Shown here in pieces: positions 1-45,455 of a DNA stretch of 45,455 nt. Position 1 is the first letter of the stretch, and every line of letters starts with the position of its first letter. The DNA comes from a virus. Taxonomy: Duplodnaviria > Caudoviricetes. Both the position numbers and the translations under genes were made by a program. The stretch is taken from positions 1-45,455 of IMG/VR virus record IMGVR_UViG_3300020181_000321; one strand, written 5' to 3'. Below the pieces are notes generated by a model. That model ran no database searches and had not been told where the DNA came from. It worked only from the letters and a program-made list of their open reading frames with translations.

Positions 1-1182
1 TCAACTTGCCGCCGCGAAGACCTGGTCCATGATCTTCTTGGGCGTGTCCTTCAGGTCCGGCCACTCGTGCACGTAGGTCTGGAACGTCGTCTTCAGCGTC
101 GCGTGCCCCAAAGCCTTCCGTACCGTCTCCACCGACGCGCCGTTGTGGATCAGGCTCGTCGCGTAGAAGTGCCTGAGGTCGTGAAGCCGGAACCCCTTCG
201 GCAGACCCGCCGCTACCACCGCGTCTCGCCACATGTCCGACCAGTCCGCCGGATAGACCGGCCGGCCACTGGGCATCGTGACCACAAGCTCCACGGGCCG
301 CGTGCGGACCTCTCTGGGGTTGGTCTCGTCCTTCATCTCCCACGCGGAAGGCGGCGCGACGCGCAGCTGCTCGGCGATGGCCTCGGCCACGATGGTCGGC
401 AGGTCGACCGTGCGGGACACCCTGGTTTTCGTGGGTCCGAGGTAGAGCCCACGTCCCGTGACGTACTTGAGCTGCTGGGCAACGTCGATCTCGCGGTTGA
501 GGAACGCCACGCCGTTCTTCTCCAGGCCCATGATCTCGCTGGGCCGGAGCCCGGCGCCCGCCGCGATCCACGGCACGGCCCGAAACCGCGGCAGCAGGGC
601 ACGGGCCAGTGCGTGCACCTTGTCGACGGTGGGGATGTGATAGGACCGCGGCGGGATGGAGGGCAGCTTGATCGCCACGCACGGCGAGGACCCGATCCTG
701 CGGTCCAGCACCGCGGCCTTGAACAGCGGCCCGACCACGGTGTTGAACAGGACGGTCAGCGACACCGGGGCGAGGCTCTTCGACCGGTCCGCGACCCATC
801 CGCGGATGTGGGAGTTGAAGACGTTCCCCAGCTGCTCGTGCCCGAGGAGCGGGTACACGTGCAACCGCAGCCCGCGCTCCATGTGGGCGTAGGTGGTGGG
901 ATCGACGTCGACCCGCGTCTTCAGCCACTGCTCGCCGTACTGGCGCACGGTCATCTGCCCCGCCCTGGGGTCGACGTAGCGCCCCTGGGAGATGTCGGCC
1001 TTGATGTTGTTCTCGAACTGCTCCGCCTCCACCTTGGTGTCGAATGCGGGGTGCCGCTCCTCACCGGTGCGCGGGTCGGTGTAGTTGACCCGCCAGCGCC
1101 GGCCACGGCCGTACCGCTTGGACTTGATCCGCTCGTCGTTGGGCCCGCGCTTCTTGAGGTACCAGAGGTCCTGGGGCGCCAT
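1..1182 (-). CDS. int: Tyrosine integrase
   Basis: Catalytic set GLRPSEI (R), HDLRH, LGHA, TYVH; N-terminal arm-binding region (WRVNYTDP..F.TK.EA). ATG 1182 preferred over the ORF-track start at 1311. Confidence 0.96.
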   Translation of the reverse strand: MAPQDLWYLKKRGPNDERIKSKRYGRGRRWRVNYTDPRTGEERHPAFDTKVEAEQFENNIKADISQGRYVDPRAGQMTVRQYGEQWLKTRVDVDPTTYAHMERGLRLHVYPLLGHEQLGNVFNSHIRGWVADRSKSLAPVSLTVLFNTVVGPLFKAAVLDRRIGSSPCVAIKLPSIPPRSYHIPTVDKVHALARALLPRFRAVPWIAAGAGLRPSEIMGLEKNGVAFLNREIDVAQQLKYVTGRGLYLGPTKTRVSRTVDLPTIVAEAIAEQLRVAPPSAWEMKDETNPREVRTRPVELVVTMPSGRPVYPADWSDMWRDAVVAAGLPKGFRLHDLRHFYATSLIHNGASVETVRKALGHATLKTTFQTYVHEWPDLKDTPKKIMDQVFAAAS

Positions 1183-1331
1183 CACGCCCACCTGGCGGCG
1201 CGTGCGTGAAGCGCTCGGCGGTCCGTCTGCGCCTGGTGCTCGTCGACCTTCGGGGCCGGGGGACGGTGGGCCGGTCGGCGCGTGGTGCGTCGACAGGCGC
1301 GGGTGGTGCACCAGCGATCTCTAATGGACAT
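1182..1331 (-). CDS. Small 49-aa ORF coupled to int
   Basis: MSIRDRWCTTRACRR...ARWA; its TGA overlaps the int ATG (TGATG). Confidence 0.4.
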   Translation of the reverse strand: MSIRDRWCTTRACRRTTRRPAHRPPAPKVDEHQAQTDRRALHARAARWA

Positions 1332-1350
1332 GTTCGGGTCTCCGGCTAAG

Positions 1351-1389
1351 GCCGTGGTGAGGGCAGCACGAAATAGCCCTCACCACGGC
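1351..1389. terminator. 14-bp stem hairpin upstream of the int unit
   Basis: GCCGTGGTGAGGGC-11nt-GCCCTCACCACGGC. Confidence 0.55.
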
Positions 1390-1410
1390 GAGGTTTGGCT
1401 TACCTAAATC

Positions 1411-1440
1411 GTTTGCAGATGTTTGCGGATGTTTGCCAGG
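1411..1440. repeat. Three tandem 10-bp direct repeats (protein-binding site)
   Basis: GTTTGCAGAT GTTTGCGGAT GTTTGCCAGG. Confidence 0.7.
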
Positions 1441-1453
1441 AGGGCGCGGTAAA

Positions 1454-1795
1454 TCACTTGACGCCACGGAGCGGTCTTACCGGCACGCCGTCGTAGCAGT
1501 CGCAGTCGCGCATCACCTGCTCCAGGTACCGGAAGAGCTTCCGGTTCACCAACAAGCTGTGCAGCAGGTGGCCCACAAACGCGACACCGGCCAGCGCCGC
1601 CGTCCACAACATCGCGATCAGCAGCCCCGGGTAGTTCTGGGCCACGACACCGGCCAGCACGCCCAGGGTAATGATCAGTCCCACTCCGATCGCCACCAAC
1701 GCGATCGTCGTTCCCCATTTTTCGGTCAAGGTCGTCTTCTCTCGGGAGATCGCTCGCCGCATCTGTGCGGCCTCGCGATCTTCACGTCGACGCAA
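1454..1795 (-). CDS. Two-TM membrane protein in the immunity region (start uncertain, possibly 1762)
   Basis: Two hydrophobic stretches; co-oriented with repressor and int. Confidence 0.65.
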   Translation of the reverse strand: MRRREDREAAQMRRAISREKTTLTEKWGTTIALVAIGVGLIITLGVLAGVVAQNYPGLLIAMLWTAALAGVAFVGHLLHSLLVNRKLFRYLEQVMRDCDCYDGVPVRPLRGVK

Positions 1796-1907
1796 ACCGA
1801 GGCGTTGTTAGCTGGAATATTGTTGACCACTCAAACGGACCACGATTGTTACTGGTCGTTCACGGCTGATCGCGCTCCGCAGGTTTGCGGAGAACGTTCT
1901 GTGGTCG

Positions 1908-2405
1908 TCATCCCACCCGTTCGGCGGCTTGCTCGTTACCTCCTTCATCCTCTCGGGGGACGCCCCTGAGGTAGTTCTCCCGAGTGCCGATCGCCCGAAC
2001 GAGCCATCCCTGCGCCCGATCGGGTCCATACGCGGGGTCCTCGGCACGGTCCAGATAGCGGGCGACGAGCTGCCGGGGAGTGGCGGCGAGGATCCAGGTC
2101 ACCTCCCGGTCCGACAGGCCCGCGCCTCGTGCCGCCTCGCGCGTCCGCTCGTCGACGGGCGTCGAGTGCCGCGTTCGACGCGCGGCTTCCTCGCGCAGCG
2201 TGCCGACGGGCAGGCCGAGCCCGGCCTCGATCGCGGCCAGGTGCACATCGCGGGTGTTGCGCGTGCCGTCCTCGGCTGCCGTCCAGGTGCCGCGGTCGAT
2301 CCCTGCCTTCGCTGCCGCCTTGCTGACGCTGAGTCGGAGCGCCTCGCGGTGCTCTTTGATCAGCGCCGCGAGGTGTCGTCGCCACTGCCGTTCGTCTTCG
2401 GCCAT
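1908..2405 (-). CDS. XRE-family HTH immunity repressor
   Basis: REALRLSVSKAAAKAGIDRGTWTAAEDG HTH; divergent from the Cro-like gene. Confidence 0.85.
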   Translation of the reverse strand: MAEDERQWRRHLAALIKEHREALRLSVSKAAAKAGIDRGTWTAAEDGTRNTRDVHLAAIEAGLGLPVGTLREEAARRTRHSTPVDERTREAARGAGLSDREVTWILAATPRQLVARYLDRAEDPAYGPDRAQGWLVRAIGTRENYLRGVPREDEGGNEQAAERVG

Positions 2406-2541
2406 CTTCCGCACCATCCCCGAGTGGAACCCAGCTGAATGTAGCGGAATCACTCACACACAGACACCGCATGACTACGGGTTGCGGGCTTCAGTGGCAG
2501 GCAGTTGCGGAACTTAGCTGAACTTTGTAGGGTTCTGAGGC

Positions 2542-2799
2542 ATGGAATCCCGCCCACCCAACAACCCCCTCCCCAGCGGTGTGGCGATCAACGGCAGTCG
2601 TCTCCGCACGGAGCGCCAGCTTCTCGGCGACAGCCTGAGCAGCTTCGCCAGCCGGGTCGGGATCACCTTCCAGTACCTGAGCCAGATTGAGCGCGGCGAC
2701 CGCCGCCGCGTCAGCCCGGCCGTGTTCGCCCGCATCTGCGACGCCCTCGGCTACCCGCCGCACCAGCGCCGAGCGCTGCTCGCGGTCGACGCCGCCTGA
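2542..2799 (+). CDS. Cro-like XRE HTH regulator
   Basis: LSSFASRVGITFQYLSQIERG HTH; first rightward gene. Confidence 0.88.
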   Translation: MESRPPNNPLPSGVAINGSRLRTERQLLGDSLSSFASRVGITFQYLSQIERGDRRRVSPAVFARICDALGYPPHQRRALLAVDAA

Positions 2800-2886
2800 C
2801 CCCCGAAAACCGGAAGGGCCGCCCGCCTCACCCCCGGATGCCGCCGGGAGCGGACGAACGGCCCATGAACAGGAGACGAGAACTCC

Positions 2887-3372
2887 ATGCCCATCACCAA
2901 GGTAACCCGACCACCGACCGGCCAGCCGGCCGCGCCCACCCTCGCGGACCAGCTCCGCGCCGGCGTCACCTCCCCCGCCGTCCGCACCGCCCTCGGTGAC
3001 CTGGCCGGCGTCTACGACGGGCTGACCGCCGCCGGGGTGCGCATCCCGACCGTGCTCGCGGCCGGCTTCGAGGCCGTGCGCCAGGCCGTCCGGCTCACCA
3101 CATCGATGACGGTCCGCGTCCGCAACCAGGCCGCTGAGACCCCGTGGGGCTCCGGGCCTACCTCGCCGGTCGTGACCACCGTGACGATCCCGGCCGTGTG
3201 CCCGCGGTGCGGCGGCCCGCGCGGCGAGGCCCGCACCCTGCGCCAGCACGAGGACGGCACGACCTACTTCGTGGACGTCTGGGACAACCCCTGCGGCCAC
3301 GTGGACCTGTACGAGGACGTGGTGCGCGAGGCCGCCCGCTACCGCGAGCTGGTGCAGGCGGTGTCGCGATGA
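2887..3372 (+). CDS. Hypothetical phage protein with Zn-ribbon motifs
   Basis: CPRCGG and NPCGH motifs; AGGAG RBS. Confidence 0.75.
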   Translation: MPITKVTRPPTGQPAAPTLADQLRAGVTSPAVRTALGDLAGVYDGLTAAGVRIPTVLAAGFEAVRQAVRLTTSMTVRVRNQAAETPWGSGPTSPVVTTVTIPAVCPRCGGPRGEARTLRQHEDGTTYFVDVWDNPCGHVDLYEDVVREAARYRELVQAVSR

Positions 3373-3518
3373 ACGGGCACCAGGTGCGCTTGGCGCTGGC
3401 CGCCGCCGCGTCGCTGGCCGCCGTCGCGGTGTCGGGCTGCGAGCCCGCGCCCGAGCGGCCCGGCCAGATCGAGATCGAGGCCACCGCGACCGTCACCGAG
3501 GCGGTGATCGTCCAGTGA
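3369..3518 (+). CDS. Small putative lipoprotein
   Basis: Hydrophobic signal ending in VSGC lipobox; ATGA coupling. Confidence 0.55.
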   Translation: MNGHQVRLALAAAASLAAVAVSGCEPAPERPGQIEIEATATVTEAVIVQ

Positions 3519-3637
3519 GGACCATCCCCGACCGCGTGGTGGTCGTCGCCGAGGCGGCCGAGCGGGTCCTCGTCGTGATCGTGTTCGTGGCGCTGCCGGT
3601 GGCCGTGGTCGTCGCCCAGGCGGTGGCCCGTGGCTGA
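3515..3637 (+). CDS. Small membrane protein (40 aa)
   Basis: MRTIPDRVVVVAEAAERVLVVIVFVALPVAVVVAQAVARG; GTGA coupling. Confidence 0.5.
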   Translation: MRTIPDRVVVVAEAAERVLVVIVFVALPVAVVVAQAVARG

Positions 3638-4046
3638 GACGACGCTGCCGCCGCTGACCGAACGGCACATGCAGGTGCTAAAGCTGCTGGCCTACGGGTT
3701 TACCGACCGCGAAATCGGTACCCGGCTGGGGCTGGCCGCGCAGACGGTGAAGAGCCACCTGCGGCGGATGAACATCGCGTGGGACACCACGGGCCGGACT
3801 CAGCTGGTGGCTCTGGCCTACCAGCACGGTGTCCTGCCGGTCACGCACTCGCCGCAGGCCACCGAGTTGGCCGAGCTGCGCGCCACGGTGCGCGAGCTGG
3901 CCGAGCTGCTGGGGATCGCCGGCTGCCCGGACGGGCTGACCCGCACGGCGTTGGTGACCGAGCTGCGCAAGCGCATCGCCGTAGCGGACGCCGCGCCCTC
4001 CCCCGGCTCCCGGATCCGCGCCGAAGGCGGTGCGCACCGTGGCTGA
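3630..4046 (+). CDS. LuxR-type HTH regulator
   Basis: LTERHMQVLKLLAYGFTDREIGTRLGLAAQTVKSHL. Confidence 0.9.
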   Translation: MAETTLPPLTERHMQVLKLLAYGFTDREIGTRLGLAAQTVKSHLRRMNIAWDTTGRTQLVALAYQHGVLPVTHSPQATELAELRATVRELAELLGIAGCPDGLTRTALVTELRKRIAVADAAPSPGSRIRAEGGAHRG

Positions 4047-4350
4047 CGAGATCCTGGAGATCCAGCCGGAGGAGTCCGGCGACGTGCTGCCCTACCCGTG
4101 GTTCATCACGAAGGACGGCATGGTCGGCCGCCAGGACTTCTGGCGCGGCAAGCCGGCACAGCTCGTCGGGTTCGTGTTCGAGCCCGACACGACCGGTGAC
4201 GTCGACCTGAGCTTCGACCAGTTCTGGGCCGACGGCACCGACGCCGTGGGCATGTTCCCGGTGTTCGCGCACGCCGACGGCTCGTTCAACACCTACGGCC
4301 ACCGCCGCATCGCGGCGGTGCGCGCCGAGGGTGGTGACGGCCGTGGGTGA
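4039..4350 (+). CDS. Hypothetical protein
   Basis: Good codon usage; coupled to neighbours. Confidence 0.7.
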   Translation: MADEILEIQPEESGDVLPYPWFITKDGMVGRQDFWRGKPAQLVGFVFEPDTTGDVDLSFDQFWADGTDAVGMFPVFAHADGSFNTYGHRRIAAVRAEGGDGRG

Positions 4351-5533
4351 CCAGTCCCGTATCGAGTGGACGGACGCGACGCTCAACATCGTCACCGGGT
4401 GCACGCGGGTGTCCGAGGGCTGCCGGCGCTGCTACATCGAGCGCACGCCGCCGTTCTACCAGGCCGGCCGGAAGTTCGACGGCGACGGCATCGGCGCGAC
4501 CACCGGCGTCCTGCTGCACCCCGAGCGCCTGGCGCAGCCGCTGCGCTGGACCCGGCCGCGCCGGGTGTTCGTCAACTCGCTGGCCGACCTGTTCCACGCG
4601 ACCGTGCCGAACGAGCTGATCGCGCGGCTGTGGGTTGTCATGGCCCTGACGCCGCGCCACACCTACCAGGTGCTGACCAAGCGGCCCGCGCGGATGCGGG
4701 GGCTGCTCACCGGTCCACGCTGGACCGGCCTGGTGCGCCGGGCGGTGTCATGGGTGGTGGACCACATCGAGGCCCCGATGCCCCTGCCGGACATCGCGCG
4801 GGTCGACGCGTGGCTGGCGACCCCGGAGCGCGCAGACGACGTGCTGCCCCCGCTGCCGAACGTGTGGGTGGGCGTGTCCACCGAGGACCAGAAGACCGCG
4901 GACCAGCGCATCCCGGACCTGCTGGACACCCCGGCCGCCGTGCGCTGGATCAGCGCCGAACCGCTGCTGGGGCCGATCGACCTCCGCGCGGTCCGAGGTC
5001 TGGACGGCCAGTACGGCTGCCGGGGCGCTCACCTGGGGCGGGGTACCGCGGAGTGCCCGACCGGGCGTCACCACCACCACGACGACCGCTGCCGGTTCCC
5101 GCTTGACTGGGTTGTGGTCGGGGGCGAGTCCGGTCCGGGCGCGCGGCCGATGCACCCGCAGTGGGCCCGCGACATCCGGGACGCCTGCGCCCGCGCGGGT
5201 GTGCCGTTGCTCTTCAAGCAGTGGGGCGATTGGGGACCCGCGCCGTGGGCGGTGCGGGTGTGCGACCCGGCCGTCGGCTGGCGCGGCACCGACGACGAGC
5301 TGGCCGCCGCGAAGCGGGACGCGGAGGCGCGCGGCGCCACCCACGCCTACGCGGTGTGGGCCCACGAGCACGGCTGGGAGACCTACAGGCCCAACCACAA
5401 GCCGTGGTCGCTGGAGCGCGCCGACTCCGTGGACGAGCGCTACCACGCGCCGATCCGCCGCTGGGGCAAGAAGCGCGCGGGCCGGGAGCTGGACGGCGTG
5501 CTGCACGACGAGTACCCGGCGGTGACCCGGTGA
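4343..5533 (+). CDS. DUF5131 / phage Gp37-Gp68 family (radical-SAM-like)
   Basis: IEWTDATLN..GCTRVSEGCRRCY, FVNSLADLFH, LTKRP, SAEPLL, WVVVGGESGPGARP, FKQWG motifs. Confidence 0.93.
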   Translation: MGDQSRIEWTDATLNIVTGCTRVSEGCRRCYIERTPPFYQAGRKFDGDGIGATTGVLLHPERLAQPLRWTRPRRVFVNSLADLFHATVPNELIARLWVVMALTPRHTYQVLTKRPARMRGLLTGPRWTGLVRRAVSWVVDHIEAPMPLPDIARVDAWLATPERADDVLPPLPNVWVGVSTEDQKTADQRIPDLLDTPAAVRWISAEPLLGPIDLRAVRGLDGQYGCRGAHLGRGTAECPTGRHHHHDDRCRFPLDWVVVGGESGPGARPMHPQWARDIRDACARAGVPLLFKQWGDWGPAPWAVRVCDPAVGWRGTDDELAAAKRDAEARGATHAYAVWAHEHGWETYRPNHKPWSLERADSVDERYHAPIRRWGKKRAGRELDGVLHDEYPAVTR

Positions 5534-5835
5534 CCGCCGCGCTGCTGATCGCGCTGCTGGGCGCGTGCGCGCTGCTGGTGCTGGGCGGTGTGGTCCGGCT
5601 CCTGGTGCCCCGCGCCACCCATCAGCCCCGGCACGCGCTCGGCGCGGCCGACGACCTGACCGGCTGGCCCGAGGAGCTGGCCGCGATCAACGCCGCGCAC
5701 CGCGCCGACCGCGCCCGACGAACCGCACCGACCGAGCGGTTCAGCCCGGCTCCCGTGTGGATCGCGCCCGAGGACGTGCCCCCGGCGATGGTCCGCCCCT
5801 ACTACCTGAGCACCCAGGAGGTGCCCGATGCCTAG
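5530..5835 (+). CDS. Hypothetical membrane-anchored protein
   Basis: N-terminal TM segment; GTGA coupling. Confidence 0.6.
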   Translation: MTAALLIALLGACALLVLGGVVRLLVPRATHQPRHALGAADDLTGWPEELAAINAAHRADRARRTAPTERFSPAPVWIAPEDVPPAMVRPYYLSTQEVPDA

Positions 5836-6040
5836 GAAGACCACCGCCACGGTGCGGCGGCTGTCCACCGACGAGGCCGCGATCGAGCTGGGGGTGCAGC
5901 CGTCGACGCTGCGCACCTGGCGGTACCGGCAGAAGGGACCCGAGTCCTACCGGCTCGGCGGCCGGGTCGTCTACGACTCGGACAAGATCGAGGCGTACCG
6001 CGAGCGGGAAAAGGCCCGGTCCTTGCGAGGTGGCGCGTGA
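5828..6040 (+). CDS. Excisionase/AlpA-like winged HTH
   Basis: LSTDEAAIELGVQPSTLRTWRYRQKGPESYRLGGRVVY. Confidence 0.85.
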   Translation: MPRKTTATVRRLSTDEAAIELGVQPSTLRTWRYRQKGPESYRLGGRVVYDSDKIEAYREREKARSLRGGA

Positions 6041-6393
6041 ACCACCGCAGCCTGCCCACCTCGCACACCTGCCCCGGCGGCTGCGGCGCCCACGTGCCGC
6101 GTCACCGGCTGGCGTGCCGCTCCTGCTGGTCCCGGCTGCCGCAGGCGCTGCAGCGCGCGATCTGGCAGCACCACGAGTCGGGCGACCGGGCGGCGCACGC
6201 CGGCGCGGTCAGCGCCGCCGTCGACTGGTACCGCGCCAACCCGCGCGCCTGCCCGTGCCCGCCGCCCGACCAGGACGGCCGGCAGGCGGTCAACGCCGGG
6301 TGCCGCACGCACGGCGTGCACTCCACCACCGACGACGACCCTGACGTCCGCTCCCTTGCCCGCCTCATGGGCACGACCGAGGAGGGTCGATGA
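6037..6393 (+). CDS. Cys-rich hypothetical protein
   Basis: CPGGC..ACRSCW..LP motif. Confidence 0.7.
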   Translation: MNHRSLPTSHTCPGGCGAHVPRHRLACRSCWSRLPQALQRAIWQHHESGDRAAHAGAVSAAVDWYRANPRACPCPPPDQDGRQAVNAGCRTHGVHSTTDDDPDVRSLARLMGTTEEGR

Positions 6394-6551
6394 CCCCGGA
6401 GACCACTGTGGACCAGGCGCTCGCCGCCGTCCGCGAGATCGTGACCCGGCTCGACCCGCCGCCGCCCGACCTCGCGCCCCGGCTTGCCGAGATCGCCGAG
6501 GACGTGGAGCTGCAGCGGCATCTCGACGCGCAGTCCGGGGGCGGCTGGTGA
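6390..6551 (+). CDS. Small hypothetical protein
   Basis: GGAGG RBS; ATGA/GTGA coupling on both sides. Confidence 0.55.
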   Translation: MTPETTVDQALAAVREIVTRLDPPPPDLAPRLAEIAEDVELQRHLDAQSGGGW

Positions 6552-6730
6552 CCCACCGCGCCGCGCGCCGCCTGGCGCACGTGCTCGCCGCCCTGGTGCT
6601 GCTCGCCGCCCTCGTGGCGGTGGGCAGCACCACCGGTCCGGCGCGCCCGGCCCCGCCCACCCTCACGACCACCGTGCCCGGCACGGGGATCGCGACCGCG
6701 GTCCCCCTCCCCCAGGTGGTGCGCTGGTGA
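6548..6730 (+). CDS. Small membrane protein
   Basis: Hydrophobic helix; coupled on both sides. Confidence 0.5.
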   Translation: MTHRAARRLAHVLAALVLLAALVAVGSTTGPARPAPPTLTTTVPGTGIATAVPLPQVVRW

Positions 6731-7605
6731 CCGCCGTGGCCGAGCGGGTCGTGATCACCCGCCCCGGGGTGTACCCGGACCTGACCGACGAGCAGTACCA
6801 CGGCGACCCGGTGCCGGACGGCTCGCTGTCCTCGTCCGGCGCGAAGCTGCTGCTGCCGCCGAACCCGCCCGCGCTCTACCACTGGCGGCGCCGGAACCCG
6901 GAGCCCCCGCGGGCCGTGTTCGACTTCGGCAAGGCCGCCCACAAGCTCGTGCTGGGCACCGGCCCGGAACTGGCCGTGGTCGACGCGCCGGACTGGCGCA
7001 CCGCGAAGGCCAGGGCCGCACGAGCCGCCGCCTACGAGGCCGGGCACGTGCCGGTCCTCGCGCACGAGCACGCCGAGGTGCTGGGCATGGCGGACGCGAT
7101 CCGCCGGCACCCGGTCGCCGGTCGCCTGTTCGAGCCCGGCGCGGGCGCGGCCGAGCAGTCCCTGTTCTGGATCGACGACGACACCGGGGTGTGGCGGCGC
7201 GCCCGCCTGGACTGGCTGCCCCACCGGATCAGCAGCCGGGGACGGCTGATCATCCCCGATTACAAGACCTGCGACAGCGCCGACCGCGACGCCGTCTCCA
7301 AGGCCGTCGAGCGCTACCGCTACCACCTCCAAGCCGCCTGGTACTCCGAGGCGGCCCAAGCCCTCGGCCTCGCCGAGCAGGTGCTGTTCCTGTTCGTCTT
7401 CCAGGAGCGGAAAGCACCCCACCTAATCCACGTCGTGGAGCTGGGCGCCCTGGCGCTCCGGACCGGCCACGACCTGTCCCGACAGGCACTCGCGATCTAC
7501 GCCGAGTGCACCGCCGCCGCCCACTGGCCCGGCTACAGCGCCGACGAGATCGGACTCGTCGACCTGCCGCCGTGGGCACGCACCACCGAAAGGATGACCT
7601 GGTGA
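6727..7605 (+). CDS. RecE/exonuclease VIII-like PD-(D/E)XK nuclease
   Basis: LSSSGAK, FGKAAH, EQSLFW, RARLDWL, DYKT, YHLQAAWY motifs. Confidence 0.88.
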   Translation: MTAVAERVVITRPGVYPDLTDEQYHGDPVPDGSLSSSGAKLLLPPNPPALYHWRRRNPEPPRAVFDFGKAAHKLVLGTGPELAVVDAPDWRTAKARAARAAAYEAGHVPVLAHEHAEVLGMADAIRRHPVAGRLFEPGAGAAEQSLFWIDDDTGVWRRARLDWLPHRISSRGRLIIPDYKTCDSADRDAVSKAVERYRYHLQAAWYSEAAQALGLAEQVLFLFVFQERKAPHLIHVVELGALALRTGHDLSRQALAIYAECTAAAHWPGYSADEIGLVDLPPWARTTERMTW

Positions 7606-8948
7606 GCACCACGCTCGACCTCGCACCACCCGCAGTCCCCGTGGCCCCGCGCATCAGCCAGGGCACCACGATCGAGCAGTCCCGCGCCGTTGCGGAGGTC
7701 CAGGCCGCCGCGATCATGGCCCGCCAGTTCCCCCGCGACGAGCAGCGCGCCATCCGCACGATGCAGGAGGCTTGCGCCCGCCCGTCCCTGGCGAAGATCG
7801 CGTTCTACCGGTACCGGCGCGGCGGTGAGGTCGTCACCGGCCCGACCGTGAAGCTGCTCCAGGAGCTGGCCCGGATCTGGGGCAACGTGGCGTTCGGCAT
7901 CCACGAGCTGTCCATCGACCACACGGTGGGCGAGTCGGAGATGCTGGCCTACGCCTGGGACCTGGAGGGCAACACCCGCTCCTCGCAGACCACCATCGTC
8001 CAGCACGTGCGGGACAAGAACGTCGACGGCACGAAGGTCGCCGAGCGCCTGGTCGACCGGCGCGACGTCTACGAGGCCAACACGAACAACGCCGCGCGCC
8101 GGCTGCGCGAGGCACTGCGCCGGGTGCTGCCCGGGTGGTTCGTGGAGGAGGCCGAGGAGCGCTGCCGCCACACCCTGGAGAACCCCGGTGACGGGCTCAC
8201 CCTCGCGCAGCGCGTCGCGAAGGTGCTGCGCGGCCTGGAGAACGGGTTCAACGTCGACCGCGTCCGCGCCGAAGCCCACGTGGGCAAGCCCGCGGGCGAG
8301 TGGACCGCGTGGGACCTCGCCCAGCTCACGATCACCGCCGAGTCCATCAAGCGCGGTGACCTGCGGGTGGACGAAGCCTTCCCACTGCGGGCGACCAGGG
8401 CCGAAGTCACCGGCGCCACCACGCCCGCCCCGGCCGTCCAGCAGGCCGCGCCCAACACCCCGGCACCCGTCCCCGTGGCTGCCCCGGAACAGCCCGCCGC
8501 GCCGACCCCGGCCGCGCCGGTGGCACAGCAGCCCGCCGCGCCCATCGAGGAGCCCGCGCCCGCCGCGCCGCCCGCGCCGGTGACCGAGGACGTGCCGCCG
8601 CCCGTCGACGAGCCGCCCGCGCCCGAGGAGCCGCCCGCCCGACAGCAGCCCGCGGCGGACACCCGGCCCACCGGATCGGCGCTCGCCGCAACCCGGCAGC
8701 AGGTCAACCGGCTGGCCGCGCAGCTGTCGAGCCTGCAGGTCACCTCCCGGGAGGCCCGGCTGGACGTGCTGGGCACGCTGATCGGGCACCGGCTGGTGTC
8801 CTCCAATGACCTCACCCGCGCCGAGGCCACCACGGTCATCGACCTGCTGGAGCGGATCTGCGCGGCACCCGAGCCGGCCAGGGCGCTGGACCAGCTCCTG
8901 GTGGAGATGACCGAGGCCGCCGACACCGGCACCGAGGGTGGTGCGTGA
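7602..8948 (+). CDS. Putative recombination partner (single-strand annealing-like) with Pro/Ala-rich linker
   Basis: Directly after the RecE-like gene; globular N-domain (FPRD, YRRGG..TGPTV..ELARIWGN), PA-rich linker, C-terminal LT..EA domain. Function inferred from synteny. Confidence 0.55.
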   Translation: MSTTLDLAPPAVPVAPRISQGTTIEQSRAVAEVQAAAIMARQFPRDEQRAIRTMQEACARPSLAKIAFYRYRRGGEVVTGPTVKLLQELARIWGNVAFGIHELSIDHTVGESEMLAYAWDLEGNTRSSQTTIVQHVRDKNVDGTKVAERLVDRRDVYEANTNNAARRLREALRRVLPGWFVEEAEERCRHTLENPGDGLTLAQRVAKVLRGLENGFNVDRVRAEAHVGKPAGEWTAWDLAQLTITAESIKRGDLRVDEAFPLRATRAEVTGATTPAPAVQQAAPNTPAPVPVAAPEQPAAPTPAAPVAQQPAAPIEEPAPAAPPAPVTEDVPPPVDEPPAPEEPPARQQPAADTRPTGSALAATRQQVNRLAAQLSSLQVTSREARLDVLGTLIGHRLVSSNDLTRAEATTVIDLLERICAAPEPARALDQLLVEMTEAADTGTEGGA

Positions 8949-8949
8949 C

Positions 8950-9540
8950 GTGGCGGAGATCGAGGACACCAGCTGCACCATGGCGGAGGACCCGCACGCC
9001 TACGCCCGCATCCTGTCGGGCGACGGCGGCCGGTTCGTGCGGGAGATGGAGGCGGAGGGGCAGCGGCAGCTCGTCGCGTCGACCCTCATCCCGGCGGAGC
9101 TGATCGGCGGCACCGAGGAGGACCTGCGCGCGCTGGGCATCGAGCCGGGCGAGCCGGACCCCGCGGACCCGCTGTTCCGGACCGCGACCCTGCCGCAGGG
9201 CTGGAGCCGGCAGACCAGCGACCACACGATGTGGTCGTACATCGTGGACCAGCACGGCCGACGCCGCGCCGCCGTGTTCTACAAGGCGGCGTTCTACGAC
9301 CGCCGCGCGCACCTGCGCATCCACCAGGTCGCGAGCTACGCCGGCGACCTGGTGTACGGCGAGGGCACGCCGCTGGTGCTGGACGACTGGGCGACCGCCG
9401 AGCGCCTCGTCCCGGAGCTGCAGGAGATCCGCGCGCTGCTCCTCCGTGCCCTCCCCTACACCCAGGACCAGGACCGCGAGGACCGCCGCCGGTTGTCCAC
9501 GTGCGACAGGCTGCTGGCCGAGCTGGCGGGTGGTGCGTGA
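8950..9540 (+). CDS. Hypothetical phage protein
   Basis: LPQGW..DHTMWS..FYKAAFYDR motif. Confidence 0.75.
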   Translation: MAEIEDTSCTMAEDPHAYARILSGDGGRFVREMEAEGQRQLVASTLIPAELIGGTEEDLRALGIEPGEPDPADPLFRTATLPQGWSRQTSDHTMWSYIVDQHGRRRAAVFYKAAFYDRRAHLRIHQVASYAGDLVYGEGTPLVLDDWATAERLVPELQEIRALLLRALPYTQDQDREDRRRLSTCDRLLAELAGGA

Positions 9541-9821
9541 TGGCCACCGGACCCGAGCACTACCGCGAGGCCGAAAAGCTGCTGGCCTCCGCCGACGCCA
9601 ACACGGCCGAGAAAGCCTACGTCAGCATCCCTCTCGATGAGCCGCCGTCGGCGCTGCTGGTCGCCGCCCAGGTGCACGCGACGCTGGCCCTGGCCGCCGC
9701 GACCGCGATGGGCGCGGAACTGCCCGCGCCGGACCTGGGCCAGTGGACCGCCGTCGCCGGCGCACCGCCGCGCAGTCTCGGCAAACCGCGCGTGGTGTTG
9801 CCTCGCAAGGACCTGCGATGA
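9540..9821 (+). CDS. Hypothetical phage protein
   Basis: TGPEHYREAE..AQVHATLALAAA; TGATG coupling. Confidence 0.75.
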   Translation: MATGPEHYREAEKLLASADANTAEKAYVSIPLDEPPSALLVAAQVHATLALAAATAMGAELPAPDLGQWTAVAGAPPRSLGKPRVVLPRKDLR

Positions 9822-10234
9822 GCGCCCGCACCGAGCAGCCCGGTGCCATCCCGGCCCGCTCGTGGAAGGACGCCCACGGCAGCGAGGTCGAGCTAACTCT
9901 CGCCGGCGGCGGCTCACCCGGTGAGACCGCCGTGGTGCTGCACGTCTCCTCGCCCGCCATCGCGCTGACCAGCACGCAGTTGCGCGAGATCGTCGCGGAC
10001 GCCTTGGAGCGCGCCGAGGCCCTGGACCGGGTCCCCGGCCGGTACCGCCGGAACCCGGCCTGGCACATCCGGCAGGGCGAGCTGCAGCTCGCCAAGGCGG
10101 ACGAGGAGCCCGCCCCCGAGTGGGCCTCCGCTCGCGCCGCCCTGGCTGCCGCGCACTTCCAGGCCGCCTTGGCACAGCAGTCCCGCACGACCGTCCACAT
10201 CACCCACCACCAGTCCGGAGAGGACAGCGAGTGA
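9818..10234 (+). CDS. Hypothetical protein
   Basis: Coupled ORF with good codon usage. Confidence 0.65.
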   Translation: MSARTEQPGAIPARSWKDAHGSEVELTLAGGGSPGETAVVLHVSSPAIALTSTQLREIVADALERAEALDRVPGRYRRNPAWHIRQGELQLAKADEEPAPEWASARAALAAAHFQAALAQQSRTTVHITHHQSGEDSE

Positions 10235-10572
10235 CCAGCACGAACAACGACGAGGCGCCGCAGCAGGAGTTCGCGGCGCTGCTCGTCCAGATCGACAAGG
10301 GCCGCGTCCACGAGACCGCCAGCGACAAGCTGAGCGACCTGATCAAGGCCGTCCGCACCACCGGCAAGGGCGGCTCGCTCACCCTGAAGTTCGACATCAA
10401 GCCGGACAAGGGCAGCGACGGCGAGCGCGTGGTCATCAGCGGCGCCGTGGTCGCCAAGACCCCCGCGTTCGACCCCAAGACGTCGATCTTCTTCGTCGAC
10501 GACGACGGCGGCCTGCACCGCTCCGACCCCCGCCAGACCAGCCTGTTCGGACAGGAGTCCACCACCCGATGA
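10231..10572 (+). CDS. Conserved phage protein, usual partner of DUF2303
   Basis: V..TGKGGSLTL..FFVDDDG.L.R.DPRQ. Confidence 0.8.
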   Translation: MTSTNNDEAPQQEFAALLVQIDKGRVHETASDKLSDLIKAVRTTGKGGSLTLKFDIKPDKGSDGERVVISGAVVAKTPAFDPKTSIFFVDDDGGLHRSDPRQTSLFGQESTTR

Positions 10573-11459
10573 GCGACACCACCACCGAGCTGCCCGCGGC
10601 CGTCACCGTGCCCGCGGACTACCTGGGCCAGCTCGACGAGCACACCCGCAAGGTCGAAATCGAGCCGGCCAACGTCGACCCGAACGCGCCGGTCGTGGTC
10701 GAGCGGCTGCGCCAGGACGAGCGCTTGGTCGTGCACTCCCTGGAGGAGCACCTGGACGCGCCGCTGCGCCAGCGCGGCGAGGTGGTCGTGCACGACCCGA
10801 CCGACTTCGCCCAGCTGGTCAACCGGCTCGCCGACGCCCACCGCAGCATGGTGTACGCCGACGTCGACAGCAGCCGGATCGTCGCCGTGTTCGACGACCA
10901 CGGCCAGGACGGGCTCACCGGATGGCGGCAGCACCGCGCCACCCTCACGCTCAAGGCCGACGCCGACTGGGAGCTGTGGACCTCCCACAACAACCGGCTG
11001 ATGCGCCAGGACGCGTTCGCGACCCTGCTCGAAGACGTCGCCCACACCGTCGTCACGCCCGACGCGGCGACCATGCTGGAGGTCGCGACCGGGTTCCGGG
11101 CCTCCCGACGGGCCGAGTTCAGCTCCGAGATCGACGTCCAGTCCGGCGACGTGAAGCTGGCGTACCAGGAGGTCACCGACGCGAAGGCCGGGCGCACCCG
11201 CTCCGGTGACGTCGAGATCCCCCGCGAGTTCACGATCCGGATCGCGCCTTGGCGGGGCGTGGACCCCGTCGAGGTCAAGGCGCGGCTGCGCTACGACGTC
11301 GACAAGGGCCAGTTGGGCATCGGCTTCTCCCTGCTGCGCGCGGACCGGGCGCGCGACGATGCGTTCGCGACGCTGATCAACCGCATCCGCGAGGAGCTGG
11401 ACGAGGCCGTGCCGCTGCTCAAGGGCGTCGCTCCGGCCGCGCTGCGCGCCTCCGCCTGA
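10569..11459 (+). CDS. DUF2303 (YfdQ-like) family protein
   Basis: VAVFDDH..GWRQHRA, Q..FA..LED, IP.EF.I.I.P..G, ARLRY motifs. Confidence 0.85.
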   Translation: MSDTTTELPAAVTVPADYLGQLDEHTRKVEIEPANVDPNAPVVVERLRQDERLVVHSLEEHLDAPLRQRGEVVVHDPTDFAQLVNRLADAHRSMVYADVDSSRIVAVFDDHGQDGLTGWRQHRATLTLKADADWELWTSHNNRLMRQDAFATLLEDVAHTVVTPDAATMLEVATGFRASRRAEFSSEIDVQSGDVKLAYQEVTDAKAGRTRSGDVEIPREFTIRIAPWRGVDPVEVKARLRYDVDKGQLGIGFSLLRADRARDDAFATLINRIREELDEAVPLLKGVAPAALRASA

Positions 11460-11471
11460 CCCTTTCCCCTG

Positions 11472-11508
11472 GGTGGTCCGCGCCCACTTCCCCTGGGCGC
11501 GGACCACC
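11472..11508 (+). terminator. 15-bp stem hairpin
   Basis: GGTGGTCCGCGCCCA-CTTCCCC-TGGGCGCGGACCACC. Confidence 0.6.
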
Positions 11509-11581
11509 GCCCCCCGCCCGCGCTCACCGCACCCCACCGCGCCCGCCGATTCCCCATCCCCATCACCACCTGGAGGCCGCC

Positions 11582-11932
11582 GTGGACGCACCACGCACCA
11601 CCCTCTCGCCCACCGGCGACCCGCGCATGGATCAGCTGCTGCCGCTGGCCGAGCGCGCGATCCAGGCCGCCCACCGCCAGGACCGGCTGGGCATCGGCAC
11701 CGCCGTGGCCGACGCCGCCGACCTCTACGACGGCGACGAGCCGGCCGCGCTGCGCGCCCTGGTCGTGCTGCTGGCCGGCGCCTGCCCCGACGACGAGCCC
11801 GTGGCCGACCTGCTGCTGTGGCGCCGCAACCCCACCGAGTACGCCCGGCTGCGCGCCCGCGGGTTCACCGCGACCGAGGCCCGCGAACTCGTCGGCCGCC
11901 TCATGACCAACATCCGGGTGGCGTCGGCCTGA
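11582..11932 (+). CDS. Hypothetical protein
   Basis: GGAGG RBS; TGATG coupling to rep. Confidence 0.65.
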   Translation: MDAPRTTLSPTGDPRMDQLLPLAERAIQAAHRQDRLGIGTAVADAADLYDGDEPAALRALVVLLAGACPDDEPVADLLLWRRNPTEYARLRARGFTATEARELVGRLMTNIRVASA

Positions 11933-12780
11933 TGACGCTGCACCTGGTGCCCGCGCTGCCCGAGGAGCCGGACCGCTACGCCTGCGGCCGGTTCGAGTGG
12001 GAGCGCATCGTCCGCCGCATCCGGATGCCCAAGCCGGTCAAGCTGCTGGCGTTCGTGCTGTCGACGTACGCCGACGCGGACGGTTCCCGTGTGCGGCCCG
12101 GCCAGGACGCCCTGGCGGCCGTCACCGACGACACCGACCGCAACGTCCGCCGCCTGCTGAAGGTCCTCAAGGACGACCTGCGGCTGATCGAGCAGACCTC
12201 CCGCGGTGGCGGCCGGGGCGGCTCGAAGCGCACCACCGTGTACCGGCTGACGCTGCCGACCGACCTCCTGGACCGGGTCGAGCTGCTCTCGCCGGTGGAC
12301 GAACCCACCGATTCACCGGACGCCCAGATGTCCGGTCAAACCAGCCCACAGCCTGTGGACAACCCGGTTTCACCGGACACCCAGACATCCGGTCAATCCC
12401 CGTCCCCTGTGGACACCACCACGAACCCACCGGACATCCAGATGTCCCCTGAAAACGACTTTCACCGGACATCTAACAGCGTTACAGAACCATTGACCGG
12501 ACATCCGGAGCCGATTGACCGGACACCTGGATGTCCGACTACCACCCACGTACCAACCACTAAAGACCAACCACCTCCCGCACTACCGACGCAACCACCG
12601 GTAGCGCGCGAGCCGCGAAACGATCACGAGCCCCCGCCGGCCGAAGACGTCCAACCCGCACCGCCGCCGCCCCGCTGCGACCACGGCCTCGTCATCCGCC
12701 AGCGCTCCGACGGCAGCCCCGCGTGCGCCTTCTGCCGCCGCACCAAGCCCGCACCATCTCCCGAGGACCCACCGCCATGA
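11932..12780 (+). CDS. Replication initiator (lambda O-like, N-terminal HTH, internal origin)
   Basis: KLLAFVLSTYADADG..RPG...LA..T...RNVRR.L HTH; internal iterons; C-terminal CDHG/CAFC. Confidence 0.8.
   Translation: MTLHLVPALPEEPDRYACGRFEWERIVRRIRMPKPVKLLAFVLSTYADADGSRVRPGQDALAAVTDDTDRNVRRLLKVLKDDLRLIEQTSRGGGRGGSKRTTVYRLTLPTDLLDRVELLSPVDEPTDSPDAQMSGQTSPQPVDNPVSPDTQTSGQSPSPVDTTTNPPDIQMSPENDFHRTSNSVTEPLTGHPEPIDRTPGCPTTTHVPTTKDQPPPALPTQPPVAREPRNDHEPPPAEDVQPAPPPPRCDHGLVIRQRSDGSPACAFCRRTKPAPSPEDPPP
12314..12538. repeat. Iteron array and DnaA boxes (phage ori)
   Basis: CACCGGAC-N-GTCCGGTCAA-like units at 12314, 12371, 12428 and partial copies at 12463, 12492, 12514; TGTGGACAA at 12354-12362. 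Confidence 0.82.
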
Positions 12781-13061
12781 CCACCCGCCACGGCCGCCGC
12801 AAGACCGGCGGCAGCGGCCCCGGCCTGTTCCGCTGGGGCCCCCACGGCACCGAGCAGCCCGACGAAGTCCGCGACAACCCCCTCGTCCGCGCCTGCCCCT
12901 GGTGCCACGCCGCCATCGGCGAGTCCTGCCGCACCCGCACCCGCCGAGGCTGGACCACCTGCCCACCCCACGACGCCCGCAAGACCACCAAGCCAGCCGA
13001 TCAAGAACCACCCGCACCACCGCCCCAGACCGCCGCACAGCCCCGAACGGACACCCGATGA
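12777..13061 (+). CDS. Small Zn-finger protein
   Basis: ACPWCHA..GESC....H..R motif. Confidence 0.7.
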   Translation: MTTRHGRRKTGGSGPGLFRWGPHGTEQPDEVRDNPLVRACPWCHAAIGESCRTRTRRGWTTCPPHDARKTTKPADQEPPAPPPQTAAQPRTDTR

Positions 13062-13489
13062 CCAGCGAGACACCCCAGACAGCCGAAAACGATCACAACG
13101 GCCTGCACACCATCACCACCGCCTGGCACCCCGACGCCATCCACGACGCCACCACCCGCCTCCGCGCCGTCATCCACGCCGGAGCCGCCAACCCCGACCA
13201 CACCCACCACCTACACGGCCACCCCCTCACCTGGACCGACCTCGCCGTCCTCAACAGCCTCGCCACCCTCGCCCACACCCAGGCCGACCAGATCCACCAA
13301 CTCCACGCCGAAATCGCACAGCTCAACAGCCACCCCTGGTGCACCAGCCAGCACGACCACCACGGCTGCGCGCTCCTCCGCGGTCACAACGACGACCACA
13401 CCAACGGCACCACCTCCTGGCCCAACCACACCCACACCGACCACCTCGCAGGCGACCTACACGACGACCAAGAGGCCAACCGTGGCTGA
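13058..13489 (+). CDS. His-rich hypothetical protein
   Basis: C.L..GH..DH motif; ATGA coupling. Confidence 0.6.
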   Translation: MTSETPQTAENDHNGLHTITTAWHPDAIHDATTRLRAVIHAGAANPDHTHHLHGHPLTWTDLAVLNSLATLAHTQADQIHQLHAEIAQLNSHPWCTSQHDHHGCALLRGHNDDHTNGTTSWPNHTHTDHLAGDLHDDQEANRG

Positions 13490-13793
13490 CCATCAGCACA
13501 GCGACCGGTCGCCCGCGGACCTCGCGCGCGTGGAGGCCCGCGGCGACGGCTCGGCCGTGCGCGTCCAGGACGACCTGGTGCTGCTCCGGATCGAGATCGA
13601 CACCACCGCGTGGGATCTCGCGCTCGCCCGCCTGGTCGCCGCCGTCGACCAGCTCGACGCCGCGCTCGACGGCGCCCCACCGCCGGCCGACCCGCGCGCC
13701 CGCGCCCTCTGGGCCCGCCGGCACCGCGGCACCGGTCCCCGACCCGCCCGCCAGCGCGCACCCCGCATCCTCACGCCTCGGAGGACCCGTTGA
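13482..13793 (+). CDS. Hypothetical protein
   Basis: Coupled ORF. Confidence 0.55.
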   Translation: MADHQHSDRSPADLARVEARGDGSAVRVQDDLVLLRIEIDTTAWDLALARLVAAVDQLDAALDGAPPPADPRARALWARRHRGTGPRPARQRAPRILTPRRTR

Positions 13794-14218
13794 CCATCTC
13801 GCCTCACGACGCCGTCGACCAGGACACCGTCGACCGCCTCCGCCGCAGGGCCCGCGAAATCCTGCTCAGCTCGTACTCGCTCGCCCGGCTCGACCAGCTG
13901 CTCGCCGCCGGCCACCTGAAGTACGCCGAGGAGTGCCTGCACCACGTCGAGCTGGAGCTGCGCGACGACCTCCGGGCCGTCGCCGCCCAGGTCCGCCGTT
14001 ACCGCCGTGACGGCTGCCTGCACCTGCCGGTCGACCACCACCGCCTGTCGCCGTACGGCCGGGCCCGGCTGGACCGCGCGCTGGCCGCGACCGGGCACGT
14101 GCTGCTGCGCGACGGCCGCATCGTCCACCGCACGACCGTCCGACCGCCGCACCTGGCCGTCGACGGGCACGCCTACCGCAACCGCACCCGCCGCCGCACC
14201 AGGAAGACCAGCCGATGA
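13790..14218 (+). CDS. Hypothetical protein
   Basis: TTG start after GGAGG; coupled. Confidence 0.55.
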   Translation: MTISPHDAVDQDTVDRLRRRAREILLSSYSLARLDQLLAAGHLKYAEECLHHVELELRDDLRAVAAQVRRYRRDGCLHLPVDHHRLSPYGRARLDRALAATGHVLLRDGRIVHRTTVRPPHLAVDGHAYRNRTRRRTRKTSR

Positions 14219-14490
14219 CCACGCCCGACCCCAACCCCACCAACAACATCGCCTGCGCGCGGGCCCGCGCCGAGCTGGTCTCCGACAAGATCCAGCAGGA
14301 GCAGATGACCCCGGCCCAGATCGGGTACGTCGCCGTGTGGCTGGCGCTCATGGAGGCCGCGAACCAGCTCCGCTGCGCGGCGCGACACCGGCTCACGCCC
14401 GAGCAGCTCGTCGAAGTCGCGGACCGGCTCGACGCCCTCAAGGAGGACGTCGTGCTGCTCGGCGACGCCCAGACCGGGGGGCACCCGTGA
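14215..14490 (+). CDS. Hypothetical protein
   Basis: Coupled ORF. Confidence 0.6.
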   Translation: MTTPDPNPTNNIACARARAELVSDKIQQEQMTPAQIGYVAVWLALMEAANQLRCAARHRLTPEQLVEVADRLDALKEDVVLLGDAQTGGHP

Positions 14491-14930
14491 CTGACACCGG
14501 CGCACGTCTGCAGCGCATCCCCGCACTGACCATCCGCCGCCCTTGGGCCCAGCTCGTCATCGCCGGCATCAAGCCCGTCGAGAACCGCTCCTGGACCACC
14601 GCGTACCGCGGGCCGTTCATCGTCCACGCCGGACAGCGCTGGGAGCCCGGCGCGCTCACCCTCGCCCTGGACCACGACCTGGACGTCACCGAGTGGCCCG
14701 GCGACTACCCGTCCGGCTACCTCGGCGTGACCAACCTGAACGGCATTCACCAGGACGACGCTTGCGCAGCGGCCTGCTCGCCGTGGTGTTTCCGCAGCCA
14801 GAAGCACTGGGACGTCCGCGAGTCCAGGGCCTTCGCCGAGCCCATCCCCGGCCTCGGCCAGCAGGGCTGGTTCACCCCGCCCGAGCACGTCCAGGACGCC
14901 GCCCGCGCCCTGCTGGCGGTGGCCTCGTGA
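14487..14930 (+). CDS. ASCH domain protein
   Basis: ALTIRRPWAQLVIAGIKPVENRSW...YRG...HAG and G.QG.F signature. Confidence 0.9.
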   Translation: MTDTGARLQRIPALTIRRPWAQLVIAGIKPVENRSWTTAYRGPFIVHAGQRWEPGALTLALDHDLDVTEWPGDYPSGYLGVTNLNGIHQDDACAAACSPWCFRSQKHWDVRESRAFAEPIPGLGQQGWFTPPEHVQDAARALLAVAS

Positions 14931-15643
14931 GCCTCCGCACCCTGCCCGCGCTCCTGGCCGCCATCGAGGAGGCCACTGCGCCGCTGCCCGAGCTGCCGCC
15001 CGCGCGGATCCTGTGCGCCCGGCCCGGCTGCCTCGTGCCCGTCGTGACCGCGATCAGCCCCTACTGCACCCCCGAGTGCGCCCGCCGCGTCGCCAGCTGG
15101 GTCCGCGGCACCTCCACCACCCCGCTCTGGGACCCACAGCTCACCCCCGCCGAGCAGGCCCTGCGCACCCACCTGGTGGTCGCCGCTGCCCGGCGCCGCC
15201 AGCGCGCCCTGGCCGACGTCCGCCACGCCGACGAGCAGCCCAGCGAACTCCTCGGCGCCCGGCTCGGCCCGGTGGCCTACCTGGACGAGGCGTTCCCCGA
15301 CCGCCCCCAGGACGCCCGCGTCGTCCCCGTCGACCAGCTCAACCCGGATGGGGACAGCGACTGGCCGTGGGGCCGGGTCGGCTGCGACCCGGTGCCCGTC
15401 GACCACCGCGCCGACGCCATCACCTACGCCCGCCTCACCGAGCAGGCACCCGGCGCGGCCTGGATGGTCGGCACCGCCGCGCGCGGCCCGGAGGACGGCC
15501 AGCAGGCGTTCACCCACCAGCCCGCCGACGACGACCCGGTCCTCACCGGACGCTGGGACGAAGCCGCCAACGGCCCCACCGCGGCCAAGCCCCGGCCCCG
15601 CCCGCGGCCGCCGTGGTGGAGGAGGTGGCGCCACCGTGGCTAG
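14927..15643 (+). CDS. Hypothetical protein
   Basis: CARPGC..YCTPEC; coupled. Confidence 0.55.
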   Translation: MSLRTLPALLAAIEEATAPLPELPPARILCARPGCLVPVVTAISPYCTPECARRVASWVRGTSTTPLWDPQLTPAEQALRTHLVVAAARRRQRALADVRHADEQPSELLGARLGPVAYLDEAFPDRPQDARVVPVDQLNPDGDSDWPWGRVGCDPVPVDHRADAITYARLTEQAPGAAWMVGTAARGPEDGQQAFTHQPADDDPVLTGRWDEAANGPTAAKPRPRPRPPWWRRWRHRG

Positions 15644-16187
15644 CTCGGTCCGAGCGCTCCAGCTCGACCTGTTCGACACGATCGTGTCCCCCGAGACGCA
15701 GCGCCGGATCGACGCGCTCACCTGCCTACGCGACGCGGTGTCGGACGCCTTGGAGGTCGTCGTGGCCCTGCACCGCACCCAGGACGACGACACCCGCTCG
15801 CCGCGCCAGGCCGGGGACTGGGCGTTCTGCGTAAGCCGCGCGGGCTTCCGGTTCGAGCACGTGGACGAATGGTGGGCCGGCGCAATGCGCCGGGGCGAGT
15901 CGTACGGCTTCGCCCGCACCCCGCGCCGCCTGGTCCCCTGGGACGAGCTGGCCGAGTGGATCGGCAACGACCCCCGCCGCGCCGAGGTCGCCGCCTGGAC
16001 GGACAGCCTGCCCGAGCCGCGCTGGCGACTACTCGCTCGGCCGCACGAGCTGTGGCCCGACTCGGAAAGCTGGAACCTCCGCTACTTCTGCCGCGACCAC
16101 GTCGACCTGCACTGGCCCAGCCGACGACGCGCCTGGGACCTCGTGCTCGCCCTGCTCGGCGACGCGATCAACCAGGCCGGGCCGTGA
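15636..16187 (+). CDS. Hypothetical protein
   Basis: Trp-rich; GGAGG RBS; N-terminal QLDLF clamp-binding-like motif. Confidence 0.65.
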   Translation: MASSVRALQLDLFDTIVSPETQRRIDALTCLRDAVSDALEVVVALHRTQDDDTRSPRQAGDWAFCVSRAGFRFEHVDEWWAGAMRRGESYGFARTPRRLVPWDELAEWIGNDPRRAEVAAWTDSLPEPRWRLLARPHELWPDSESWNLRYFCRDHVDLHWPSRRRAWDLVLALLGDAINQAGP

Positions 16188-16573
16188 CCCCCGACGACGC
16201 CACCTGGGTCCGCGCGCACGCGTGGCCCGGGTGGCTCCACACCCAGTGGCGGCACAACCCGGACCACGTCACCACCTGCGGCTGCCAGTGGGGGCCCACC
16301 GGCCACTGTGGACGCAGCCGGCACGCCGAATGCTGGTTCGCCACCGGCCGGCCCGGCGCTGATCACGGCCCCTCGGCCGTGGTCGAGACCTGGATCGCCA
16401 CCTCCCGCGGTGAGGTGGCGGGCGTGCCCGGCGTGACCGGCCGGGTGTGGCTGGCCGACCGGGTGTGCCGCTGGCGCTGCCCCTGCACCTGCCACGACCC
16501 GGCACTCGAACGGCGGCCTGGTGCTGCTGTTCAGCTCGACCTGTTCAACCTCAGCACGATGGAGCGACGATGA
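16184..16573 (+). CDS. Cys-rich hypothetical actinophage protein
   Basis: CGCQWG, CRWRCPCTCH, C-terminal QLDLF. Confidence 0.7.
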   Translation: MTPDDATWVRAHAWPGWLHTQWRHNPDHVTTCGCQWGPTGHCGRSRHAECWFATGRPGADHGPSAVVETWIATSRGEVAGVPGVTGRVWLADRVCRWRCPCTCHDPALERRPGAAVQLDLFNLSTMERR

Positions 16574-17238
16574 CCACGGCCGACTGCCGGACCTGCGGCG
16601 GCGAGATGTCGCCGCTGCGCTACGCCTGCGAGCGTTGCGTCCGCGCCACCCGCGAGCGCCTGGACGAACTCCAGGAACACGTGGTGGTGCTGGAGGCCAC
16701 GATGACCCCGGCCGGCCGGGCGCTGGAGCCCAGCCCGCGGCGGCCGGGCTACGGCTCCCGGCCGCCGGTGTCGCTGGACGTGCTGGCCGCGCTGGACTAC
16801 CGGTCGCACGCCACCGGCACGGGCCCGGACGACGACCCGGACGAAAGCACGCTGTCGGTGCTGGGCTCGCTGCACCGCATCGCCCTGTACGTCTCCCAGC
16901 AGCGCTACCGGGACGGTGTGGACGGCTGGCCGGTGCCCCGGCCGGTCACGGTCACCACGCTGACCCGGTGGCTGCGGCTGCACTCCGAGTGGTGCGCCCA
17001 CCAGCTGTGGGCCGCCTCCTACGTGGAGGTGATCCGCACCCTGCACGCACAACTGCGGCGACAAGCCCACGACGCGCCGGAAAGATCACTGGGAGTGTGC
17101 ATCGAGCCCGGCTGCGGGGGCACCGTATGGCCCGACCGCGACGGCGACGGCGGGCGCTGCGCCCACGACCCCGCCCACCTCTACACCGGGCTGCACCTGG
17201 CCCGACTCGCCTACCCACCGCTGGAGGACGCACAGTGA
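16570..17238 (+). CDS. Zn-finger protein, putative late-gene regulator component
   Basis: CRTC..CERC, SRPP..LD, G.C..PGCGG motifs, typical near the end of actinophage early regions. Confidence 0.6.
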   Translation: MTTADCRTCGGEMSPLRYACERCVRATRERLDELQEHVVVLEATMTPAGRALEPSPRRPGYGSRPPVSLDVLAALDYRSHATGTGPDDDPDESTLSVLGSLHRIALYVSQQRYRDGVDGWPVPRPVTVTTLTRWLRLHSEWCAHQLWAASYVEVIRTLHAQLRRQAHDAPERSLGVCIEPGCGGTVWPDRDGDGGRCAHDPAHLYTGLHLARLAYPPLEDAQ

Positions 17239-17606
17239 CCGAGCCCGTGCCGGAGACCCGTTGGGAGCCCGACTACACGCTGCAGGCCCCTGAAGGGCAC
17301 ACGTGGATGCGGCAGGCCCCCGAGGACTGCCCGCGCTGCGGGTGCTGCACGAAGACCTTGTGCGACACGGCCACCGAGCGGGGTCTCGCGTGCTCCTGGT
17401 ACGTCGACAAGGAGCCCGGCACGGCGGACGTGTCGGACTGCCCGTGCGGGCGCGCCGCAGAGGAACTCGGATTCGCCCGCTACTACGTGACCAAGGCGAC
17501 CCCGGAGCAGCGCGCCCGGTTCGAGCAGCGGCACGACCCGGACAAGGTCGCCCGGGTCAAGGCGCTGGTCGACACCCTCGACGAGCACGGCCGGCCCCGC
17601 GCGTAG
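17235..17606 (+). CDS. Cys-rich hypothetical protein
   Basis: CPRCGCCTKTLC..CPC. Confidence 0.65.
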   Translation: MTEPVPETRWEPDYTLQAPEGHTWMRQAPEDCPRCGCCTKTLCDTATERGLACSWYVDKEPGTADVSDCPCGRAAEELGFARYYVTKATPEQRARFEQRHDPDKVARVKALVDTLDEHGRPRA

Positions 17607-17621
17607 AGCCGGATGCTCCCT

Positions 17622-17669
17622 CCGGCGCGACGACGCCTCCCGGTTCGGGCTGGGGCGTCGTCGCGCCGG
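17622..17669 (+). terminator. Long hairpin
   Basis: CCGGCGCGACGACGCC...GGCGTCGTCGCGCCGG. Confidence 0.6.
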
Positions 17670-17706
17670 CTACGATCGACCCCCCTTCGAGCAGGAAGTG
17701 AGACCG

Positions 17707-18141
17707 ATGAACAGCTGGGTGATCGTCCGGCGCGGGACCGGGCACGCGCCGGACGAGCCGATCGCGGTCCTGGACGCCGAGCACCAGGCCGCCGCCGAGC
17801 AGCTGCGCGACCAGCTCGGCGAGGGCCACTACGTGTACCCGGTGCCGGTGGTCGAGCCCGGCCGGGTGCGGGTCGTGGCCACCTGGATGTGCCGGGTGCG
17901 GGTGGTGGACGGGGCCGCGCCGGAGGTCGGCGAGCCGCAGCAGCTGGCGGGCGCGGTCGCCCTGGTGCCGGTGGACGAGCGCCCGCCGTGGGCGGAGCGC
18001 GTCGTCCCGGACGTGGAGGCGGAGCGGCTGGACGCGATGCTGGAGGGTCCGCGCACCCGGTACGCGACGGCGTACGGCTACACCCCGGAGGGTGCCCGCG
18101 CGCTGGCGCGGGCGGAGGCCCAGCGGCTGGCCGGCGGGTAG
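17707..18141 (+). CDS. Hypothetical protein
   Basis: Open frame with good codon usage. Confidence 0.65.
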   Translation: MNSWVIVRRGTGHAPDEPIAVLDAEHQAAAEQLRDQLGEGHYVYPVPVVEPGRVRVVATWMCRVRVVDGAAPEVGEPQQLAGAVALVPVDERPPWAERVVPDVEAERLDAMLEGPRTRYATAYGYTPEGARALARAEAQRLAGG

Positions 18142-18161
18142 GGCCGACCGACACCGAACCG

Positions 18162-18214
18162 TGACCCATGGGTCTCACTATCTACTTGCGATAGTGAGAC
18201 CCATGGGTCATAAT
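18162..18214 (+). promoter_or_regulatory. Sigma70-type promoter overlapped by a perfect 21-bp inverted repeat (double operator)
   Basis: TGACCCATGGGTCTCACTATC-7nt-GATAGTGAGACCCATGGGTCA; TTGCGA(18186)-17bp-CATAAT(18209). Confidence 0.8.
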
Positions 18215-18301
18215 ATTGATGTCCGAAACGGACAGCCCCGGGAAACCGGCGCTTGCACCGCCCCCCGGGGTTCAACTCAACAGTGGAAGGAATCCAAGTC
18301 C

Positions 18302-18679
18302 ATGGACTTCGGATTGAGGGACGATCGCTGGTACGGCACGTTCTACACCCAAAGCTCGGGAGACGAGCTTGAGGTCGTGTGCGGCCGAATCCTGCGGGAC
18401 CTGCGAGCCGACCGGAAGGAGGGCGTACTGCCCCGCAACTCGGTCTACACCGTGGTCCTGATCGGCCGGACGATCACCGTGCAGGTGTTCGTGACCCCCG
18501 GCACGGTCGAGTCGGCCTCCGCCAAGGACGGCGTCCGGAACCGGGTGCGGACCATCGGCGACCGCTACAACTGGATCGGCAAGGTCAACACCTCCGACGT
18601 CCGGTACCACCTGAAGGTCTCGGTTTCCGAGGTTCGCACCTCGGTAACCGGCCTCGCGGCCGGCGGACTGTTCGGCTGA
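18302..18679 (+). CDS. Accessory protein, possibly LPD29-like
   Basis: IxRDL...K.G.LP...Y.V...TITV...I..RYN pattern recalled for LPD29; own promoter. Confidence 0.55.
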   Translation: MDFGLRDDRWYGTFYTQSSGDELEVVCGRILRDLRADRKEGVLPRNSVYTVVLIGRTITVQVFVTPGTVESASAKDGVRNRVRTIGDRYNWIGKVNTSDVRYHLKVSVSEVRTSVTGLAAGGLFG

Positions 18680-18829
18680 TCCCCTCGACCGGGCGGCACC
18701 ACCAGGTGCCGCCCGGCACCCTTCCACCGTCGAGCCCCCACGCACACAGGAACCCCCGGCGAGCCTTGCACGCTCGACCGGGGGCCAGTGGAAAGAATCC
18801 GCCACCAGGATAGCCGCCAGGAGCACGCC

Positions 18830-19057
18830 ATGCCGCGCCGCCCGTCACCCGCCCCGCCCGAGCTGGACCTCGTCCGCGACCTGGCCGAGGAGCTGGCGCG
18901 CGCCGAGGCCGAGGTCGACCGACTCCGCGCCGCGCGCAACCACGCCATGCAGGCGGCCAAGCGCGCCGGCGCGACGGGCGACCAGCTCGGCGCTGCCGCG
19001 CGCATGTCCCGCCGCAAGGCCGTCGACATCGTCGGAGACGGCAGGACTTCGCCCTAG
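18830..19057 (+). CDS. Small coiled-coil + HTH regulator
   Basis: RNHAMQAAKRAGATGDQLGAAARMSRRKAVDIV; AGGAG RBS. Confidence 0.75.
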   Translation: MPRRPSPAPPELDLVRDLAEELARAEAEVDRLRAARNHAMQAAKRAGATGDQLGAAARMSRRKAVDIVGDGRTSP

Positions 19058-19075
19058 CGCCGGGCCCCACAGCGC

Positions 19076-19109
19076 AGCGGCCCCCGACCGGAACCGGTCG
19101 GGGGCCGCT
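19076..19109. terminator. Terminator between convergent genes
   Basis: AGCGGCCCCCGACCG-GAAC-CGGTCGGGGGCCGCT. Confidence 0.75.
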
Positions 19110-19124
19110 CTACGCCACCGGGCG

Positions 19125-19652
19125 TCACGCCTTCGGGGCCGGGCCCGGCTTGCGCCGCCGGATCGCCGCGTAGCGCTCGGCCACCGCACGCAGCCAGTAG
19201 CCGCGCACCACCGGCCGGGGGAAAATGTGCTCGCGTCCGACCTGGTCCGCCTTGCGCCGCTCGTGTTCCAACTCGTACACGCGCTGCACCGTCACGCCCA
19301 GCAGCTCGGCGAACTCCGCCGTGCTGATCAGCGGCGGCACCCCCGCCGTCGCCGAACGGCGCTCGGCCTCCTCCTCCGACAGGATCTCGACCGCCACCCA
19401 ATCCCGCAGGGCGTGACCGGCCGAGTTGACCAACCTGTCCGCGACCGCGCCGCGCAGCTGCAGCGGGAAGTCCCACGGGATGCTGTCGCTCTCGACCGTC
19501 ACCGCCACCGTGACGCGCCTGCCCTCCTGGACCGACACGTACAGCAGCTCCGCGCCGCAGTCCTCCGCAGCGAGCCGCCCGGCCCGCGCCACCGCCAGCT
19601 CGGCCGGCTCGCCGTAGATCAGGCACTGAACGCTCACGTGCCACGTGCTCAT
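19125..19652 (-). CDS. HicB-like antitoxin / DNA-binding protein with C-terminal HTH
   Basis: N-terminal alpha/beta domain, then LISTAEFAELLGVTVQRVYEL..FPRPV; strong RBS. Confidence 0.6.
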   Translation of the reverse strand: MSTWHVSVQCLIYGEPAELAVARAGRLAAEDCGAELLYVSVQEGRRVTVAVTVESDSIPWDFPLQLRGAVADRLVNSAGHALRDWVAVEILSEEEAERRSATAGVPPLISTAEFAELLGVTVQRVYELEHERRKADQVGREHIFPRPVVRGYWLRAVAERYAAIRRRKPGPAPKA

Positions 19653-19756
19653 GCCGCCATCTCCTCAAATCCTTGAACTTCTGTGGGCTTTACAGGGTGG
19701 ATACGCTGGGCGGGCGGCCCGAGGGTGCTAGCACCATCCTCGGGCCGCCCTGGCGA

Positions 19757-20029
19757 CTACTCGCCCCTCGGCTGCTCGCCGTGGATGCCGTCCTCGTGGT
19801 CCGGCGGCCACGGCCACCAGAGCCCGTCAACGACGATCCACGCCATGAGGATGATCCGGAGCTTGCGCTCCAAGGACTCGTCCTTCAGCAGCTTCGTCGG
19901 AACCAGGCGCTCGCCACCGAGGGTGGAGATGGTGTGCAGGTACTCCACACCGTCGTCGTCCTCGCGGACGACGACCAGCCACCCCTGGTCTCGCATCGCC
20001 GTGAGGATCCGGGTTCCCAGCTTGGTCAT
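19757..20029 (-). CDS. Diverged HicA-like protein
   Basis: IL.AM..QGW.V start and G..WP.PP end resemble actinobacterial HicA-like toxins; lies upstream of the antitoxin-like gene; GGAGG RBS. Confidence 0.45.
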   Translation of the reverse strand: MTKLGTRILTAMRDQGWLVVVREDDDGVEYLHTISTLGGERLVPTKLLKDESLERKLRIILMAWIVVDGLWWPWPPDHEDGIHGEQPRGE

Positions 20030-20154
20030 TCGGTTTCACCTCCCTTCGTTCTCGTGATGCCAAGTCTAGCAGAATTACCCAAGGTTTTTAAAGGAACTAG
20101 GAGTGAGCTGGGACACAACTACCCCGCGCGCCCGCACAGAGGCACAATGCCCCG

Positions 20155-20703
20155 ATGACCGCCGTCACCACCTGGCTCCGCGAACAGATCGACTGGACAC
20201 GACGCGTCGCCGCCGCCGCCACCCCCGGCCCCTGGCGACACGACCCCGCCAAACCCTGGACCCGCCCCGGCACCACCGAGCCCGAAGAAGCCGTCTTCGC
20301 CGGACCACCCGGCAAGCGCGCGGCCTGCGTCGCCGGCACCGGCGCATCCGACGACCAGCAGTCCATGCTGGACGCCCGCCACATCGCACTGCACGACCCG
20401 ACAGCCGCGCTCGCCCTGTGCGACTCCCAGACCGCCATCCTCGACTGGATCGAAGAAAACACCACCAGCGACCTCAAGCTGACCAGCCCCGACCAGGACG
20501 CCGACGAGTTCCTCGGCAGCCTGTTCCTCTCCCTCCGGACCCGCGGGCTGCTCGACGCGCTGCTCCTGGCCTACCGGCACCGTCCCGGCTACGACGAGGT
20601 CGCCGCCGCGCACGCGGCGGAACCCACCGAAGTGCACCTGAGCATCAGCGACGACGAACTCACCGCCCGCCGAGACCTGCACCGCAAGGCCGGCGAGCCG
20701 TGA
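20155..20703 (+). CDS. DUF6221-like actinophage protein
   Basis: AAAATPGPW, ARHIALHDP, LLLAYRHRPGYDE motifs. Confidence 0.75.
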   Translation: MTAVTTWLREQIDWTRRVAAAATPGPWRHDPAKPWTRPGTTEPEEAVFAGPPGKRAACVAGTGASDDQQSMLDARHIALHDPTAALALCDSQTAILDWIEENTTSDLKLTSPDQDADEFLGSLFLSLRTRGLLDALLLAYRHRPGYDEVAAAHAAEPTEVHLSISDDELTARRDLHRKAGEP

Positions 20704-20794
20704 CACACCGGCACGACACCGTCGGCGGCCCGCGCCGCCGACTTCCGACCGGCCCACAGCAGGGCGCGGGCCGCCGAGAGCGAAGGGCAACCTG

Positions 20795-21010
20795 GTGAGC
20801 GAACGTGCGGTGATGCTGAGCCTGGACACACCCGACGACGCAGAGCGCTGCGCGCAGTTCCTCGAACGCCTGGCGCAGCTGGTGCGCACGCGCGGGCCCG
20901 CCACCGTGGAGATCACCACCAGCCGGCAGATCATCGAACTGCCGGGGGCCGAGGGCTTCGACCTCGACGTCGGCCTGGAGCACGCCACGGTCGACATCCG
21001 CTGGGGGTGA
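20795..21010 (+). CDS. Small hypothetical protein
   Basis: Good codon usage. Confidence 0.55.
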   Translation: MSERAVMLSLDTPDDAERCAQFLERLAQLVRTRGPATVEITTSRQIIELPGAEGFDLDVGLEHATVDIRWG

Positions 21011-21191
21011 CCCGGACACGAAAACACCCGATGGCCCCGATGTGAGCTGGCGTCCGTTGATCGCTGAGCACCCCGAAGGGCTCTTACCAGGGCCTACCCA
21101 ACGGAACTGTCCCTGGTGCGGAAGCTGTCGCGTCTCACATGCCCGAGCCATCGGGCGTGGCCCAGCGTAGCGCTCCGGCACACTGGACGCC

Positions 21192-21434
21192 ATGACCACC
21201 GTGCTGCCGCCGGGCCGGGTGTCGCTCCGCGATGTCCAGGCCGCGCTGCTCGCCGAGTACCGGCGCACCGGCGACCGGTACTGGCTCGACATCACGCCCG
21301 GCCGGCTGCGGGTGATCAAGCACCGGCACCTGAGCAAGGGCCCGGGGTACGACGTGGTCGAGCTGACCCGGTGGCTCGACACGCACCGGCCGCCCGCGAC
21401 CACACGACTTGACCATGCCCTGACCAGCATGTAA
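21192..21434 (+). CDS. Small winged-HTH-like DNA-binding protein, last early gene
   Basis: ITPGRLRVIKHR...GYDVVEL pattern; immediately precedes the late leader. Confidence 0.55.
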   Translation: MTTVLPPGRVSLRDVQAALLAEYRRTGDRYWLDITPGRLRVIKHRHLSKGPGYDVVELTRWLDTHRPPATTRLDHALTSM

Positions 21435-21444
21435 CGCTGTGCGC

Positions 21445-21865
21445 GGGCGGAGCTGTATCCGCCCACAGAGGACTACCGTTCGCGCCGAGCGCGCGCACCA
21501 CGAGGCCCCACCGCCCTCCCCCCGGCGGTGGGGCCTCGCCCTTCCACCGGCTCAGGCCGGAACAAGTGGCTCGGCCGCCGGGGCGTCGGATGCCCCGGTC
21601 CGAGATGCGGTATCCGCGAGGACCGTGACGGCAGGCGCGTCCTAGGCCACCGCCTGCCGCCAACTTCCCCGGCCGCGGGCCGGGGGCACGACGAGTCGGC
21701 CAGCGGGACCGCCCCAGCCCTTCAGGGCTGCCGGGTACGGGCGCACCGGCAAGGCGGAAACCGGGCGGCAGCACCAAGCCGCAACGGGCCGTCGCCGAAC
21801 CCCCGCAGGGGTGCGCGGGGACCGGTCGTAGCCGCCGCACTGCGGCGGGGCGCGCGGCTACGACC
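21445..21865 (+). ncRNA. Candidate structured RNA / late-operon leader
   Basis: About ten consecutive hairpins in a ~450-bp intergenic gap; no convincing ORF; no known family recognised. Confidence 0.4.
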
Positions 21866-21886
21866 ACCCCCACCAAGGAGGTGACC

Positions 21887-23833
21887 ATGGCGCAGCGCTC
21901 GGTCCGTATCGCGATCGACAACAAGATCACCGGGGCCTGGGCCAAGGGCTCGATGCTGTGGGCGATGCCGCACCACCTCCGCGACGCCACCACCAAGGTG
22001 CTGCACGGCGCGGGCACGCTGCCGGTCGTGCTCGACGGACAGCCCGTCGTGGCCCAGATCCCCGTCACCGACGACCCCGCCGAGTTCCCCACCGACTGGG
22101 CCTGGACCGTCACCATCGACACCGACGTCCTGCGCGACACCTACCTCATCCAGGTGCCCAGCGGCGACGACGTGGTGGAGTTCCTGGACCTCACCCCGGT
22201 GGCCGACGGTGGCGGCCTCACCTCCTACGCCACCGTCGCGCAGCTGCTCGCTCACCAGGCCGCCGCCGACCCGCACCCGCAGTACCTGACCGAGGCCGAG
22301 GCCGACACCCGGTACGCGCCGGTGCCGCCCGCCGGTGTCGACCTCGGCGCGTGGCTCACCGGCTGGACCGCGGGCATCAGCTCCGGGCAGTCCTACCGCG
22401 AGCCCACCGGCCCCGAGGGCACCGACGGGGTGCTCGGCGTCGAGCGCCTGGCGCTCGGTGCCGACGCCGTCGCGCTGCTCGCCCCGCTCGGCGCGGTGGT
22501 GTCGTCCGGTGTGGACTCGGCCACCGGCCGCCCCTACGCGCTGGCCGCCTGGCCCACCACCGGCGACCGCACCTGGGGCGCGGTGCTCGTCGACCGCTCC
22601 CGCCCGGTCGGCCTGGTCGTCCAGTGCCCGCACCCGGTCGCCGACCAGCACACCGAGCTGCTGGCGCTGGCGCACTGGCGGGCGACGCCCGGCGCGCTGC
22701 TGGTGATCGCCGGTGCGCACCGCGACGCCACCGGCCAGCTGCAGGGCGGCTACCCGCTCGCCGACCCGGGCAAGCAGCCCGGCAGCCTGTTCCACCAGAT
22801 CAGCGCGGCCTACGCGGCGCGCGGCGTGCCCGCGGTGCAGTGGCATGGCTACGCCGACGCCACCGCGCCCGGCCTGGACTACGTGGTCGCCACCGGCAGC
22901 GGCAACCCGGGCCCGTCGGCGCGCCGGATCGCCGAGGAGCTGACCGACGCCGGGTTCGTCGCCGGCCGGGGCTGGGATTCCTCCGGCAGCGGGACCGGCA
23001 TCACCGGCCTGACCAACGTCCAGGGCGACGACGCGCACGCGCGCGGTGTGCCGTGGACCCACATCGAGGTCAGCGCGACCGTCCGGGCTCACCCCGACGC
23101 CCGCGAGCGCACCGTCGCCGCGGTCGTCGCGGCCCAGCCCGAGCTGCCCGGCGTCGGGCTCATGCTCGCCGTGCCGACGAGCGGGCAGTTCCCACGCCCC
23201 GTCGGCACCGCGAACACCGCGGGAACCTCCCCGTTCGCGGCGCGCGCCGACCACATCCACGCCGAGCGGCCCGCGACCCTGGCCCGCATCGACGTCCTGG
23301 AGCAGCGCGCTGCACCGCCGAACACGCTGGCCGGAGTCTCCCTCGACGCGTTGCAGGCCACCAGCAACACCGGCAGCGGCGTGACGTTCAGCGCGGGCAC
23401 GCTGCACCTGGTGCGCGTGCCCGTCCCCGTGGCCGCCACGGTGTCCACCGTGTACCTCGGCGTCGTCACCGCGGGCAGCGGGCTCGCCGTGGGCGCGTGC
23501 TGGGCCGGGCTCTACAGCGCGGCCGGCGTCCGGCTCGCCCAGACCGCCGACCAGGCCGCCGCGTGGTCGACGTCCGGCCTGAAGGCCATGCCGCTGACCG
23601 CGCCTGCCGACCTGGCCGCCGGGGTCTACTACGTCGGCGTGCTGGTCGGCGGGACCACGCTGCCGCAGCTGGCGCGCTCGGCCATCGCGGTGGCCGGGAC
23701 GCTCACCGCGGGCGTGCCCACCGGCGCCCACCGGCAGATGACCGGCCCGGCCGGACAGACCACGCTGCCCGCCAACGTCACCATGAGCGCCGCCTCCGCG
23801 GCCTCCTGGGTGCTCTGGACCGCCGTGGCCTGA
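21887..23833 (+). CDS. Fibre/decoration-type virion protein with internal Zn-hydrolase-like domain
   Basis: AAGGAGGT RBS; fibre-type N-domain (TDDP..P..W.W.V), H...DPHPQY and ARADHIH fibre motifs; PH..D/QWHG/HIEVS..R central domain; C-terminal beta domain. Confidence 0.65.
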   Translation: MAQRSVRIAIDNKITGAWAKGSMLWAMPHHLRDATTKVLHGAGTLPVVLDGQPVVAQIPVTDDPAEFPTDWAWTVTIDTDVLRDTYLIQVPSGDDVVEFLDLTPVADGGGLTSYATVAQLLAHQAAADPHPQYLTEAEADTRYAPVPPAGVDLGAWLTGWTAGISSGQSYREPTGPEGTDGVLGVERLALGADAVALLAPLGAVVSSGVDSATGRPYALAAWPTTGDRTWGAVLVDRSRPVGLVVQCPHPVADQHTELLALAHWRATPGALLVIAGAHRDATGQLQGGYPLADPGKQPGSLFHQISAAYAARGVPAVQWHGYADATAPGLDYVVATGSGNPGPSARRIAEELTDAGFVAGRGWDSSGSGTGITGLTNVQGDDAHARGVPWTHIEVSATVRAHPDARERTVAAVVAAQPELPGVGLMLAVPTSGQFPRPVGTANTAGTSPFAARADHIHAERPATLARIDVLEQRAAPPNTLAGVSLDALQATSNTGSGVTFSAGTLHLVRVPVPVAATVSTVYLGVVTAGSGLAVGACWAGLYSAAGVRLAQTADQAAAWSTSGLKAMPLTAPADLAAGVYYVGVLVGGTTLPQLARSAIAVAGTLTAGVPTGAHRQMTGPAGQTTLPANVTMSAASAASWVLWTAVA

Positions 23834-23867
23834 TCGGGCGTCCCCACGCGACCGCGGGGAGGTGCAC

Positions 23868-24395
23868 GTGGCCCTTCCGCTCACCGAGGCGGACTTCGAC
23901 CGCATCCGCGAGCTGCACGCCGCCGGCGCGTCCCGCAACGACATCGCCCGCGACCTCGGCCGCAGCGCCGCCACCATCAGCAAGTGGTGCGGCCGGCTCG
24001 GCCTGGCGTTCGACCGCACGTCCACCCAGGCGGCGACCGCCGCCAAGGTCCAGGACGCCAAGGCCAAGCGCGCGGAGCTGATGCAGGGCCTGCTCGACGA
24101 CGCCCAACGCCTGCGCGAGCAGCTGTTCGCCCCGGCCGTGGTCTTCTCGTTCGGCGGCAAGGACAACAGCTACGAGTCCCGGCGCGTGCCCGAACCGCCG
24201 GCGCGGGACAAGCGCGACCTCATGGCCAGCATCAACCAGGCGCTCATGGCGTCGCTACGCCTGGACGAGCACGACCGCGGATCCGACGTCGACGACGCCA
24301 AGGCGATGGTCGACGAGCTGTACGAGGCCCTGACCGGCGCCTGGGAGCAGTACCACCGCGAGCACCCGGAGCAGACCCCCGGCGGCCCGTCGTGA
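23868..24395 (+). CDS. terS: Terminase small subunit (N-terminal HTH)
   Basis: GASRNDIARDLGRSAATISKW HTH; coupled to terL. Confidence 0.8.
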   Translation: MALPLTEADFDRIRELHAAGASRNDIARDLGRSAATISKWCGRLGLAFDRTSTQAATAAKVQDAKAKRAELMQGLLDDAQRLREQLFAPAVVFSFGGKDNSYESRRVPEPPARDKRDLMASINQALMASLRLDEHDRGSDVDDAKAMVDELYEALTGAWEQYHREHPEQTPGGPS

Positions 24396-25663
24396 TCATC
24401 CTCCGCGACCACATCGACCTGCGGAAACTCCCGCTGAGCTACCGGCAGATCGACTACGTGGTGAACTCGAACGAGTTCGTCAACCTGTCCGAGGGGTCGG
24501 TGCGGTCCGGCAAGACCGCGTCCGGCCTGTTCCGGTGGCTCAAGTTCGTCAACAGCGCGCCCCGCAAGGGCGACTTGGTGGTGTGCGCCAAGACGTTCGA
24601 CACCGCCACGCGCAACATCTTCAACCCGCTCAGGGAACACCCCCTGTTCGGCTCGAAGATCGCCAAGAGCGTGTCCTACACGCGCGGCGCGCCCACCGCC
24701 CGAATCCTCGGTCGCGAGGTCGAGGTCATCACGTTCAACGACGAACGCGCCGAGGGGCGGCTGCGCGGCCTGACCGCCGCCGGCGCGTACGTCGACGAGT
24801 GGTCGCTGATGCCGCGCAGCTTCAACGACCAGCTGCTGTCGCGCTGCTCGACCGACGGGGCCCAGATTTTCGGCAACACCAACCCGGACAACCCGCGGCA
24901 CTGGCTCAAAGCGGACTACATCGACCAGACCGGGCCCGGTGGCCGGCTGAGCGACTGGAAGGTCTGGAAGTTCCTGCTCGACGACAACCCGAGCCTCAGC
25001 GAGCGGGTCAAGGAGCGCTACCGCAGGCAGTTCATCGGCCTCTGGTACAAGCGCATGATCCTCGGCCAGTGGGTGGTGGCCGAGGGCGCGGTCTACGAGG
25101 CGTGGGACCCCGAGCGGCACGTCGTCAAGACCCTGCCGCAGATCGTCCGCTGGATCGCGCTGGGTGTGGACTACGGCACGACCAACCCGTTCGCCGCGCT
25201 CGTGCTGGGCCTGGGCGTGGATGGCCAGCTGTACCTCACGAACGAGTGGCGCTGGGACAGTAAGAAGCGGCAGCGCGCGCTCACCGACGCCGAGTACAGC
25301 GCCCGCCTGCGCAGCTGGCTCGGAGACCTCGGCATCCAGCCCGAGTGGACGATCGTCGACCCCTCGGCCGCGTCGTTCGTGCAGCAGCTGCACCGCGACG
25401 GCATCACCCCGCGCGCGGGCGACAACGCGGTGATCGACGGCATCCGCCTCATCGCCTCGCTGCTCCAGGCCGGACTGCTGCTCGTGCACGAGTCCTGCGA
25501 GGGCTGGATCGCCGAGGCCCCCGGCTACAGCTGGGACCCGAAAGCCGCGCTGAAGGGGATCGACGCGCCGGTGAAGCTCGACGACCACTCGCTGGACGCC
25601 GGGCGGTACGGCATCAAGACCACCCAGGCCATCTGGCAGGGACAACTACTGGAGGCAGCGTGA
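24392..25663 (+). CDS. terL: Terminase large subunit (PBSX-type)
   Basis: Walker A GSVRSGKT, Walker B YVDE, TNPDNP, nuclease motifs GVDYG, DPS, DHSLDA. Confidence 0.96.
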   Translation: MIILRDHIDLRKLPLSYRQIDYVVNSNEFVNLSEGSVRSGKTASGLFRWLKFVNSAPRKGDLVVCAKTFDTATRNIFNPLREHPLFGSKIAKSVSYTRGAPTARILGREVEVITFNDERAEGRLRGLTAAGAYVDEWSLMPRSFNDQLLSRCSTDGAQIFGNTNPDNPRHWLKADYIDQTGPGGRLSDWKVWKFLLDDNPSLSERVKERYRRQFIGLWYKRMILGQWVVAEGAVYEAWDPERHVVKTLPQIVRWIALGVDYGTTNPFAALVLGLGVDGQLYLTNEWRWDSKKRQRALTDAEYSARLRSWLGDLGIQPEWTIVDPSAASFVQQLHRDGITPRAGDNAVIDGIRLIASLLQAGLLLVHESCEGWIAEAPGYSWDPKAALKGIDAPVKLDDHSLDAGRYGIKTTQAIWQGQLLEAA

Positions 25664-25905
25664 TCAACATCGGCCAGTACCGGCACCCGGCCGTGCACGA
25701 GTTCAGCGACATGTTCGAGTTCGAGCACCTCCCCGAGGGCCTGCCGCGCGAGGTCAGCAGGACGTTCCACGACCACGCCCAGCAGCTCGTCGACCTGCTC
25801 CCCGACGGCCCTGGTCTCACCAGGTCGCTGCACCGCCTGTGGGAGGCCAAGAACGAGGCGGTGTTCCTCGCCGTGCGCGAGGCCAAGAAGCAGGCCAGCG
25901 CCTGA
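25660..25905 (+). CDS. Small helical-hairpin protein (Acb2/Tad1-like pattern)
   Basis: F.FEHLP...VS..F...LPDGP.LT..L..L.EAK..AV. Confidence 0.6.
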   Translation: MINIGQYRHPAVHEFSDMFEFEHLPEGLPREVSRTFHDHAQQLVDLLPDGPGLTRSLHRLWEAKNEAVFLAVREAKKQASA

Positions 25906-26393
25906 TGTCCACGCTCTCCCGCGTGCTGGAGCAGATCGAGCAGCACGACACCGACTACGCCGCCCGCTACCCGCTGGTGTGGCAGGCGCTCCACCTCGCC
26001 CTGGACGCCGGCCTCGCCGCGGGTGTCCGGATCGACCCCGCCGAGCCCGAGTGGCCGGTCGTCTACATCAACCTGCCCACCGGCCAGGTGTCGTGGCACA
26101 TGCCGCAGCACCCGGTGGCGTACGACGGGCACAGCACCGACGAGAAGTACGCGCGCGTCCGCGCCTACGTGGAGTCGCAGGCCACTGCTCCCGCCCCGTC
26201 CGCGCCGTTCGGCCAGGTGCAGCGCGAGCGGGTCAATGCCGCCGTGCAGGCGCTCGGTCTGCCGACCGAGGACCTGCGCAGCGTGGACGTCCGCCCGGCC
26301 CGGCTCACCGCGCGGTACCTGCTGCGCACCGAGTCCCGTACCCACCCGCACGGCGTCGTCGAGGCCGTGGTGGTGATACCGATCAGGGGGTGA
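25905..26393 (+). CDS. WDGH-like domain protein
   Basis: W.VVYI.LPTGQVSWH...YDGHST.EKY.R motif. Confidence 0.65.
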   Translation: MSTLSRVLEQIEQHDTDYAARYPLVWQALHLALDAGLAAGVRIDPAEPEWPVVYINLPTGQVSWHMPQHPVAYDGHSTDEKYARVRAYVESQATAPAPSAPFGQVQRERVNAAVQALGLPTEDLRSVDVRPARLTARYLLRTESRTHPHGVVEAVVVIPIRG

Positions 26394-26396
26394 ACC

Positions 26397-28007
26397 GTGC
26401 CGCTGCCCGACGGCGGGAAGACCCCGTGGCCCCCGAAGGCGCTGGACGACGTGTTCGCGCGGATCGACTCGTGGGACGCCTGGTACACCGGCGAGCCGGA
26501 CCACCTGGCCGAGGTCTACGGCGGCCTCGGCGGTGGCCGGGGGTTCGACACCACCTCCCGTGCGCGAGTGCGCAACCGGCCCAGCCAGTACCGCGGTGGC
26601 GTGCTGGGCAGGGTGTCCAGGTGGTTCTGGGGCGCGCCGACCGACGCCGGTGAGGTGCCCTCGCGGCTGCACATGCCGCTGGCCGGTGACATCGCCCAGA
26701 AGTCCACCCGCCTGCTATTCGCCGAACCGCCCCGGCTGAAGATCGCCCACGCGGCCACGCAGAAGCGCCTGGACAAGCAGTTCGAGTCCCTGCACGCGAG
26801 CCTGCTGGAGGCCGGCGAGACCTGCGCCGGGCTGGGCGGCGTCTACCTGCGGGTGGTCTGGGACGACACCATCGCTCCGGCTCCGTGGCTGCACGCGGCG
26901 CACGCCGACCAGGCCGTGCCCGAGTGGACGTGGGGCCGGCTCAAGGCGGTGACGTTCTGGCGCATCCTGCTCCAGGACAACCAGCGCGTCGTGCGGCACC
27001 TGGAGCGGCACGAGCCGGGCGTGATCCTGCACGGCGTCTACGAGGGCACCCCGGACACCCTCGGCAAGAAGGGCTCGCTGGAGGCGTACCCCGACACCGA
27101 GGACCTGGCCGAGCGGGTCGAGACCGGCACGACGCGCCTGACCGTGGTGTACGTGCCGAACATGAGGCCCAACCGGGTGTGGCGCAACATCCCGGCCGCC
27201 GAGCCGCTGGGCCGCGCCGACATCTCCGGCGCGGAGACCCCGCTGGACCAGCTGGACGAGACCTGGACCTCCCTCATGCGCGACCTGCGCCTGGGCAAGG
27301 GCCGGGTCTTCGTCCCCGACGTCTACCTCGGCTCGAACGGCCCCGGGCAGGGCGCGACGTGGAACCCCGAGCGGGAGGTCTACGCGACGCTGAACATGCT
27401 GCCGGGCGCAGGCGACGGCAGCATGATCACCGCGTCGCAGTTCGACATCCGCGTCGACGAGCACCTGGGGATAGCCCGCCAGCTCACGATCGAGATCCTG
27501 CGCAGCGCCGGCTACAGCCTGCAGTCGTTCGGCCTGGACGGCGAGGTCGAGGCGACCGCGACCGAGGTCACCGCCCGCGAGCGCGACTCCGGGCTGACCC
27601 GCGGGCACAAGATCCTGTACTGGAAGCCGGCGCTGGCAGAGGCCGTGCTGACGCTGCAGGAGGTGGACCGGGCGCAGTTCGGCGCGGACATCGTGCCGCA
27701 GGAGGTCGAGGTCGACTGGCCCGACGGCGTGGCCGAGGACGAGGAGAAGACCGCGCGCACGCTGCAGATGCTCCACGCGGCCGAGGCGATCTCGATCCGG
27801 ACCCGCGTCGAGCGCCTGAATCCCGACTGGCCCAAGGAGCGGGTCGACCGGGAGGTCCTGGAGATCCGCCGGGACCTAGGCATGGTCGACGCGGACCCGG
27901 CCGAGGACCTGGGCGCCGTTGCGGCCACCGGCGCCATGCCCCGCACCGCCACCGGCGACGAGCCGGATGACGAACAGGACGACGCGGAGGACGAGCCCAC
28001 AGCCTGA
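26397..28007 (+). CDS. Portal protein (SPP1/A118-like)
   Basis: 536 aa after terL; LDETWTS..RD.RLG, IRVDEH, TATEV, acidic tail. Confidence 0.92.
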   Translation: MPLPDGGKTPWPPKALDDVFARIDSWDAWYTGEPDHLAEVYGGLGGGRGFDTTSRARVRNRPSQYRGGVLGRVSRWFWGAPTDAGEVPSRLHMPLAGDIAQKSTRLLFAEPPRLKIAHAATQKRLDKQFESLHASLLEAGETCAGLGGVYLRVVWDDTIAPAPWLHAAHADQAVPEWTWGRLKAVTFWRILLQDNQRVVRHLERHEPGVILHGVYEGTPDTLGKKGSLEAYPDTEDLAERVETGTTRLTVVYVPNMRPNRVWRNIPAAEPLGRADISGAETPLDQLDETWTSLMRDLRLGKGRVFVPDVYLGSNGPGQGATWNPEREVYATLNMLPGAGDGSMITASQFDIRVDEHLGIARQLTIEILRSAGYSLQSFGLDGEVEATATEVTARERDSGLTRGHKILYWKPALAEAVLTLQEVDRAQFGADIVPQEVEVDWPDGVAEDEEKTARTLQMLHAAEAISIRTRVERLNPDWPKERVDREVLEIRRDLGMVDADPAEDLGAVAATGAMPRTATGDEPDDEQDDAEDEPTA

Positions 28008-28029
28008 TCGCGCCGGGAGGTGATCCCCG

Positions 28030-30738
28030 GTGGCGGTCGATCCCGACCGGTTGGACGAGATCGCCGGCGCGGTCGCCGCGGTCTACCGCGAGGCCGAGAC
28101 CGCGCTCGCCGCGCTCATCGCCCAGCACCTGGCCGGTGACCTGGACAGCGACATGCAGGCTCCCGCCTGGGCGCAGAAGAAGCTGGCTGCGGTCGCGGCG
28201 CTGCGCCGCTCGGCGCAGGCGGTGATCGCCGGGCTCCAGGCCGCCGGGCCGGGCGCGGTCCGGGACGCGGCAGCCGCCGCGTTCCGCGAGGGCTGGTCCT
28301 CCGCGCTGGCCGAGCTGCCCAAGTCCTGGTTCCCGGCCTCCGGGCTCGGCCAGGACGCGCAGGCTGCCATCGAGCAGCTGCCCGGGTTCGCCGCGGTGGA
28401 GGCCCTGGCGAACGCGGTCTACGCCGACATCGGCGAGAAGAGCAGGAACATCCTGCGCGACGTCCTGGACGCCTACCGGAAGGTCATCACCGCAGCCACC
28501 GCGCGCACCGTCACCGGCGTCCAGACCCGGCGCCAGGCGGCCCAGGCCGCGTGGCAGGCGCTGCGGGACCGGGGCGTCACCGGGTTCACCGACCGGGCCG
28601 GGCGCCGCTGGAAGCTCTCGTCGTACGTGGAGATGGCCGTGCGCACGGTCACCCAGCGCGCCGCGGTGCAGGGGCAGACCGACCGGCTCGCCACGCTCGG
28701 CGTGCAGCTGGTGATGGTGTCCAACGCGCCGCAGGAGTGCGTGCTGTGCCGGCCGTACGAGGGCCAGGTGCTGCGCCTGGACGCGGGCCCGACCGGCGCG
28801 ATCAGCGTGCCGCACGAGCTGACCGACGCCCCGATGACGGTGGAGATCGTCGCCACCCTGGCCGAGGCCCAGCTGCGCGGGCTGTTCCACCCGAACTGCC
28901 GGCACAGCGTGTCGGCGTACCTGCCCGGGGTGTCGAAGCCGGCGCCGCAGCCGACCGCGGACCCTGACGGCGACCGGGCCCGGCAGCAGCAGCGGGCGCT
29001 GGAACGCGAGATCCGGCGCCACAAGACCGCCGAGGCCGCCGCGCTGGGCGAGGAGGACCGCAAGGCCGCCCGCCGCAAGGTCGCGGGCGCGCAGGCGCGG
29101 ATGCGCGAGCACCTGAAGGCCAACCCGACGCTGAAGCGCCTGCCGTACCGGGAGGCCATCGGCGCGGGCAACATCCCCCCGAAGGGCAAGGGCGGCCCCG
29201 CGGGCGCCATCGGCCCGGACCTGCCGCCCACGCTGGACGGCGGGCCCGGCAGCGCGCCGAAGCCCACCGGGCGCGCGCCGGACGAGCAGGCCGTCACGGT
29301 CAACGACGAGCACCAGGCCGACCTGCTCGCCGACGTCGCGCCGGGCCCGGAGCCCGTCGACCCGCTCGGCGGCATGGTCCTCAAGCCCAAGCCGCGCGGT
29401 GTCCAGGACGGCGACTTCGCCGGCCTGCGCCGGGTCGGCCCGCAGGGCGGCTCGAACCCGGGCGGGCTGTACGAGGACGCCGACGGCGTGCGCTGGTACG
29501 TCAAGGCGCAGCGCTCCGAGGAGCACGCGCGCAACGAGACCGCGGCCTCCGCGCTGTACCGGGAGGCCGGGGTCGACGTCCCCGAGGTCCACCTCGGGCG
29601 CGGCACGCCGGACCTGTCCGGCGACTGGCACACCGCCTCCCGAGTGCTCGACGGCGACCAGGTGTCCGACCCGGACGCCGTGCGCGAGCAGCTCCGCGAG
29701 GGCTACGGCGTGGACGCCTGGCTGGCGAACTGGGACATCGTCGGCGCCACGTTCGACAACGTCATCCGGACCCCGGACGGCAAGGTCGCCCGGATCGACC
29801 TCGGCGGGTCGATCCTGTTCCGCGCCCAGGGCGGCCCGAAGGGCGCGCGGTTCGGCGAGACGGTGGACGAGTGGCTGTCCCTGCGCGACCGCCACAGGGC
29901 GCCCCAGGCCAGCCGCGTGTTCACCGGGATGAGCCCCGTCGAGCAGCTGGCCGCCGTGCAGCGGGTCACCCGGATCAAGGTCGGCAGGATCCGGGAGATC
30001 GTCGCGGCGGCCGGGCTGCCCAAGTCGGTCGCTGACCTGCTCGTCGCACGCCGGCGGGACCTGGCCAAGCGCCTGCCCGCGCTGCGCGAGCAGGCCAAGC
30101 GGCAGCGGGCGTGGGAGAAGGCGCACAAGTCCGCGGTGAAGGGCCGCGCCGGGTTGGCCACTCCCCCGCTCCAGCTCACCTACACCGACCGGCGGCTGCT
30201 GCCCCGCCCCGCGGGCTGGAGTTCCAGCCGGCTGTTCCAGGTGACTGCGGCGGTGGCGGACTACCGGGGCTCGGGCTACCGCCAGATCAACGGCTACCTG
30301 CGGCACGGCGCCGGTGACCGCAGCGACACCGTCGCCCGCATCGACGAGGCGATGGAGCTGTCGACGCTGCCGAAGGCGGTGGGGGTCCACCGGGGCATCC
30401 TCGACCCGGCCAAGGTCTTCGGCGCCGCGTGGAACGACGTGGACGTGACCGGCCTGGAGTGGGTCGAGAAGGGCTACTCGTCCACCACGGTCGACGTTCG
30501 GGTCGCAAGGGAGTTCAGCTCCGGTGGTGGGGGGCGCGTGATGATGCGCGTCGTGCTGCCGAAGGGCACCCGGGCGATCCGGCTGTCCGACATGGCCGGC
30601 CCGGGGCAGCCGCTCGGCGGTATCAGCACCGAGGCCGAGGTACTCGGCAGCCGGCAGCTGCGGTACCGCGTGGTGGCCGACCATGGATTCGACGAGCAAG
30701 GCACGAGGCACGTGGATGTGGAGGTGATCCAGTCATGA
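28030..30738 (+). CDS. Minor capsid (MuF-like) protein fused to a HipA/CtkA-like kinase and a VIP2-type ADP-ribosyltransferase
   Basis: N: D.AGR.W...YVEMAVRT, C..C.P.EG, GLFHPNCRH, QRALER.IR. Kinase: GGSNPGG..YVK..NE, LANWD....DN, RIDLGGS. ART: Y..INGYLR, VHRG, GYSSTT, EAEVL. Confidence 0.88.
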   Translation: MAVDPDRLDEIAGAVAAVYREAETALAALIAQHLAGDLDSDMQAPAWAQKKLAAVAALRRSAQAVIAGLQAAGPGAVRDAAAAAFREGWSSALAELPKSWFPASGLGQDAQAAIEQLPGFAAVEALANAVYADIGEKSRNILRDVLDAYRKVITAATARTVTGVQTRRQAAQAAWQALRDRGVTGFTDRAGRRWKLSSYVEMAVRTVTQRAAVQGQTDRLATLGVQLVMVSNAPQECVLCRPYEGQVLRLDAGPTGAISVPHELTDAPMTVEIVATLAEAQLRGLFHPNCRHSVSAYLPGVSKPAPQPTADPDGDRARQQQRALEREIRRHKTAEAAALGEEDRKAARRKVAGAQARMREHLKANPTLKRLPYREAIGAGNIPPKGKGGPAGAIGPDLPPTLDGGPGSAPKPTGRAPDEQAVTVNDEHQADLLADVAPGPEPVDPLGGMVLKPKPRGVQDGDFAGLRRVGPQGGSNPGGLYEDADGVRWYVKAQRSEEHARNETAASALYREAGVDVPEVHLGRGTPDLSGDWHTASRVLDGDQVSDPDAVREQLREGYGVDAWLANWDIVGATFDNVIRTPDGKVARIDLGGSILFRAQGGPKGARFGETVDEWLSLRDRHRAPQASRVFTGMSPVEQLAAVQRVTRIKVGRIREIVAAAGLPKSVADLLVARRRDLAKRLPALREQAKRQRAWEKAHKSAVKGRAGLATPPLQLTYTDRRLLPRPAGWSSSRLFQVTAAVADYRGSGYRQINGYLRHGAGDRSDTVARIDEAMELSTLPKAVGVHRGILDPAKVFGAAWNDVDVTGLEWVEKGYSSTTVDVRVAREFSSGGGGRVMMRVVLPKGTRAIRLSDMAGPGQPLGGISTEAEVLGSRQLRYRVVADHGFDEQGTRHVDVEVIQS

Positions 30739-30854
30739 CCGACCCCGACGAGCCGACGTCCATCACCGACCGGTGGGACGACACCGAAGTCGAGGTGGTA
30801 GCCCCGCCCGAACAGCCCCCGCGGGGCGAGCCGCTCGAACCGCCGTCCCGCTGA
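30735..30854 (+). CDS. Tiny acidic ORF (39 aa), candidate immunity protein
   Basis: MTDPDEPTSITDRWDDTEVEVV..; GGAGG-like RBS; ATGA overlap with the toxin gene. Confidence 0.55.
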   Translation: MTDPDEPTSITDRWDDTEVEVVAPPEQPPRGEPLEPPSR

Positions 30855-30860
30855 CCGAAC

Positions 30861-30897
30861 CGACCAAGGCCCCGTCACCCCGACGGGGCCTTGGTCG
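30861..30897 (+). terminator. 16-bp stem hairpin closing the toxin unit
   Basis: CGACCAAGGCCCCGTC-ACCCC-GACGGGGCCTTGGTCG. Confidence 0.7.
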
Positions 30898-31052
30898 TGG
30901 GCGGCGCCGAGCCAGGCGCCCGGTGCCGTCCCGTCTCGTGCCGCCGTCGCGCGGCACCCCCACGACTTTCCCGCGTGCGACCGCACGGCCGCGCGGGGCA
31001 GATCCGCGATCCCCTCGGCCGGCTGACCCGGCCCCATGCCCTGGAGGGCTCC

Positions 31053-31874
31053 ATGCAGCACGCGCTCAGGCCGGTTGACCCGGCCGGCGACAGCACGACC
31101 ATCCTGCCCGTCCACCCGGTCACCGGGCTCCGCGCGCTCGGCCTCACGCGCCGCGGTCCGGTGTGGCCCGTCCTCGGCGGCAGCGGCGAGGACGACGGCA
31201 GCACCGGCGAGGACGGCAGCGCCGGAGACGACTCCGGCTCGAACGACAGCGGCGGCCAGGACGGCGACGGCGGGGCGGACTCCGGCCGACGCGGTGACGG
31301 CGGCCGGGACGACAGCACGAAGCCGGACAGCAAGGCCGCCCCGAAGGAGATCAAGGACCTCCCGACCTGGGCGCAGAAGATCATCCGCGACGCGCGTAAG
31401 CAGGCCGGCGACGAACGCAACAAGGTCACCGCAGTCGAGAAGTCCATGCAGGACAAGCTCGACGGCATCGCGGTCGCCCTCGGCCTGAAGAAGGGCGAGG
31501 AGGTCGACCCGAAGAAGCTGGCCGACCAGCTCACCGCCGAACGCGACAAGGCCGCGCAGGACGCGCAGGACGCGCGCACCGAACTGGCCGTGGTCCGGGC
31601 GGCGGACGACCACAAGGCGGACCCCGGGGCGCTGCTGGACAGCCGGGAGTTCATGCGCGAGGTCCGCGAGCTGGACGCCACCGGCAAGGACTTCGCTAAG
31701 GACCTCGCCGAGCTGATCAAGGCGCGGGTCAAGGACAACCCGAAGCGCTACGGCCGCGACGCGCCCGCCCCCAGCAAGTCCGGCAGCGACGGCATGACCG
31801 GCGGCCGGGGCAAGCCCCCGCGGTCCGGCTCGCTCTACGAGGCCATCACCGCAACCACCAACCAGCAGAGCTAA
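31053..31874 (+). CDS. Capsid scaffolding protein
   Basis: D/G-rich N-terminus, LP.WAQK.I...R, coiled coil, LLDSR.F; precedes MCP. Confidence 0.85.
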   Translation: MQHALRPVDPAGDSTTILPVHPVTGLRALGLTRRGPVWPVLGGSGEDDGSTGEDGSAGDDSGSNDSGGQDGDGGADSGRRGDGGRDDSTKPDSKAAPKEIKDLPTWAQKIIRDARKQAGDERNKVTAVEKSMQDKLDGIAVALGLKKGEEVDPKKLADQLTAERDKAAQDAQDARTELAVVRAADDHKADPGALLDSREFMREVRELDATGKDFAKDLAELIKARVKDNPKRYGRDAPAPSKSGSDGMTGGRGKPPRSGSLYEAITATTNQQS

Positions 31875-31892
31875 CAACCCGAGGAGAGGCAC

Positions 31893-32951
31893 ATGCCTGT
31901 CACTCTCGCGCAGGCTGAGATCAACGCCCGCGCCGACATCGACCACGCGGTGATCCGCAACCTCCGGCAGTACTCGTGGCTGTGGGACCAGATCGTGTGG
32001 GACGACACCGCGACGCCGGGCACCGGCGGTGCCTCGCTCGTCTACGGCTTCACCCTGCTCACCCAGCCGCGCAGCGGCCAGTTCCGGCGCCTGAACACCG
32101 AGTACAGCACCGACTCGGCCGTGCGCGAGCAGAAGACGGTGTCGCTCAAGCCGTTCGGCGGGGCGTTCAGCATCGACCGTGTCCTGCGCGGCCTGGGTCC
32201 GGCGCAGACCAACGAGCTGGCGTTCCAGATGCAGGAGCTGCTGACCGGCGCGACGATCCGGCTGCAGGAGGAGATCGTCAACGGCGACGTCGCGGTGGAC
32301 GACGCCGGGTTCGACGGCCTGGACAAGCTGCTGACCGGCGCGTCGACCGAGTACATCCCGAACGCGACCGGCGCGATGTACGCGGACTGGTCTCCCGGCG
32401 CGATCGACACCCAGGCCAAGGCGAACATCCAGCTGGACATCGTCTCGGACTGGCTGTCGCGGATCGTGCCGTCCAAGGTCGGTGGCGGCGACCTGGGCGC
32501 GCCCGGTGCGCTGCCCTCCGGCGTCAAGGCGATCCTGGGCAACAACCAGTCCATCAACCGGCTCCAGGCGCTGGCCCGCTGGGCGGGCATCTACACCGAG
32601 ACCAAGGACGACCTGGGCCGGGAGATCACCCGGTACGGCCAGTGGACGCTGGTCGACATCGGCGACCGGGCCCTGGACAACGGGCCGATCATCCCGATCG
32701 AGACCCGCGACCCCGACGGCGGCGGCGCGGGCAGCAACGTCCCCAACCTCACCGACCTCTACGCGGTCAGCTTCGGCCTGGACGCCTTCCACGGCGCGGC
32801 CATGGCGGGCAAGCCGCTGGTGGAGACCTTCATGCCGGACTGGAGCGCGCCCGGCGCGGTGAAGTCCGGCGAAATCGAGATCGGTCCCGGCGCGATGGTC
32901 CTGCGCAACACCAAGTCCGCCGGCGTGCTCCGCAACGTCAAGGTCGCCTGA
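31893..32951 (+). CDS. Major capsid protein
   Basis: MPVTLAQA, FR.LN.EY, GG.F.IDR, NGD....FDGL, AGVLRNVKV; position. Confidence 0.92.
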   Translation: MPVTLAQAEINARADIDHAVIRNLRQYSWLWDQIVWDDTATPGTGGASLVYGFTLLTQPRSGQFRRLNTEYSTDSAVREQKTVSLKPFGGAFSIDRVLRGLGPAQTNELAFQMQELLTGATIRLQEEIVNGDVAVDDAGFDGLDKLLTGASTEYIPNATGAMYADWSPGAIDTQAKANIQLDIVSDWLSRIVPSKVGGGDLGAPGALPSGVKAILGNNQSINRLQALARWAGIYTETKDDLGREITRYGQWTLVDIGDRALDNGPIIPIETRDPDGGGAGSNVPNLTDLYAVSFGLDAFHGAAMAGKPLVETFMPDWSAPGAVKSGEIEIGPGAMVLRNTKSAGVLRNVKVA

Positions 32952-32962
32952 GAGGAAGCCTC

Positions 32963-33373
32963 ATGGCTGTTCAGCACTTCCGCATCGCGGCCCCCGAGAA
33001 GCTGTTCGACGGCGCCGTCGCCGGCGTGCGGTTCCACCGAGGCGTCGCCGTCCTGTCCGTGGACGTCGACGCCCCCCGGCCGGAAGGCGCCACCCGCTAC
33101 CCGGCCGCCGTCACCGCGCTGGCCTACTTCCGGCGCAAGGGCTACCTGGTCGAGGAGGTCGACTCCCCGGCCGACGTGCAGCCCGAGCCCGGTCCGGTCG
33201 GCACGCCGAACTCCCGCACTGCCAAGGAGGCCGAGGTCCTCGGCCTCCAGGGCGCGCCCACCCCGGCCGGCGGCGGCCCGGCGCAGGTTCCCGACGGCGG
33301 CCAGGCCGACGACGACAAGCAGACCAAGCCGCCCGCCAAGTCCACGACGACCAAGAAGGAGCCGGCGAAGTGA
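32963..33373 (+). CDS. Head-associated hypothetical protein
   Basis: GV.F..G..A..LAYFRRKGY.VE; follows MCP. Confidence 0.7.
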   Translation: MAVQHFRIAAPEKLFDGAVAGVRFHRGVAVLSVDVDAPRPEGATRYPAAVTALAYFRRKGYLVEEVDSPADVQPEPGPVGTPNSRTAKEAEVLGLQGAPTPAGGGPAQVPDGGQADDDKQTKPPAKSTTTKKEPAK

Positions 33374-33957
33374 CGGTGCACGGCCGCTACCCCCGCGTCG
33401 TCGCGGACAGCCCCGCGCTCGACCTGCCCTACCGGGACCTGCCCGGTGTCGACCAGGACCTGTTCGTGCGCAGCAACATCCCCGTGTGGGCGTGCACGTC
33501 GGACCTGGCGGCGACCGCCACCGGCGTGGCGATCGGCACCCGCGTGTTCCTCCGCAAGGGCGACGTCGTCACGAACCTGACGTTCGCGTCCGGTGCCACC
33601 GCAGGCGCCACCATCACCAACTGGTGGCACGCCCTGTACGACGAGGCGGGCGCCAAGCTGGGCCAGTCCGCGGACCAAGGCAGTGCGGGCTGGGCGGCGA
33701 ACACTGCGAAGAAGCTGGCGCTCGCCTCGCCGGTGACGATCGAGCGCGACGGCTGGTACATCGTGGCCACGTCGATGACGGCCACCACGGTGCCGTCGCT
33801 GATCGGCGCCGCGCCGATCGTGACCGCGACCGCGTCCGTCCACACCGGCAGCAAGGCGCTCGGCGTCACCTTCGGCAGCGCGCTGGGCGGCACCGCGCCG
33901 GCCACGACCGGCGCGCAGACCGGCGTCGCCAAGTGCCCGCTGGCGATCGTCAGCTGA
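33370..33957 (+). CDS. Putative capsid decoration / virion beta-domain protein
   Basis: Ala/Thr-rich; shares a domain with the C-terminus of 21887..23833. Confidence 0.65.
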   Translation: MTVHGRYPRVVADSPALDLPYRDLPGVDQDLFVRSNIPVWACTSDLAATATGVAIGTRVFLRKGDVVTNLTFASGATAGATITNWWHALYDEAGAKLGQSADQGSAGWAANTAKKLALASPVTIERDGWYIVATSMTATTVPSLIGAAPIVTATASVHTGSKALGVTFGSALGGTAPATTGAQTGVAKCPLAIVS

Positions 33958-34019
33958 AGCCTCCGCCGGGCCGCGTCCGGGAGAGCGCGGCCCGGCGGAC
34001 CTCACCCCGGAGGTCCCCT

Positions 34020-34265
34020 GTGACCACGTACGAGCGAGTCGACGAGCACGGCCGGATGGTCGAGCGCGTCACCCCGGCCCCCGGCGACCTGGAGGACATC
34101 CGACTGGGCTGCGCGGTGCTGGACGGCACCGGCGGCTGGCGCGTCCAGGGCGCCGAGCCCGTCCAGGCCGAGCAGCCGCCCGCGGAGACCACCCCCACCA
34201 TCCCGGCCGGGTCGACGCCGAACGTCGGCCCGCGCCGGGCCGAGCAGAAGGAGAGCCCGCGGTGA
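34020..34265 (+). CDS. Hypothetical protein
   Basis: GGAGG RBS; coupled downstream. Confidence 0.6.
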   Translation: MTTYERVDEHGRMVERVTPAPGDLEDIRLGCAVLDGTGGWRVQGAEPVQAEQPPAETTPTIPAGSTPNVGPRRAEQKESPR

Positions 34266-34765
34266 CGCTGAACGCGCGCATCACCCTCGGCGTGCTCGCC
34301 GAGCTGTCCCACCAGCTCGACCTGGCCGCCGCCGCAGCGCCGCTGACGGTCTCGAAGTCCGTGCCGCTGCTGCACGGCACCGGCGTGAGCCAGGTGGACC
34401 GGATGTTCGCCGACACCCGCACGGTCGCCGCCTCAGCGACGGACTCGCTGGACTTGGCGGGCGGCGGCCTGACCGACCTGCTGGGCGCGGCGGTGACGTT
34501 CGCCAAGCTCAAGGCCGTGATCGTGGCCGCCAGCGCGGCCAACACCAACAACGTCGTCATCACCCGGCCCGCGCCCAACGGTGTGCCGCTGTTCGCGGCG
34601 GCCGGGGACGCGTGCGCGGTGCAGCCCGGTGGCCTGTTCGTGTGGGTCGCACCGGGCGCCGGGGTCACGGTCACCGCGGGCACCGGTGACCTGCTCGACC
34701 TGGTCAACTCCGGCGCGGGCAGCACGGTCACCTACGACGTGGTGCTGCTCGGGACGAGCGCGTAG
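34262..34765 (+). CDS. Putative virion structural protein
   Basis: DTRT.AA...SLDLAG..L.D..G..VTFA..K..T.GTGDLL pattern; lies in head-neck region. Confidence 0.7.
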   Translation: MTLNARITLGVLAELSHQLDLAAAAAPLTVSKSVPLLHGTGVSQVDRMFADTRTVAASATDSLDLAGGGLTDLLGAAVTFAKLKAVIVAASAANTNNVVITRPAPNGVPLFAAAGDACAVQPGGLFVWVAPGAGVTVTAGTGDLLDLVNSGAGSTVTYDVVLLGTSA

Positions 34766-34767
34766 CC

Positions 34768-35190
34768 GTGGGCCGGGTCTACGCCACCGAGTCCGACCTG
34801 ATCGGCTACGGCGCGCCGCCCGGCGTCACCGTGCCCACCGGCACGGCGGCGGCCTGGTCCTTGGCGCGCGCGTCCGAGCACGTCGACGAGCTGCTGCTGC
34901 TCGCGGTGTACGACGTCGACCAGAGCGGCCTGCCGACCGCCACCGCGGTGGCCGAGGCGCTGCGGGACGCGACGTGCGCCCAGGTCGTGTGGTGGGCCGA
35001 GACCGGGCGCAGCCCGAGCGGCGCGCCGCCGCGCTACAGCGACGTCAAGCTCGGCAGCCTCCAGCTGACCAAGACCGCGGGCGCGTCCGCCGGCGGAGGC
35101 GGCAGCGACCGGTTCGCGCCGGGCGCGGTGCGGCACCTGTCGCTGGCCGGGCTGCTCGGCGGGCAGCCGTCCACCGGCTGGTGGTGCTGA
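34768..35190 (+). CDS. Head-tail adaptor
   Basis: YAT..DL, L.RAS..VD, ATCAQV. Confidence 0.8.
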   Translation: MGRVYATESDLIGYGAPPGVTVPTGTAAAWSLARASEHVDELLLLAVYDVDQSGLPTATAVAEALRDATCAQVVWWAETGRSPSGAPPRYSDVKLGSLQLTKTAGASAGGGGSDRFAPGAVRHLSLAGLLGGQPSTGWWC

Positions 35191-35504
35191 TGGCGCCGAT
35201 TCCCGACGAGCTGCTGGTGCACGAGGCGGTGATCGAGCCGTACAAGGGCGAGGGCGGCCGGGGCGCGCTCTACGGCCCGCCGACCACCGTGCGGTGCTTC
35301 CGCGAGGACGCGCGCCGCCAGGTCCGCGACCAGCTCGGCGAGCTGGTGGTGTCCGAGACGACGCTCTACGCGCGGCCCGGCACCGCCGCCCCGCCGAAGT
35401 CCCGCGTCACCACCAACGGGCGCACGGCGTTCGTCATCGCCGTGAAGGACCACGACTCGGGCACCGCGGAGGAGATCGACCACGTGGAGGTGCGGCTGAC
35501 GTGA
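35190..35504 (+). CDS. Head-to-tail stopper
   Basis: VRD..G..VVS.T, P..SRV, H.EV.L. Confidence 0.8.
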   Translation: MAPIPDELLVHEAVIEPYKGEGGRGALYGPPTTVRCFREDARRQVRDQLGELVVSETTLYARPGTAAPPKSRVTTNGRTAFVIAVKDHDSGTAEEIDHVEVRLT

Positions 35505-35851
35505 CGTACAAGGTGGACCTCGACTGGAACGGCACGAAGGTCACCGCCGAGATGGAGACCGGCGCGGTGGCCGGGCTGCGCAAGGGCACCGAACACGTGC
35601 TCGGCGCCTCGCGCGCGGTGGTGCCGCTGGAGGAGGCCACGCTGGAGCGCTCCGGTGTGGCCAGCGTGGACGCCGCCGAGCTGACCGGCGCCGTCTCCTA
35701 CGACACCCCGTACGCCGCCCGCCAGCACGAGGAGCTGACCTGGCAGCACGACCAGGGCCGCACCGCGAAGTACCTGGAACGGCCGATGGAGGAGGAGGCC
35801 GAGACCGTGCACGCGCTCATCGCGGCCGAGATCCGACGGTCACTGACGTGA
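35501..35851 (+). CDS. Neck / HK97 gp10-like protein
   Basis: VP.E..TL.RS, YDTPYA.RQHE, AKYLE. Confidence 0.82.
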   Translation: MTYKVDLDWNGTKVTAEMETGAVAGLRKGTEHVLGASRAVVPLEEATLERSGVASVDAAELTGAVSYDTPYAARQHEELTWQHDQGRTAKYLERPMEEEAETVHALIAAEIRRSLT

Positions 35852-36273
35852 GCCTGCTGGAGCAGTACGCGGTGCTGGCCGAGGAGCGCGGGCTGGGCCT
35901 GTACCGGCCGGACAGCGCCGGCGGCAGCATCTTCCTGGGCCGGCTTCCCGACCGGCCGGACCTCGCGGTCGCCATCGCCCGCTACGCCGGCGGCGAGTCC
36001 GACGCCCGGCTGGGCTACGACGACCTGCGTTTGCAGTTCCGGGTGCGCGGCCCGCACGGCGACTACACGGTCGGCGAGGACCTGGCGCAGCGCGTCTACG
36101 ACGAGCTGCACGGCCTGCCGTCCCGCTACCTGCCGGACGGCACGTGGATGGTCGACCTGGTGGGCCTGCAGACCGGCCCGGCCGACATCGGCCCCGACGA
36201 GCACCACCGCCCGGAGTGGACGGTGAACTTCCGCTCCGAGGTGCGCCGCGCCGGCGGCCCGAACCGCACCTGA
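35848..36273 (+). CDS. Tail terminator
   Basis: LPD.PD, Q.RVRG, G.D...R.EW.VNF. Confidence 0.8.
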   Translation: MSLLEQYAVLAEERGLGLYRPDSAGGSIFLGRLPDRPDLAVAIARYAGGESDARLGYDDLRLQFRVRGPHGDYTVGEDLAQRVYDELHGLPSRYLPDGTWMVDLVGLQTGPADIGPDEHHRPEWTVNFRSEVRRAGGPNRT

Positions 36274-36338
36274 CCCCCTGACCCTGTTCAACCCCCGCCC
36301 GGCAGCGCGCCGGGTGTTCGCCATGCCCGGAGGAGCGA

Positions 36339-36794
36339 ATGGCGCTCGAAAAGGTCAACGCCCGCGACATGATCTTTCAGGTCCGGGCCGAGGACGGCAC
36401 CACCTGGCTGGGGATCTCGAACCTGAACGAGATCACCTTCGACCCCGGCGAGGACGAGGAGGAGGAGGACACCACCGTCTACGAGTCCAAGGGCGACGCC
36501 GAGCACGAGAAGATGCAGCGCGGCGTGTCCGCCGAGCTGTCCGGGTTCGAGACGCTGGACAACATGACCGGCGAGCCGGACCCCGGGCAGGCCCGCTGTG
36601 ACGACATGGCCACCCGCAAGGGGCCCGCCTCGCTCGGCAGCGTGCGGTTCCGGCACCCGAACCAGACCCAGTGGAAGGTGTGGCCGCGCTGCTCGTTCAG
36701 CGCGGGCGAGCGCGGCGGTGGCAACAACGCCAAGGGCTCCTGGGGCATGACCATCAAGCGGTCCGGCTCGTCGACCACGATGGCGGTGTCCTGA
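36339..36794 (+). CDS. Major tail tube protein
   Basis: DTT.Y...G..EH....R, DPGQ, GG.N...W. Confidence 0.8.
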   Translation: MALEKVNARDMIFQVRAEDGTTWLGISNLNEITFDPGEDEEEEDTTVYESKGDAEHEKMQRGVSAELSGFETLDNMTGEPDPGQARCDDMATRKGPASLGSVRFRHPNQTQWKVWPRCSFSAGERGGGNNAKGSWGMTIKRSGSSTTMAVS

Positions 36795-36796
36795 CC

Positions 36797-37315
36797 ATGA
36801 CCAAGCAGCTCTCCCACCCCAACCCCGAGCCGGACGAGGAGTTCGGTGAGGAGGACTTCGCGGCCTTCTGGCGCGACGCGGTCGCCCAGGAGAAGCGCGA
36901 GACCAAGCGGATCTTCGGCGTCGACGTCGCTGTACCGACCGACCTGCCGCTGAACTTCGAGCAGCTCGTCGAGAGCATGGGCGAGTCCACTGACGAGGAC
37001 GACGTCAAGCACCTGTGCTCCATCCTGTTTGGCCAGGACGTGCTGGAGCAGTGGAAGGCCCGCGGCTGCACCGGCCGCCAGTTCCAGGTCCTGTTCCTCT
37101 GGGGCTACGCCAACGGCCAGAACAAGCCCACGACGTTCGCCGAGGCCAAGAAGATGGCGGACGAGGCCGCGGCGGAGGACGCGGCGGGAAAAGCTCGGAC
37201 GGTGCCGAACCGGAAGGACCGGCGCGCGGCAAAGGCATCCTCGGCGACTCGCGCGTCCGGCGCGGCTGGGCGCTCCTCGTCGCGGACTTCCGGCGCGAGT
37301 ACCACATCGGGCTGA
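36797..37315 (+). CDS. Tail assembly chaperone (gpG-like)
   Basis: Between tail tube and tape measure; PNR.DRRA motif. Confidence 0.82.
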   Translation: MTKQLSHPNPEPDEEFGEEDFAAFWRDAVAQEKRETKRIFGVDVAVPTDLPLNFEQLVESMGESTDEDDVKHLCSILFGQDVLEQWKARGCTGRQFQVLFLWGYANGQNKPTTFAEAKKMADEAAAEDAAGKARTVPNRKDRRAAKASSATRASGAAGRSSSRTSGASTTSG

Positions 37316-37461
37316 AAGACATCCCGGGCCTGAGCCAGCGGGAGTTCCTGTTCTACCTCAACGGCCTCAGCGACAACTCGCGCTGGCGGCAGTGGGCCGC
37401 CAAGCAACCCCGCGAGGTCCGCGGTCAGGCCGCTGTGTCCGCGCTGATCAACCGCCTGTAG
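37186..37461 (+). CDS. -1 frameshift extension of the tail chaperone (gpGT-like)
   Basis: Slippery G GGA AAA at 37186-37192 in frame; the -1 frame encodes W....ADF.REY.I...REF...L.GLS..SR. Confidence 0.8.
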   Translation, partial: GKSSDGAEPEGPARGKGILGDSRVRRGWALLVADFRREYHIGLKDIPGLSQREFLFYLNGLSDNSRWRQWAAKQPREVRGQAAVSALINRL

Positions 37462-37477
37462 CACGAGGGGGTGACCG

Positions 37478-39865
37478 GTGGCGCTCACGATCGGCACGCT
37501 CGTCGGCTACCTGCGGATCGACCGCTCGCAGTGGGACCGCGGGCTGGACCGGGCGCGCGCCGGGATGGAGTCGCTCGGCGGCCTGGTGGAGGCCGTCGGG
37601 CGCCGCTCGTCGCTGCCGCTGATCGCGATGCAGGCGATGCAGATCGTCTCGGCGGTGGGTCCGGCGACCGGCGCGCTGCTGGCGATCCCGGCGGTGCTCG
37701 GCGTCATCGGCGTGGGCATGGCCACAGTCCGGGCGGGTGTCGCCGGTGTCGGCGACGCCATGACGGCAGCGGCAGAGGGCGACGCGGCCAAGCTCGAAGA
37801 GGCCCTGTCCAAGTTGGCGCCGTCCGCGCGCGCGTTCGTCATGGCCTGGTCGGGGCTCAAGGCCAAGTGGAAGCCGATGCAGGAGAGCGTCCAGAACCGG
37901 CTGTTCGAGGGGCTGGACGAGGGGATCTCCGGCCTGACACGGCAGACGCTGCCCGCGCTCGCCGTGGGGCTGAACTCCACCTCGCGCAGCCTGTCCGCGC
38001 TCGCCCGCGAAGGTCTCGCCGCAGCGGGCACGCCCATGTTCGCCGGGCAGCTGGAGGAGGCCGGGCGCGGTACCGCCGGCGTGCTGGGCGAGCTGCGCGG
38101 CTCGATCGCCCCGCTGCCCGGCGCGATCCTCGGCGTGGTCAACGCCGGGATGCCGTTCGTGCGGCAGCTGGCGGCGATGGTGGCCGGCGCGGTCAAGGCG
38201 CGCGCGGAGTTCCTCGGCAGCGCCGAGGGCGCCGAGACGATGCGCGCGACGATCCAGCGCGGCGTGGACACCATCGGCCAGATGATCCAGATCGGCCGGA
38301 ACATCGGCGCGGTCATCGGCGGCGTGCTGCGCCAAGCCAACGTGGACGGCTCGAACTTCCTGGGCACGGTGGTGTCGCTGACGGCGCGCATGGCCGCGTG
38401 GGTCAACAGCGCGCAGGGCCAGGATGCCATCGCCAGGGGCTTCGACCTGATCAACCAGGTGGCCGAGCGGGCGGGACAGCTGCTGCCCGCGGTGCTGGAC
38501 GCGCTGCGCACGCTGCTCGACCTCGTGGGCAGCATCCCCGCGCCGATGCAGGAGATGGCGGTCCAGGCCCTCGCCTGGTCCGTCGTGCTGGGCCCGATCA
38601 GCGGCAAGCTCATCGCGATCGGCGGGGCTGCGATCAGCCTGCTCAAGGGCGTCGGCGCGGTCGGCGCGTTCACCGCGAGCGTGGTCCGGATCGTCACCGC
38701 GTCCACCGCGGCGCAGGCCGCGACCGCGCGGGCGTCGGCCGGGATCGTGGCGCGCATGACGGCTGCGGCCGTCAGCGGTGTCGCCTCCAGCGTGAAGTTG
38801 GTCGGGGCCTGGGTCGCCGCGCAGGCGCGCCTGGTCGCGGCGTGGGCGACGATCGCGGCCCGCTCGGTGGCCTCGGCGGCGGCGACCGCGGGCGCGTGGG
38901 CGGCGGCGCAGGTCCGCACGTTGGCCAGCCTCGCCGTCATGGCTGGCGGCTTCGTCGCCCAGGGCGCCGCGATGCTCGCCACGATGGCGGTGACGGCCGC
39001 CGGTGTCGTCGCGGGTTGGGTCACGATGGGTGTGCAGTCCCTGATCCAGGCCGCCCGGATGGCCGCCGCCTGGGTGCTGGCCATGGGCCCCGTCGGCTGG
39101 ATCATCGCCGCCGTGGTCGCCCTGGTGGCGCTGATCATCGCCAACTGGGAGACCGTCTCCAGCTTCACTAAAGCGTTGTGGGACAAGGTATGGGGCTGGG
39201 TCAAGTCCGCTTGGTCGTCCATTGTGGATGGAGTGCGGGCCGGGGTTCAGTGGGTGCTCGACGCGGTCGCCTGGCTGGGTCAGCTCCCGGGCCGGGTCGC
39301 CTCGTGGTTCCGCGGGGTCTACGACTCGGCGGTCGGCAAGCTCGGCGAGCTGCTCAGCTGGCTCGGCAGCCTGCCGGGACGCGTGCTCTCCGCGCTCGGC
39401 GACTTCGGCTCGCTCCTGCTCCAGTCTGGAAAAGACCTGGTCAGCGGCATGGTGCGGGGCATCGGCAACATGGGCTCCGCGATCAAGGACAAGATCATGT
39501 CAATGGTGCGGGGCGCCTGGGACGCGGTGAAGTCGTTCTTCGGCATTGCGAGCCCGTCGAAGCTGATGGACTGGGCGGGCCGGATGATCGGCAGGGGCCT
39601 GGTGCGCGGCATCAACGGCATGGTGGGCGCGGTCGGCGTGGCTGCGGACCGGCTCGCCGTGGCTGCCACGCCGGACATCGCGCCCGTCGGCCTCGGCATG
39701 AGCACCGACGCGGGCGGCCCGCAGGGCTCGATCAGGCCGGGCCCGGGCGGACGCGGCGAGGGCGACGGCGCGCTGGTCAGCATCGGCACGTTCATCGCCC
39801 ACCCCGGGCAGACGCCAGGCGCGCTCGCGGGCGAGCTCGCCTGGCGCTCCAAGGGCAGGGGGTGA
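37478..39865 (+). CDS. Tape measure protein
   Basis: 795 aa, Ala-rich, MALTIGTLVGYL start, Trp periodicity, FGIASPSK motif. Confidence 0.95.
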   Translation: MALTIGTLVGYLRIDRSQWDRGLDRARAGMESLGGLVEAVGRRSSLPLIAMQAMQIVSAVGPATGALLAIPAVLGVIGVGMATVRAGVAGVGDAMTAAAEGDAAKLEEALSKLAPSARAFVMAWSGLKAKWKPMQESVQNRLFEGLDEGISGLTRQTLPALAVGLNSTSRSLSALAREGLAAAGTPMFAGQLEEAGRGTAGVLGELRGSIAPLPGAILGVVNAGMPFVRQLAAMVAGAVKARAEFLGSAEGAETMRATIQRGVDTIGQMIQIGRNIGAVIGGVLRQANVDGSNFLGTVVSLTARMAAWVNSAQGQDAIARGFDLINQVAERAGQLLPAVLDALRTLLDLVGSIPAPMQEMAVQALAWSVVLGPISGKLIAIGGAAISLLKGVGAVGAFTASVVRIVTASTAAQAATARASAGIVARMTAAAVSGVASSVKLVGAWVAAQARLVAAWATIAARSVASAAATAGAWAAAQVRTLASLAVMAGGFVAQGAAMLATMAVTAAGVVAGWVTMGVQSLIQAARMAAAWVLAMGPVGWIIAAVVALVALIIANWETVSSFTKALWDKVWGWVKSAWSSIVDGVRAGVQWVLDAVAWLGQLPGRVASWFRGVYDSAVGKLGELLSWLGSLPGRVLSALGDFGSLLLQSGKDLVSGMVRGIGNMGSAIKDKIMSMVRGAWDAVKSFFGIASPSKLMDWAGRMIGRGLVRGINGMVGAVGVAADRLAVAATPDIAPVGLGMSTDAGGPQGSIRPGPGGRGEGDGALVSIGTFIAHPGQTPGALAGELAWRSKGRG

Positions 39866-40779
39866 CCGTGACGACCCCGGCGGCCGTGGACGAGCTGGTC
39901 GACCTGCTCACCCAGGACGGCCAGATCCAGTGGCGCGGCACCGTCCTGGGCGGCGGCTCGCCGTACGGATGGGCCGACCTGCAGGGCTGGTACGACCTGC
40001 CGGAGCAGCGCGGCTCCAACAGCGCGCTGCCCGGCTACCACGGCGCCTTCGCCGGGCGGCTGGTCTCCGGCGAACGGGTGATCACCTACGACTGGAAATC
40101 CCGGGCCGACTCGCTCGCCGAGTTCGGCGCGGCGATGACCCAGCTGCGCCGGATCACCGCCCCCGACGAGGACCCGGTCGAGGAACCGCTGATCGTGCGC
40201 CTGGACGGGCAGTCGCTGCTGGCGTGGGCCCGCTGCGACCGCCGGATCATCCCCACCAGCCGGCAGTACGCGGTGGGCCGCGCGAACGGCGCGATCCAGT
40301 GGACCGCGACCGACCCGCGGTTGTACTCGGTCCAGGAGCACGTCGAACCCGTCCCGCTGGCCACGCCCGGCACCAGCGGCCTGGACCTCTCCGGCGGCGG
40401 CCTGGACTTCGGCGGTGGCGGTCTGGACTTCGGCGGCGGCCAGCAGGGCGGCGTCGTCACCGCCACCAACGCCGGCCACGTGCCCACCTGGCCGACGTTC
40501 GACGTGGTCGGCCCGTGCACCGGGCCGACCATCACCTACAGCGGCCGGCTGCTGCGCTTCGACTCCGACTTCGTGGTGCTGGCCGGGCAGACCATGACCA
40601 TCGACACCCGGCCCGGCTGGCGCACCGTCGAGATCCGGGGCGTCAGCGTGCGCCAACACCTGCTGGTCAACGAGTGGACCCCGCTCGAACCCGAGGTCCC
40701 CACCCAGATCCAGTTCACCGCAGCGGCTTACGACGCCGCTGCACAGCTCGTCGTCCGCTGGCGGGACGCATGGCACTAG
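39862..40779 (+). CDS. Distal tail (Dit-like) protein
   Basis: GW.D.P, ATDPR.Y, NAG...TWP....GP, W..L.P, W.DAW. Confidence 0.85.
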   Translation: MTVTTPAAVDELVDLLTQDGQIQWRGTVLGGGSPYGWADLQGWYDLPEQRGSNSALPGYHGAFAGRLVSGERVITYDWKSRADSLAEFGAAMTQLRRITAPDEDPVEEPLIVRLDGQSLLAWARCDRRIIPTSRQYAVGRANGAIQWTATDPRLYSVQEHVEPVPLATPGTSGLDLSGGGLDFGGGGLDFGGGQQGGVVTATNAGHVPTWPTFDVVGPCTGPTITYSGRLLRFDSDFVVLAGQTMTIDTRPGWRTVEIRGVSVRQHLLVNEWTPLEPEVPTQIQFTAAAYDAAAQLVVRWRDAWH

Positions 40780-40800
40780 CAGCAGAAGGAGGTGTGCCCC

Positions 40801-42018
40801 GTGGCACGTGACCCCTGGGCGGTGATGAACGGCTCGTCGAGGGTGGTCGACGCCGAGGACGCGCGCGTCGCGATCGGCGCCCTGTGGACGCCCGGGAGCA
40901 GCGCGGTCGACACCCGCCAAGGGCTGCGGCCGGGCCCCGGCGACCCGGGCCGGGTGCAGCAGACCGGCACCCCCGGCCCCAACGTCACCGTGAACAGCTT
41001 CCAGGGCCTGGTGACCGCGACGCGCGGCGCGGGCGGCTACATCGTCACCGAGCCCGCGAAGCTCACCCTGCCGATCCTGGACATCCCCGCGGACCCCAGC
41101 AACGCCCGCCGGGACCTGATCCTCTACCGCCAGTACGACACCTACTACGGCGACCCGGCCACCCAGTCCGGTGTGATCCGCGTGCCGGGCACCCCCTCGG
41201 GCAGCCCGGTCGACCCCAACCTGTCGGCCTACCCGGACTACGTGCTCCTCGCGCGCGTCCGCGTCCCCGCTGGCGCGTCGTCGATCACCGACGCGATGAT
41301 CGACGACCTGCGTCCCGGGTGGACCGTGGGGCTCGGCGGCGTGCTGCCCGTGCGCGGCGAGTCCGAGCGCGACGACCTCGACCCGTACCCCGGGATGACG
41401 ATCGACCGCCTCGACCTCGGCTGGCAAGAGCGGCACGACGGCACCGCGTGGCGCGCCCCCAACGGGGTCACCACCACGGCGCTCAGCTCCATCACCCACC
41501 CGCTCACCGGGCAGACCGCGGTCCTGAGCAGCGACCAGCTGGAGTACCGCTGGTCCGGCAGCTCATGGCAGGCGACCCGGTACGTGGCCCCGGCGCCGGT
41601 GCTGCAGCGCCGGAACAACACCCCCACCCCCGTTCCCGCCGCGACGAACACCCGGGTCCCGTGGGATACGGAGATGACCGATCCCCGGGGCATCAGCTAC
41701 AGCGCGGCGAACCGCTCGTTCACCTTCGCTCGTGCCGGTCGGTACACGATCGACGCCAGCATCCGCGTGGACACCCTGACGACCCTGTACCTGTGGGCCG
41801 CCAAGACGGCCGGCACCGGCACCGGCAACCGCGGCAAGACCGCAGCCAGTCAGGTGCTCAACCTCGGGATGTCCGCCAAGATCCGCGTGCTCGCGGGGGC
41901 CGAGGAGTGGTCGGTCTGGATGTGGTCCGCGTTGGCGAACAACCTGGTGCGGGAGAGCACGACCGACGGCGAGTCGGTCGCCCCGTGGATCCACGTCAGC
42001 TACGACGGTCCCCTGTAG
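40801..42018 (+). CDS. Minor tail / receptor-binding protein
   Basis: AD.SN.R.DL, GTP..SP..P, LA.V.V.AG..SIT...I.D.R; variable C-terminus. Confidence 0.8.
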   Translation: MARDPWAVMNGSSRVVDAEDARVAIGALWTPGSSAVDTRQGLRPGPGDPGRVQQTGTPGPNVTVNSFQGLVTATRGAGGYIVTEPAKLTLPILDIPADPSNARRDLILYRQYDTYYGDPATQSGVIRVPGTPSGSPVDPNLSAYPDYVLLARVRVPAGASSITDAMIDDLRPGWTVGLGGVLPVRGESERDDLDPYPGMTIDRLDLGWQERHDGTAWRAPNGVTTTALSSITHPLTGQTAVLSSDQLEYRWSGSSWQATRYVAPAPVLQRRNNTPTPVPAATNTRVPWDTEMTDPRGISYSAANRSFTFARAGRYTIDASIRVDTLTTLYLWAAKTAGTGTGNRGKTAASQVLNLGMSAKIRVLAGAEEWSVWMWSALANNLVRESTTDGESVAPWIHVSYDGPL

Positions 42019-42034
42019 ACGGCGAGGTGGTGAC

Positions 42035-43174
42035 GTGACCGCGCAGTGGACCTACACGGTGCACGACCTCATGACCAACGCCATGCTGGGCGAGCTGCCG
42101 CTGACCGGCGTTGGCTACAACCTGGTGCTCAACGACGCCGGCCAGCTCGGCGGCCAGTTCCAGGTGGACGGCAGGAACAACCCACGCAAGCGGGTCCCCG
42201 ACCCATACGACGTGACGATGCCCTGCCGGCGCAGCGTCTACGCCTGGCGCGACGGCGTCCCGCAGTGGGGCGGCATCATCTGGACCCGCAAGTACGACTC
42301 CAGCACGGGCATGGTGGACATCCAGTGCGCGGACTGGTGGTCGTACTTCGACCACCGCAAGGTGTTGCCGCTGTTGTCCTTCCCGGTCGCGGTGGAGTTC
42401 GAGGTCGCCAACCTCGCGGTTGGCGCGGCCGGGATGGACCAGAACCGCATCGCCCGCTACCTCGTGCAGCTGGCGCAGACGCACACCGGCGGCGACCTCG
42501 GCCTGGTGCTCGACGACACCACCTCGGGCATCGACCGCGACCGCACGTGGGCCGGGTACGAGCTGGCCGACGTCGGCGAGGAGCTGCGCCGGCTCACCCA
42601 GGTGCTCGACGGGCCCGACATCGTGTTCGGGGTGTCCACCTCCCCGGACTCGTCCGGGCGGCCGGTCCGCACGATGCGCACCGGTGACCCGTGGCTGGGC
42701 CAGCAGGGCGCCGCGTGGGTGTGGGAGTACGACGCCAACGTCACCGCCTACACCTGGCCCAGCGACGGCACCCGGTACGCCGCCAGGACGTTCGCGGTCG
42801 GCGAGGGGATGGACTTCGGCACTCGCATCGCGGTGACGCAGCAGCTGCGCGACGGCTGGCCGCTGACCGAGACCGAGTACGCCTACAGCAGCGTGTCCAC
42901 CCCGGCCACTTTGCAGGCGCACGCCGACTCCGACCAGATCGTGTCACGGCTGCCGGTGGTGCTGCCCACGCTGACCGTGCGCGGCGACCGGGTGCCGCGC
43001 ATCGGCGAGTGGGGCCTGGGCGACGACGGCCGCGTGATCATCCAGGACGACTTCCACTCCAACCGCATCGAGACCACAATGCGGATCATCCGCGCGGACG
43101 TCACCCCCGGCGACGACAGCGAGGACGAACGCGTCGAATTCACCATGGCGCCGCTGCTGGAGGACGTCTCGTGA
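42035..43174 (+). CDS. Minor tail protein (Gp37-like, tail tip)
   Basis: DL.T....ELPL, R.G.P.WGGIIW, GPD, TL..HA, GD. Confidence 0.85.
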   Translation: MTAQWTYTVHDLMTNAMLGELPLTGVGYNLVLNDAGQLGGQFQVDGRNNPRKRVPDPYDVTMPCRRSVYAWRDGVPQWGGIIWTRKYDSSTGMVDIQCADWWSYFDHRKVLPLLSFPVAVEFEVANLAVGAAGMDQNRIARYLVQLAQTHTGGDLGLVLDDTTSGIDRDRTWAGYELADVGEELRRLTQVLDGPDIVFGVSTSPDSSGRPVRTMRTGDPWLGQQGAAWVWEYDANVTAYTWPSDGTRYAARTFAVGEGMDFGTRIAVTQQLRDGWPLTETEYAYSSVSTPATLQAHADSDQIVSRLPVVLPTLTVRGDRVPRIGEWGLGDDGRVIIQDDFHSNRIETTMRIIRADVTPGDDSEDERVEFTMAPLLEDVS

Positions 43175-43178
43175 GGGG

Positions 43179-43892
43179 GTGGGCGTGGGCCAGGTAAACC
43201 AGCCCTCAAATCTATTCGACCTGTATCGCCAACTGCGCAAAGAGTTCGCCGAGTTCCGCAAGAACGTCGGACTCAGCTCGGCAATCCTGAGGAAGGGCGG
43301 GTTGAGCCTGCTGGAAGACGCCTTCCTTCGGATGGTTGACGACTTGGGCGTGGAAATCGTCTACATCGGCCCGGACGGTGCCGGCAGGCAGATGATCAGG
43401 ATTAGACGTGAAGGCGGCGCCGACATCCTCTACACCTACGCGGCCATCACCGGCACGCAGTTCTGGGCCCTCACCGATGCTGACTCGAACATCATCATGA
43501 GCGACGACGCGGTGTCACAGCAGGGAATCGCACGTCCCAGCGTGCCGATCGAGACGAGGATCGCGCGGTGGGACAACCTGCCGTCAACTGATCAGGCCGA
43601 GTTCGAGACCGTCACCGACACCGGGTTCTTCTTCAAGCAGCAGCCGTTCCTCCACGCGCAGCTTCTCACCTGCACGACGAACCCCGGCACGAGCGGCGAG
43701 GCGCGGCTGATGCTCGACGGTGTCCAGGTCGGCAGCATTGTCCCGGTCGCATTCTCGCTGAACTTCGCCAGTGCCACGTTTGTCGTACCCGGCTCGCACA
43801 TGTCACAGCACCGGCTGGAGCTGGAGTGCCGGCGCACCGCGGGCACAGGACGGGTCGGGGCGTCGATGGTCGTACGAGGGGAGCAGTCATGA
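43179..43892 (+). CDS. Minor tail protein
   Basis: N-terminal coiled coil, DD...G.ARP; follows the tail tip gene. Confidence 0.75.
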   Translation: MGVGQVNQPSNLFDLYRQLRKEFAEFRKNVGLSSAILRKGGLSLLEDAFLRMVDDLGVEIVYIGPDGAGRQMIRIRREGGADILYTYAAITGTQFWALTDADSNIIMSDDAVSQQGIARPSVPIETRIARWDNLPSTDQAEFETVTDTGFFFKQQPFLHAQLLTCTTNPGTSGEARLMLDGVQVGSIVPVAFSLNFASATFVVPGSHMSQHRLELECRRTAGTGRVGASMVVRGEQS

Positions 43893-44140
43893 CCGAATCT
43901 CTTGCGGACGTGGAAATCCTCGACGCGTCGCATCCCGTCAGCGAAGCCACCACCGACCGACCGGCAATCAACACCCCACGCACGCCACCGCCCACCGGCC
44001 TCCTCGTCGGAGAGCGGTGGGCGACTGACGGTGGTGTGGAGCGGGCGCCGACGGCTACTGCCCAGGCCGCCACTGGTCACACGGCACCCGGGTTCCGTCC
44101 GGAAGCGCACACATCGCCGTCGTCTCCGTCGGCGGGTTGA
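43889..44140 (+). CDS. Possible small tail-associated ORF
   Basis: ATGA coupling, but the 3' end overlaps the opposite-strand gene. Confidence 0.35.
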   Translation: MTESLADVEILDASHPVSEATTDRPAINTPRTPPPTGLLVGERWATDGGVERAPTATAQAATGHTAPGFRPEAHTSPSSPSAG

Positions 44141-44525
44141 CCACCGGCGGGCCGGGCGGAGCGGGCGGCACCACCGGAGTCGTAGTCGTCGGCTCGATCA
44201 CCGGCGGCTCGTCGGTCTGCTGGACGCCCGCCTGCCCTTGGCCCTGCTGTTGCACCGGTTGCTGGCCCTGCGGATCGGCGGGCACGGGCGCCACTACGGC
44301 ACCGGTCGTGTCGGCCGCCGTGATGCTCGTCGACGTCGACGTCGACGTCGGGGCGGTCGTGCTGGAGCCGTCGACCTGGACGACCAGCTCGGCCCCCTGC
44401 TCCTGGCCCGGCTGAGCGGAGCCGGTCAGCCGGCTGGCGATGGCCCAGCCACCGGCGATGACCACGACCAGCAGGACCGCGACCAGCGGGATTAACACGT
44501 TGCGACGAACGCGCCACGACTGCAC
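44055..44525 (-). CDS. Membrane-anchored Pro/Thr/Gln-rich protein (moron)
   Basis: N-terminal TM, low-complexity stalk, C-terminal C-x9-C. Confidence 0.65.
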   Translation of the reverse strand: MQSWRVRRNVLIPLVAVLLVVVIAGGWAIASRLTGSAQPGQEQGAELVVQVDGSSTTAPTSTSTSTSITAADTTGAVVAPVPADPQGQQPVQQQGQGQAGVQQTDEPPVIEPTTTTPVVPPAPPGPPVVNPPTETTAMCALPDGTRVPCDQWRPGQ

Positions 44526-44697
44526 GAGACCACCCCTGGGAGATAAGGCGCCCGCGCGCGTGCGGGCGTCACCGATCTATCGGCGGACCGTACTGGCTGC
44601 GTTGCACTGCGCGGCCGGAAACCACCCGTGCGGAGCAAAACAATCACGTTCCGTCGCTCACCCATCACCTATTGCGCAACTACCTCAGGAGGGGTGA

Positions 44698-44958
44698 GTG
44701 GATGACATCGCGGCGCTGGTCACGGCGTTCGGAGGGCTCATCACGGCGGTGGCGGGCGCGTGGGCGCTGGTGGTCAGCACCCTGCGGGCCGGGCGCCGGG
44801 AGCCGCGCGCTGCGGCGCGCGACGCCGCGCAGCGTGTCGTCGACGCGCTGCTCGACGCGGCGGCCGACGGCGAGATCACGCCCGAGGAGACCGCGGCGAT
44901 CCGCGCACTACAGCAGGACCAGGACCAGGACCAGCGGCGAGAGGAGGGCCCGCGGTGA
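44698..44958 (+). CDS. Small membrane protein (holin-like)
   Basis: AGGAGG RBS; N-terminal TM segment; lysis-region position. Confidence 0.55.
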
Positions 44959-45455
44959 GCACCGATGACCGGCTCGATGTCGTCGTCGACCAGGCGGTGC
45001 GGGATGCCCGCGATCCGGCCACGCGCCGGTGGCAGCGCGTCGGTATCGCCGCGCTCGGCGTGGGCCTGCTGGTCGTGGCCGTGATGATCGGCTACCAGGC
45101 GGTGACCATCGGGGTGCTCGGCGACCAGGCCGACCGCAACGCCATCGCGGCGCAGCAGCTCGCCGAGCAGGTGCGCGCGCTGGGCGGCACCCCGAGCGTG
45201 CCGCCGCCCGTCCCGGGCGAGCGCGGCGAACCCGGCGCCCAGGGCGAGCAGGGCCGTCCCGGTCCGGCGGGCCGGGACGGCGAGGACGGGGTCGACGGGC
45301 GCTCGCCGCCGTGCCTGGCCGAGCCGGCGCAGTGCCGCGGCACCGACGGCACCGACGGCACACCCGGCGCGGCGGGCACCGACGGCACCGCCGGCGAGCC
45401 CGGCCGCGACGGCGCGCCCGGCCGCGACGGCGTCGACGGCCAGCCCGGCGCGCCC
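44955..45455 (+). CDS. TM-anchored collagen-like protein (partial, runs off window)
   Basis: TM, LAEQVR.LGGTP, then Gly-X-Y repeats; absent from the ORF track because it has no stop in the window. Confidence 0.85.

Follow-up and report, generated by a model that had tools for sequence, protein, structure and literature searches.

The question raised by this locus is what a minor capsid protein of 902 residues does with the two enzyme-like domains that follow its head domain. The window analysed here, a stretch of 45,455 nucleotides, comes from an IMG/VR provirus that is 91% complete. We consider it reasonably probable (about 0.6) that the gene encodes a MuF2-type head protein with a rigid cassette made up of a CtkA-like kinase fold and an R-S-ExE ADP-ribosyltransferase (ART), and that this protein is likely to be packaged and injected with the DNA so that host proteins are modified as soon as infection begins.

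Layout of the locus

The gene order in the element is integrase, terminase, portal, the 902-residue gene and tail genes. The integrase lies at 1–1311 on the minus strand, the terminase and portal genes are upstream of the 902-residue gene and the portal gene stops at 28007, directly 5' of it. PADLOC gave no match to the 902-residue protein or to the 39-residue ORF that follows it. The original prediction placed after the portal a minor-capsid domain over about the first 380 residues, a Pro/Gly linker, a HipA/CtkA/PI3K-like kinase with intact motifs and a VIP2/C2-type ART with the full R-S-E triad, followed by a coupled acidic ORF of 39 residues and a strong hairpin; every part is found at its place (Table 1).

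Table 1. Features of the head-protein gene and its downstream region, in window coordinates.
Feature	Position	Strand	Basis and remarks
Shine–Dalgarno-like GGGAGG	28015..28020	+	9 nt before the GTG start of the 902-aa gene; read in sequence
902-aa gene (head domain, linker, kinase-like domain, ART)	28030..30738	+	GTG start; GC3 0.97
MuF2-type minor capsid domain, aa 4–363	28039..29118	+	PF06152 Phage_min_cap2; phrog_12049, phrog_581
Pro/Gly-rich linker, about aa 385–460	29182..29409	+	Sequence reading; low pLDDT at aa 441–460 (AF2)
CtkA/HipA/PI4K-like kinase-fold domain (predicted), aa 461–709	29410..30156	+	AF2 model, VIA fold match, invariant residues
VIP2/Alt-type ADP-ribosyltransferase, aa 732–901	30223..30732	+	PF03496; Vip2 alignment; R788, S818, E868, E870
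GGAGG inside conserved ...DVEV codons	30720..30724	+	10 nt before the ATG of the 39-aa ORF
39-aa acidic ORF	30735..30854	+	ATGA overlap with the 902-aa gene stop; predicted partner of kinase-ART
16-bp G+C-rich hairpin, no T-run	30861..30897	+	−44.4 kcal/mol, z −6.2, 0/200 shuffles as good

The capsid domain is borne out by Pfam and PHROG matches alike. PF06152, which is treated as MuF2 in passages of Jamet 2017 (PMC5576092), matches residues 4–363 with an E value of 2.9e-63 and 214.5 bits against a cut-off of 26.3, and the head families phrog_12049 and phrog_581 match with E values of 7e-99 and 9e-90, respectively. The linker can be read directly in the sequence. Similarity to the relatives L081–L083 (69% identity) stops at residue 433, within the linker, which is likely to be a recombination junction. 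The hairpin at the other end of the locus is likely to be a terminator or an RNA-stability element; a simple terminator scan of 27800–31300 listed none, having missed this hairpin because no T-run follows the stem. At locus L001 a hairpin-forming inverted repeat is also found 3' of the small ORF, by reading of the sequence and not by folding.

C-terminal variation among related head proteins

A survey of homologues for swappable C-termini had been proposed with the original prediction, and it shows such exchange: among relatives with 51–69% identity in the capsid domain, some end in an ART alone, others in a PI3/PI4-kinase-like or an unknown domain, and others lack an extension altogether. The C-termini fall into five kinds, matched by as many kinds of downstream ORF. 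The short capsid form of 405 residues (L089) has no coupled ORF. When the ART is of type B, whether with the kinase (L002 and L097) or without it (L081 and L093), an ORF of 106–120 residues follows. The motif (L/V/I)G(H/N/W)(V/I)WTD...AG(F/W) is common to these ORFs, found by eye with no alignment or score, and on this basis we read them as probably one family. The downstream partner ORF thus appears to follow the type of ART rather than the kinase, although the co-variation of C-terminus and ORF could partly reflect shared descent.

A small ORF of the DRW type follows the kinase-ART pair behind four N-terminal scaffolds, namely PF06152 (the window, L001 and L090), PF04233 (L095), NUDIX (L096 and L100) and a second ART (L099). 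These gene arrangements show the cassette and its small ORF moving together between head-protein scaffolds.

Polymorphic toxin–immunity pairs are typically recognized by exchangeable C-termini, each with its cognate coupled ORF, and the locus might be read as a MuF polymorphic toxin that mainly kills or arrests neighbours without the prophage, with the small ORF as the immunity gene that protects lysogens. The integrase in the present element would agree with this, as MuF toxins are described only from temperate phages in the portion of Jamet 2017 (PMC5576092) that bears on the point. We nevertheless hold this reading to be unlikely. The small ORF is part of the late structural operon, where the toxin gene is coupled to it and the hairpin comes after it, and nothing suggests expression in the lysogen; the same kinase domain is found in 86–122 kb genomes of cultured phages, which may or may not be temperate; and a takeover precedent for ART-type phage cargo is given by T4 Alt in the relevant passage of PMC5512222.

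The two enzyme-like domains and their pairing

All of the expected kinase motifs are present in the middle domain: GGSNPGG (residues 473–479), YVK (K492), NE (E503), NWD..DN (D569 and N577) and RIDLG (D590). The K, E, D, N and D residues (K52, E63, D129, N137 and D150 in the numbering of the cassette model) are invariant across 39 aligned kinase-ART homologues. Structure prediction, which had been suggested as a check of this domain, recovered a kinase fold: the AF2 model has a pLDDT of 93.5 and a pTM of 0.88 and includes a full helical C-lobe. In this model, numbered as above, the residues fall in the elements expected of a kinase: the G-loop lies between strands 27–30 and 38–42, K52 is in strand 48–53, E63 is in helix 57–72 and D150 comes after strand 146–148. 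According to VIA, the domain model is most similar to Helicobacter pylori CtkA (Z 16.4, r.m.s.d. 3.2 Å over 214 aligned residues), with further matches to CotH (Z 13.6), HipA (12.1), PI4KIIα (12.0) and actin-fragmin kinase (10.7). LepB (Z 9.8) and aminoglycoside, macrolide and sugar kinases are also among the neighbours. Foldseek returned 231 PDB matches at E ≤ 1e-3, of which the best 50 are all kinases. The predicted structure allows us to assign the middle domain to the CtkA/HipA/PI4K-like kinase fold.

At the sequence level the domain is without a Pfam or NCBIfam model and its nearest Atlas clusters are unnamed. The Pfam search gave only HipA_C (PF07804), with an E value of 0.12 and 12.4 bits against a cut-off of 30.5, and no match to the PI3_PI4_kinase profile (PF00454); the NCBIfam search gave nothing, and a domain-only profile of 50 sequences found nothing in the PDB below an E value of 1.4. 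The only single-sequence PDB match, to succinate dehydrogenase (E 0.3), was set aside as a chance hit. The hhalign match of the domain profile to the PI3/PI4-kinase-type C-terminus of L092 (E 0.071, probability 0.8%) was discounted as too weak; the catalytic motifs line up in it. D569, N577 and D590 are tentatively placed at the catalytic and Mg-binding positions by motif order and this one weak profile alignment.

The predicted fold leaves the substrate unspecified; the nearest folds include the lipid kinases PI4KIIα and LepB. These neighbours and the small-molecule kinases listed with them would suit a lipid or small-molecule kinase, or an inactive kinase-like scaffold, in place of a protein kinase; so would the sister capsid fusions L092 and L094, which match Pfam PI3_PI4_kinase, and partner domains that suggest nucleotide and ADP-ribose chemistry. 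We find this quite improbable, however, as the best fold matches (CtkA, CotH, HipA and actin-fragmin kinase) are protein kinases, and the invariance of the K, E, D, N and D residues argues against a dead scaffold.

The assignment of the ART is supported by sequence matches. PF03496 matches residues 740–881 (E 1e-13, 51.5 bits against a cut-off of 23.4), and Vip2 is matched with an E value of 6e-5 by the single sequence and of 3e-16 by a profile. R788, S818-T-T and E868-A-E870 are aligned with the R, STS and ExE of Vip2, and in the 39 kinase-ART homologues S378, E428 and E430 (cassette-model numbering) are invariant and R348 is conserved in at least 90%. An ExE motif is established as a sign of arginine specificity in the R-S-E clade of ARTs, and from this motif we infer that the domain is an arginine-type (R-S-ExE) enzyme.

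The kinase and the ART are predicted to fold as one rigid unit; the AF2 model of the two domains (462 residues) has a pLDDT of 92.8 and a pTM of 0.88. The original prediction considered such a two-enzyme stack to be unusual, and this was wrong. The family of the kinase-like domain comprises 5,976 cluster representatives (50% identity) at E ≤ 1e-3 and 3,687 at E ≤ 1e-30, it is found in 20 cultured-phage records, and the ART stands behind the kinase in most members examined. Among 120 near-length homologues 93 have an ART, C-terminal to the kinase in 91, and 27 are kinase-only versions; of the 141 top representatives that were tested, 95 likewise carry an ART, which follows the kinase in 87 and precedes it in four. 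ART calls without Pfam support were judged from the catalytic columns, and 34 of the 35 calls missed by Pfam keep the E at the second ExE position; single-sequence PDB searches of two such calls (P0089 and P0061) gave nothing useful. Relatives of the kinase-like domain also occur in proteins of 1,000–7,000 residues, in up to five copies. From the literature searches described below, this very common pairing of phage effector enzymes (∼6,000 clusters of the kinase-like domain, usually directly before an ART) appears to be unstudied.

A pairing of this kind might reflect coupled chemistry, in which the kinase and the ART act sequentially on one substrate or the kinase switches the ART on. The fixed order of the domains (91 of 93, and 87 after against four before) points in this direction, as do the linker of only ∼10 residues between the two enzymes in the actinobacterial clade, the pTM of the two-domain model, the recurrence of the kinase-like domain with the NUDIX, WGR and 2H domains of ADP-ribose biology and the single 39-residue peptide that is predicted to lie on both catalytic regions (see below). 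The idea is doubtful all the same: the kinase-only versions and the ART-only capsid fusions L081 and L093 imply that each enzyme can stand alone, and in other clades the kinase and the ART are 140–190 residues apart.

The predicted small partner protein and comparison with known systems

The 39-residue ORF contains 11 Asp/Glu against three Lys/Arg residues and has a GC3 of 0.90. Pfam and PHROGs gave nothing for it except phrog_32763 at an E value of 0.094. The sequence GTGGAGGTG, which contains the GGAGG, is exact in the window, L001, L090, L096 and L100 and is one or two bases off in L099 and L095. The ORF is conserved and, by way of the ATGA overlap, translationally coupled to the 902-residue gene.

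Prediction of the complex between the 39-residue protein and the kinase-ART unit gave an ipSAE of 0.91 in three of three runs, while the best of three controls gave 0.00; the score is a model confidence derived from our own small alignment (seven rows for the peptide), and 116 of 157 solved complexes attain this mark, compared with two of 215 mismatched pairs. The partner has a pLDDT of at least 80 and the runs have at least 91% of contacts in common. The predicted interface includes R348–D352, S378–T380, E428 and E430 on the ART side and W128–D129, R158–Q160 and D173–A187 on the kinase side, with the ATP-site residues absent from the list. The 39-residue protein is thus predicted to bind to the catalytic cleft of the ART and to the catalytic loop and adjoining C-lobe surface of the kinase, and it is likely to be an inhibitor of the unit. 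The earlier idea of a micro-immunity protein has gained support from the model score (0.91 against 0.00), from the conservation of the ORF with the cassette behind four scaffolds and from the other ORFs that accompany other C-termini.

Because the peptide touches the kinase catalytic loop and C-lobe and no ATP-site residue is listed, it could be a substrate of the kinase instead; it has Ser or Thr at positions 2, 8, 9, 11, 17 and 38. Its acidic, Pro-rich composition resembles that of many disordered adaptors, and it might alternatively act in head assembly or as a chaperone for folding or packaging. The chance that it serves in one of these ways and not as an inhibitor seems small to us, as the predicted pose also covers the R, STT and ExE residues of the ART, which fits occlusion, and the small ORF tracks the type of ART and not the capsid scaffold, with no such ORF beside the short capsid protein L089.

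As an inhibitor, the 39-residue protein would silence both enzymes in the cell that produces the virions. In the scheme that we infer, the 902-residue protein would be packaged in the capsid and enter the host together with the DNA, and the kinase-ART cargo would part from the small protein either when it is packaged or when it unfolds during ejection. Once free, the two enzymes would phosphorylate and ADP-ribosylate host proteins in the service of takeover or anti-defence, each activity having its own precedent in T7 kinase and T4 Alt, respectively. A difficulty for this scheme is that a temperate phage injecting a toxin would sit uneasily with lysogeny, unless the resulting modifications were mild or could be reversed. 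Should both enzymes be injected, phosphorylation and ADP-ribosylation would be delivered before any phage gene is expressed, which bears on how phages beat entry-acting defences. The small protein would be a way for the producer cell to survive making this cargo, and it is a small, testable candidate inhibitor of an atypical kinase and an arginine ART. A more far-reaching proposal, which we put forward tentatively and think unlikely to hold in full, is that the kinase and the ART form a composite enzyme, conserved across thousands of phage proteins (head, portal and giant injected ones), and couple their modifications on one host target (for example, phosphorylation priming or completing ADP-ribosylation), and that a micro-protein of ∼40 residues, in which a β-strand comes after a conserved R-W-x-D motif, serves as an antidote to both enzymes at once by threading through the two active sites. 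If true, the composite and its micro-protein would establish a new class of effector, in which two injected enzymes share a peptide plug.

The best structural match of the middle domain, H. pylori CtkA (PDB entries 3akj, 3akk and 3akl), is named in the PDB title only as a 'proinflammatory kinase'. CtkA is a secreted Ser/Thr kinase. It differs from the middle domain in being a stand-alone protein, and at 14% identity there is no sequence-level link between the two. HipA, PI4KIIα, CotH and actin-fragmin kinase are atypical relatives with the same bilobal kinase fold. The catalytic loop of the middle domain reads WDxxGxxxDN rather than D-x-H-x-x-N. A functional precedent for the kinase half of the cassette is T7 gp0.7 (T7K), which acts on many host proteins at the start of infection and disarms defences, as set out in part of PMC13645617; it belongs to another kinase family, lacks an ART and is made in the host after entry instead of being carried in the virion.

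T4 Alt belongs to the same Alt/VIP2 clade of ARTs as the present domain and has the same R-S-E triad. It is packaged in the head and injected, as noted in a passage of PMC5512222, and virion delivery at the start of infection is likely here too; unlike the 902-residue protein, Alt has a loading route of its own and is fused neither to a MuF domain nor to a kinase. The polyvalent proteins, in the sections of Iyer 2017 (PMC5512222) that describe them, resemble the 902-residue protein in having several effector domains in one virion-linked polypeptide. Their kinase is a Ser/Thr/Tyr kinase without a C-lobe and their ARTs are of the H-Y-D type, whereas the present protein has a CtkA-like kinase with a full C-lobe and an R-S-ExE ART.

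Fusion of a CtkA-like kinase and an ART to a head protein was not found described in the polyvalent-protein, MuF-toxin, polymorphic-toxin and viral NAD/ADP-ribose literature or in full-text searches. Head-packaged MuF-ART fusions are already on record (PMC9503650), unlike the kinase-like domain that stands between the two parts here. The main text of Jamet 2017 (PMC5576092) never uses the word 'kinase', and the Ct_MAD domain of that paper, which derives from the C-terminal part of COG2369, is probably not the kinase-like domain.

The MuF toxins are also among the closest systems, including the Enterococcus faecalis V583 EFV toxin (MuF1 plus ART), for which ART activity is given in the passages of Jamet 2017 that treat it (PMC5576092). 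As described there, MuF toxins have an N-terminal MuF-family domain, a C-terminal toxin-type domain and a small coupled downstream ORF in a prophage setting beside portal and terminase genes. The present locus shares with the MuF2 branch an N-terminal MuF domain, a variable toxin-type C-terminus, a co-varying small ORF and a place in a prophage head module. It differs from the MuF toxins in that its cargo consists of two enzymes and its 39-residue partner is predicted to cover both.

Setting and domains of the 902-residue protein

The window is a provirus, 91% complete by CheckV in its IMG/VR record, with a G+C content of 64–77%, and its genes run from the integrase through the large terminase, the portal and the 902-residue gene to the capsid and tail genes. 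The GTG start codon of the 902-residue gene lies 22 nt past the portal stop codon and has GGGAGG 9 nt before it. Among the matches listed, the closest named homologues of the product come from Saccharothrix, Nonomuraea, Acrocarpospora, Streptosporangium and other actinomycetes. The early region of the window also encodes a DUF5131 protein (PF07505, E = 1.4e-87) with PADLOC matches to two candidate-defence models, PDC-M41B (E = 3e-65) and PDC-M30B. A 650-residue ORF with a strong coding signal (GC3 of 0.97), directly 5' of the HTH/terminase genes, gave no match in Pfam or PADLOC.

Pfam matches the N-terminus of the 902-residue protein to a minor capsid family and the C-terminus to an ADP-ribosyltransferase (ART) family, with a Pro/Gly-rich stretch between them; PHROGs gives head morphogenesis and minor head protein families (E = 7e-99 and 9e-90) and an ART toxin family (E = 3e-8). 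A homologue profile of the ART matches Vip2, Certhrax, CdtA, iota and C2-I (E = 3e-16 to 4e-8), and R788 (VHRG), S818 (SSTT) and E868/E870 (EAE) align with the R, STS and ExE of Vip2. The minor capsid domain and the VIP2-type ART with an R-S-E triad, both proposed from the sequence in the original prediction, are thus borne out.

Features of the window, of the 902-residue protein and of capsid-domain relatives on viral contigs (loci numbered L)
Feature	Position	Strand	Basis or remark
Tyrosine integrase	1–1311	-	domain searches
DUF5131 protein	4331–5533	+	
650-aa ORF	21881–23833	+	
Large terminase	about 24398–25660		annotation of window
SPP1-like portal	26397–28007		annotation of window
902-aa gene, GTG start	28030–30738	+	ORF call
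Minor capsid domain	aa 4–363		PF06152 Phage_min_cap2, E = 2.9e-63
Pro/Gly-rich stretch	~aa 385–460		
Gly-rich loop	between first two strands		model
K492	third strand		model
E503	helix next after K492 strand		model
D569, N577	loop past helix aa 559–564		model
D590	directly past short strand		model
ART	aa 740–881		PF03496 ADPrib_exo_Tox, E = 1e-13
ART end codons (...DVEV)	30712–30726		
Small ORF, 39 aa	30735–30854	+	ATGA overlap with stop codon of 902-aa gene
Capsid + ART	L081–L083, L093		coupled ORF 114–120 aa
Capsid + unidentified domain (proteins of 652–822 aa)	L086–L088		coupled ORF 65–66 aa, RMF-like PF04957, E = 1.9e-10 (L086:5463–5660)
Capsid + PI3_PI4_kinase-like, without ART	L092:2989–5034, L094:2977–5106		coupled ORF 76–79 aa, of another kind
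Capsid, 405 aa, no C-terminal extension	L089		no coupled ORF
657-aa form	L084		coupled ORF not found

The middle domain and its pairing with the ART

Between these two regions lies a middle domain (residues 461–709) for which Pfam returned only HipA_C at E = 0.12, NCBIfam no match and the PDB sequences none, either by single sequence or by a domain-only profile of 50 sequences; the nearest Atlas clusters (score 0.89, a lead only) are 'hypothetical proteins' of 220–232 residues. An AlphaFold2 model, using an alignment of 62 of the 119 listed homologues picked for spread, has a pLDDT of 93.5 and a pTM of 0.88. Foldseek found 231 matches to it in the PDB at E ≤ 1e-3; every one of the 50 listed first is a kinase, with actin-fragmin kinase and CtkA at the head. 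On VIA re-alignment H. pylori CtkA is the best match (Z = 16.4, r.m.s.d. 3.2 Å, 214 aligned), followed by CotH (13.6), HipA (12.1), PI4KIIα (12.0) and actin-fragmin kinase (10.7), with the RIO and PI3K kinases below. The original prediction had named kinase motif residues and suggested AlphaFold as a check: the confidently modelled fold is of kinase type with CtkA nearest, the residues are invariant or nearly so in homologue alignments, and the model appears to place them where a kinase would have them. The one alignment to a Pfam PI3_PI4_kinase domain, the C-terminus of L092, is statistically weak (E = 0.071) and pairs YVK, WD..DN and IDxGG with IRK, IDRNQGN and IDHGA.

The family is very large. 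A word-indexed search with the middle domain only, in which 8,000 candidates were scored, gave 209 proteins at E ≤ 1e-3; the fusion partners in the 120 that were listed include PF06152, PF04233 (MuF), PF06381 (portal-like), ART families, NUDIX and WGR. An exhaustive profile search over representatives of 50%-identity clusters gave 5,976 at E ≤ 1e-3, 5,249 at 1e-10 and 3,687 at 1e-30; the median length of the 141 further top-listed representatives is 1,351 residues, and one protein may hold as many as five domain copies. Tandem copies (two to five) are seen in the giant representatives P0122 (3,416 residues) and P0137 (7,004 residues) and in P0026, P0027 and P0034–P0039. The domain is present in 20 cultured-phage records (11 from Gordonia, three from Pseudomonas and one each from Yersinia, Morganella, Escherichia, Enterobacter, Aeromonas and an Actinomycetia phage), annotated as 'hypothetical protein' or 'ADP-ribosyltransferase'; in Gordonia phage Sixama the gene is next after the portal gene, and in Pseudomonas phage Dolphis the product is a 1,222-residue 'ADP-ribosyltransferase'. 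More phage proteins in BFVD show the kinase fold, as do proteins of the haloarchaeal tailed viruses HHTV-1 and HSTV-2 (R4T6E8 and L7TJZ0), so the family extends to archaeal viruses.

Of the 120 listed proteins, counting the query, 58 have an ART by precomputed Pfam matches. An ART profile built on this set in three iterations recovers all 58 and raises the count to 93, in 91 of which the ART is C-terminal to the kinase-like domain. Of the 35 additional calls, 28 keep R, 11 have S or 23 have C, and 32 and 34 have E at the first and second position of ExE; because these catalytic columns are kept, we regard the calls as ART-like rather than as profile drift. An ART is also found in 95 of the 141 further representatives (past the last kinase copy in 87, ahead of the first in four) and in 78 of 153 kinase-bearing ORFs from the fetched loci, where many ORFs are cut by contig ends. 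By these counts the two-enzyme stack, which the original prediction took to be unusual, is a widespread module of fixed order. L099 and P0028 each carry two ARTs in one kinase-bearing protein. The spacing between kinase and ART is 4–17 residues in the actinobacterial clade, and a model of residues 441–902 has a pLDDT of 92.8 and a pTM of 0.88, so it is confident of the mutual position of the domains; kinase and ART are predicted to form one rigid unit.

Exchanged C-termini and the coupled ORFs

A whole-protein scan of viral contigs returned capsid-domain relatives with 51–69% identity, the similarity ending at about residues 400–450, within the linker. Their C-terminus and coupled downstream ORF vary together; these are swappable C-termini of the kind for which the original prediction proposed a homologue survey. 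The C-termini of L092 and L094 match Pfam PI3_PI4_kinase (E = 2.5e-7 and 1.2e-5), so that this capsid scaffold bears another kind of kinase-type cargo as well. The match of the L086–L088 coupled ORF to ribosome modulation factor hints that the cargo of these loci may act on the ribosome.

By identity the ARTs fall into two types (36–52% within the window type, 38–47% within the second, ∼25–33% between). Second-type ARTs are followed by ORFs of 106–120 residues with a kinase (L002, L097) or without one (L081, L093), so the coupled partner follows the ART type and not the kinase. These four ORFs share by eye the motif (L/V/I)G(H/N/W)(V/I)WTD...AG(F/W), and we read them as one family. By eye, three of the four also open with the motif R-[WF]-x-[DE], which was not found in the L093 sequence, and the L002 start, PRWTDAAFAPFDV, seems alignable with that of L095, DRWADAATPEAFDV.

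The window's small ORF encodes an acidic, Pro-rich product, has a GC content by codon position of 0.77/0.54/0.90, and is preceded at 10 nt by GGAGG, inside the ...DVEV codons, and followed by a 16-bp hairpin. The sequence of these ART end codons, GTGGAGGTG, or a near variant is also present in L001, L090, L095, L096, L099 and L100, and these conserved codons serve at the same time as ribosome-binding site for the small ORF. An alignment of seven small ORFs has M1, R13, P25 and P37 invariant and the motif [ST]-[IL]-x-[DE]-R-[WI], after which come a hydrophobic strand and Pro. ORFs of this type stand behind kinase–ART units with an N-terminal PF06152 (window, L001 = L091, L090), PF04233 (L095, with L006 nearly the same), NUDIX (L096 = L003 = L101, and L100) or second ART (L099). 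In L006, a contig of 2,971 bases some of which are undetermined, the homologous gene is broken into two frames (ORFs 1–606 and 573–1445), either by a frameshift or by misassembly; 3' of it the small ORF, of DRW type, is intact.

Complex prediction with residues 441–902 as chain 1 (36 alignment rows) and the 39-residue protein as chain 2 (seven rows) gave an ipSAE of 0.91 in all three runs and 0.00 for the best of three controls; in the calibration, whose counts hold roughly for custom alignments, 116 of 157 solved complexes and two of 215 mismatched pairs reach this mark. To our knowledge no solved complex resembles this one, so a pass by model memory seems unlikely. The partner has a pLDDT of 80–84 and at least 91% of contacts are common to the runs. 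The most confident contacts join peptide residues 19–27 to ART residues 356–373 of chain 1 (796–813 of the protein). In chain 1 numbering, the predicted interface also takes in R348–D352, S378–T380, E428 and E430 of the ART (the catalytic R, STT and ExE) and, on the kinase, W128–D129, G132–T134, R158–Q160 and D173–A187 (the catalytic loop and C-lobe surface). The small protein is thus predicted to bind across both catalytic regions. The interface list includes none of the kinase's G-loop, K52, E63 and D150. Against this domain the peptide resembles a (pseudo)substrate more than a blocker of the ATP site.

Proposed role and comparison with known systems

A sequence of packaging, delivery and modification is likely. 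Late in the lytic cycle the 902-residue protein would be made together with its 39-residue partner and kept inert in the producer cell, and the head domain would bring the cargo into the capsid. At infection the cargo would enter the new cell without the peptide and modify host proteins on Ser/Thr and Arg, for takeover, anti-defence or competitor killing. Established cases give precedents: MuF-family proteins such as SPP1 gp7 are located with the portal in the capsid and exit with the DNA (PMC5576092), T4 Alt enters the host by injection and ADP-ribosylates its proteins (PMC5512222), and phosphorylation by the T7 kinase disarms defences (PMC13645617).

Full-text literature searches (CtkA/phage; HipA-like/phage/ART; MuF/kinase/ART; phage-encoded kinase/ART) did not find the middle domain, although supplements of the MuF/polyvalent papers may list such architectures without naming it. 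As far as these searches reach, a very large unnamed kinase-fold family with a fixed ART pairing and a micro-protein partner is undescribed. The word 'kinase' is absent from the covered text on MuF toxins (Jamet 2017; PMC5576092), and the kinases in the covered parts of PMC5512222, PMC9503650 and PMC3482391 are of other families: C-lobe-less STY, zeta-toxin and lantibiotic-type peptide kinase. The passages covered of these four papers already describe MuF–ART fusions, small immunity ORFs lying downstream, and ARTs that are packaged, and we therefore file the locus with them, as a head protein of the MuF-toxin or polyvalent type.
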